Assembly (NCBI GenBank): GCA_051294905.1
Contig: CM119372.1
Location: 11,224,001-11,288,000 of the forward strand
Reading direction: 5' to 3'
Source: Botryllus schlosseri
Lineage: Eukaryota
DNA: 64,000 nt
The notes beneath the pieces were generated by a model, which had not been told where the DNA came from, did not search any database, and saw only the letters and a program-made list of their open reading frames with translations. The stretch's first letter is position 1, and each line of letters opens with the position of its first letter. Shown here in pieces: positions 1 through 64,000 of the stretch. Made by a program: the position numbers and the translations under genes.

Positions 1-1127
1 AACTTATCAAGTTCGCAATATGCATCTAGGCGTATGACTCTAAATTAGGGGTTTTCAAATTTTTTTGGGCCGTGGCCAATCTTACGGTTTGAAAATGTTC
101 TGTGGCCCACATCCTATAGAAAACTGCTCAAAATAGGACGAGAATTCTAGACTTATAATTAGGGTTTGACATTGTAATAAAAGCTAAAATCGAGGCGTTA
201 GGCATAAAAATTGTCAAAATTGTTTACAAAGTCGAAATTTTTTTGCAAACAGCATGTCGTTGCTGTCGCTGAGGTTGCAGTGTCGGTGGACTTATACTTT
301 GTCATTAATCGGCGTTAAAATGTCTATACCATAGTGCTTTTCAGCCTGTGTGACGGTTCGCACTTGTGCGAATGAAAAAAATTGCAGTGCGAATGGCGAA
401 GGTGGTGCGACGGTGCGAATGAAAATCGTGAATGATTGTTAATTTTTGTGACGTGGAATAATTCAAATTAACCTTATGGGAAATTCAAGGGCAGTGTAAC
501 TTTTGTGGTTGCGACCCAATTGTAAAATCTTAGGACACACCACTAATCGTAGCTCCCACAAGCCGTTGTGAATTATTATTTTCGCGCCATAATTATTACG
601 TAACCAAAATCCTGGTTCGGAATCTGATGTAGTGCCAGACATACAGTATATCAGCCCGCCTGAGCCTGCGACAGGCCGGAAAAATTACGTCAAATTGACT
701 TTCTGCTTTCTTTCGCTAAACAATCATCATATGTCCGTAATAACTGTTCACTTAGCGCGAGACACGAGGATAGTAGTGAATACCATCATTGCAGGCGCAC
801 ATTTGCAAGTTACTGTAACGTAAATTTTTACCCCCTTCGTGTTAGTAAAGTATGGGCCGCAAAGGGTTATTATGTAAGTAATATTTGTTGAATTTATTGC
901 TAAAAATCCTGCGATAGCTTTTACATATCCAAGGTCACTGTGTTGGGTAGGCCTACTGTAGCCAATAAGCGAGACACGCAGAAAATATCGCTTTATCATG
1001 CGAATCCATGATAAGACTTGTCCGACTGGTTTTTCTGAAAACATGTTCGAATACCGTTGGGATGAACTAGTGTAGGTCATAGGGGTGTGCAACGAGCGAG
1101 TTCAGGACTATGTGACTCATTTATTTC

Positions 1128-1536
1128 GGTTCTATACCAATACCGAGAAAACCATTACCGAGAATGGACATTACCGAGAATGCCATTACCGAGAATGGAC
1201 ATTACCGAGAATGGACATTACCGAGAATGGTCATTACCGAGAATGGACACCACCGAGAATGGACATTACCGAGAATGGCCAATGTCAAGAATATAGCTTA
1301 CTGGGACTTTACGTTGTCGAGAAATTTATACCTGAGCATCGATACCGAATGTGGCGACGCCGTGATGCACACACACGACCTGTGCATATGCATAACATGC
1401 CTGCATTGCATATATTGCATTCTCGGTGGTGTCCATTCTCGGTAATGTCCATTTTCGGTGGTGTGCAATCTCGGTAATGTCCATTCTCGGTGGTGTCCAT
1501 TCTCGGTAATGGTTTTCTCGGTATTGACCGGACACC
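1128..1536. mobile_element. Foldback/MITE-like element with inverted arrays of a 16-bp unit (CATTACCGAGAATGGA)
   Basis: Direct array at ~1139-1280 and inverted array at ~1418-1526 around a ~135-bp core. A second copy in opposite orientation at ~10250-10575 shares both ends (GGTTCTATACC... and ...GACACC). Confidence 0.8.
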
Positions 1537-2114
1537 TTTATTTCGAGGCCAACCCCTTCTGCGTCGGGGCACATGAAGACGTAAAGTTTTGGCCAACAAA
1601 CCGCTGGTAAAATGCGGTGTCAAAGTATATGCGGTGACAAACATTTGCCAAAAATGACCGATGCTGGATGGCCAAACCTTTCGATTTGGATATGATCCGT
1701 TGTCGGCACGGAATAGTCCCGTTCTTGCAATCTGATTAGACAGTTATACAACTGCGACACCTAGATGAATTTAATTCACCCTAATTTTAAATCGCGTGCG
1801 TCAGACATGTTTTGTAGAGTAGAATTGTGGCGTGCGCGTAAAATGCCGTAAAATCGTATCATACTGCTGTAATATTAAAAATGAATTCCTTTTCATATGT
1901 GAGGCTCTGGTCATGACTCATGAGTTGCCACAAAACTCAAATTTTGGTGAGTTTAAAAAGCTGCTTTACCGTATTGAAACTGTCATGAATTCTCAAGTTA
2001 GATTGAGATAAAGAGCAGAACACACAGTTTCGTGAATTTATTTGCTCTTCTCATATACTCCCGTGACAGAAAATGGGAAATCGAAAAAAAGCAGAACACA
2101 AGTTGGATCAACGT

Positions 2115-2336
2115 TAGGGTTACTATATTTTGGAATGGGGAAAGAAGGCCACTTTTCAAAATTTCCAAACTTAGAATACCGGTGAAAAATCCTGAAATAG
2201 GGTAAGTTTTACCAAAATTCTAGAAAAATAGGACAAAATCTCAAAAAGGAGGGCAATTAGGCGTCCTCGGAGGACATTTTCAAAATCCCGAAAAAGGAGG
2301 ACAAATCCTCCTAAAGGAGGACGTATGGTAACCCTA
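2115..2336. mobile_element. Short MITE with TAGGGTTAC...GGTAACCCTA termini and AGGAGGACA subterminal repeats
   Basis: Terminal inverted repeats. Other family members at 39385-39752, ~48490-48628 (partial) and ~59466-59773. Confidence 0.7.
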
Positions 2337-4225
2337 AAGTACGTATCATATGGTAGCGAGCTCTAATGTGACTATACTCTCCTTGGTCGTTTTGGACCTT
2401 ATTTTCCGAAACATAGGGAAAAAGCCTCAACACAAACATGTGGGTTAGGGCTGTTCTAAAATAACTTTTTCTTCTGGATTCCAGCCATTCAGGCATTAAA
2501 ATGTCAGGTTACCCTAAAAAACGCTGCGCACCAAATTTGGTTCAATTCTATCAAGTATAAGGCTCCGCAGATCCAATAAAAATTTTTAATTTATAATGGA
2601 AATTTAAAAAAAAAAAAAATTTTCCGTCAGTCCCATGAAATTGTTGAGCTGTCTTCAGAGACGACGAAAAACAAATTTGACTCAATTCCAATTGATAGAA
2701 GCGGAATTATTGGAGTTTTTTTGATAATCCTCGGATCATCCATGGTTCTAAAAACGAGTAAAATTTTTAGTAGGTCTGAAATTATTCCAAGCTCACGCCG
2801 ATATATCAAATCTGAATCTGAAACTTGACTGCGTGGTGGATAGTGGCCGTCAACGTATGCGTGGATCGCGAGATGTTAGCAAAACTCAGAATTGGGTTGT
2901 GGTTTGAATTGGGTCGGTATGAAGCAACCTCTGTGTTATTAGCACTCCAGCAGTGTACATAGTGTACACTGGACTTAAATATTACCAGTAAACAACTGCT
3001 TCTGTTGAAGGTTTTTCTATATTCTTGCCAAACTACTTTGCAAGGACTGACAGTTCCAACCAAAAATGTAGAAAAGTACCGTGCTAAAATTCCAACGACA
3101 TGTGCAGCAATGCCTAATTTGAATACACAAGTGCCAATTTTCGTCAAAATTAAAATTTTCAATGTCAAAATATGTCAGAATTTTCATTTTTAGTGCAAAA
3201 TCTTCCGTTCTCAAGGTCTAAAAATAATCGCCCAACTTATAATGCAATTATTCGCAAGCTATAATGCATCTGAAGATTGGCAATAAACTGGGACGATGGT
3301 GAATTGGAACTTCCAGTTTCCATATCGATATGAATATAGGGCTGTTGTTTCGTTATTCATGGTCTTACGCTAACCTCTTGCACAGTGGTTCACAGACATT
3401 TTTGGACACGCCCCCCTTGATTGTAGTGGAAAATTTCGCGCCCCCTTTTCGCCATATAAAAAACTATTAAAAAGAGTAATAAGATTGTTTGCAATCCCAT
3501 GTAAGAGTATAACTTTTGAGAGATCTTTCAAATATGAAATTCGGAAAATACGCAGAGCAATAATATTCAATGGTAGAACGTTGCATATACTTATACATAT
3601 TTTAGCGATTTTGGCGTCTAATACCTTCTATTTTCTCACTTGGGCTTGGCTCAAGCGTACCTGACCATATGCGAAATAAAAACCAATGGCGCAGCCTCGT
3701 TTAAGCCACTTCTATTTAAATCATCATTTCTAAGATCCAAAAGGCAGGTTGAACGCGGCATATTGCATGAACTTATTAGGAAATATTTTATTTCTCCATA
3801 GCGTTGTCTCTCACTACGCATACTGTACAGATTATTGACGGAAAGACCATAAAAGCATTAGCTAGCACGTTTACGCATTACCACGCAGTCACACCTACTT
3901 AAGAGACATATTCTGACCGGTGCAAGGTCCGGTATCACCCACAATCAAGCGCACGTGTACACTGTATATGTGTATATAGATGCTACAACGCAACTATGAC
4001 ATTTAAAATCGTACTGTAATTCGTAGTATGTAATGTTTAAACTTGGAAGCACATATAAAACTCATTCCGCTTTCAAGAAACTTCTTATCTCTCAGGCGGC
4101 TTCGCGTCACCCAGGGGCGGTGCCCTCCCCAGTTGGAGAACCACTGGTTATGCGAAAGACGTTGCATTATGACGACTTCCGTAAAAGAATTAGAATACTT
4201 GCAAAACGTTATTGACCCCTCTTAC

Positions 4226-7200
4226 CACGAATTCCTCTGGGCTAGCGCAATTCGCAGGTCTTTTTCCGATGTGAATGTCTATTGACCGATTTATTACCCA
4301 TGCAAGACTACAATCGCAGCGCCAAGGATTGTAGGCCAATTGCAAGGTCGAGGGTACCGAAACATTTACCGTAAATGAATCACGATACAGTCTCTTCAAT
4401 CTAAAAATAAGAAGGTAACACCTTCGACGTTCAGACTCGTCATTTCAATCCTTTGTGGCAAATTATACCCGTTGTTTGACAAATCGAGGTAATCCAGCTG
4501 TTGCAGTGTTTTGAATGCTTCGACCTTTACCTCTATTAAATCCAAGTGATGTAGAATTAATTTTCTCAGGTTCGTCAAAGTCGTGAAATCTCCGGGATGG
4601 ATTGTCTGTTATATGGTAAATTATATATTTTCTTCCTCCATCATACGATACTGCAGACTAACACTCATCCATATTTGATTATCTCAATGAGTATTCCTAT
4701 TATTTATATATGAAGTTCTCTATATATTTGATATATTCTCCCCGAAAATTGTAGGTTTGGCTCGATACGTGACAGTCATACTTTCCCTCCATAATCAATT
4801 ACATTCATATGCCTGTACTATAACAAGAAGAGATATCCGTGGGAACATATGCCTCCCGTGCATTCACCGGGGCTTTGGGCATGTGGAATTGATGACATCA
4901 CCGATAAAAAGCTTCTAGTGTAATATCCTAATGCATAAATAATACAGTCCTTTTATCAAAGACCTTTTCACTTCTCCGCGATCATTCTGTAGTTATATTT
5001 GCTATGCAAATTTGCAAATTCGACAGTGATCGTTCAAATATTGATATTGCTCCCCTATTTTAACCGGAAATTATATTAAGTTGACTGTACCGCATATATG
5101 GAATTGGATGGAAACAAGTTTATAACGTATGACACGGGTATCTTGGTCTGATTAAAGTGACTATGCAACTTATGGAATATGGTAATTTGTGATGACCTTG
5201 ACATACAGGTAGGATGGGTTTAATGCATGCAGAGGTTTCCAGAGAATTTAATTACCAATGTTGGATGGAAACATCACTAACTTGACAGCATTGCCAGAGC
5301 GACAGATATAGCAACACGGTTCTCAAAACGAGGATTCCAAAATTTAACTATAAATCGCGAAATGCACGAAGAAATATTTTGAAGTTCCAGAGATTTGCCT
5401 CGAAATACTTCATTTTATCATGATTGGAGACAAAATTTGACACTACTTTCCCGCAGGCCTATGATACCTCCCAAAATGGAGTTCGAGACTTCGGGGTTAT
5501 TTTGGGGCCGGAGTTATGATCCTACACAGGACTTGTTTTATAACCGCGTTGAATTAATTGAATACTTTTACTATTTAGAACTGTTATTAATGAGATTTCG
5601 TTCAATCCGCAAGAGATTCGAAATTTTTCCCGCGACCCGCAAAAATATTTATCCGTGTATACGGATAAATATGAAAGATTTCTTCGATAAAGTTTCATTG
5701 CGGTTAGGCTACAGTAACTCTGTCAGGACGATATCGTCACCGCGTTCGAAATTCGAAAAAAAGTAGCACGTCGTGTGCTTTTAGCTTTATCAGCTGGATA
5801 AATACACGGTGACAACGTTGATATTAAATAGATTCGGCATAGTACCAACCCTAAGCCAGGTATACGCTACGGTAAATACGCTGCAGCCTCATTGCACCAA
5901 AGACATGTTTAGATTTATTGGACTACTGGGAGACGCTTGTTACAGCGTCGGTTGTGTTTCGACGCCGTATATCCGATGCGTTTATCGCGGAACAGGTGCC
6001 TATTAAGATTTTCCTGTTAAATATTGATGGTTACTCATGTGACTCAAAACTCGAGAATTTTAACTAAATAATACATGAGCACGAGCTTGACATCCGCGAA
6101 GCGCGCCCGTGTGATTTATTGGCTCCAAAGCACAGCGATTAAAAATCTATAACAACATTACCGAACAATAGCTCCGCGTCACGATGCGTAATCAATTCTA
6201 TAGGTACTTATAGCATGATTAGTAGCAAATATGATGCTGCTACTAATAGGAAATCGTCGCTTCGGAATTAAATGGTCAAGCTTCGGAGAGTATAATAAAC
6301 CACTCTTCTGGGATCTTACAATTTGGTTCATAAGATTATGTAAGCACTTGTTAAGTATGTAAGCTTGAAAGCAGAGACGTGGACGAGGCGATTCACTAAG
6401 GCCCTTAAAGGGGCACTGCACTCTAAAAATGATGTGGTCTCAGATTGAAGGGCAAAACGAAAGAAAAATTTTGGCAGCAGCCGTTTTCTTCAGAACGCCA
6501 CCGTAATGGAGCTGTAATAAATTGAAATTTCCATAGTTGCAGCACGCTCCAGCAGTCAAGCAGAGATCGAACTATATATAGTTGCCAGCCGATGTTATGA
6601 AGGAAATATGTCGTACACGCCAAGGTGGTTTAGATACCGCGTTCAACGGAAGATGTCCAGTCAGGAGATTTATGTCAAAATCGGGCCTAGTGTATTCTAT
6701 TTCTTCATAACATCGGCTGACAACTATATATAGTTCGATCTCTGCGTGACTGCTGGAGCGTGCTGCAACTATGGAAATTTCAATTCATTACAGCTCCATT
6801 ACGGTGGCGTTATGAAGAAAACGGCTGCTGCCAAAATTTTTCTTTCGTTTTGCCCTTCAATTTGAGACCACATCATTTTTAGAGTGCAGTGCCCCTTTAA
6901 CTGACAGGTGCAATCTTCCCAATTGTGACCGGCTGCAAATTCTCCAGTGATTTAAACATAATATGCCTTTTAAATGAGCTATTCGACGAAGACTCAAGTC
7001 CGATTCGGGCCTGCAATTTGTATTGCTGCGAGCCTGAAGTCCAAATAAAATAGCTCGAAGGACTGGAGTTTTTGCATAATCATTGGAAAATACCTGGATC
7101 GGATTATAAGAAAGGTCCAAGACCAGCAAATTCTCCAGATCTCGCAACGCGGTTCGAGGCACTGACGATAGGTTGCAAGATTTCAAAGTGAGGTTAGTCA

Positions 7201-10200
7201 AATTGTCCAATCCGAAGAAAGCTAATTCCGAAGGCTCCCCGGCAGATAAAACGACTTGCTCCAAGATAAGCGATCTCAACAAGTTCGTATTTCTGTTAAC
7301 GAACATTGGAAATCTAGTTTGATTTTATCAAAAAGCGGGAGTATAGTAACAAAAACCAAAAGCTTAAACTATATGCAAATCACCCATTCCCAGTAAAATG
7401 TGGCTACTGAACGGGAAGTGTAATAAAGGCGTTCATTCTGTGAGCTTCGGGGAATTATGTTTTCTTAATCAATTATTTATTGTAGTATTCGCTAATGTTT
7501 TCGCAATAGCGTAGCATTAGATTTCAGTGCAAACGCTAATTTCGTGACATCACTGACATGGCAGCATTATAATTCATTCAGTGGATGTCAATAAACCAAC
7601 GCGGCGGAAGACAGTGTAAACATTGAATGATGCGTTCCACAACATTATCCGCGCCGTGCAGTATCCAAGATTGTATGTTTTACTTTGCGTTTTCGCATTT
7701 CACATGGGAATACACGAGCATAACATATAGCCATATTCGCACTCGACGGAAACATATGTCTGATTGTATATGTCCTTCGCCCAGTCATTCAGTCCGATTA
7801 TATTCCGTCAAACAATCTTGAACTGTATGTTGATTTGACTGAATTATTTGATAAAATATAGGTCACGTTGACAGGGTCGCTAAAACTCGCTATGGAAACG
7901 TTCAATTTTCAACAAATATTTGCATTTGCAGAAACCATGACATATTTGTCGTATCTGCTGGTTCTTGCATACTTGTATGCATGTAAGTAACCTGCTTGTT
8001 CGAAATACTGGTTTTTTGTCTCAAAAAACACTTCGATGTTTATCTACACATATATGCGTAACTATACCTGAATGCATGATCTGGGATTGTAAAGAGACGG
8101 GGCATCTCGCGGATCTCGAGATATCGAATGGGAAGCGTGGTTTCCAACGCATAGACTGGAATTTGAGATAAGTTTGCGGAGCGAAACCGTAGATCAATCA
8201 GTTTGTGCAGACTGGTGAATGTCCTGAAATTGTCGATCGATGAGTCACATGACGAATTAAACTTCCCATCAGACTTGGACATCCAGAAAATTCTCTGCTT
8301 TTATAAACTAGATTAGAATCAGAATTATAGCTATACGTTTTTTTCAAAATTAGAGTAGAATTAGAATTATAGCTACACAGCTTTTTCCAAATTAGATTAG
8401 AAATAGAATGACAGAATTCGAGAAAACTTGGCAAACGTATCAAGTTTAGTTCATATTCAATCAGAGTTCATTGGCATAAGCGTAAGAATGGCAATTGTCT
8501 GCAAAGCAAGCTCGTCTCGTCTCGCACGAAACAGTTCTTCGGTGGTATTTTCAGGCAAGAAAAAAATTATATTAGAATTAAAATTAGATTAATTAGAATT
8601 ACAGCAAAGAAACATTCAACACATTAGATTAGAATTAGTTTAACGGCATTATGCTCTAATTCAGGGGTTCTCAAAGGGTGGGCCATGGCCCACTGGTGGG
8701 CCACAAAAGCATTTGAGGTGGGCCACAGAGCTATTTGGAAAATTTTAGAAATAATGTAAGTTTAGTAATATTTGTTTTGTTAATCGCTAAAAAATAAATT
8801 CATATTACTTGATTATACGTAGGCTATATAAAGCTTTTCATCCGACTCTGATGAGATGTAGTGGAACGTATGGAGTCAGCATTTCAAGTCGAAAATGGGA
8901 GGCAGAAACGGCGACTTTTCCACTGGCTATGACAACCTACGGCTTACAGCAACTATAATTTTGCGTATATAATACCCGGAACGTAATACTGAAGTAACCA
9001 AGTATTCCGGCAGGGTCATAACGTCGTATGCCGTTGAATGAGGTGTGCGATAAACTAGGAATGAAGTGTAATTGATGTATAGATGTCGTATTATTGTAAG
9101 TTAAAAATAGCCATAATTGCAAATTATTAGCAACTTCTGGTGAAGGTATACTGCACCACCGCAACGAATAGTAATGGATTGAGGATTCAGCGGAGCGCAT
9201 TAATATTTGGAGTCTGTTTAAAATGTCATGCGTGGAAATCAATGTACATAATGTAAGAGTCACATGAATTGATAGTATAACTGGATTGAATATTCTGACA
9301 TTGCAACTTCAGTTGGTTCAGTACGTGACATACAATGTACAGCATGCATAATAAGAAAATCCTTCTCCACTCCCCTTTAGTACCCCTTTCACCAATGAAT
9401 TGTTTGAAGCTGAACCAGAATGATTATACTATTCCTCTCAATAGTGGAATTAAAATCCCAATCACACAGTGTATGCGGGAATTCGATCATTGTGTTTCGC
9501 GAAGCGAAGGGAGTTGCGGACGATCATAAAATACTCAGAAGTGTTAGCATATGATCTACCAAAGCCGTAAGTGCTGCGCCCAAACCCTCAATTGGGGGAG
9601 CTAGAAGGGGCCAAGATTATTTCTTTGGTCGTTTGTTCGAAGCTATGCATTCAACATGAAAATTTTCGTCGCGCTTCGCGCGATTTCAGGACCTCACCTG
9701 TTTATATTTTAATTTCATCAGTAACTAAAGAGAAAAATGCGCATATTTTAGAGAAACAGTAATGTCTGCGCGGTCGATTAACACGAATTGAACAGGGTTA
9801 TGACTTGAAGATTAGAGGTGGGCCACAGCACATTTTCAAACCGGAAAATGGGCCACGGCCAAGAAATGGCTGAGAACCCATGCTCTAATTAGTCTAATTA
9901 GACAACCTCGATTTTTAGTTGTCCAAGTCTGCTTCCCGTGCCCCGGCGGGATCTCGGCTGCACTTTGTCCCCATACAGTATGCAGAGGCTCGTATGGACT
10001 ATAAGATGCCAGTAAGGAGGTATGCTAATGCAAAGATGATGTTTGTATGTGGAAATCTTGCGGTTCCCATCTCCTTGATATAACCAGACAACCAAAACCT
10101 CGGATCTCCAACGCATAATACATCGCATTACGCATTGAAATGTATGCGGATATTAAAATGGCTTGCATCCATACTCCAATGACGGTTCAAATTACTTTCA

Positions 10201-13200
10201 GCAGACATGCAATGAGAAAAGCATTGTTAAAAAGTGACCATACAGCATGGTGTCAGGTCGATACCGAGAAAAGCATTACTGAGAATGCAATATATGCAAT
10301 GCAGGCATGTTATGCATATGTACAGGTCGTGTGCATGCGCATCACGGCGTTGCCACATTAGGTGTCGATTCTCAGGTATAAATCTTAACAACACCCGTCT
10401 CAGTTTGTGAGAATCTTGGCATTGGCCATTCTCGGTATTGTCCATTCTCGGTAGTGTCCATTCTCGGTAATGACCATTCTCGGTAATGTGCATTCTCGGT
10501 AATGTCCATTCTCGGTAACGGCATTCTCGGTAATGTCCATTCCCGGTAATGGTATTCTCGGTATTGGTATAGAACCCATACAGCATACATACATCGTAAT
10601 CAAAACCAATCATTTCTCGCTATCTGTATGGATGTTTGAGCTGCTCTATAGCCTACACAACCGTAAATCGTCACCCTTACACATGGCAACGACCCATTTT
10701 GCAGCTTCGTTCCGCTTCGCTGATGCTGTATTTGAGAATTGTTTTGCGTATGCGACTGTATGATTTCTGGCAATCCAAATGTTATCTTCGAGCGCGCAGA
10801 ATTTACTGACTCTGGTCTTGATTGAAAGCTACGGTTGCACTGATTCAAAAAATATAAATTACAATATGGTCAGGCTCTAGACCAGTGGTTCCCAACCTTT
10901 TTCGAACCATCGCCCCCTTTTGAAGCTTAACACCGATCATCGCCCCCCAGATTTTGTGTACCGAAAAATGGGCATACAAACTGTAATCACCGGCGGGTTG
11001 ACTAAAAAAAAAGGTCATTTATTTCCGCTCAGAGCTCAAAATAACGTTTTTCTCTCCGCATTGCTAGGTGGATGACTAAAAAAAAAAAAAAAGGTCAGCC
11101 GTTTTGGCGCGTCATCGCCCCCCTATCGCCCCCTTGGCTAATTTCGCCCCATGTCGCCCCTTTGTCCATTTTCGCCCCCCTATCGCCCCCTTCGTCATTT
11201 TTGCCCCCCTGGACCGCCAAATCGCCCCCTGGGGGGCGATATCGCCCACGTTGGGAACAACTGCTCCAGTCTTTGATGAAAATTCACCATGAACATCTAA
11301 ATTAGCATTTTTCAGAACAATCAGATAATCGCAAAACAATTACCATAACAATGACCCGGTCACCCGGTGCGGCTCTCCGATTGTTCGGACACTGCCGATA
11401 TTCCAGGCTTGGAGGGCGGATTCTGAGTGGATCAGTGCCAGACATGGGGTGATTACTTCATGAATGTAATCGATTGCGATTACGATTACTTCTGAATCAC
11501 GCGATTACGATTACGATTACGATTACAGCAAAATCAGGAAGTAGTCGATTACGATTACGATTACATTGGAAAAGTAATCACGATTACTCACGATTACATT
11601 TATTTTGCTTCTTAGAACTAATCTTACAAGATATATTGAAGACAATATGAGGATTGCGTGGAAAAGGCCTGATGAGATAACAACAACTTCCTCAATAAAT
11701 GATACACGGTTTGCTTGTTACGTCATAATGTACCCATTGCCCAACTTAATAAGGGACGATTTATCGCATCCAACAATTTGCATTCTTGCCAGATCCATAA
11801 CTGCCGCACCCCGAACTCTCCAATAGGGTGGTGAGAGCGCTCGAAGGGGACTCAAAAGTATTTGGTAAAACCAACATATAATAGAGTATTTTCGTGAGAT
11901 CTGATTAACTTGAACATTTTTTTCGGGCTTTCCGATATAAATGTCTCTTGATAGCTTGATTTTGAAATGCATACCTCTCACCCTCATGAAAAAAGTATGC
12001 ATGATTTACAGGAATAAGCATTTCGGTGCCGGTCATTACCGAGCCACGACATACCAAAAGACAAATGCAGTTTCGGCCAACATGCGACTCCACAAAGTGT
12101 ATTACTAAAGAAAGACCTTGGCCAAAACTTTAAGCATGTGTCCACTGTCAATAGCCGCGCTGAGTGGGCGTGACCAATATTCCTACCCCTAAAATCTGAG
12201 CCCACAATACAAATGCCACCCGGGCCACCCACAGAAGAATAAATACAGGGCAATTATTTGTGCGTGCGTCTCACGAAAGTTTTTCTTTTCGTCATCTACG
12301 TTTGGGTGACTGCAACATCTTTTGATGTTATATATAGCAGACCGGAGGTCACGAATTAACAACATACAATAAAATAATTACAACAACATACCAGATGATA
12401 TAATTATGAATTACGTGCCCTCAGCTCCACTGGTTAATCTGACTATCGGGGGCTTAGAGAGGCTTAAAAATGAATAGTAATATCATGCAATTACTAATAT
12501 TATTGACAATAATTCAGTCTTCAACTTGAAAATTGACCACCTAATTGGGGCCCAAGACCAACGTTTGGAGTGCGAGACGAATTGCTGTTTTGGTCCATAT
12601 TCTAGCTACAACCCACGCAATCATGGCATATAAGCGGATGGCTATGGCAGCAGGTAAATAATTGCGAAATAACGATTGGCGCCCGTTGAAGGTATAGACT
12701 CAGGGCTGGCCAACCTTTTCAGCCCAAGGGCCACATTCGATTGACGAACTATTGAGCGGGCCACTAGCCGCGCTATGCGCGAAAATTTTTTGTAGTTCAT
12801 AGGTCAATAATATTGTCACTTGAATATATTGCGGGCATGTTGTATATCGCTGGGCTAAGTTTGTGAGGACTGGGCTATTCGGCGCATGGACATATCGATA
12901 TCGAAAGCTGCGACCAACATGCGTCAATCATTTCGTGCCTAGGTTTTATAGTCGACGGTCTTACTGCGAGCGCAAACGCAATGTCGCATATGTTGAACGA
13001 CACTTTGTCTCGTAACATAACATAACATAACATAACATGGTTGGGTTATATTTATATCTGAACAAGTCACACACAATGTACAATGCGATAAGACACAATG
13101 CGATGTCATGAACAGATAGGAGGATGTAGAACGACACGCATCAGTAGCGATCCTTTACTCTAACATCCACCTCGGCCTAGAGTGCCCGATGTCACAGTTC

Positions 13201-16200
13201 TTTTTCGATGTTGATCTCTTTGAAGCCGCGGCCCTTTCTACTAGTTCTTTTCCATTCATTGTGAGTGCTTTCTTTCGTCGGGTCTTTTCCTGGGCTTTGT
13301 CTTTGTCGCCGTAAGAACGGCATCGGCAGGGGAAGAGGAGCCCAGATAAACCTCCGACGGGAATCGAACGCAGTTCGCCTGCGTGCTGGGCGCTTATCGT
13401 AACCACTACACTATCTCCTCTCGTAATCGCGAATATAGTTCGACTCAATCTGATACATTAGGTATTCTTCCATTTTCACAAAAGGGCAACAATATTAAAA
13501 TCAAGAAATCGAGTGACAACATGTTGCGCCAAGCTTGAAGAAAATTTTTACCTTTGATAAATCTATCGCAAATTATTCTGCTTTAGTGTACGAAGATATA
13601 CCAATATGTGAATGGCTGATGGATCTGTCAATGCGTCGGAACTGATATTTTAGTTATCACATCTCAAGTGTTGCGGCCAGACTAATCAAATTTTTGGTTT
13701 GCCTTGCAAGTTCACAATCTGTGCAATCCACTTTTGATGATATTAGAAATTTCGGAAATTACCTCGCGGGCCACTCAAAACCTTCTCGCGGGCTACATGT
13801 GGCCCGCGGGCCACGGGTTGGCCGGCCCTGGTATAGAGTCATATGAGAATAAGATAAAGTGACCACAAAATTCTGCCTTCTACTCAATAGGCTACAGATA
13901 CTGCACGCTGCCGTTACGAGAAACGGCAAAGAACTGAACTGTTCGGTTATGATATACATACATCAGCAGCTGTTGATTTTTAATGCTTCGTTGTGGGAAT
14001 TGTAATGTTTTATTTGGCGAGTACAAAATTTCAAATCTTTGCTCGGTGCACGTACGTACTAGGGATGGTGTGAACCTCTGAAAGGTTCAGGTTCGTGTGA
14101 ACGCGAACCTTTTTGAAAGGTTCTGTGTGAACAGTGAACACGAACGTGAACCTTATGACGTCACGTGACGTCGTATTTCTAATTCCAACCCTACATTTTA
14201 GTGAAGTTATAGCCTATATTAATGTACACGATGCAACTATGCTTAAGTACAAATTGACGTTTTAAACGTCGGCAAATGTTTCAACTGGGGCAATCAAATG
14301 GTATAATAATCCCATAAAATCAATATCTTCCGTCGCTTTGCCAACAATTTCGACGAGGACTTGCAAGGAAATATAAGCTTACGCCTAACGGCCCAGGCCA
14401 GCCCGACAATGTATTCGGCGTCCAAGTATTGTGACGTTAATATTGAGCAGAGTGTAAAACGGGATTATATACCTGCTACCGATATTACCCAATTAACAAA
14501 TTATACAGCAGTAGCCAACACCCCAATCCCACGGATTTTGTTTTTATGATACAATAAACATATGAAGTCAAGATTGACCACGTACGCCTGCTAGATTTTT
14601 TACATTTGACAATAACGATATCAATTTCTTTGATTGGTCGAATAAGCATAATTCATTCTCTGGCTACATGTAGTGCATCTCGGTCTTGATGTTGTGTCAA
14701 TGCTGGTCAAGCTCACACCAGAGAGTCACTAAATATTCACAAACGGAATGCTGGTTATTTCGAGCAAAATTTTTGAGATTCTCAAGGTGCATGCTCGTTT
14801 AGTGTTGATTTTTTAATGCTGCCAGCGCCATGCATTGTGTGGCCAGCAGTTGAAATGCAATAAATTTCAACCAAAGCTGTTATAATGAAGTGAAAACTGA
14901 AATATGTGAAAAAAGGTTTACAGTTCAGAACGTGAACCTCTAAATTTCTGAGGTTCAACACACACAGAACGTGAACCTCACGTCCATACCATCCCTGGTA
15001 CGTTCTGCATAGGCCTGCTGCTCGCCAAACACCAACAGACAAATTGCGTTTAACTATAAGCATAACCTTTAACCAAACATCAATACATAAGTTACCATTT
15101 GCAACTAGGCAGAATGGTGATTGTTATCCTGCTGCGAGGTAGTGGCGTCTGGAGTGTCGCGATAACCTGATATATCGCACGGCAGGTGTTCTTACAATCA
15201 CACTACAATGTACGTCGAATATCTATTTACTTTTACATACAATGTGTGGATACTTCTTACGCAATCATGAGCGAAGCTAATACTTCTGACGTAATAATGA
15301 GCAGTGGTGTTTGTAAATCAGAGGTTTGTGCTTTCATTAACCTGGTATAATATCTTTTCCTTGTTCGCGAATGTTCAGTTTATGTCATAGTCCTTGTACA
15401 AATAAAAAGTAATCGCTATTTCACAAAGAAATCGATTAGATATGAGAAGTAGTCGATTACGATTACGATTACTTCGGATTTTTTTCGAATGTAATCGATT
15501 GCGATTACGATTACTTGAAAATGCTGTAATCGTCGTAATCGATTACGATTACTAATCGCGATTACCCCATGTCTGATCAGTAGGGATGGTGTGAACCTCT
15601 GAAAGGTTCAGGTTCGTGTGAACGCGAACCTTTTTGAAAGGTTCTGTGTGAACGCGAACGTGAACCTCATGACGTCACGTGACGTCATATTGCTAATTCC
15701 AACCCTACATTTCAGTGAAGTGATAGCGTATATTAATATACACGATACCTAGCGACGACTCGGGCCATATAATGCCACTTATGCTGAAGTACATATTGAC
15801 GTTTCAAACGTCGCCAAATGTATCAACTGGGGCAATCAAATGATATAATAATCCCATAAAATCAATATATTCCGTCGCTTTGCCAACAATTTCAACGAGG
15901 ACTTGCAAGGGAATAAAGTTTACACCTTAACGGGTCTAGGCCAGACCGGACAATGCATATTCGGCGCCTGAGTTTTGCCACTTTGATATTGAGCAGAGTG
16001 TAATCGGGTTTCTATACTTGCTACCGATGTTTCCCCATTAACGAGTTATACAGCAGTAGCTAACACCCCAATCTCACGGATTTGGTTATTATGGTACAAT
16101 AAACATATGAAATCAAGATTGTCCCCGTGCGCCTGCTTGATTTTTTACATCATACAAACGACAGCGATATCAATTTCATCGGTTGGCTGAATAAGCATCA

Positions 16201-18138
16201 TTCTCTGAATACCTATATGTAGCGCATTTCGCCCTCGATGTTGTGTTATTGCGGGTCAAGATCACAGCAGAGAGTCACTAAATATTCGAGCAAACTTTTG
16301 TAACAAAGCAAGTAATAATTTTGAGATTGTCAAGGCACATGCTCGTTTAGTGTTGATTTTTTATGCTGGCAGCGCCGTGCATATAGTGGCTCACAGTCTA
16401 AATGCATGAAATTTCAACCTAAGATGTTATAATGAAGTGAAAATTGTAATATATGGGAAAGGTTCACAGTGCAGAACCTACCAAGGTTCGTTTGTGAACA
16501 TGAACCTCTAAATTTGCGAGGTTCACACACAGAACGCGAACGTGAACCTCGCGTTCACACCATCCCTACTGATCAGTGCCTGATCATACCTAAATTTATA
16601 TTTTCGAAATCGGAGCGACAGTAGCTTTCGATCAAGACTAGATTCAGTAAATTCTGCGCTCTGGAAGATAACTTTTGGATTGCCAGAAATCGGTCGCATA
16701 CGCAAAACAATTCTCAAATACAGCCTCAGCGAAGCGGAACGAAGCTGCAAAATGGGTCGTTGCCATTCCAGCGACGCAGCACAATGACCATAACAATGGC
16801 CCTTGCGTGGTTGCAATTGTTCCAAACAATGCCGATTTTCAAACATTGAGGTGTATATCAAGGGGGCTCCATTGCCCTGAATAGACTTTAATGTATATTT
16901 TCGGAATCAGTGCGACATTAGCTTTCAAAAAAGATCAACTTTATTGAATTTAAGCGCGCGGGTCGTCAGCTATGGGATTAGCAATTATGTTGCGTTCAGA
17001 TTGCTGACCAGTAATTCCCTCCGGGCAAGCAAGGGTGACGGCGGGTGTTGCGTATCTATCCGTAGGTTAGTTATCTATAGTAAAACCATGTAGTATGAGT
17101 CTACGGACGATTTGCACCCCAAATAGTCAACGTATACGATGTGGAGTGGCAGGAATCCTCGAAATCGTCGTCGGTTCAACAGTTTTTGCACGTAGATATT
17201 TATTGATCATTGGGACTGAATGCGGAAGCCTATTTCGCCGAAGGGACCATATTCACCCAATATGTTAGATTGTCACTGCCAATCCCCTGTGACGTCACCA
17301 TCAAATATTCGTGACGTCATGGCTAAAAATAGAAATGAAAAAATAAAAACATGTTTTAAATAAGTAGGCCTACTTTGTTTTAAACATGTTTGTTTTAAAT
17401 TGATTTTTGTTTGAAATGCAACCCTACTTACCCCGGTGAAATACACAAAATTGGATTCCCACGAAGGTCGAGTTTTCTCATGCTCCGTATAGAATTGAAG
17501 CTGTTATCCGTGAGCACAAGGATTTTGTTGTATGAAAGATTCAGCTCCACAAAATTTGGAAAACTCCCTCGAAAGGCATCTGAATCGAGTAACCTCAGTC
17601 TGTTATACGATAGGTTGACGGACTGAAGTCGTTTCAAATCTCTGAATATGAATGATCACACGTAAATGAACGAATTAGTTCTGCAGGAACTAAATTGCAA
17701 CGATGGTTGTACTGGGATGAATGTTCGTAGATATATATTTCGGCGCCCGGTTGGACAATGCAGATATGCGACGTATAGTTGTGGCGGGCGCGCGAAGGCA
17801 TGCATGAATTTACCGTATACGTACTCGAACGTTCCGGCTTGTATATCCGAAATACGATTCTCCGAAAAGTCGATCAGCCGCAGCTGCTGCAGCGATGTAA
17901 AATTACTTGGCACGAGTGTGATTTCATTCGCGACCCACGTTCGCAACATGATCAGTCTCTGTGTGTCTTTCGGAACAACATTCTGGAGAATGATGTCTGC
18001 TGGTTGTAATAAACGACTGCAGCGAAACGTTTCCCAATCGCACTCGCAATTTGGATCCAGAACATAGTAGCAACAACTACAAGACCATGCTCCGTAAACC
18101 AGTTGCAGGAAAGTTCTCAATACAAATTGCTTATCCAT
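4226..18138 (-). CDS. LINGO-like extracellular leucine-rich repeat protein (signal peptide, LRRNT, multiple LRRs, start of LRRCT); 3' end unresolved
   Basis: Exons (- strand) 18138-17825, 17641-17432, 8223-8068, 7292-7094, 4605-4469, 4400-4226. All are GT-AG and phase-compatible, giving ~397 aa. The protein has CECDW...C (LRRNT), repeats such as LRLIDFSENRI, LQSVNLSYNRL, LRKLDLRGNPI and LLVLDLSYNPI, and NPWRCDCSLAWV...CASP (LRRCT). The segment GLDNLTNLTLKSCNLSSVPRTALRDLENLLVLDLSYNPI resembles vertebrate LINGO1 as I recall it; orthology was not tested. Confidence 0.85.
6409..6896. mobile_element. TTAA-flanked hairpin MITE with ~200-bp near-perfect TIRs (Kolobok-like)
   Basis: TTAA at 6405-6408 and 6897-6900. 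AGGGGCACTGCACTCTAAAAATGATG... is matched by its reverse complement at the other end, with a ~90-bp spacer. TTAA TSD plus purine termini fit Kolobok rather than piggyBac (CCC termini). Confidence 0.8.
8270..9931. mobile_element. Non-autonomous hAT-like element (CAGACTTGGACA TIR, AATTAG subterminal repeats) carrying a nested insertion
   Basis: 8-bp TSD cttcccat/cttcccgt; sister copy at 56571-58632. Confidence 0.8.
8662..9882. mobile_element. hAT MITE (CAGGGGTTCTCA TIR, GGGCCAC subterminal motifs) nested in 8270-9931
   Basis: Perfect 8-bp TSD ctctaatt (8654-8661 / 9883-9890). Confidence 0.85.
10250..10575. mobile_element. Second (inverted) copy of the 16-bp-array foldback element, one arm contracted
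   Basis: Same core and CCATTCTCGGTAATG array (10425-10565) as 1128-1536, reverse-complemented. Confidence 0.8.
10883..11263. mobile_element. hAT MITE (CAGTGGTTCCCAAC TIR) with TCGCCCCC internal repeats
   Basis: TIRs at both ends; degenerate TSD ctctagac/ctccagtc. Confidence 0.75.
12701..13830. mobile_element. hAT MITE (CAGGGCTGGCCAACC TIR) containing a SINE
   Basis: TIRs; flanks gtatagac(t)/gtatagag. A SINE-free sister copy lies at 28811-29506. Confidence 0.8.
13016..13418 (-). mobile_element. tRNA-derived SINE with (TTATG)n tail
   Basis: On the - strand: A box TAGTGTAGTGG, B box GTTCGATTCC, microsatellite tail; TSD tctcgtaa. The sister MITE has the empty site at ~29115-29130. Confidence 0.8.
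14060..14997. mobile_element. hAT-like MITE (TAGGGATGG TIR, GTGAAC subterminal repeats), copy 1
   Basis: TSD gtacgtac/gtacgttc; colinear with 15581-16568. Confidence 0.85.
15581..16568. mobile_element. hAT-like MITE (TAGGGATGG TIR), copy 2
   Basis: Perfect TSD ctgatcag (15573-15580 / 16569-16576); inserted exactly at the end of the 11439-15575 element. Confidence 0.88.
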
Positions 18139-21100
18139 ACCACCCAAATAACAAGAGTCACCAACAGACGCTCCTGAAAAGTGATCGCATTTTTTGTTTT
18201 TACTCGGAGCCGGCCTGAGAGGAATAGTTGAAAACGTGATTGACTATACGTAATAAAGTTGTGAAGCAGTAGAGCAGTAGAGAAGTACTCAGGTAGAAGT
18301 AGCGATATGAGCCAAGCCTGAATGCTTTAATCAGTTCTCATGTAATCATTTGGAAAAATTAAGCTTCAAAAGCTACTTTCTTAGTTCTAGATGGAACTGG
18401 CCTGGGCAACAAAACCACAATTGGCAATAAGTAGAGCACGTAAGGGAGAGAGTGAGAGAGGGTATATATTTTAATGTTACCATATTTGAAAATGCTCAAT
18501 CCTAGGAGAAAAGTACCTCCTTGCAACCTTAGAAATTACTGTTATATATTGCCGCAAACGATTTCGAACACAGTCGAACAGTGCAATTACAACACATCTT
18601 TACATCTTGACATCCCTGACACACGATTGTATGCGACGTGCGTCACTAGTTAGCTGTGGACAGATTTAGAACTGGCAGTTACTACATGAGCTGATAATGT
18701 TATTGTTCATGAAATCTATAAGAGTAGGAAATGTAACAACATATAGCCTACAAAAACGTGGAGTACGATATAATAATTGAAAATCTCAGACATTTAAGCA
18801 AATATCCCTGGCGCAGATTACATCAGAAACATCCTCGACCTATTGCTATAGCTTAGACATCGTGCAACTACCATTGTACCTCTGCCACTACGTATGATGC
18901 TATTTGTTATATCTCTAGGTGCGTCGTTCCCAAACTGTGATCCGCATGGTCATTCATCTCAGCCTCACACCACTGGGGTGAAAGGTGTCTCCCCCCCCCC
19001 GAATTTCCGATCTCGGCTTTTGAGGTCATGTGTTTTCAATACGTTACGATGAGGCCACCACGCTATGCCATTGTTGAACATATCGTCACCCCACCAATAT
19101 TTATCCGATCTTTCCAGGTTTACATCCTGGCTATGCCTATTTGTGGTGATATGATATGACATAAGATGGTGGGATCCTTCACTCTGATTCCCTTTCGAGG
19201 TGGCAAATACGAAATTTGGAAGAAGCAAATGTGCCTCTTTTGCCCTCGTCTGTTTATGCTGAACGCCAAGCAGACTAATTAAATGGAGTCCGGGTGAACA
19301 TTTCTGAAACGTCACAGAGATCTCTATATAAAAAACCGAAAATCATTCCATCGACATTCCACCGTCAGTATTTAGCAAAGCTATATGTTTCTTATGTTTT
19401 TGTTAGTTATAACATCTCATCTATTTCTGAAATGAGCTCCAGAATCGATTATTATAAATCGAGAATCAAATAATCGAGATAATGATTAATGATACATTTT
19501 GACACTGATGGTTCTCGATAAGTAAAGTAGGCGGAAATTGAATACAAAGCCCGGTGAAGATGATCAGAGTGGTCACTGGCCATGATAGGTTTAGAAACAT
19601 TGGATATATGACCTTAAAACAGTGGTATCATAAAATTTTCATCCTACACACTTTATCTGGCGTGCTAGTGCTGTAGTTCTACACATGCGTAAGTCTGAGC
19701 GTAACACGTTGTGGTTGAAAGTTTTAGCCGCTTTCGCTTTCTGATTCTATATTCTATCCGGTTTCACCCATACCTCATTTTGCATGTCACAGTTTTCGAC
19801 CATTACAAAATTATTCGGTAAAGTAATTATTACATAAAATAATCATATACAAAGTATTTAAAGTTACTCACACAATTTGAGTGATCATCAAAATTTTCTG
19901 TAACTCGCAGATACTGATTTCAGTTGGTAAAATCTCACGGATCCGTTTTCGAAATACCCTTAGAGGATGGTACAACTACATATAAAGCGTATAAACTTAC
20001 ATGTATACCAGATATTGCATACACGCGGTGTAATACACAGAATACTTTACACAACGTTTTGGGAATACAAGATGTGCGCAATATGTGCAAAGCACAAAAA
20101 TGATTGCTTTCTTCAGACGCTGGATATTCTCTCGTGTTAAGCGCTACCTTGACTCCATGAACACGCCCTTATTGGATGAATTTTACATGCAATGCTGTGC
20201 AGTTCAGTGACGATGTTGACGTCTTGTCACATCACCGAACATCTGTGGCAAATAAACCGCTATATATGTGATTGTGGACGGCATAATGCATAAGTGCTGT
20301 AAACACGCCTTGCACAGCTGCCATAATAATATCACCAGAAACATGTTTCTAATGACCGAGATCCGGGTGAATAAATAAACAATATGAAGTATCATTCACA
20401 AGTAATTCAAGTATTTTGATACACTACTCATACATATGTACACGATTCCACTGAAATACTCTTGCCCAAGACCTATAACCTAAATATTATTTATCCAGTA
20501 TTATCCAGCTGCCTGATGATTGAGAAAAGAAGGTCTGTTCCTTTATTGCATGCTCCACTGCCATGTCAATCTATTTTAATCGATAGTCCAAAACGCGTTA
20601 GCAGAAATTCTGCACTTTATGTATTCTAACGCTGCGCATATGTCCATATACGCACTGATTTGCGTTGACATAATCCTGAGATCGGATTAGATTGAACAGT
20701 TGTCTAATCTCTTGGTCATTCTTGAAAGCTCATCTTATCTACAATAAGCTACATGCATCCCCTTAAACGGGGCATAGGTCGGGACTCGGGATCGTTGGCG
20801 GAACTGCCGGGTGCTTAAGAAATAGTTATTGTTTGAAATGGTGGATCATTGCACATAAATTGCAAATTTCGAATTTCGATAACTCTTCAACCTTTTATGT
20901 ATCTATATCCTCATAAAAACCGGGATTATATTTGACATTAATACTTTATGTTAATCCGTGATGTGATTTTTGTGTCAGTATAGCAGTTTGTTAATATTTT
21001 CATCATTTCAAAGCACCACGAAACTGCGATACAGTGAAAAGATAGGAAGGTGTCGAAGGGACTTGCTGGAGTTGTTTTTGAAATCAGACACCCACATTGG

Positions 21101-23069
21101 CCTAGGTGAAGTAGAAGAGGCATGTACACTGAATGGAAAGTAAAGTAGGGATTATAAAAGGCAAGGGGGCGAGCTCGAAGTGGGCCCAAAATTATTTCGG
21201 TAATTATAACATAAATTATAGAGTAATTCGTTGAAAATTTATGCAACTTTAGTATTGCCAAATATCTTTATCATTGGGTACCCTTCCCAACAAAAATACG
21301 TATGATTTATGGAAATGCGCACCTGGGCGTCAGCCATTACCGCGCCAAAGAAGCACCAAGACATATGAAGTTATAGGCCATGTAACATGCGACTCCAAGA
21401 AGTGTGTCTGAACTATCAGCAGCGAGAGGACCTTGACCGAAAAGGACTGCCCTTGTGCTGACCGAAAACGTCGATATATATAGGCTACAATACCATGTAT
21501 ATTATACATGTCATATATGTTTAATTATCCATAGGCGCCTAAAGGGCTGGCGCCGACTGTTGCTGTCGTGGCGATCTTAACCCCACAAGACAAATGCCAT
21601 CCCGCAGGGAAAAATTATTTGCCAGTAAAGAAATACCAATTTGAAATCGTGTGCATAATTCAGTTTAGGCTACTACGTTTGGGCGATTTCAATATGTTTT
21701 GACATAGCAGATAGGAGGTCACGAAATAGCATCATGTAACGAAGTCATTCTTGCAACGGCTCCGCCCGAAAATGTTTAATTATTACCTTTGCCATCACAC
21801 CTCACTCAGCTCTACCGGTAAATCTGATTACGTGAACAGAGAGAGGATGAGAAATTGATAGCAATATTTATGCAATTCTCGATCATATTGACCGATTTAA
21901 TCATGATTTATAAAAAAAAATCGCGCTCGGCACGTTTATGCGATACCACCCTGCTCACTAACCCGAATGTAGCTGATGAGTATCGCGAAAAGCGGATAGC
22001 CTGAGGAAGGGGGGCGTCTGGGGGCGAAGCCCCCCCACAGGTCCAGCTAATCACCCTATGGGGGGCAAGACCAACGTTTTTTTTTGGGGGGGGGGACTGA
22101 CGAAGTTCTGTTACGGTCCTGGTTTTTCGTTGTCGTGCGTGTGCCGTACTTGTGCGCTTTTGACTCCTAGGTGAAGTCGTCATTGAAATTTTAGGGACAT
22201 TGACCGCAATGGAACTGATACATAAACTTGGCAATTTCCAGCTTTCCCATATCTTCTGTGTTTGGAACACCTAATCTGTTGAGCAGCGATTTATCAGTTG
22301 CACATCGTCACATCGCTCGTTTGCTCCTGACCTGCGGTCTCGCTTAGCCAAACTGCTTGTTGCGTCACAAAGCCAATCTCCATAACAATGGAAATTTTGA
22401 AGCTAATTGGCGAAGGGGGGGGGTATCCAGGGCCACGAGAGGAATAAAATTTATATTTTCTTAATCAGTACCGCGGTAGCTTTCGATTGATACCCGTTTT
22501 ATCAAATTGAATGTTCTGCAAGCCGGTCAAAAATTACCCTCAAATTACCTTTAGCCAAATAGAAAGTGTGACGTTGACCAATCGGACTGAGCCGTGAGAT
22601 TTTGTGTCCGCACCATATAGCACACTTTATGCTTATATACAACTGTTTGGCATTGGCTCTTAACTCTTCCGACGCCGCGTATCCCCATATGTTCGCTGAC
22701 GGTCTTCAAAACGCCGCGTATCCCATACGATCGCTAAATCGAGAGAGCGTATTTTTGTCTCGAAAATCTGACATGCCATTTTGCGTTCATGCCAGTCGGG
22801 ACATTGTGCTATAAGGTAGCGACGAAGTTAGATCGGTAGAAATTGGGGTCGGTCGAATTTAGCTCGGCGCCGAAAGATTTAATTCGTCCAAAGAGTCGTT
22901 TATCTGATTTGCTCCCCGCTCTATAGGAACCATTACGGACACTACTGTAATCTTAATATGATGTCGTCTCAATTGAGGTTGAAACTGTCATGGAGCCCTT
23001 TTCTTCAGATAGCCACCGTATTGTAGCTGTAGCTGAAATATTTAAATCTATAAATCATTAATCCAATCG

Positions 23070-23932
23070 AAGTTGCAATATGGCATCTTCTGCTGGGGGG
23101 CTGCCAGTAAAACTGCACTCAAGCCACTGCAAAAACTACAACATAGCGTACTCCGTATCATAGCTTGGGCCCCAAATGAGCCTGGTTGTCCATCCAACAA
23201 GTCGCTGCTGAAGAGATTCGGTGATGCGTCCGGCTTCTTGATCGGTAGGTCGTTGGTTCGATTCCCGGCCGGGTCAGACTAAAGACCTGAATAGTAACAC
23301 TGGTTTCCATGACTTCCCTGCTTGGCGCTCATGCATTAATGGGATAGCATGGAGGGGTGGTGCAAGACGTAGAAAGCCGTAAAAGGCTATATCTGTACCT
23401 TCCTTGTCCATCGGCATATGTACATCATGCACTCATGGTAGGCATACGCGCAGATTGTGTGTATCATGAGTCGGTGTATATGCCGCAAAAACATCAAGGA
23501 CAAAAATAAACTACGTCCTTTCCTTAAAAAAACATCAAGGACAAAAATAAACTACGTCCTTTCCTTAACATAGAAGACAAGTGGAAACTAGAAATCGCCA
23601 AGTTTATGTATCAGTTCCACAAGTGCCGCAGTCATTGATCCGAATATTCCAATGGCTTATTCTTCACCTCGGAATCAAAAGCGCACAAGTAGGCTACAAC
23701 ACACGCGCGTCCTCGTCGTCCAAATATCATATGATCGACCGAAAAGGTCACCGCTCCATCAAATATGCCGGACCTGATGTGTGGAACAGCATCCTGCCGG
23801 CCATCCGACAGTCGACGAGCATGTCCACAGTCAAGTCGAAATACAAGCAATTACTACTAAATAAATACATTCCATCCTCAAGATTACCGGACCACGACTG
23901 ACCTATTGATCTCGCCTTCCAGGACATGCCAC
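23070..23932 (+). mobile_element. 3' remnant of a CR1/L2-clade LINE ORF2, interrupted by a SINE
   Basis: Translates LQYGIFCWGAASKTALKPLQKLQHSVLRII...RSIKYAGPDVWNSILPAIRQSTSMSTVKSKYKQLLL, typical of the post-RT C-terminus of CR1/L2-group elements; frameshifted. Confidence 0.75.
23200..23566 (+). mobile_element. tRNA-derived SINE (core TTCCCTGCTTGGCGCTCA) with duplicated 3' tail
   Basis: B box GGTTCGATTCC; tail AAAAACATCAAGGACAAAAATAAACTACGTCCTTTCCTT present twice; flanked by aaca. Second copy at 38178-38511. Confidence 0.8.
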
Positions 23933-25511
23933 CAGAGGTGGTCAAAGTAGTCAAGAAAGCTACTCAAGTGGAAGTAGAAGTAGCGACGAAAAAATCTACT
24001 CAAGTACGAGTAGAAGTACTTCTTTCATGAGAAACCTAAAACTACTTGAAGTAGAAGTAAAATTGGCTGACTTTAAAAGTACACAAGTAAGTAAGTAGTT
24101 GTGAAAACGATCCTAATTCGTTCACATGGATTGTAAAAAGGTGCAAATTGAGCTATGCGAAAGGTGACGAGCTTGATTCATATTGAGGCATACCAGCAGG
24201 TATCCAATTTTCGATAGCATAAGCATTCGTCCACATCATGGGATGAAAATGATACTATTGAAATGGAAAAGCGATATTAATCCTCTGTTTACTCAAAGAG
24301 TACGTTTTAGAAAATATCTTGGTATTGCGCACTCTCCCATAGTAGTAGGCCTGTAGTTTAGTCGAAGAGCAATACGGACATGTTGTGTTGGATACGGTGT
24401 AAACACTTTGTGCGATTAGTAAACGTTAGTAAAAATATGGTGGACCGTAAAAATGCTATATTGTGTAGCTTTATTTCTGTAAATTGAAGGCATTACTACA
24501 CTTGCTTTTATACTTCAACATATGTACGTTTGTTTGTTTGTTTTGGGGTATTCATGGTGTTTGTCGACTACTATGGTCATTTACACCAAGCCGATATTCT
24601 TCTTATTTTCCGTAACTGCCGACTTATAGCACGGCCCACCTCTAGGCTTTTGTAAGACACCGCTGACGCGGATGAGATGGCGAGGAGGAGCCTAGGTAAA
24701 CCTCCAACACTTAGGTATCGAAATTAGGAAGTCGAACTCGGTCGGACTCGAACCCACACCCATTGGTGTTGCAGCCGCGGATTATACCACTGCGCTATCT
24801 CGCCACACATATGTACATTATCGAGACAAAGAGCTGGTGTTATAATTAGAAATCAAAATATATGGTACTGGGTATTGAAAGTGAAATGTAAATCTAAAAA
24901 TTGAACATGTATTTAAAGTCTTTAGTCCGGGAAGTTTCGAAGGTTGATATGCTAAAACAGCTCTAAAACTAAAAAAGAAGTCAGAGTCCACTTTTTCAGA
25001 TTAGGTCACGCCATGGACAGCTAGATTACGATATGATAAGTAAATGCTAGATTGCGAAACATCATTTTCAAACGTTATGATAAGCCATATATACTGTGAT
25101 GAAATATTTCATATGGCGAAGGGCGACAATGCGGTATGAACGGAACCACGCCAACCCGCTACCTAAATTATATTCGCACATAATTTCGTGAAATCATACT
25201 GGATACTCCGCATTCAGTGCGCGCGAAGCGTGACGAAAATTCTGGGCTTAACTCAACTTTTATGAAAATTAAATGTCGATACTCCGTGTAAACAGCCCCG
25301 AAATTTCTCAGGCTATCTTCCTGATTGGAGGATTAACCTACTTCTACTTGACAAACTGAAAATAGCTAAAAGTAAGTAAGTAGATCACAACATATATGAA
25401 GTAGAAGTAGAAGTAGTGAAATTCAGATCTACTTGACTAAGCACCAGAAGTAGAGGAAAACTACTTGATTACTTCGAAAAAGTAGAAGTACTTCGTTACT
25501 GACCCCCTCTG
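23933..25511. mobile_element. Non-autonomous hAT element (CAGAGGTGGTCA TIR, AAGTAG/CTACTT subterminal repeats)
   Basis: Perfect 8-bp TSD catgccac (23925-23932 / 25512-25519). Inverted sister copy at 60090-61319 and a related decayed copy at ~50787-51812. Confidence 0.88.
24528..24806 (-). mobile_element. tRNA-derived SINE with (AAAC)n tail
   Basis: On the - strand: A box TAGCGCAGTGG, B box GGTTCGAGTCC; 10-bp TSD acatatgtac. A 5'-truncated copy lies at ~46829-46957. Confidence 0.85.
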
Positions 25512-25519
25512 CATGCCAC

Positions 25520-26460
25520 CCTATTTATGTATCAGTTCCACTGCGGTCGCCGTCCGAATATTTCCATGACTTCTTTACCTCGGAATCAAATGCGCACAAG
25601 TACAACACACGCGCGTCCACGTCGTCCAAATATTATATGACCGACCGGAAAGATCATCGCTCCATCAAATATGCCGGACCTGATGTAGCGTATGGTACCG
25701 TCGCTAATCAACAGCGACGTGCAGTATATCAGTATTAGGGTCGGGATGTGTGTGTTGATATAGCTCAGTGGTCGGTACCGACCGTACGAAGGTTCACACT
25801 GTAACGCCGTCCGTTGAGCGCCGGCACCGTACTCCTACTTACCGTAAACTGCCGCGCTTCTTTCTTCCTTCAAGATATCGGCTGAAAACAATCTAAATTT
25901 CATTTTCTACATTGACCGTACTGAGAAAATGCGATAGTAAAAATATAGAAATGCGTGAAATTGCGGAAAGGAAGCGATGACGCGTGACTGCGATACCACA
26001 GATATATCGAGTGGAATCGTGCCGCACGTGAAAATATCATCGTCATTATCGGTTTATTAGCAATTTTTATCATTTCATCAATACAATTCAATACACGGAA
26101 CAGTATCCCGCCGGCCATCCGACAGTCGACGAGCATGTCCACATTCAAATCGAAATACAAGCAATTACTACGAAATAAATACATTCCATCCTCAAGATTA
26201 CCGGACCACGACTGACCTATCGATCTCGATCGCTTCCCGTGACATGCCGCCCTATTTCTTGTCACATTATTTTTCTAAACTATCTTCTTTACTTTCATTC
26301 AGTGTGCATGCCTCCTCTTTACATCGCCTAGGCTAAGGTGCGTGCCTGATTCCATAGACTACTCCAAGTCGCTTAGACATCTTCCTGTCTTTTCATTGTA
26401 TCGCATTTTTGTGGTGTATTGAAATGATAAAAATTGCTAATAAACCGATAATGATGATGA
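25520..26460 (+). mobile_element. Duplicated LINE 3' end (copy of ~23602-23932 plus 3' UTR and tail), interrupted by an inverted duplication
   Basis: 25526-25686 and 26096-26255 align to 23605-23932. The tail AATAAA...ATGATGATGAT is at ~26437-26461. Confidence 0.65.
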
Positions 26461-27452
26461 TATTTTCACGAGCGGCACGATTCCACTCGATATATCTGTG
26501 GTATCGCGGTCACGCGTCATCGCTTCCCTTTCCGCAATTTCACGCATTTCTATATTTTTACTATCGCATTTTCTCAGTACGGTCAATGTAGAAAATGAAA
26601 TTTAGATTGTTTTCAGCCGATATCTTGAAGGAAGGAAGAAGCACGGCAGTTTACATAAGTAGGAGTACGGTGCCGGCGCTCAACGGACGACGTTACAGTG
26701 TGAACCTTCGTACGGTCGGTACCGACCACTGAGGTATATCAACACACACATCCCGACGGACCCGACCCTAATACTGGTATACTGCACGTCGCTGTTGATT
26801 AGCGACGGTACCATACGCCTACTTATCGTAGTTAAACCGTCGTGGTTCGGACTTATTTGAGACCACAGAGCGCAGTGCAACTATTACAACAGTTCTTCGC
26901 CATTTATGATGGTAATTCGCCTTACTCGAAAATTGGTGGCACAGTGTCACGCAGTTTCCGCGTTTTCCAGAGTTTTTTTCCGCCACCCCAGGTTTAGCTT
27001 CTATAAGGGTCAGTGATGTAATGTTTACCCCTCAGATTCTTCATAAGTTTAATTTTCAACTATCATGTCAGTTCGCGGCCGTTTGTGAGGTTAAATCTGC
27101 GTTGTACTAGAAAATGAGAGTGTCCCCGCAGTTTCTGCGTGATCAATAAAGGTCAATGACCGACTGTTGCACGTTACGCGTTTTCCTCTGTTTCAGCGTT
27201 GCGAATCATGCATTGTTGCGCATGCTGGCAAATTGAAAGACAACAAGGGGGTCCAGTTTAGCATTATTTATACACCTATAATGTAGTAACAATATCGTAG
27301 AAATATGGTTGGTAGTAGTGAAGTGTAGTCGGTAAATTTGAGTATGAAATCATCAAAATGCCTTGGAAGAAATGAGGTGAAGATTTTAAAACCTTTCGAA
27401 TTCGCTTTCCAAATAAATAACCAGTCTTTGTCATAAGTCATGTCATCAATTA

Positions 27453-27600
27453 AATGGCATTGAACTATCTGATTGAATTTCCTTGTACTGCTGTGAAGTA
27501 GGATTTTCTGCAATGGTATCTAAACGAAATCAGTTTACGATTGTCAATTACATGAGATGCTGTCTATTATGCTCGCCTTTGTCTAGATTTGACCACCGGA
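27453..27600 (+). pseudogene. Decayed C-terminal fragment of a hAT (Buster-like) transposase
   Basis: Two frames join to give ALNYLIEFP / YCCEVGFSAMVSKRNQ...MRCCL...RFD, resembling the hAT dimerization-domain motif LxFPTTYxCExGFSxM...RN. Confidence 0.55.
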
Positions 27601-28410
27601 TAACACGGACACAGCATAAGCCTTCCAATTTACTTGATATCTTTACAGTTATTTCAATGTACATTATGACGTCATATTTGTGCTGTATTACAATTAATTG
27701 AGTGCAAGCTGCAATTTGTTATTTTTCAAAAGGGGGTAATTGCATCCTTTCATTGAACCACTACTATATAGTGTGAGAGTGAATGATTTCGAGTGCAGAA
27801 ATTATAAGCTCCTTCTTGTTCTATCAACGGAATATCGTGGTTGCGATACTTACTTATTATTGTCACTGATCAATATGTTGCTACTGCTCTCATGCAGTAG
27901 AGATTTGATTTTGAGACCGGTGTCCTGTGCTCACACAATTCTTTATTTGGACACTCACCACCAACCCTAAACCGCGACCCCAATGACCATAACCCTACCC
28001 TAAGGATCCTCACCCAACCAAAATGACGCAATAGCCCCTACCCGTAGTAATGGAGTGCCCTTCTGTGAATAAAGCGACTAACCTTATGGTGAACACGAGA
28101 CTGACCCTATTTTGAACATAAACCAACCTTGTATAGGATTGTATGCAAAAATGACCACTGGCATAGGTGCCGGACGCTAATTTACGTTAGGTATGCGGGT
28201 TTGATGACGTCACAAAAGAATGATGTCATAATGTGACAGAATTGATAGTTACGGTTAATATAGCATTGATTCATTAGGGCAGTGGTCGGGAACCTTTCTT
28301 GTCTGAAGAGCCAGTCACAATTGAAAATTCGTGACGTCATGGTAGTACAGTACTAATTCGAACTCACTACATGGGATTCGTCGTGGGTGCCTTATTTTCT
28401 CTGTAAAAAC

Positions 28411-29647
28411 CAGGGTTTTGGAGCCGGAGCTGTGCATTTTCACCGGAGCTGGAGCCGGAGCTCTACATAAAATTCAGCCGGAGCCAGAGCTGGAGCCCGT
28501 TATTTGAGGAGTAGCTCCGGCTCCGACGTATTTCATAAGATGCTATTATGCAACAACCATATCTGCTGATTTATCATAATTGAACAGCAGGCCTGAATTT
28601 TAATGCTGTGCGCAGCAATGGCATAGAGTAAAGTGCGTTGTACTGCAACTATTATGTTATCGACAATTGACAAGTATTCATTATGACGTCACAAGCCAGC
28701 ACGGCGGCACCTATGTCTTCGTTGCTACATGGGATGTTACTGACGGCTGACAGACTCTAGATTACGATAGATAACTAACCTATGGGTATAGATCAGTAAT
28801 CTATATAGACCAGGAATGGCCAACCTTTTCGGCTAAAGGGGCACATGCAATTGACGAACGAGTGCGCGGTCCACTAGCCGCGCCAAGCGGGTAAAATTTA
28901 CAAAGTTTATATATAAACTAGGTCAATAATATTATTACTTAAGTGTATTGCGGGTCTACTTTATAGTATACCGCCTGCTAGGCTCAGTTTACAAGGACAC
29001 GACTATTCGGCGTCTGGCCACATCGATATCGAACATCTCCGATAATATGCGACAATCATTTTGTGCCTACATTTCATTATCGACGATCTTTATGCGAGCG
29101 CAAACGCGAAAAGACTTTCTCCCGTAATTGCGAATACAGTTATAGACTCAATCGGGTAAATTACACGTTTTTTTTTCATTTTCAGTAGGGGGTAGGCTAC
29201 CAAGCAAGAAATCGTGCGGCAATTAAACACGCGAAGCGTGAAGAAAAATTTTACTACTATTTTAGTTTATTGTAATGTACGACAATTTACTGAAAATTTG
29301 ACTGGACCCTGGACCTGCCAATGCGTCGGAACTGATATTTTAGTCATCAACATCCCAAGTGTCGCAGCCAGACTTGTAATTTTTGATTGGCATCGCAAGT
29401 TCACAATCTGAGCAATTCATTTTCGATAATATAATAGGAAATTACATCGCGGGCCACGCAAAACCCTCTCGCGGGCCACATCTGGCCCGCGGGTCGGCCA
29501 CCCCTGATATAGACAGGCCCATTCGATAATTTCATAGCCGGAGCTGGAGCCAGAGCAGTGGTAATAATGCGGCTCCGGAGCTAATGTATGATAGAAGAAA
29601 GCTCCGGAGCTGGAGCAGTTTAAATTTACGGCTACTCCAAAGCCCTG
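28411..29647. mobile_element. hAT MITE (CAGGGTTTTGGAG TIR, GGAGCCGGAGCT repeats); middle layer
   Basis: Perfect TSD gtaaaaac (28403-28410 / 29648-29655). Confidence 0.88.
28811..29506. mobile_element. hAT MITE, inner layer (same family as 12701-13830)
   Basis: Perfect TSD atatagac (28803-28810 / 29507-29514). Confidence 0.88.
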
Positions 29648-32061
29648 GTAAAAACTCGTATAGGCTACTAATCATCCTGTGATAGCGCAATTCATCGTAA
29701 ATAGCTCAGAATTTATAATCGCTGATATTAATCTAATGTAATCTAATTACTGATAGAATTCTTAATTCAACGGTAGCATAAACGTTGCACTACACGCCTG
29801 CATGTTAATGGCAGTACTAGAAAGCTACGAAGCGTTGTTTTGTAATTTGGATTTGTAATTGGAATGTCACTTCCAAGGCGGTCTATTTCTCGGCGTAGAT
29901 CAGGAAGACAATATGTATTTGAAAATTAAATTGTCATAATAGCCTAATGTTCCCATATCTGCTATTCTCTTGGTCAACCAACGTATGGTGCAATCCAAGA
30001 TTGCGCAGCGCGCGATGCCGGGTACATCGAATTCGCGAGGGATGTTGGTCGCTGGCGTTACAGCAACCTAAATATGAGGATTTTGTAAAGGGGTCCGAAC
30101 CCTGGATACGCCACTGCCTTGACCTCTCAAATACATGTTTATGCTGCCACGAGAAAAATTATTCTGGTAGTTAAGAAAGCTTACTAACAAGTTGCTGCAA
30201 TATCGATAGAATTGAGCACAAATTTAAAAATATGTCAAAGAGCCGTATCTTATACCAAAAAGAGCCATAGGTTTCCGGCCACTGCATTAGGGTAAAGAAC
30301 ATGCGTAAATGCCAGTTATACAATCTCCTCGTTTTGACGAACTTACTCATATGATATCCAAGTCCGTAAGTGCTGTCAATAAGCTAGTCCCTCATCTCTC
30401 ACGAACAATTTTAAATACGTTGCTTAGGCTTATCAACGCGCGTATTACATAACCTCGGTGACGATGTGCACAAGTCAAAAACTCGAAATGTCCGAATTGT
30501 TATGGAATCTGTTCTATAATGGCACCGATGGTGGTTCAAACCTTTCTCGTCTTTTAGAACTCAAGCCTTGACACCCATCTTCTGATTGTTATGTTAAGGG
30601 TTAGCGGAATTCAATTACGCACGCACGCACAATAGAACATGTCTGCGGACATTCAATGTCATTCAATTTCGCGATGTCACACTTTAATCACGATCGCTGA
30701 TCACTTTGGCGATTTTTTTTTACCTCGAAAAAGGAAAATTTTGACCTAAAAAATCAAAATTTTGACTTTTTTGACCTACACAAACTGAATTTTGACCAAA
30801 TTAGGTGTTTCCCACATAATGTTAAAATTGTACCACTTATCTGCATTTCTGGTTTGAACCGGGCCTATTGCAGATGCGATTCTTCAAACCAGCGGAACTA
30901 GGCTTGTTGGAGACGCGATAAATCAGGCCAGCGACGATTGCCGAGTGTACGGCAATCAATGACCTAATTTCGCGATCATCTCAGCGGGAGATGTAGTAAA
31001 CAATACGTTGCGATTTGTTCTAAATATCACAATTGGCGTTTATGCCGATACATGCCAAACGGAATTCTAGGTATGCCGCATACCTTGCATACCCAGGTTC
31101 GGCGACTATGAATACCGGTATCCTTTCATTATATCTACGCATTGTAGTGTTGTGAATAAATGATTTTAGTAGGCCTACTTGAATCTGAATCGAGTATTAA
31201 TTCCAATGATTCGAGCCGAGTATGGGAGAGATGATTTTTGTAGTAGTTCAATGCTCCTTGCCACTGACAGAACCTATGAAAACTCTCTTGGCATGAGAAC
31301 ATATAGTACATGAAGCTACGTATGTTAGTGGAAATGACATGTCTGTGAAGTCATGATCAATCCACAGCATTGTCAGAAAGCGCAATGGAATAGGTATGAT
31401 TGAAAACAGGCCAAATTATCTTTAATACCATGTAGAACTGGTGGTCGCATGAAAGGTACATATCTGGACTTTCCATACTGTGATGAGTGACACTCTAATA
31501 CCAGAGTCGATTCAAAGCCTAATACTCAATTCAGAATCAAATCTTGTACATCTTTGTTCTTCGCTTTTTCGTGATTTCTGAGGCATGAGTTGGTTTCACC
31601 ACTGCGCTCAGCGCCCTAGCCCCACTATGGAATCCGTGTCCGTCGTTTCGTGGCACAAGTGACACACAGATTACGGCAATTATTGCATGCACTCGCATTA
31701 CATGGACTCAACAGGCTGACTAGAAATAAAATTTGAAAAGATTCATGCCCACCACAAATGCTGATTTTAGTTTATTATTGCTTGTGCAGCCGATCGCTCT
31801 TGTCAAACGTCATACAGTGAATTACGAGCAGTTGCGTAGTTGTAATCCTGTCTCTCTGCGAAATCAGATGCGGCACATGAGAAATACTCCCATCACACGC
31901 AATGCAATTACGAAAAAGGTACCTTGATACCATCCCGACCTCGGGCGACTTGGACAACTGCAGTCTTTGTAATCACTGAATGCTGGTCTTCAATGCTTTA
32001 CTTACAATTCAGAAATTCATTGTATCATAAAATCCGAGATTCGGAGGCTTGTTGATCTGAA

Positions 32062-35000
32062 ATGGAAAACCCTGACAACGGCTCAGAGAAGCTGTCGTCC
32101 AAGGTATGTTGGTTTCCAATGTTATTTGCACCAATCTGCTTGTACTCCTTATGAATAGATTTCATCGTGAATGTAATGTACATTTAGCAATTATTGAACA
32201 GAGACGAACATGGGTTCCAGTTGCTTGTATATTTATTTGATTAGCCACACAATTTATTTAATTTTCATGATCTGTGTCAATTTTAGAAGTAAGTATCAGA
32301 TTAAGCTCTTGGTCACAATAATTAATAAGAACAATGATATAGATCTCGTGTTTTTGGTAATGTCTCGTCTACACCATTCAGATTTGTGAAATTGTCATTT
32401 GAAATTATAATCTCCCTTCCAACTGCACAGCTTCTGTTTGTCTCGCTGCAGATGCATTTCATTGATGTTGTATGTCGACTCATGTTCACCTAGTAACTAG
32501 GCCATAGATGGGCAAGCTATGGCACGCTAGCACGCACGCACCATAGCATGATGTAACAACATCAAAAATGTTTACAGAAATACATGAAAAATATAGTGGC
32601 TATAACTCTCTCATAAAACTCTTCCTTGATATACACATTTTAAGACAACTCAACTGTTTATGTAAAGTAGAGATTTATTTTTATTGCAAGTGGGTATACT
32701 ATCCTGGACAACACATTTCGAAGTTAATCGGTTGTGGATTGTCAGAATTTCTGACTTATTTTTGATTGTCAACTACAGGTAGCTGCTTCGCTAATTTAGG
32801 AAGTTGATCACCCTGTGGTGGCCCAAAACCATCTTTTTATGGGAATGACAAATTGCAGCTACATACCTGCTTCAAACGAAGACTTTGTAGTTCCTTTGCA
32901 CTTCTCAAGTATTTGTCCCCTCTCTGTCTACCAATGATTAATCTTTACAACAGTATGTTAAAGAGGCTGGTTTTTTGTTAGCCAATAAAGTTTCCATCGC
33001 AGCAGACCAATAACCATTCGAAGGAGTGGAATTTATAAAAAGATCGCATGGTCGATGTTCTCAATGTTTGTGTACCTTCAAGTCAAATCTAGTGTAGAGT
33101 CCGAAAATCTATGGACACATTGCTGATCGTCACAGATTGAAATTTCCACTCTGTTTTAACCATACACACTTTCTTCCCTAATTTTGAGTAAGTGGTTATT
33201 GTACTGAGGATGGCCGAACAAATACTGGAGGTGAATATTTTATCTATTGCAAAATAAAAATGCTTCTGTTTGGCTATTTTGTGTTATGATATTATATTAT
33301 GGACTACAATTGTGCGCCATGTGAATATATTTCTATTCTGAATGTGGCCCTCGACCTAAACAGCTTTTGCCTGCCAGTGAGCTAGCCTGCCTGAAATATT
33401 TTGAACTCTTTAACAGAGTGAAAAACAGCCGTTGACGAATACGTGAGTACCGATTAACTTTAACAGTTATTGGTTGATTACTGCATCAATGTAATAATTT
33501 AAGATTGCTTCCTGCACTTATGATTACACAGAAAAAATGTGAATTGAATTCTGATCAGCTTGTCCAAATACAAAATAACCATTACGATGCATCATGACGC
33601 AGGAAAATTTGGAATTGAATGATGTCCCTTAAGACCCCCAACGATTTGAAATGATTTTCAACAAAAACTGGGAAAATAGTTTTTGATGCTCAATTTATAC
33701 GCAACAAAATATCGTTCAATGATGACGGGACAAGGTCTTTTCTTAATGAACATTGCTGCTCATAAGCATCTGGGAAAATGTATATCATGATGTGATTTCG
33801 AGATACGGGATGAATGAAGTCGAAGCGAATTAGTATAAGAAATGTATTGCAGTCCTATGCTCTTGTGACTCACTGAGTTTGTTGCAATCGAGTTGATGAA
33901 GAGCTATATTTCAGAAATATTTCATCTGAAAAGAAGCGTAATCACAAAAACTACTCGAGAACAAGCTTGAATGTGACTGTGACCAACCAACCCAAGAAAA
34001 AGAGTTTGATGTCGGTCACAAGGTAAAGTAATGTGCTAATAATGAGATTTTGCAGCAAGTTATTTCTAGATCAGTGCTTCCCAACCTTTTTCAGCAAACA
34101 AATGTCATTGCGCAGATCACACTGTGTCTTTTTAATTATGAAGTATCTATAATTAATAATTATTATTGATACCGTAGTGATGGAAGGAGGAACGGCTGGA
34201 TTTGACATTGTCTGTATGTCGTGATAAATCTTGCTTTTACAATCTTCTGAAATTTTCCTTAAATTCATTTGCAATTGCAATCATTAGGCGTATACTTACG
34301 TTCCTTACGTACAGAATGCATGTACCACGCGGTGCACGGTATCAGAAGCTTGACGACTCACCATTACTTGACCTTCAGTCTGACAGGTAAGCACTGCAGT
34401 GGTTCTCAACTGCTTATTGATTGTTTGTTTACCCACTGGGAACTTTTGCTATCAATCCATTCGACAAATTTGTTCTAGTGCACTCGCAATACAGAAATGC
34501 ACACTTCATTAGCTTTCACTAGAATCAGAAGCTTACATTCAGAATCTGTAAATGGAAAGGTAGCTGACGCAAACTAGTCACGTTACTGCTTACGTTATCG
34601 AAATGGACTGACCATCTTGCCTTAAATCTCGCCCGGTGGGAAATTTTGAGATGAAAAACTTATTTCAACACATTCATGTGCAAATCCGAACAGGGTGATG
34701 GTGAATTTGTGGCTCCCCAGTTTTGCGTGTTAATTACGCCACACGCAAGTTTAGTATATTTTGTTTTGTTTTAGAAGTCTATTAGGATGTCGATAATAAT
34801 TTCCAGTTTAAATACAAGCTCTGTTTTGTATTAATACAAGCTATGTTTTGTAAATGTAATCGCTGATTAACTTGCGGAGTTTGGTGTCTCGACACCACCG
34901 TAATTCAATGTACTGTAGGGATTGATCAACTAATTTTTACATATTGAAAATCACATGGTAACCAATTTATTGAATCTTATAGTGATGAGGATGAGCTTTT

Positions 35001-35190
35001 TCTCTCTTACACCACGCCGACTGCCAACCAAGTAAACAGGCAATTGACGAAACAGTTGGAAAAAGATGGGTACAGGCTTGATGAAGTCCCAGACGACGAG
35101 GAATTGGACTTGATACCGCCAAGGGAATTTCGTGAAGCACGGCTCTGCTCTTGCTGCAATGCGTTTAATGTATCCTGCGCAATCATGTAG
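32062..35190 (+). CDS. FAM219: FAM219-family protein (~151 aa) with C-terminal CaaX motif
   Basis: Exons 32062-32103, 33417-33442, 33915-34022, 34315-34386, 34983-35190; GT-AG, phases consistent, 456 nt. The C-terminus QVNRQLTKQLEKDGYRLDEVPDDEELDLIPPREFREARLCSCC...CAIM* matches the FAM219A/B signature (QLLKDGYRLDEIPDDEDLDLIPP...CxCC). Missed by the ORF track. Confidence 0.9.
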
Positions 35191-36104
35191 TAGCACTGCC
35201 CGTCCTGTAAATCGGCTAGCTGGTGCCAAATGTCCTTCCTCAACGTCCCATTTACCTGGTCTCATGGCCTGGGGCGTAGCAGTTTCCAGAAACAGACGCT
35301 TACCCCCACGGCGAGATTGTATTTTATATATTTTGAATTTTAGATGTCTCTTCTTTTCATTTGTTGCCTCAGATAACAGTTTTAGCCGACTGGCTATGCC
35401 GTGCTCTATCGAGCCATACTCCACAATCTCCCTAGTGTTATTCTCTTACATTTGCTTGTTATGAGTACTATAGATTGCCCGTCCATTTTTTTATGTATAT
35501 ATTATGTTTGTACCTGTGCGAATCTAGTGAGTGCTTGTGACTGAGGTTTGCATTCAACGTCCTGTCGATCTGAAATTAATTTTGCTTATATTACATGACC
35601 CTGTTTCATTGATATTATTCTCTGTTGTACAAAAATCCTAGTACTTGCACTTGCAATTGAGATCGCAAGTCGTCCGAAATTTGCCGGAATGTGATTTTGT
35701 GAAGCTTCTCTGAAGCAAATTCACAGATCTATTTTCTTGCACAGCGTTTCTTATGTTATGTTTTTCGTGCAGATACTATTTCAATTGATGCTTCAAGGGA
35801 CCCCCCTCTCCTATTACCATTTATCTGCAATCATGCATGTGTCTCTTAGACTTGAGAGGTTAAGGGTCTCAAGATATCTTCAGTTAGCATTTTATGTTAT
35901 TGTTATTTCTATGTTGTTTCGGTGGCGTCTTGTGCAATATAGAAATTAAGCATATCAGTGTAAATTTGAACCATTGAACTCTATAGCAAAGTATAACGCC
36001 ATGCGCTGTGTTTAGTATTGATATTATATTTCCATTTTAGACTTGTAATAAAAAAGTAGCAATTGACTGACACATATTATACTTGATTAAATATGCATGC
36101 GTCA

Positions 36105-39100
36105 ATGGATCTCAACAATGAGGTGTGTAACTGGAATTATATATCTCATTTCAAGGTGGCAGTGCACTCGTGTTCCTCTTTGCAGAAAATTCTCATGAGA
36201 AAAGAAATAAACCGGGCGAGGCTACGGATTATCTCAAAATTGGTTCGCCAAATCAAAAGTCTGAATAATAAAAAGTGAGTGTTGGTGCCGTTATAGAATC
36301 TTGCAAAAATCGTCCGTACAGATGTAAAAAATTGTCACTATCGGTGATTTGTTTTACTAAAACTAACTTTCCAGTCGATATTCGAATTACTCTGACACCG
36401 ATGCAGTGGGATGTTAGCATCTGAGTGATTTTAAAACAATTGTCAATTTTTGATAGTATGCTACAATCGTAGCATCTGAATGAGAGAAAAAGAGAACGGT
36501 ATCACGTATCACCAGTGTTGTAGACTGCTATTTCTGAACACGGTAATTGTGAAATGAATCTTTTGCAGAGGAAACGAAAGTCAAATGGAAAAGAATAGAA
36601 GAAGAGCTGAGAGGCTTCTCAAGGAAGTAGATATTCTCAAGGTCAGTATTTTCTACCGTCAGTGCCCTCATTTGAAGATGGGTGAATATGAGCCCGCAGG
36701 AAAAATAATAAAAAGATGGGATCCAGCTCAAGGCTCCATAAAATATTTATAACAACATGTCAGCATTTGGGAGCAAGTCAACACAGACAATTGGACTGTG
36801 TAGAAAAATCTTGTCGCAGGCCGCACGCAAAGATGGTGATTCCTGTGTATCAATGATATACCGGTACTGCTTGTCCCCGAAGTTTGTACTAACCCGCAGT
36901 TTGGGGAAATCCCGTATCGTAGCCTGCTACGCTCAATATAGCAGTAGGCCATGTGAGAACCTGGCATTGTAATTCTATAGGCAGTCTTTTCTGGAGTGCA
37001 GTTGAGTAATTTCTCCGCCCCTAAACCGGCTTTGCAAATTAAATTTTAAATTAGAGAACAGCGTAGAAGTGCGTATCATGTTTTGTCAGGAAATAAATAA
37101 AGACCAAGTTTTCAAGCAACTCATCAACACTCCACCCGGTAATAACAACACCGCGATGGCGCAACTATCTCTGGAAAAGAGAGCTTTATTCCGTATTGGA
37201 TCAGTATCGTTCATTCAATCAAAGTGTGTTACTGAAATTCGACGAACGAGGCGTGTTTTATCACCTGATTATTATGCAGAATAGCGGAAATCAGGAAAAA
37301 TGTATCTGCCTTTCACAAGCTTCGAACCGGAAAGGAAGCCTCTTTGTTCCATGACACTGCCGACAGTACAGGTATGATGATGACTGGCTGATCGATCAAT
37401 ATTTTCTTGAATATGATTATTACAAATTGTACATGATAAATCTTGAGTTCAATCCGCGTGAAAATCAGACTTGCTAGAGCTATATCAGATAATCTCCTAT
37501 GTCACGCTGGGTATTATCCTCCTTCGGCCATATGCATGCAGGTTTTAGGTAGTGCACTGGGCTGACTGGGGGTAGTTGATGTTCGAGAGTTATCTTTGCT
37601 CATGGTATTTTTGTTATATATTTCATGAGACTTGGCTTTGGCTGTTGTCATGTGGAAATGGGTCCGGTGTTGAATTGATTATATGTTATAGTGTTAGCAA
37701 ATCTGGGATTTCAGATTGATTAAAAATTGGTAGTCTTATGAAATATACTTCTATTGGTAAATGCAAATATGGACACTTCAGTTTCACCTTTTAGGTTGAA
37801 TTTGGGGCTTTACAAAATGACCGATTTTTTTTTCAATTTTGAGGAATTTAGGTTAGTCTCGGAAAGTATTGCTTCTACATCGATAGTGTCAGTAGCTACC
37901 TTGACATCTTGATTTATCTCTAGGGCCGGGCACAATGATTCGAGTACTGTAATCTGAATCGAGTATTAACTTCAATGATTCGAGTCGAGTAGTAAAAGAC
38001 GATTTTTTCGAGTACTGAAATTATACGCTCCTCGCTGCTGCATGTTAATTTATTAGCGAAAATTGTAGTTTCAATACTATTTTCCAATCTGGAAGCCTTG
38101 AAACCTTGATTGCCCTATCGCAATATACGAAACTTATAGTACAAGCCACGAATGTTGCGTGACATAGCACATTTCCGAAAGGAAAGGAAAGGACGTAGTT
38201 TATTTTTGTCCTTGATGTTTTTGCGGCATATACACCGACTCATGATACACATACACACGATCTGTGCATATGCATACCATGAGTGCATGATGTGCATATG
38301 CCGCTGGACAAGGAAGTGCAGATATAGCCTTCACGGCTTTCTAAGTCATGCACCACTCCTCCTTGCTATCCCAGTAATGCATGAGCGCCAAGCAGGGAAG
38401 TCATGGATACCAGCGTTACTAATGGAGGTCTTTGGTCTGACCCGGCCGGGGATCGAACCCACCACCTACCGATCGAGAAGCCGGATGCTTCACCATTACG
38501 CTATCTTGTCGAAGTCCTGATCATCCCGCATAACAAGGCGTTATATGCTATGTGGTGGCATAAAAGATACATATTTGAGCTTGGACATGGACAAATGGAC
38601 ATCTTTCATTATTTTATGATGTAATAATGAGTGTTACTCGATACTCGACTCGAAGTATAATACATGATTCAGAATCGAATCACCCAAGTACTCGAATTTG
38701 CCCAGCCCTATTTATCTCTCGTTTGGTTGATGAGAATCGCCGTATTGCTGCTTGCGGGAATGTGTCTCAAGTGAGGCTGGGGTGTCTCACAAATATTTTT
38801 ACAACAGTCGTTAAATCTCACATCACAACTTCTTATAATTTTAAATTGGGGCTCTGATGCTTACTCTAATCTCCCCGACTCCTGCTCACGATACAAGATG
38901 TAATTGGGAATCTTGAAAATTCGATTAACTCGTTCAAGCCGAATTTTGCTACTTTGACTGCGACACCACAGCCCGGGTTTCAAGAGAATTTCGCTACTTT
39001 GACTGCGACACCACAGCCCGGGTGTCGAGAGAAATTAGACCACCTTATAAATGCAGTTTCATTGCTTTTCGTAAGACTGGTTTCATTGGCTTGTTGTCAA

Positions 39101-42100
39101 GGATGCACAGCCGGCCGCTCAGCTAAATCCTTCATTTATGAATTTTCGAGGGAGAAATGACATTCCAATGAAACAAAGTTAGTGAAGCTGTGCAGGCCGT
39201 GGGCGACGCTCGTCATGATCTCCCATCTCGATCTCCTTATGCCGCCTCATAGCCACGGGCAAGAGATGCCTTCACCCCTCCTCCCAACAATTATTTTGGA
39301 CTTTGTGATGTCATGCCTTTTTCCCTGTGTCACAATGGTCCGTGACTTCACGTCATTGTCGAAAACTTTTGCTCCCCCCAAAATTAGGGTACCATATTTT
39401 GGAAATCTGAAAAGAGGACACTTTTTCAAAATTTTCAGACTGGCAAACCGGAGGAAAATCTTGAAAAAAAACGGTGAATTTTTCCCACATTGTGGTCGGT
39501 TGACTAAAAAAAAAGCTCAACTCCCGAAATACAGCTTTTTCTTTCACATTATCTGGTGGTTGACTAAAACTTTCCGACCCAGCTCCCGAAATACCCGGTA
39601 GAGCGTTACTTCAGTGCTGATTTACTGTATCTAAGTGAATTTTGCCATATATGTAACCAAAATTTTCAAAAAAGAGGACATTTGGGCGTCCTCCGAGGAC
39701 ACCTTCAAAAAAGACGACAAATCCTCTTGAAAGAGGACGTATGGTAACCCTACCCAAAATATACTTCAATTAGTCCTTCAACATTTTCATCCTGCCCATG
39801 CTTTTGAACTCGCTGATTGCAAGGTTTCAAATTTCAATTACGGCGGCTCCTGCCTTTTTAACTACACGCGATTCTGTGTTTGCCGTCATTCCCATGTCAC
39901 GTGCGTAATTTCGATTTCTAAAGATTGGGAACTGGTGCTCAAAAAAGACGAATCTCAAGACCGCCAAGTCTGCGAGAGCGAATCCACTGCCAATCGTATC
40001 TCCGACGATCATTCCTCAGACGGCGAGAACAATCTTCCCTCGAATGAAGCGAGCGATCGCTTCTTGGAGGGCGCGAGCAACGGAAATAATCTTGCCGTCG
40101 TAAAACCAATCATGAACGAACCCGCCTCGGAGACGGACGAAGCCATTTCAGACGATGCCGTGCGTAGATCATGCCAATTATCGCGATCGTGTATTATTAT
40201 ATTAATTATTCAGGCAGATGAAATTTCCCTTAAAACTCCTCCGATCACTGCGAGCGTCAGCGAACCCGCTTCTAAAGAGGACCCGGAAATACGGGAGGAC
40301 ATTTCAGAAGAGTCTTCTGTGCGTCGATAATTTCATTCTTTGCACACGCGCCGCCGTCTCTCAATTACGCATTGCATTCAGGACGAGGAAATCGCCGTCA
40401 AAGCTACCGCGCAAACTGCAATCGTAGCACGAGAAAAGCGGAAGAACCTGTGAGTAGAATTTTGATGTAACAGTGGGGGTGGTCGGTAACGAAGTGGCTG
40501 TACTTTTTCGGAGACTCTATACCACTTTACGACACGACTTAACCTACTCGCGTACCAACGATGAATACTTTAACCACTACTGCGTCGCAATGACAGCCAC
40601 TGATGAGGTACTTTCGCGAGTACCAGTGATTTCGGCATGATGAATTCGGCCCCTGACCCTTACCAAACCCATACCCTAACCCTGAACCTTAAGCTGAATA
40701 CTGACAACTGCCGTATTCACCCAATGCCCAATTCACCGAGGGCCGTATGTCACAATTCTCTATTCAGTGAAACATTCACCTTCGAATGTGTTAACACAAC
40801 ATCGACGCGTCGCTTTCATAATAATAATAATTTTTCCAATGCCGAACTCACCGGCGCATCTTTTCGCGCAGGCCCGACTTTGCGGAGATTGCGGAAGGTC
40901 ACGAAGACGTCACAGAAATCCTGACGAATATTGGCGACGGTTTCGACAGCGACGAGTCCCGAGACGAGGACGAAATAGGTAAGGACGCGTACTCATTGAC
41001 GTGATTTCAAAACTCAGTTTACGGGGTTTGTTTTCCAGAAATTGAAGACATCCCGAAGTTGAAAAGGAAGCGCGACGGTTCTTCGCGGGTTCAAGATGCG
41101 TTTTTCCTCGATTCCACAGGTAAAACCGGTTGTCCTGTTGCGTTATTCTTTATTGCAGGGGTTCTTAACTGGTGTTCACACAAACCCCAGGAGCTCCCTG
41201 AGCCAGTCTCGGGGGTTCGCCCTAGCTCAAGACATCCACACGACTCATACAGCTAGGGTCTCGCTAATTCACAGTTTATATCCACTAAAATGTTTTTGTT
41301 TTGTTTGAAAATCGTGTTTTAATGGTTTTATTCTTTTAACACTGTTGTCGACGCACAGGCCATTCTGTCCGCCTGTATTGTATGAGTCAGCGGCGGGCAA
41401 GCTACGGCCCGCAGGCCGCATGCGACCTGTGACGACATTTTGTGCGACCCGCGAAGGCATCAAGAAATGCACTAGAAATGTTGATCAATGTGTAGTCCAA
41501 ATCTTATTACGAGAGGACTTAGTTAAATTTTTTCCCATGATAATTCATCAATCATCATGATATTGATTGAGTTATAATCTTAATATTCCTTTTTTTCATT
41601 TTATTGTTGGCGCAGTAGCCAGATCTCCGATCGGGAACCACGCATTTTGAAATGTTTCGGTTGCTAAACATCCAAGAAACACAAAACGGAAATCTATTGG
41701 TTCGGATAACAATTGTGATTTTGGGTTAGAACTCCGACTTGGGAAATACCATTTTGCGCGTGTGTTAGGTGGATTCGCCCCCATATGCGCAGTTAGGTGC
41801 AAAGTATTCGTAACTTTGCTTCAAATCGTTCATAACGAGTTCTGAGCTGCTCAAATCAATACCAAAAGCGAAAGTGCACTGCAAGATGAATGCTTTGCAA
41901 TCAATATAGAATCAACTGATAGGTTACTATTTCATGGTCGCAGGTAGCACAATATGTATTACTTGTCATAATATGACATTGCAATGAATTCGCTGGCACT
42001 GCAATTTCAAACATCACATGAATCCGAACATCCTAGCAATAGGCGCAATGCATCGAATTATGAGGTGCAAAATAGAAAACCGAATTAATCAAATGTTTGA

Positions 42101-43187
42101 GACACTGTAAATTGAAGGCAAGTTTAACACAGCAAGCCTTTTGCTAAAACGTATTATAAGGTAACATGCTGGTTATGATGGTGTTGTCAGTATTGTGCGT
42201 TCTGAAGCTTAACCCAAACGCAAAATCAGCATATCTATCCTGTCCTAAGAATCTGCACAACTTAATTTCATCCCTCATTTTGACGAATTGATAGAAGATG
42301 GCCAGCTTATATCATCTCGTTAATGTTTCTGTCGCACGTGCGTTACCATCATATCAATGTTTGAATTGTTTTAATCCCTAGCTATGTATTATCTCCGTGT
42401 CTCCGTGGATGCAATGTAATCAAATAAAAGTTGGCTCATAATATTCCGATTATACTATAATGCGGCCCGCAAATGGATTCAGATGTTGAATGCGGCCCGC
42501 GAACTGAAAAATTTGCCCACCCCTGGTATGAGTGATGTATTGGATGTGTAATGTGTTATAATATTTCTGTCTGACATGACGAAAATTTGTGGTACGCCGC
42601 AGACTTGCACATTAGCGTGTGGGTTCCTCATGTTCGTGAAGGTTAAAAACCAGTGCCTTACTGTAAATTTCACGCGCTTCGTAAATCCGCCCGCTGTTGT
42701 ACCGAGGGCTGCAACGTTAAGCGCGATGTTTATCTCGTCTTCAAACAGGGGCCGCCGCGCAGAATCCCGCTTCGAAAACGAAGGAGACATTACGCACTTC
42801 CGACGACGAGGATTTCGCGAGGTCTTGTTTTGTCGAAAGCCTGGCGAGCGTGTCTCATCAGCGCAGCAAGGGTAGCTATTTCCGCGCTTGGTTGGCGGAG
42901 CGCGAAATTACTAAGTATGCCGCGCCGTTAAGATGATGAAATTAATCTCCATTCTAGGTAAAAGCAGGCCGAGTCAGAGGGCTAGAAAAAGGTTCGCCAA
43001 TAAGTCGGAGAGGAACTCGAATCCAGGTCGGGCGCGCGTCGACAAGGAGGCTGTGGTAACGAACGCCAAGTCGAGCGAGGACGCGTCGCTGCACCCCTCC
43101 TGGGAGGCGAGTAGAAAAAGGAAGCAAGAGCAGAGTTCATTGCAGGAGTTCAAGGGGAAGAGAGTGTGTTTTGACGACAGCGATTGA
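36105..43187 (+). CDS. SRFBP1: Serum response factor-binding protein 1 / BUD22-domain protein (~451 aa)
   Basis: Exons 36105-36122, 36186-36274, 36569-36641, 37090-37223, 37280-37371, 39924-40159, 40214-40318, 40382-40449, 40872-40978, 41039-41119, 42749-42871, 42958-43187 (1356 nt, in frame; alternative ATG at 36093). The N-terminus MDLNNE-KILMRKEINRARLRIISKLVRQIKSLNNKKG...KNRRRAERLLKEVDILK and the C-terminal BUD22 motif LHPSWEASRKRKQEQ...FKGKRVCFDD match SRFBP1. Confidence 0.92.
37921..38710. mobile_element. hAT-like MITE (TAGGGCYGGGCA TIR, TCGAGTA repeats) in SRFBP1 intron 5, containing a SINE
   Basis: Perfect TSD tttatctc. Confidence 0.85.
38178..38511 (-). mobile_element. tRNA-derived SINE, same family as 23200-23566
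   Basis: On the - strand: A box TAGCGTAATGG, B box GGTTCGATCCC, same core, and a (CCTTT)n tail. Confidence 0.85.
39385..39752. mobile_element. MITE of the TAGGGT...ACCCTA family
   Basis: Perfect TSD cccaaaat. Confidence 0.82.
41388..42525. mobile_element. hAT MITE (GCGGCCCGC subterminal motifs) nested in an older MITE (~41156-42655) in SRFBP1 intron 10
   Basis: Perfect TSD gtatgagt; the outer element has degenerate TSD ctttattg/ccttactg. Confidence 0.82.
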
Positions 43188-43679
43188 CTTTTAAATGCGT
43201 CGCTCTTTGTGCCATCGTTTGTTATTTTCTGAAAAATCAATCAAGCCACCTACCGAACCACATGTTGAAGTTTGTTTATGTATGGCGGCGGGGTCGTTAG
43301 ATACGGGGTGCGCTTCTGTGCGTTCCAGTAGCGTATCGATTTCGTATGTGATTTTGCGGGACGCAGATGTGCAGTTGTTCGGTGTTTGTTGTGCCAACTT
43401 CGAATTTGGATATTTCAGCGGTGATTCGTGGTGCAGCATTCTACAGGGAATGAGAATGGCAGATGGTCATTAACAAAGTACTAGTTGATAGGTTCTGCTT
43501 ACTTGCACAAAGTACTCAATTAACTATATTTTGGATTAGACTATACTTCCGTTTTTTGTGTAAAACTAGGCCTAGAATACATGGAAAACGCTTATCGTAC
43601 TTAAGTAGACATCGACCAAGCAACTCCTGCTTTGTCCACCTCAGCAGGGATATTAGGTGGAGGCATAGTAAGCGCCATA

Positions 43680-46600
43680 ATGGGATGGAAAACATTTGCT
43701 TATTTCGTGATCATGATGGCTGTGTCTTCTTGCTCTGCGAGGCAGAGATTGTTCAGTAGAAGCCGCCGTTTGGCGCCCAGTACCGGAGGTATAAAGTATG
43801 CTGCAATAGCAGCAGGCGCTAGTAAGTAGAAGATGTTCATTGATAGGCAAATTTATTAGGATCTTTCGATACTGGTAGCGTTTACTTTTTCAATTTGCTG
43901 CAGTTCCGGATCGAGTGAGGGATCGCATCCGCGCCGATAAGCCTCGGACATCATCATCCTCAGCGTTCGCTGGAAATAGTGGTCAATCGAGTTCTAATTC
44001 TGCATCACCTTCTTCGTCCGTATATTCCGGTGCCTCCGGTTCGCCATATGGAAATGCCGAGGCTAACGCGGGATTCTATCAAGGCTCACGACAGCCTGAT
44101 ACTCAGCAGTATGGATACGGATATCCTCAAAATGGATATCAAGGCACGAGCTCAGCTCATGCACAGCAGCAATATGCAGGAGGGCGGCCCGTGCCAGTTG
44201 GAAGAAGTACATTTCCGTATGACACTGCCGGAATTTATACTGGACCAAATCAGAATCAGTATTCTTCGCAACCTTTACCAATTCCTTCCTCGTCATCACC
44301 TTACGGGGCTGGACGTGCTGGTTATCAGAGTCAACAATCCCTTGGGTACCCAATGCATTCGCAACAGCAATACTATCCACAGCAACAGGGAGCAAACTAT
44401 AGAGGCAGTTACAGCTCCATATCTAGCCCATATGGCAGTCCGTACGGTGCTAATCCTTATGTAGCAAATCCATACGGTAATAGGATGCCGACAATGCAAT
44501 ATGGAGGTTACGGACAGCAACCTTCTTACGGAGCAAGTACTGGTGAGTGACAGATTAATGTGCATTGTGCAGTGCAATCATACCGTAGGCCCCGATATGG
44601 GTATTTCGGGAACCAGATGCTAAACTGCCAAAAATAACAGTTGGAATATGAAAGAAATAAGGCTTTTTGAAAAAGTAGATATTTTTAATAAATTTCAATA
44701 AGAATTCGAAGGAGTTTGTATGAAAATAAGCGACAACAGAAATATATAAAGCAAAAATACTCGAACATGGGGTCCGTGAACCGTATGGGGGTCCGCGGAC
44801 TATCATGGCTAGGAGATTGTTTGTATTTTGTAATGTATAATCTACTAACCGATAATGTTTATATTTTGCAAATAAAATTTCATCCGTACAAACTCAACGA
44901 AATTTGTTATCTTGAAATTTCATAGCAGTTCAATAACCGTAAACTGCAGTGGTCTTAAACTCTTTCGAACGCGACCAAAATCTGAGTTTTAATGGCATCT
45001 CGCTACCCAAGCCTGACACATCAAAAATAATACATTTTTAATATTTGTGTGCTACGTTTTTACGCGCAGGCACCAGTTGTACGGAACGAAGCTGACGCAC
45101 GCGATTTCAAACTGAGGTTCATTATTTTTATCTGGGGGTCGCATTTGTATATGTACTACTGCCTACTCAGTTTGTCGCCAGAAGGAACGCCTCTACTGGC
45201 TTTACCTATACACTCTTGGAATATTTCATTAATGTTTGTTTTGTATCGTTACTATACTACCGTATCTTGCCCGTCTACTAGTTGTTTGTTTTGTTAGTAT
45301 TACGTCATACAAACAAAATAGTTCCTACATTTCGAATTTGATTCACGCTATCACTGACGTTCGCTACTGATGAGAGTCAGTCGAAAAGTTTTTAGCGAAT
45401 AAATTAACAATATGAAGTTATTGTTTCGCGTTATTCTGAAGTTCTGGACCTCAAATGGCTTGTTCTACTCAGATTGCAAGGCTGGGACTATTCGTTGTAT
45501 ACCATTTCCACGACCGGATATAATATCGAAGGTTTCGGCCAACCAGCAACGGTCAATTTTGTCGTGTTTTCATGTGTTCTGTTCCGGCGAGGAAGGGGTC
45601 GGCCTGGTATAATATCAGCGTTGGCCTATCATATACCTATGCAGTGCACCCGCTCGTTACACGCCCCTACACACTAAAGCATCCCAACGGTTTCCGACGG
45701 TGTTTTCCGGAGAAAACAATACCGGACAAATCTTATCACGAATTCAAACCAATTTGTGTAATACAAAAGTCGGCACATCATCATGATCAACAGATCAAGC
45801 CATATTATTATATTATTATTGCAGGGGTCGGTAAACTTTCGTAAGCAGCGTGCCAAAATGTCAAAAAAAATGTTAAAAAAAATGTAAAAATATTACCAAC
45901 TGGCGTGTCAAACATTATTAATTTTGTCGTATTTAGCGTTCCAAGCAAGGAATCCCACCAAACGCGTATCTGAAGCTGACAACGGCATCAGTTAGGCTAC
46001 GCCATTGATTCTTACAGGATTGGTCGCGAAGAGAATGATTTTGGTCTCTACCGCACTACACTAATGTACGTAATATTTGTACCATTTAATTTTAGTAGCG
46101 TAATGATCGATCTTCTGCGGTTGATTTGGTCGATGCCAAATCCACTGTGCTGTGTGCTCGGTACCAGCCACTAAGTGACGGGCCCATCACAGATGTTACG
46201 ATGATATAGCCTGATGATGAAAAATGTTTAAATCATGTTTTTTATTGTTTTTTGTTTTTCAAGGTCATGACGTCACACATATTCAATTGTGACGTCACAT
46301 TGGATTGATATTCACAATTGAAAATATAGCTCCTTTGACGAAATAGGCTTCCAACCCCTGTCATATACGGACCAAAAAATCTACGTCATTCCGTATAACT
46401 GATCTATATCTACGACTATTTCGAGGGTTCCGCCCATCCCATATCTCATACGTCGGCTATATTGGGTGGTAATCGTCGTCCGTAGGCTCATACAACATAC
46501 AACATGTTTTTGGAAAGTATTCACACAATTATGACATAATCATACAACTTAAAAACACTTTTTTTAAAAAGGACTTTGTTTAAAACACTGTTTAAAACAG

Positions 46601-49600
46601 GGACGGGCAACATACGGCCTGCGGACAGTTTTCCGTCATACATGATGTGACCCGCAGCCCCAGTCTTCCGAGATTCCCCACTACTTGCTCAGTACGTCAA
46701 ATTTTAGTGACTGTTCTGTTCGTATGCGTGTATCCGCAGAGTGCGAGAGTGGAGCTTACGCCTAAGTTCGTCGAAGCGAGAAGACTTGCATTAATTATCG
46801 GCATTAACGATGTACTCAACCCTAATGTCGTTTGTGGTAATCATGGTGTTTGTCGACTACAATGATCATTTGCCCCAAGCTGATATATCTTATTTCTGAA
46901 TCCGTAACAGCCGACTTGTAGCACGGCACACTTCTAGGCTTTCGTAAGACACCGCTTATGCCAGGAGTCGCCAACTCAAAACGGGTTGACGACGACGACG
47001 CTTATCGAACGCCTTGAAATCTTAATTAAGGATTGCACCGTCTGTTCAACTGTTCATTGATCGGCTGGAAGCAGACATGACGGCGCCTGTATGCCGATGC
47101 TATTCTCAAATCCACGTGGTTTCGTCATTATCGGCGAGAAATGGCTTTGAAATGACATTGCTGTCGTTAAAGTACATTCATACGATTTATTCCTTGTATA
47201 CGTGTTACGTGGATCAATGGGCGAATAATGTATCGATTCAGCAATCCGGCCCGCCAATTACTTAATTTTCCTATATCTGGCCCGCCGACTGGAGAAGTTG
47301 CCCGCCCCTGGTTTAAAACAACAAAACAAATTGAAAACGGTCGTCACTTTCAATCGACTCGCGAATAAACCGCTCGAACTTCCTTTTAAGCCAGAGGACT
47401 CAAACACGCGGCCCGCGAGATCGTTTTGCGTGGCCCGCGTCGTCATTATGGATTTTGAAGTAATCGACAATATTTAACTGCTACATATATATTTTTGTAG
47501 CTTGGAGAACTTACATTCGCTTTGAAACCACTCCGAAATCATGAAACTACTCATCAAATTTGACTAGCACATTCTTTTCTAAAGTTACCATGCGGAGGTG
47601 ATCGGCTTTCACGTCATATATTACCTGTTTATGATGGTAAAACATGATGATTCGTGGTTGAAATTTGTGATTTGGACTTGAGCGCGACCTTTTGTAAAAT
47701 GACTCGAACTCGGAGTGAATGGGTGATAAAATAAAAATGACTCGACTTTAGACAAACTTTACAATCAGAGAATGACTTGTGACTCGGAACGTAGTGATTT
47801 CGTACGACCACAAACGCAACAAACTATCATAATGTTATATGGATTAATAATGTATCAAAAGGTCGTAGCTTGCGATGCGTATGACAATGGCAATCGTTGG
47901 CATTCTGTTGCCCCCTTGACGAATATTAGTTAGTTACATCCTGCGCCATCTTGGGTCTGTTAATCCATGTTATTAGCGTCAATTAAAGATGGCGAGTGCG
48001 GTAGTGGTACGCTTCACCGTTGTAACAATATTGGATTCCTCGGCGATTGGACTGTAGTGTTTTATTACTATGGCACATTAATCATTATATTCAAGTTGTT
48101 ATTGAACTGTCCCGATAGTCAAAGGTAAATCTAACTACGATGCATGCACGTCACGATGCATTTGTACACTAGCAAAGTGTAACAAATTGTTTTGACAAAC
48201 TATGCCACTATGCCAGGGACAACAGAAAATTTGTCCAAATATTTAAAAATGTGATTTTCTTTCGTACCAGGCGTGAATTCACAATAGTAAATCACATTTC
48301 CACGATGCTTGTGAAATGACAGTCTGCAAGGTCCAGTCGAATAAGGCCTGCTTGGAAATACATTAAATACCCCTGTTATTGGTGCTGCGGCCCGCGAAGC
48401 CATAAAATAATAGGAAATTGGCCCGCGAGCATATTAGAGTTTGAGACCACTGGTTCAAGCGTCATTTATGCCCATTTCCAGTCGAATCTGCCCATTATCC
48501 TAGCTGTAAAAGCTGTATAGGAGGACGAATTGCCAAAAATGAGGACATTTAGGCGTCCTCGGAGGACATTTTCAAAAACCTGAAAAAGGAGGACAAATCC
48601 TCCAAAAGAAGAACGTTTGGTAACCCTAAAATTACACGATTCCAACATTTTTAGTTATAATCTGTTGTGTGCGTCAAATCATTTGATGTGCCATGAAAAA
48701 TCATCTCGCGTAACACAAATGGCACGCGTGCCGGCCGCCGGGGTTGTCAGGCTTATTGGCTATAATAGCCTACCCTAGTGAGTAGTGACCTCCGACATGC
48801 AGAAACAATCCACAGGATATCGCGACAAGCGCGACGAAATTTTTTCTTGCACTTAATTTAACAAATATTTGATAGATATTTAAAGACTGCTCAGATGCCG
48901 TCGCGACCAAAAATCATACCTTTCGCGACCCCTGTTTCGGTGGCTACCGCTACCCTCTACCTACAACGAACAAAATGAATTGCAGTAACTGATTGAAAAT
49001 GCGTGTCCGTAATGATGGTATTTACTACTATCTTGAAGCCTCGTGCCATTTGAACCGTTACTACGAAATTATGATGGTTGTTGAAAGAAAGCAGAAAGTC
49101 AACTTTGCGTCATTTACCCGCGTGTCGTAGGCTCATGTGCTGGTTCGGTGTGCGCCTGCTTCTACAAGCCGCTTTCGAACCAGACTTTAGATTACGTAAT
49201 AATTGTGCTCAAATTCACAACGGCTGATGCGAAATACAGTTATTGTAAAAGCCACGATTAGTGGTGCGTTATAAATCAAACAAATTCTTACCAATGCGTC
49301 GCAACGACAATACTTAGGTATCCACTGTACTTGAATTTCCTATTAAGTTTATTTGAATTGCTCCACGTCTGAATAAGCAACAAATATGCACGATTTTCAT
49401 CCGCACCATATTTATCAACCGCACTGCAAGTTTTTTCGTCCGCACCAGTGCGTACCATTCGACAGGCTGAAAAGCACTGGACTAAGGTATTGTCAGCAAT
49501 TAAATGATATCGCATGCACGACGATTTCAAGGTGATCGTATATTATTTTTTCAAGGTCCCCATTCATAACTGTTGTGAGCACTTGTTCGGAAAGCGATGA

Positions 49601-52600
49601 CAGCTCACATTTGTCATGTCCACAGGTTATCAGAACGCGTACGGTGGTGGAACGATTGGCTCTCCGTATCGCAATCCTAATGAAATGTTCACGTCGTACG
49701 TACACCCGCAAGACAGCGGAAGCAGTCGAGGGATGGGTGGGCAAGGAATGTCGAATCCGTACTACGGCTCGAGTACCTACGGTCAAGGATACGCAGGAAC
49801 GTCTGATTCTAGTTCTGGATACTACGGATCAGATTACGGAAGCATGTCGAATTACGGCCAGCCATCAGCCAGTCCGTCGTCAAACTCATTATCGAGTTTT
49901 GGTGGATACGGCCAAGATCAGGGATCGTCCGTTTCCTCATACGGCTACGGTCAAGGCCAGGGACCTTCGGGTTCCTCATATGGATACGGTCAAGGCCAGG
50001 GATCGTCTGGTTCCTCATACGGCTACGGCCAAGACCAGGGATCGTCTGGTTCCCCATACGGTTACAATCAAGGCCAACGGTCATCAGGTTCCTCATACGA
50101 CTATGGTCGAGGCCAGGAAGCGTCTGGTTCCTCGTATGGCTTTGGTCAAGGCCAGGGATCGTCTGGTTCCACATACGGATACGGTAGAGACGACCACCAA
50201 GCACAGGTTGCCGGTTATGGTAACGGGGGGAGTGATTCGTCATATCAGAGTCCGGGAGTTTCAAACAATCCATATTCTAATACCGGGGCTACGACCGGAC
50301 AGGCGGAGCGCTATGGAGGGTCCCGTGCTTCTTCAATGCAAATCTCAGCTTCGCGTAGCCAAGGCTCACATTACCGTGATCAAACTGGATCCAGGCCTAC
50401 CAGCAGTACTCAGTCTCAGGCACGTCCTTCTTCCTCCCGGTTTGTCAGCGCTGATGCGAGCTCACAGCAACATTCAACTACATACGCACGTCATTACGCC
50501 GGTAGTCAAGGCGATTCGTCACGAAGTAGCAGTTCTTCCTTCAATCCCCAACACGAGCAGAGATCCTCGCATCAGTCATCGTCAACGACCGTCTCTCGAA
50601 CGACGGCAATATTTCAAAATCCGAGTGACGAGGTATGTCTTGTGACGTTATAGCATCTTGGCGTGTATGAATTAGGTCGCCTGTTATTCCAACCCGTTTA
50701 CAGAGTGGTAGCCGGACACGGACGCATCAAAGACCGCAAGCAGGTCGGGTTTCGACAGGTAGGCTATAGTTCAAGAGTTTCAATGACAGAGGATGGTCAG
50801 AAACGAAGTACTTACACTTTTTCAGAATAATCAAGTAGTTGTTTTTTGCCTACTTGCACAACTTACTGAAGCGGTTATGTTTGCAGACTACTTCCACTTT
50901 TTCTAGAACCGTTTGAGACAAAACTATATACGTTTTACTATTTGGATTTTAAAGAGTAGAAAGTAACTTTGGATTAAACGAACCGCAAAAAATAGCATCA
51001 TATCATGGTAACTGAATAATTTCTATATATATTTGCGGTGCCATACTGTCATTAGTCATTAAGCGGCAGTCACGAGCATATATTTTTTGAGATCCGATGC
51101 TGCCATCTCCGATTAACTATAAACTACTAACAAAGACCCCTCGGCCTAATTATCTTTTTAACACTACTTGCTTGAGTACTTCCAGATCTAACATTTTCCA
51201 TGTCCACTAGAAGTACTTTTGATATGTTCTGGGAATTTCTACTTCTACTTGTAATTGAGTAGAAATTTACGGCGTTACTTTTACTTGAGTAGCCACGCTG
51301 ACCATTTTGATGACCTTTGGTCGTTGATGATACTACAATACAAGTAGAAGTAATCCTGTAAATCGCTGCTGAGTTACAAGTCGAAGTAGCGTTTTTCAAG
51401 ACGGAGAAATAGAAAACGAAAAGTATGAAAATTCAGTATGTTCAAATTGTAGCTTGAAGAAGTAGTTTGGGACGAGGTGTCGCAGACTTTTGCTTGTCAA
51501 TCGCCGGTATACAAGAAGATTTTTCGCTTCTAACGCAGAGTAACCTGAACAATAGGAAAGATTATATTCTCTCACGTTGATACAGCTAGAGGCTACAGTG
51601 CATCGTCAGGTTGTTACACCAATTTCATGCTTAAAATAGGGTCTTTCCATACACTACTTCAAAGGAAGTTGTTTTGCTTATATAACTGCTATAGAAGTAT
51701 AAACTAAAGCATGTAAAGTAGGAAATCATAAGTCAGTTGAGGGAGTATAGCACAGATAGACACAGCCTATTTCCGTACTCCAAACAAATATAGAACTTCG
51801 TTACTGACCAGTTGACCACCCTAGAAATCACCTGCATCTTATTCAATGACTTTCCCTCGCTCAGGTGATAGCCAGCGAAATTCGTCACGTTTTAATGCGT
51901 TCTCGCGACCAAGCATTCAGGATAACCAGGACGGAACATTTTTAGTGAACAGTCGGGGTGGTTATGGCGGCGGTAAGTCTGATATGTATACTGCCCTATT
52001 ATCTGTTTTGTGGTAGGATACGGGGAGTATAAAACGATGAAGCACAGGAAATATGAATGTTGAGAGATGACCATGGACTATATTCTTGAACAACTCCGTT
52101 TTTGCATTATCCTTTAAATATACCCATTTTGAATATTTGTTTGATTCTACTTTTTGCTTCTCCTTCAACAGATTCCGAAGTCATACTACATATCTACACG
52201 CTTTTTACTATAGCATATGGTCGTTTTGTCAAGTAGTAAATATTTTTGGACAACCGGTACGGTAAGGTATTAAAGGTTTTGAAAGCTTCCTTGCATCAGA
52301 GATTATGTACCACGCGTAATCAAATTCCTTCAAATAATTTTCGTCAGTAATTTTCAGACCTTTACTTCATACATTTATTTAGACAGTTTTGCGGCCGCTT
52401 CAGATTCACAACTCATGCTAGTCACTCACTATAGTTTTACAACATCTGTAATATAGAATGCCAGTAGAAAATTACCTCAACATTAGGCTTATTTCCGTAG
52501 CCTTTGACAAGGCCTTTACCGAAGTTGATATAATTCGTTACAGAGCGTCAAGAAAATAATGACCTTTCACCTGTTGCAAAAGATGCCTTATCAGAGTGCC

Positions 52601-55600
52601 AGGGGGAAGACGACGGTATAATTTCTAGCACGGATTGGCTTGAGATTGTGTAATGTCGCTTTTTATATGCATTTACCCAGGTTTGCCAGATTTATGGTTG
52701 GACCCGAGCGATATAAAGCCCAAAAGCGTGTTCATAAATGTCGCCAGTAAATCGGAGATCCATTGCGCTGTACAAGAGGAATGCATATCAAATTTACTTC
52801 CCCGAGTTACTCGGTTTGTAAAGATATTGTTCGTAAGTGGGGAATCTCTACCTGTCATAGTAAAATGTTAATTCACAGGAGACGGCTACTTCGATTTCCC
52901 ACTAAAATACATAACATTGGAACCGCGCCCTTTGTACCAGATCTTCCGCCGCAAAATTGGACCTATCATACTTGTCATAAGTAGGAAAATAATGTCGTTA
53001 CCGGAACTCGATTGTACCCAACTTTTCAATCCTACCGTACAGGCATTATCACAGCATGCAGGAATTCGCCCATTTCTACCTGTACAACGAGGACGGAACG
53101 CTTGCAGGAGAGGGTCACAAAGTTAGCTTTTGTCTGCAAGACAGTGGCTGCAAAAATCCATGCAAACCGAAGTGAGTTATACTTCGTCCATAGCAGTGAC
53201 TGGCAATGTGTGGGCCTCGCCTAAAAGTGGGCCTCGAACACGTTTTGAGCGGCCGAAGTTTGATTTCAAAAAGTAGGCTTCATCTGCTGCGGAGAAGATT
53301 CGACATTTTTGCCGATATTATCTTATATAATATAGCTCTAATTTTGACGTGGTCTCAAACTAGACTTTGAAGGTTTGAAATCATATTGGCAGCAGCCATT
53401 TTTCTTGAAAAGTCATCACATTCGAACTGCAGTTAAAATATTTTCACGTAAGGTACCAGAAATCGGTCTCAGACATCGCGGTGACGCGTCGTTGCTCGCT
53501 TCAGAAAAATTTTTTGCACCTATTTCTTTGCTGAAGCAGTTTCTCTCTACTTTGTCGAGGCCGAGAATTAATTTTAGATAGTTGTCACTGGGCGTACTAT
53601 AAGTTATCATAGGCCCCGATTGTCAGCCAAAAAGCAGGAGTCATCAACTCGCGGGCCGTATGTAGCGTTGCCCTCCAGGACATGTGCTGGACGAAAATAG
53701 GTTATGGAAACGGTGTAGTGGGTGACGCAAAAGTATCGTATAGAACCTTTGCCTTTCGATATTGCTATATTTAGGCCGGCGGTGCCTATCAACTTGAAAA
53801 ATTGTCCAATATTGAGTTGGGTCCCCTGACCTAAAGAAACCGTATCTTATATGGTACCACGCCGCGGTTTAGGTACGCTAATCAGGCGTACGGTATTGGC
53901 GCTCAACAGACGACGTAACAACTGCGCGCGACCGAAAAAGGGTTGGTAATTGGCATACGGTACCAGTATCTACCTTCATACTCAAATATGCCTGGCTGAA
54001 CTTCGTAGTTTGAGCGCCAGTATCACACGACATACGTGGACTTGCCGTAATTAAACCGCCGTATAATCTGCTTGTATTTTGATTTACATGTAGAGCAGGG
54101 GTTTCAAACATCCGGCCCGCGGTTCGCATCCGTCCCGCCATACGGTTTCATCCGGCCCGAGAGGCAATTATGAAAATAATGGAAAAATTATATATTATCC
54201 AGCTCATTTCTAACAGAAGTTGAGATTTTTGGTAATAAATAGTTTGTCAAGAGAGCAAATGTCGCACAAGTTCATTAGTCACATTATAACCATCTGACGA
54301 GTGTTGAGTTCTCACTCAAGTAGCCATCAGGTTTAAATCAGTGACAATGACACTACATTCGGAGATGAGAAGGCGAAAAAGTTCACACTTAGTTCAGAGT
54401 TTTATGAAAATAATGAACCAAATAGTAGTTATTCGCAGAGGCGAAAACGCTAATGCAAAACCGTTGTATGTAAAATTGTAAAATACATGAAGAATTTAAT
54501 AGATTCACGAAGAATATAATTGGAATATTTTAGTCGCACTGCTGTATACCTTACTTAGATACAAAAAGGCTCTGGCAGGTCTCCAGAGAAACTAGAATGT
54601 TTAATTGGCGATATAAAAATAATGAACAAAATTCCAACGTCTGCATTTCCAAGCTATTTTATTCCTTATGAGTAGGGTGATTTTTTTTTGAGATGTCAAA
54701 AAAAGTCAAAATTAGGTCAAAATTGTTGCGTTAGGTCAAAAAATGTCAAAATTGTTTACAAAGTTAAAACTATTTTGCAACCTGCATTTCGTTTCTATCG
54801 TAGATTTTGCACTGTCGGTGAACTTATCATTTGACATTTTACAGCTTGTAGCCTACTTTATAGGCCTACCGTTGTAGACATCCCACTGTCTGCTCATCGT
54901 GAATCATTAACATTCAAATGAAACAAATAGGTTGACATGGTGTTATGCTCAACGTACCGCAATATCCCAACTGAAGCGAGACTGCGTGGGCATTGCAGGG
55001 TTCATATCAAGAAGTGCATGATGAATAATTGTGATGTAGACAATATAGCCAGAACTAAGCAACACGGTGTGTCACCAGCAGTGTAAGCACAACTACAGTG
55101 TTGTCAGCCAACAACTGCTGCAGTTTAACGTTCTTTCTCCATTCTTGGCAAGCTACTTAGTAAGGACAGACACTTTCTACACGATCATGTAGGAAAGTAT
55201 CTTTCGTTGTACTACAATTTTTTTTAATTATTTTTACCATAATTCGTAATGTACCTACTGGAATTCATCATAGGGCCAGATTTCGTTAAAACGACGTTTT
55301 TTCATGTAAAATTTTGTCTCTTTTTTAGGTAAAAAAGTTTATTTCAGGCCAAGCTACTTTGTAAGGACAGCCAGTTCCGACCAGAAATGACGATAAGTAG
55401 TACAATTCTAACATTATGTGGGAAAACACCAAATTTGCTTACGTCAGGTCAAATTTGGTCAAAATTTAGATTTTTAAGCTCAAAATATGTCAAAATTTAG
55501 AGTTTCTAGGTCAAAATCTTCGGTTTTATAGGTCAAAAAATCGCCTTACCCATCAATCTTCAGTAAGGCGATTTTTTGTTACCTAAAAACGGAAGATTAA

Positions 55601-58600
55601 AAAATAATTTTTTGCTCTCATGTTGGAACTTTCTGTCTTTACGAAGTAGTTTGGCCTGAAAAAGCTTTGACTTAGAAGCTGACAAATTTTTTCATGAAAA
55701 AACTTTATTTTAACGAAATCTGGACATAGGAAGGATTCCAGTAGTTACATCATGCATTCTGGTAGAAATAATAAAAATTTCACCGACGGAGCAAACATAT
55801 ACGATACAAACGAAATGCAGGTTGCAAAAAATTTTTGACTTTGTAAACAATTTTGACATTTTTTTGACCTAACGCTACAATTTTGACTTTTTCTTGACAT
55901 GTCGAAAAGAAATATTGCCCTAGTCATCACTAATATACATGGCCAACATCGAATCACGACTAAAAGAAGGGCAGTATAGAACTATTCCAACTTGTATCGG
56001 CTTTAGAGCCACTGATTTAGTGGTGTATAACTATATTCAATCAGCCAATCATTGTATTTTTGCAAATTTAATTGTTTGCGAATAACGGTGTTGCTTGAAT
56101 ACGGTCTTGTGATATGATGTATTATACTATTATGGATAGCTCGTTAATAATAAATTCCAGTGAACTACAAAGGTATGGATTTGTAGCATATTGGAATCAT
56201 TTGACTGGTCCGGCCCGCGAGCCATCAAAACTTTAGAATCCGGCCTGCGGCCCAAGCTGAGTTTGACACCCATGATGTAGAGTAGAGTATAGGTAGATGT
56301 AGACTTGGACAATTAGACATGCTCGACGACTGTCGAATTGCCGGCGACATACTGATCCAAATAATCCACAGTCGTGGTCCGTCGTACTTGTCATTCGTGC
56401 TGATTCTGCCAAATATATCGTATTTTACATATGGCAATTGGACGACGAGGGGCGAGGACGCGCGGTCGCACGTACTTACGCGATATATATTACGAAGTGA
56501 AGTGAAAATTGAGATTTGCGGGGCAATGACCGCAACTGTCTAGCATGTTTTCAAAGACGCATGTCTGAACCAGACTTGGACAACTAGATAATTCTAGTTG
56601 TCTAATTTCATTAAATTAGAGCGAATTGCAAGTAATCTAATTCTAATCTAATTTGTGAAATGACCCTATGCTCTAATTTTTAGTTCTAATCTAATTTATT
56701 GTTTTCCTGGAAATGCCCCTTTGTCCGAGGCATTTTGCAGGGAGTTGACAAGAATACCCCTCTCGCGTAGGAAAATCCAGTGACAAGCCGCCATCGCCTT
56801 ACTTGTACCGTGCACGTGCACTCGTGCAGTCATAGAAGTTATTGTGACGAATAACAGCCTGATAGCATAGGAGCTTGTAGTCTGCGAACAACATTCTAGT
56901 TTTTAAAACTTACGTTAGTACAACGTCGTTCTGACTAACATGAGCGGTGCTCATGGTTACCGCAAAAAAGTAATATTTTATTAAAGTAGTACAATACAAC
57001 AAGAAATATCATGATCATAAACGAAATTTTATTTTGAACTGTATGAGCTGCGCACGATACCCGACAACGCTTTCGATATTGGGGCTAGCCAGATATGTTA
57101 CTGGCTGAAAGACTATCTCATTCTTAAAGATTGATCTTGTGGGGACGTCCTATACCAGTGGTCGGGAACCTATGGCTCGCGAGCCATATATGGCTCTTTT
57201 GGGTATAAGATATGGCTCTTTGCCAAATATATATTTTTGAACTGAATTGATCAATATTGCAGCGACTTGTTGGTAAATTTTCATCACGACCAGAATAATT
57301 ATTCTCGTGGCAGTATAAACAAACACGTCTTTAAGAGATAAAGACAATGCCGTCTTCAGGTTTAGGGGCTCGGACCCCCTCTTTTCAAAATCATCAAATT
57401 TAAGTTACTGTCGCGAATTCTATGTACCCGACTCGAAATCTTTAATTGAGTGATACGCTGATTAATCAAATAGCATAGCATACATAGCGACGCCCATTCA
57501 AAACGCAGTTTTAAAATACTCATTGTCTTCCTGATCTATGGCGCGGAATGAACTGTTGTGGATGTGACATTCACAATTACAAAATCGAATTACAAACAAC
57601 GCCATAGCTATTCACGTTCTTGATAAAATGTAGGCGTGTAGCGCAACGTTAAGTTACCACCGAATACTTTGAGAATTGAGAAGTCGATAAGTATTAAGAT
57701 TTTCCGAATCAGTGTGACAGTCGCATTCGATTAATATCATCAGTTTTAACAAATTCTGAGCTACTTACGATGGGTTGTGTTATCAATGGTGAGGCTTGGC
57801 CCGTCAGTGCCTTACCCTTCGTTTCGAGCTTTATTTTCGAGCAATAAATACCAGTTTTTACAGAGAAAATATGGCGCACACGAGGAATCCCATGTAGTGA
57901 CTTCGAATTAGTGCTATAATGACGTCACGAATTTTCAATTGTGACGTAACAGTTGAATGGCATGTATGGCTCTTTGGGAGTTGATATGGAAACAATAGGG
58001 CCAATATGGCTCTTCGGACAAAAAAGGTTCCCGACCACTGTCCTATACCGTTTTCTAATCGTCTCTGTCTTGGCAGTGTCTGGGCCAGCCATTGCACGTC
58101 AAGGCAATATGCTTATTGAATCAGCTGACTCTCCATCGATGGAATGCTGTTGCTATCGCAGAAGCCGTTTCAGCTAGTGTGGAATAGTGTCGTTGGGCAC
58201 AGGCGAATAGCTTATTTTGAAACAACAACAATAATTTGAAACTGAAATCAATTTTAGCATTTCAGAATGCTTTATTTCGCGTTTTTCCAAAATATCAAAT
58301 CAGATCGCCGGCCGCGATTGCGCTGACCCCTGGTATAGTAAAAACGAGCCAAGCTTTATGGGAATACCTTGTGATTTGACATGAACTGATTTTTGCTGTA
58401 TTCATTTCCCGTTCACAATTTCAATCAATTTCCATGTTTTTGCGAATTTAGTAATTCTAATTCTAATCTAATTTTTTTTTAATGTTTAGGTCCAATTCTA
58501 TTTCTAATCTAATTTGGAAAAAACTGTGTAGCTCTAATTCTAATTCTAATCTAATTTGGAAAAAACTGTAACTCTATTTCTAATTCTAATCTAATTCAGA

Positions 58601-59156
58601 AAAACTGGAAATTTTCTAGCTGTCCAAGTCTGATCTGAACTTGCTACTCAGTTGCCAGACCATTCTGACTGTGTATGACGTCATAGTGAGTGGTACGACA
58701 ATCGGAATCGAATCTCGTAATGGCTCGATTTCGCTCAACCGTATTCATTGCATGTCGTCACCCGTCAGGCATGGCTCGTTATAATTTCCAAATCAAGAGA
58801 TTAAAAATCGTTTAGGTACAATTGCACCGCCGTTGAAGGCAACGATCGAGGTACGCAAGGAATTTCCCCTGGCTGCTACGACGATTACATGGCGTCCCTT
58901 GATTGTCAGTGGATTGACATCACAGGAATACCAACAACGAACGCGGTTTTTACTCTCAAGGTTAGTGGTATCAAGTTTTACTGTGAGGCTCAGCTCGGGT
59001 TAATAGACGCGCTTCACATTCCAGATAATAGTAAATCCAGCAATTGACGGGGAACGCGCCGTGGACGAGCTTTCGTACATGAATAACGCCGTGTCATGCA
59101 GGATATCAATAAAGGGCGGTAGTTCGGTGAAACTCGATAGATGCAAACAAGTCTGA
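43680..59156 (+). CDS. LOX: Lysyl oxidase (LOX/LOXL1-type, no SRCR domains) with long S/Y/G/Q low-complexity N-terminal region (~876 aa)
   Basis: Exons 43680-43788, 43904-44542, 49626-50632, 50704-50758, 51865-51972, 52544-52615, 52681-52813, 52879-52980, 53043-53171, 58816-58960, 59025-59156 (2631 nt, all GT-AG, phases consistent). Signal peptide [20 protein letters not shown]. Catalytic domain motifs: GLPDL, CAVQEEC, RRLLRFP, copper site [16 protein letters not shown] Lys in [11 protein letters not shown] Tyr in [18 protein letters not shown], and NNAVSC...C. Confidence 0.9.
46598..47310. mobile_element. hAT MITE in LOX intron 2, containing a truncated SINE
   Basis: CAGGGACGGGCAAC / GTTGCCCGCCCCTG TIRs; perfect TSD gtttaaaa. 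Confidence 0.82.
47392..48452. mobile_element. hAT MITE in LOX intron 2
   Basis: CAGAGGACTCAAAC / GTTTGAGACCACTG TIRs, GCGGCCCGC motifs; TSD ttttaagc/gttcaagc. Confidence 0.72.
49905..50190 (+). repeat. Coding 39-bp tandem repeat (13-aa unit [13 protein letters not shown]), ~7 copies, in LOX exon 3
   Basis: Units such as GGCCAAGATCAGGGATCGTCCGTTTCCTCATACGGCTAC and GGTCAAGGCCAGGGATCGTCTGGTTCCTCATACGGCTAC are read directly in the sequence. Confidence 0.9.
54096..56274. mobile_element. hAT element in LOX intron 9 containing a large internal foldback insertion
   Basis: CAGGGGTTTCAAAC / GTTTGACACCCATG TIRs; perfect TSD atgtagag. Confidence 0.85.
56571..58632. mobile_element. CAGACTTGGACA-family element containing nested MITE 57156-58040
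   Basis: TSD gtctgaac/atctgaac; AATTCTAATCT arrays. Confidence 0.8.
57156..58040. mobile_element. hAT MITE, uninterrupted sister of 28280-30284 (opposite orientation)
   Basis: Perfect TSD tcctatac; carries a single copy of the target (gtttttac at ~57855) that is duplicated in the other copy. Confidence 0.88.
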
Positions 59157-60089
59157 AACTTCTTCAATTTCATGAAATTTCGATGAACTATAAATACAGT
59201 GTACATACCTTGGTTTTGTTGTTCTATAAGCTGCATTTGCGCATATTGTACGAAGCAACGATCGTCATTCACGGCTTTTCTATTTCATAGGATAAATGTA
59301 ATATGATTTATTTCCTAAGTCGCATGCGATGGTGATCCATTCGAAGTCAATGACGTCACTCGAAAAAAGAACTGATCTTCGCCTGAATATTTGTGATAGC
59401 GATTTGATTTCTGAAATTATTTTGTTGTTATCCAGCTCGATTAAATCTTCGATTTCGTGAATAGTGCGGTTACCATATTTTGAGATCCGAAAATAAAGAC
59501 ACTTTTTACAAGTTACAATATAACTAATAGCGGTCGAGAAAATGGGTTATTTGCGGGTAAGGTTGACTAAAAACAGGTCATTTTTCCAAATCGACTCCAG
59601 AGAGACCCACTCCCATGTCAAAACGGCTGGCTTTGGCTTTTTTTAGTCGTCCGTGTACAATCGCGCAGCTTTGAAATATATAAAGGAGGACGAATTGCCA
59701 AGAAGGAGGACATTTGGTCGCCACCGGAGGACATTTTCGATTTCTTCGAAAAGGAGGACGTATGGCAACCCTAATGCATCATAGTATCGTCAGCACCAGG
59801 GCTCTATCACTCAAGGGAGGCGACGGGCTAACTTATCAATTGAGTAGACGGCGCGGGCAGCCTGACTTTAGTCATAAAATTGAGTAACCTATTGCAATTT
59901 AGGAACGATACGCGTAGTAGGCCTATACTGCGCCAATGTACCTTATTTCTCTTCAATCCTATTGCACCGCGGTATATGCAAAAATATACACGACACGGGG
60001 CCTGCGATAAGTATCGTAGGCCCTGCACGACACAATTATTAATTTCACGTCATGCTCGCGAATACTACTGGACTCATGTCCCCTATACG

Positions 60090-61319
60090 CAGAGGTGGTC
60101 AGTAACGAAGTACTTCTACTTTTTCAAAGTACTCAAGTAGCTTTCCGCTACTCGCGTGCTTACTCAAGTAGATCTAATTCCCCGCTACTTATACCTCGTA
60201 ATATTGTGTGATCGACTTACTTACCTTTCGCTATTTTCAATTTGTCAAGCAGAAGTAGTTTTATCCACGAATCAGGATGATAGCCTGAAGAATTTTGGGG
60301 CTGTTTTCACGGCGTATAAACATTTAATTTTAATAAATATTGAGTAAAGCCCAGAATTTTCGTCGTGCTTCGCGCACAGTGACCAATATGATTTCACGAA
60401 AGTATCGGCGAATATAATTTAGGTCGCGGGTTGCGTGGTTCCGTCCACACCGCATTGTTGCCCATATGAAATATTTCATCACAGTATATATGGCCCATGA
60501 TAACGTTTGATACTGATGTGTCGCAATCTAGCATTTACTTATCTAGCAGTCCATGGCGTGTCGTAATCTGGAAAAGTGGAGTCTGACTTTTTTTTAGCTT
60601 TAGAGCTGTTTCAGCATACCACCTTTGAAACTTTCTGGACGTAATACATGAAATATATTTTCCGCTTTTAGAAGTAGTATTGATATTTCTCTTTCAAGTC
60701 CCAGTATCATACTTTGAGTTCTAATTTGTTTCAGTTCTTCTATCTGGAGAACATCCATGTTAAATTATAAAAGCATTAAGCGTAAAAATGCCTTCAATTT
60801 CCGGAAATAAAGCTACACATGGCATTTTTACGACCCACCGTATTTTTTTATTAACGTTTATTAATCGCGCAAAATGTTTACACCGTATCCATTGCAACTT
60901 CTCCGTATTGCTCTTTGACTAAACTACTGCTGGCCTTGTAATGTGGGGGAGGGCCCCGTACCATGCTATTTCCAGACGAATAGAATACCATTTCCATATC
61001 AATACTATCATTTTCATCCGATGATGTGGTCGAATGCTTATGCTGTCGGAAATTGGATGCCTCCTGGTATGCATCAATATGAATGAAGCTCTGCTCCTTT
61101 CTCATAGCTCAATTTGCAGTTTGACAGTCCATGCGAACGATGAATTACGATCGTTTTCACTACTTACTTACTTGAGTACATTTAAAGTCAGTCAATTCTA
61201 CTTCAAGTAGTTTTCGGTTGCTTATGAAATATGTACTTCTACTCGTACTTGAGTAGATTTTTTCGTCACTACTTTTACTTCTACTTGAGTAGCTTTCTTG
61301 ACTACTTTGACCACCTCTG
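60090..61319. mobile_element. hAT element, inverted sister of 23933-25511 lacking the SINE
   Basis: CAGAGGTGGTCA TIRs; degenerate TSD cctatacg/cccctacg; colinear internal sequence. Confidence 0.85.
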
Positions 61320-62060
61320 CCCCTACGACGTCAGTATATTTTCAAAATCATTCCAGCTTTTCGAAATGAAAAATTTGTCGACCGAGATGACACGTAACGA
61401 TGCTCTCTGCACCCTCTCGTAGGATGCCAACTACGAAGAAATCTAGTTGGAGCTATGTAGGCATGATACATATTACATATGCAAAAGTGAGTCACTGCTT
61501 GTCTGCCAAGCGTGGGCTTGTAATGTATAGTGAGCGTGTATTGATTCACGTTCCGCGTCAGGAGTAATAAAGACGAAAAATCTGCACTCCTTCTATCACT
61601 AAGCAAGTCACGTGATATGGCATCATAGCGAACACGACTGTACTTCCGCCTATTCATATGCGATCAAGACATCTTCGATACGGGATGCTAGATAGCAGTG
61701 ATAGATCATTTATGACTGGAAAGGACGCTTCGGCCTCTATTCTTCAATTGTTGCTATTGTGTTTGTTGTTCTAGGTTTGCAGAATTTTCAATATATGAAA
61801 TGACATTTAGGTATCGACGAAAAAATACTAATACTACTGGCAATATTTTATTTATGGTAGCAAAGGTTGGCTACGCATTTCAACTATCCACGCCAGTCAT
61901 ACTGTTATGACGTAATATATGATGATACTTGAATATAGTCGATTCGGAATCGAATATGTCAGATTCAATTTTGCCCAGCTCTAAAAAGTGAAAAACGACT
62001 TACGATTTCTACTACGATGTCAGTCATAGTACAGACTTCGTTTCAACACGCGCGCTGAAA

Positions 62061-63875
62061 ATGTTGTGGAACATGAACATGCAAGAAGCAAGGAACCTGC
62101 ATTCCACAGGTAAACTGTGAATACTCTGCGGATAATTCATATTTCAACGATTATATTTTGCTTCCGTTGATCACTGCTGTGGACACAGACATAGAGTACC
62201 AGAAAATTTCTTGAAAGCTCAGAGTACGAGCTAAAACACTTCTCTATCCACACAGATGTGTAACTAGTAATTTATCTATAGATGTTTCGCCGGTGACTTT
62301 GTTGCAGTATGCCATAAACCGTGCTTTGTGATGACTAATACAAATGCAGAAACGTTGAATACTGAAGCTTGTGGCTTGGAGCCAATTTTCGGCTCCCTCT
62401 TAGAAGCTTATTATGACGTCATTGGTCATATTCCGAGCAAGCGATGGAAGGAATTCGCACGTATTGGGCTAGGCGTTCGTGAGCAAGACATGAATGATAT
62501 TGCGGAAGATTATTCTTTCGATATTAGGGAGCAGAAATTTCAAGTGTGTCTTAAGTGGGGTGAACTACAAGGCGTCAATGATAAAGATGCTTGTGCAGCA
62601 GAGTCGAAAGAAGTAAATGCCGCAAAGATATTCTTATATCGGATTATGAATCATTTTATGTGGCCTGACAAATGTCCGAAACCCGATAGAATACACACAA
62701 TGCACAAGCGAGACAGACAGAGTTATTGCGATCGCGTCGGGAATGTAGTTTTATCCAACAGTACGAAAGCCACACGTGGCTTTCTACCATGCTATCAGCA
62801 GAAAAGTCTGATGAAGCAGGTCGTTATATTCAACAACTCATTCACACACTCCCATAAGCTCAGGCCTCGCCTGGGATCAAAAGTTGATGTCGCAAACATG
62901 AAGAATTTGTGGAATGAGCTTGGATGTCAGGTTGCCATCCACGAAGATTTCACCGCAATAGACATGATGACGAAACTCAAACAATACGCCAGTGACTGGT
63001 GTCAGTTGGCTTTCTGTGCGGTAATTGTGATGTCACACGGTGATGAGGATGACGCCATTTACGGCGAAAGCTTCGAAACGGTCAATTTTGTCCGTGCACG
63101 TAACGTCACGGATACGTTTAGTACAACGAACGCGCCGCGTCTCGCTGGAATTCCGAAACTATTTTTCTTTCAATGTTCCCGCGGGGGCAAAGCGGGCGGA
63201 CCGCGTTTTCGCCATCCACCGCGGAATCAGACTAATCGCGATGCTGTCGTTGGCTGCGCTGGGAATGGAATTCGAACCTTCACCATGGAAGCTCCGGTCA
63301 AACCACACTTTGACAAAACCGGCCACGCTCCACCGCTCTCAGATATGTTAGTGTGCTACTCCACAGCTCCTGGGTATTCCTCGTTTCGCGACCCAAACAA
63401 CGGTAGCTGGTTCATCAACGCCATAACGAATGTGTTTATGAAACATGCCAAAAGCGAACACGTGGTCGAACTGATGATGAAGGTCTGCTCAGAGATGATG
63501 GACAAATCAGCCTCGGGTGATGAGATCTTGGAAGGCCAAACATGCGTTCCTTCATTTGAATGTACATTGACAAAACTTCTTTACCTTGATCCCGCCAATG
63601 CTCTTAGTAGACATCACGAGGAAGCTGAAAAACTAGCCAAAGGCGTCCAAACAGAGCATTCTGATGATGCGATTATGCTGAGGAAGGTACTCATGGAAAT
63701 AGCTTCAAATGATAGAAATGATGAACGAAAGAAGATGACCACTCGCTCGTTCAATACTGGCGATGTTCTATTTACCGAATTTTCATGTCGAAGATTTTTA
63801 GAAACGATATTACTATCATTGGGAATGATTATAGCCTGGACTTACACTCCACACTTACACGATTCAATCAATTGA
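62061..63875 (+). CDS. Death-domain caspase-family protein with variant active site (QCSRG) and C-terminal hydrophobic segment
   Basis: Large exon 62308-63875 plus a probable short first exon 62061-62109 (donor ACAG|gtaaac, acceptor ttgcag|; in frame, ~538 aa); alternatively starts at ATG 62331. Caspase motifs: VVIFNN, RLGSKVD, IVMSHG, LAGIPKLFFFQCSRG, DMLVCYSTAPGYSSFRD...GSWFI, CTLTKLLYL. The N-terminal RWKEFARIGLGVREQDMNDI...REQKFQVCLKW is death-domain-like. Confidence 0.88.
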
Positions 63876-64000
63876 ACAGCACTTAGGAAGGGATTCTAGA
63901 GTCGACCTCTGTCGGACTTGGACTCGCAACCAGTTGATATTACAGCGATCCAACGTATCACTAAGCTATCTCTCCAGGCATGGTACTAGAGATGCTAGGG

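Follow-up and report, generated by a model that had tools for sequence, protein, structure and literature searches.

A caspase homologue with a death-domain prodomain and serine at the nucleophile position in the ascidian Botryllus schlosseri

The 64-kb stretch of Botryllus schlosseri DNA analysed here (the window, 64,000 nucleotides) carries near its right-hand end a gene whose product joins a death domain (DD) to a caspase domain; its features are collected in Table 1. The frame listing and its translation show the + strand to be open without interruption from 62271 to 63875, 534 codons from stop to stop, so that the 1.5-kb open caspase frame of the original prediction is present; 62308, given there as its start, is not a start codon, since the first ATG is at 62331. 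Contigs of transcript type are colinear, in pieces, with the DNA across 62298-64000, and no second caspase or death domain was found elsewhere in the 64-kb window. A short ATG-led stretch at 62061-62110 has a donor-like site near 62110, and the segment 62282-62308 has an acceptor-like site near 62307, so an in-frame splice from the former into the caspase frame is possible; the joint 62110/62307 is in no listed read, and one contig of sequencing run X9 is unspliced from 62298. About 3.3 kb upstream, and on the + strand like the caspase frame, is an exon of a lysyl oxidase gene; the last exons of that gene occupy 58805-59470 (Pfam E 6.6e-13), and its 64-base GT..AG intron is spliced in four runs. 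Multi-copy repeat DNA at 60042-61445, with very high contig depth and many loose ends, separates the two genes. Farther off are exons with leucine-rich repeats, from at least one gene, on the - strand (6857-7324 and 17656-18243) and, on the + strand, two long low-complexity frames rich in Gly, Ser, Tyr, Gln and Pro (43879-44550 and 49601-50653), which contain short repeats, have no Pfam match and may encode part of a structural or secreted protein.

Table 1. Coordinates, in the window, of the death-domain caspase gene and its parts.
Feature	Position	Strand	Remarks
Single coding frame	62331..63875	+	514 aa from ATG 62331, stop included in the coordinates; no intron needed
Death domain, residues 23-110, six helices	62397..62660	+	Profile, folded model, structure search
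Caspase large subunit (p20-like), residues about 164-290	62820..63200	+	Pfam, structure model
Arg180, Asp-pocket arginine	62868..62870	+	Kept in 3/3 Ser proteins
His236, catalytic His position	63036..63038	+	Kept in 3/3 Ser proteins
QCSRG pentapeptide	63171..63185	+	Cys282, inherited variable residue; Ser283 (63177-63179) replaces the nucleophile Cys
Gly289 in place of the loop-bundle Asp	63195..63197	+	Nucleophile +6, caspase-3 D169 position; alignment
Caspase small subunit (p10-like), residues about 334-420	63330..63590	+	Asp338, Arg353, Ser359, dimer-interface strand
C-terminal extension, about 94 aa, predicted helical	63591..63872	+	Absent from the Styela Ser protein and active relatives
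Terminal hydrophobic amphipathic helix, residues 489-505	63795..63845	+	Marginal membrane anchor

Contigs from X6, X9 and X18, three runs that come from as many other studies, cover the frame. These runs are not on record as RNA, but their contigs behave as RNA, since the neighbouring gene's GT..AG intron is spliced in them and depth falls to zero at 61446-62147; the caspase gene is likely transcribed. In the RNA run X24, of which 3 in 100 raw reads were read, depth over the frame is 0 to 2.5, with zero depth over the bin that holds the pentapeptide. An assembly error at 63174-63179, a possibility raised with the original prediction, is unsupported by the contigs: the X9 record (62481-63669) has 6 differences from the window, all of them listed and none at 63171-63185, and the X6 record (62344-63565) has 3, 1 of them listed, so it cannot carry QACRG, which would require three differences where at most two are unlisted. 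The X18 record has 14 differences, 1 of them listed, and the state of the motif is not readable from it. Over the whole frame X9 and the window differ at 7 listed positions, 6 synonymous and 1 non-synonymous, the last in the tail; against an expected synonymous share of 0.21-0.27 this excess has P 0.0005-0.002, or P 0.002-0.006 when a single unlisted difference close to the 5' end is counted as non-synonymous, in a test that compares one allele (X9) and is not a cross-species dN/dS. X6 also holds a second allele, in which 172 bases of the tail contain 11 differences and 3 gaps. This allele and the low raw-read RNA depth are what a decaying duplicate might show, but decay or assembly error has to contend with an open 1.6-kb frame, the synonymous excess, a Ser common to two distant relatives (below) and the state of the pentapeptide in X9 and X6, and we regard it as the least credible of the explanations considered here. 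Together with the spliced-transcript contigs, these observations argue against a pseudogene; judged on its sequence, the gene is intact, under selection and no product of misassembly.

The caspase domain that had been predicted is well supported, both by Pfam (Peptidase_C14, E 1.5e-39) and by fold, the AlphaFold model of the whole protein (mean pLDDT 80) matching solved caspases with Foldseek E about 1e-20 and TM 0.81-0.90 by target. Translation bears out the QCSRG pentapeptide together with the intact His (SHG, 63033-63041) and both arginines (RPRLGS, 62862-62879; SSFRD, 63378-63392). The Asp-pocket set of Arg180, Gln281, Arg353 and Ser359 is present in full, Arg180 being presumably the equivalent of caspase-1 R179. 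We aligned 117 caspases, namely the window protein and 116 of 150 matches (the 34 left out were mostly long or multi-domain); the nucleophile column is Cys in 112 of the 117 and Ser283 in the window protein. Two relatives have the same replacement: P0002 (ECSRG), which is 46% identical to the window protein, and Styela clava XP_039256627 (QTSRG), which is 36% identical. Arg180, His236, Gly237, Arg353 and Ser359 are kept in all three Ser proteins and Gln281 in two, P0002 having Glu for this pocket Gln; for comparison, 39% of the core (84/214 columns) is invariant. At nucleophile +6, the position of the loop-bundle Asp, the window protein and P0002 have Gly and the Styela Ser protein has Asp; this Asp is kept in 18 of 23 members of the clade described below and in 63 of 91 rows outside it, and so is not universal. 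Asp338, which we take to be the caspase-3 D192 position, is invariant in the six nearest proteins, but its retention discriminates little because it is near-invariant across all 117 caspases. In caspase-3, loss of D169 abolishes activity and D192 acts on the partner protomer, according to the accessible text of PMC6571611. On established caspase chemistry we infer that the window protein is non-proteolytic, and the original reading of it as a pseudo-protease that has Ser for its nucleophile but retains most of the Asp pocket stands.

The relatives place this change in a family. A search of 1.84 billion representatives led to a 26-protein clade whose members mostly have a DD at the N-terminus (SH-aLRT 93 in a quick tree of 57 rows); 18 of the 25 members other than the window protein were looked up, and the 7 that are named are all ascidian (7/7; Styela and Ciona). 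Within it the window protein groups with Styela and Ciona Q-x-C-R-G proteins that have an N-terminal DD plus a caspase domain. A more careful tree of 16 rows unites the window protein, P0002 and XP_039256627 as a Ser branch (support 100/98) and this branch with three QCCRG proteins as one group (99/99). The nucleophile Cys is kept in 23/23 clade members outside the Ser branch, and the x of their Q-x-C-R-G is F in 10, C in 6, I in 2, M in 2 and T, A and S in 1 each. Since QCCRG is the motif of the three nearest active relatives, Cys282 corresponds to the inherited x and not to a nucleophile that has moved; the simplest history would be a single change from QCCRG to QCSRG, by loss of the second Cys. 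The dead form is old, since the members of the Ser branch are 36-46% identical. Styela clava has both the Ser protein, likely an orthologue of the window protein judging from its sequence, and an active-type QCCRG DD-caspase (XP_039253563); the Styela Ser gene is on a 20.3-Mb scaffold, different from the 24.3-Mb scaffold of four paralogue records. A profile of six proteins recovered the same two Ser relatives and no others among 4009 candidates, and none of 189 shorter proteins was a further Ser orthologue. Metagenome contigs gave 2 distant loci among 74 candidates, one of them QACRG, which were left aside in what follows, and the ESM Atlas, queried with the whole protein, gave generic caspase clusters.

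Seventeen of the protein matches (P0005-P0010, P0014-P0016, P0021, P0026, P0027, P0030, P0039, P0064, P0082 and P0108) are apparently active caspases with an N-terminal DD. The motifs of this expanded family are QCCRG, QFCRG, QICRG or QMCRG, its named members are from Styela clava and Ciona intestinalis, and several of the Styela records are on one 24.3-Mb scaffold. P0029 is a QACRG caspase with its DD at the C-terminus, not the N-terminus. We found no description of ascidian DD-caspases as a family in the literature searched, and the accessible parts of PMC11508797, PMC11463336, PMC10959488 and PMC4818882 contain no account of one.

The original prediction had also allowed that the enzyme might be active with a shifted nucleophile, Cys282 acting for the lost Cys. 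Such a change of nucleophile, whether to Cys282 or to a Ser283-His236 hydrolase, would suit the invariance of the Ser in 3/3 distant members and the retention of the His and both arginines. Cys282, however, occupies the inherited x position, where the Styela Ser protein has Thr, the loop-bundle Asp has been lost, and Ser is found at the nucleophile in 2/91 caspases outside the clade, one of them without the His, as expected if this is the commonest way for a caspase to die. Caspases moreover have no third acid residue to activate a Ser, which counts against a Ser-His hydrolase. We therefore consider an active enzyme with a changed nucleophile very improbable, and the narrower idea of a natural serine-nucleophile caspase, working through the invariant Ser and the kept His, is likewise very improbable. 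Other natural Ser-nucleophile caspase domains outside the Ser branch are P0052, P0095, P0020 and P0044; P0095 keeps the His and P0052 does not.

The prodomain, from which the original prediction had quoted a peptide (located at 62433-62477), is a true death domain and not a CARD or DED. Pfam Death gives it 15.4 bits (E 0.021), under the 22.6 cut-off; a custom DD profile built from 13 relatives, of which 12 pass that cut-off, with the three Ser proteins left out, scores it at 59 bits (E 2.8e-18) and matches 0/23 proteins with a listed CARD. A model of the domain by itself has six helices with pLDDT 92, and a structure search with this fold returns death domains as its top seven entries, including those of FADD (Z 9.1, rmsd 2.7 over 77) and TNFR1 (Z 8.4, rmsd 1.8 over 73); CARD, PYD and DED matches have Z of 5.0 or less. 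Foldseek likewise ranks death domains first, none of them reaching E 0.001, and the ESM Atlas has no usable match for the N-terminus. A death domain of TNFR1 type had been predicted; profile and fold uphold the death domain over CARD or DED, and TNFR1 and FADD types are indistinguishable because their Z scores are tied within 1. To call the DD distinctive of this gene was an overstatement, as it is a family trait of active ascidian caspases and is present also in amphioxus proteins.

The C-terminal extension past the last strand is about 93 residues in the window protein and about 106 in P0002; in the 16-row alignment the remaining 14 proteins stop within about 15 residues of that strand. The best Kyte-Doolittle (KD) mean in the window tail is 1.58 over 17 residues and 1.33 over 19, that in the P0002 tail is 2.03 over 19, and among 160 proteins the two rank 4th and 2nd, respectively, in C-terminal hydrophobicity. 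When their tails were aligned with each other, shuffled sequences did as well in 63% (local) and 43% (global) of 2000 trials, so the case for a shared origin lies solely in position, length and the terminal hydrophobic helix. The protein had been predicted to be membrane-anchored: the hydrophobic tail exists, but as an anchor it is weak, being marginal, amphipathic and absent in Styela, and a membrane anchor limited to the sub-branch of the window protein and P0002 is possible. Two unrelated short caspases, P0066 and P0045, likewise have a hydrophobic segment at the C-terminus (KD 2.74 and 1.65), and tail-anchored caspases may thus have arisen more than once.

That the gene encodes a selected, non-cutting protein, by whichever of the two following routes it might act, seems to us very probable. 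Of these we favour, as probable by analogy with cFLIP-L and caspase-8, the one in which the window protein is a dead paralogue that tunes active DD-caspases. By this analogy the DD would recruit it alongside the active DD-caspases of its family, and the kept dimer strand would let it pair with them in a heterodimer that would set the activation threshold of the active caspase. Having lost its own loop-bundle Asp and kept Asp338, whose presumed caspase-3 counterpart acts on the partner, it could complete the partner's site at low dose; at high dose it would dilute active dimers. The added tail, the weakest step, may hold the complex at a membrane. Regulation of paralogues is favoured because Ser is present in 3/3 members of one branch and Cys in 23/23 of the others, and because Styela clava carries the Ser protein plus an active QCCRG DD-caspase; a dead but partner-serving protomer fits the loss of the nucleophile +6 Asp with retention of Asp338, although the kept pocket equally allows a trap. 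Several observations weaken this account: Arg180, His236, Arg353 and Ser359 are kept beyond the need of a bare dimer partner, which favours a pocket still in use; the Styela protein retains the loop-bundle Asp; the Ser itself has not drifted, and only three Ser proteins were found; and the Styela Ser gene and the paralogues are on different scaffolds, unlike the adjacent CFLAR and CASP8.

The other route is that the dead enzyme traps Asp-containing substrates or caspase inhibitors in its kept pocket, or acts as a scaffold that nucleates DD signalling, in either case without pairing with an active caspase. Cys-to-Ser mutants of caspases are dead yet still bind substrate, and our PDB search had as its top entry just such a form, the solved caspase-9 chain 2ar9; retention of Arg180, His236, Arg353 and Ser359 in 3/3 Ser proteins also suits a trap. 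The Glu that takes the place of the pocket Gln in P0002, on the other hand, would repel a P1 Asp, and two of the three Ser proteins lack the loop-bundle Asp, which orders the pocket. We judge a trap or scaffold to be unlikely, though much less so than a changed nucleophile. Regulation of active paralogues remains our preferred reading, and a bolder extension of it, which we offer as a rather doubtful speculation, is a separate ascidian death-signalling module of DD-only initiator caspases for which styelid-type ascidians would have evolved a cFLIP of their own; in this lineage it would form a membrane-tethered platform, adaptor-free as in the original prediction, that recruits the active caspases and sets their threshold.

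Ascidians are the sister group of vertebrates. They lack caspase-9 and Apaf-1 according to the accessible text of PMC10959488, an absence that bears on how cell death is triggered and held in check in this group. The proteins described here point to an expanded family of caspases with a DD prodomain that has one conserved dead member; they suggest that the cFLIP design was invented a second time, on another type of death fold and with the active site nearly complete, and they offer in Styela clava a testable pair, the Ser protein and the QCCRG enzyme. A dead caspase that regulates its paralogue and a DD in an invertebrate prodomain are kinds of protein already known. We found no published protein that combines a single DD, a Cys-to-Ser exchange beside a retained His and a tail limited to one lineage.

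Among known systems, MALT1 resembles the window protein in having an N-terminal DD on a caspase-fold protein. This paracaspase has Ig domains and is an active enzyme specific for Arg, whereas the window protein has the Asp-pocket arginines of a true caspase and no Ig domain found by Pfam. In its own clade are Styela XP_039256627, Styela XP_039253563 and Ciona XP_078486918; the first of these has the DD and the Ser, and differs from the window protein in its QTSRG, its retained loop-bundle Asp and its lack of a tail; it is auto-named caspase-6-like or caspase-2-like, and all three are database entries that bear automatic names only. The mosquito Aedes aegypti CASPS18 and other dipteran decoys are alike in being dead duplicates of active invertebrate caspases, and we take CASPS18 to have Ser for Cys as well. 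Published work describes CASPS18 as a decoy enhancing its paralogue CASPS19 (PMC4840389 and PMC3141678, accessible text); the protein is of effector type, a Decay homologue, and the accessible parts of these papers describe neither a DD nor a tail, both of which the window protein has. Amphioxus and oyster caspases share with it a DD in an invertebrate prodomain, which is DED+DD in amphioxus bbtCaspase-1/2 (PMC3196919, accessible text) and DED-DED-DD in the oyster proteins (PMC7836458, accessible text); these DD caspases carry DEDs too or are QACRG enzymes, and the window protein is neither. Our search also found a DD-caspase of Branchiostoma floridae (P0036), which the quick tree does not place in the ascidian clade. 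A survey of Ciona places caspase X, without an identifiable CARD, in the caspase-2 group (PMC10923776, accessible text), and the prodomains named in the accessible text of reviews are CARD, DED and pyrin, with cFLIP and caspase-12 as pseudo-caspases (PMC12292325, PMC11121540, PMC2779465). No ascidian DD pseudo-caspase or tail-anchored caspase appears in the literature searched, which excluded the primary ascidian surveys of Terajima 2003 and Weill 2005, where Ciona members may already be described, and of the 12 papers returned by a literature search for five pentapeptides none concerns caspases by its title.

The closest parallel is cFLIP-L (CFLAR), which likewise joins a death-fold prodomain to a complete caspase domain that is dead and descends from active paralogues. 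cFLIP has two DEDs where the window protein has a single DD and no DED match by Pfam or structure search, and it has lost both residues of the dyad, whereas the window protein keeps the His and has exchanged Cys for Ser; the replacements in cFLIP are Arg315 and Tyr360 (PMC7586951, accessible text). The window protein differs further in its ascidian DD-caspase ancestry and its C-terminal extension. The quick tree, in which no caspase-8 or cFLIP is named, places it inside a DD-caspase clade and away from the only tandem-DED row. By domain content it is not a cFLIP orthologue, and it likely arose independently. The regulatory logic is nevertheless likely the same: in heterodimers FLIP(L) both activates and restrains caspase-8, as the accessible text of PMC7586951 describes.
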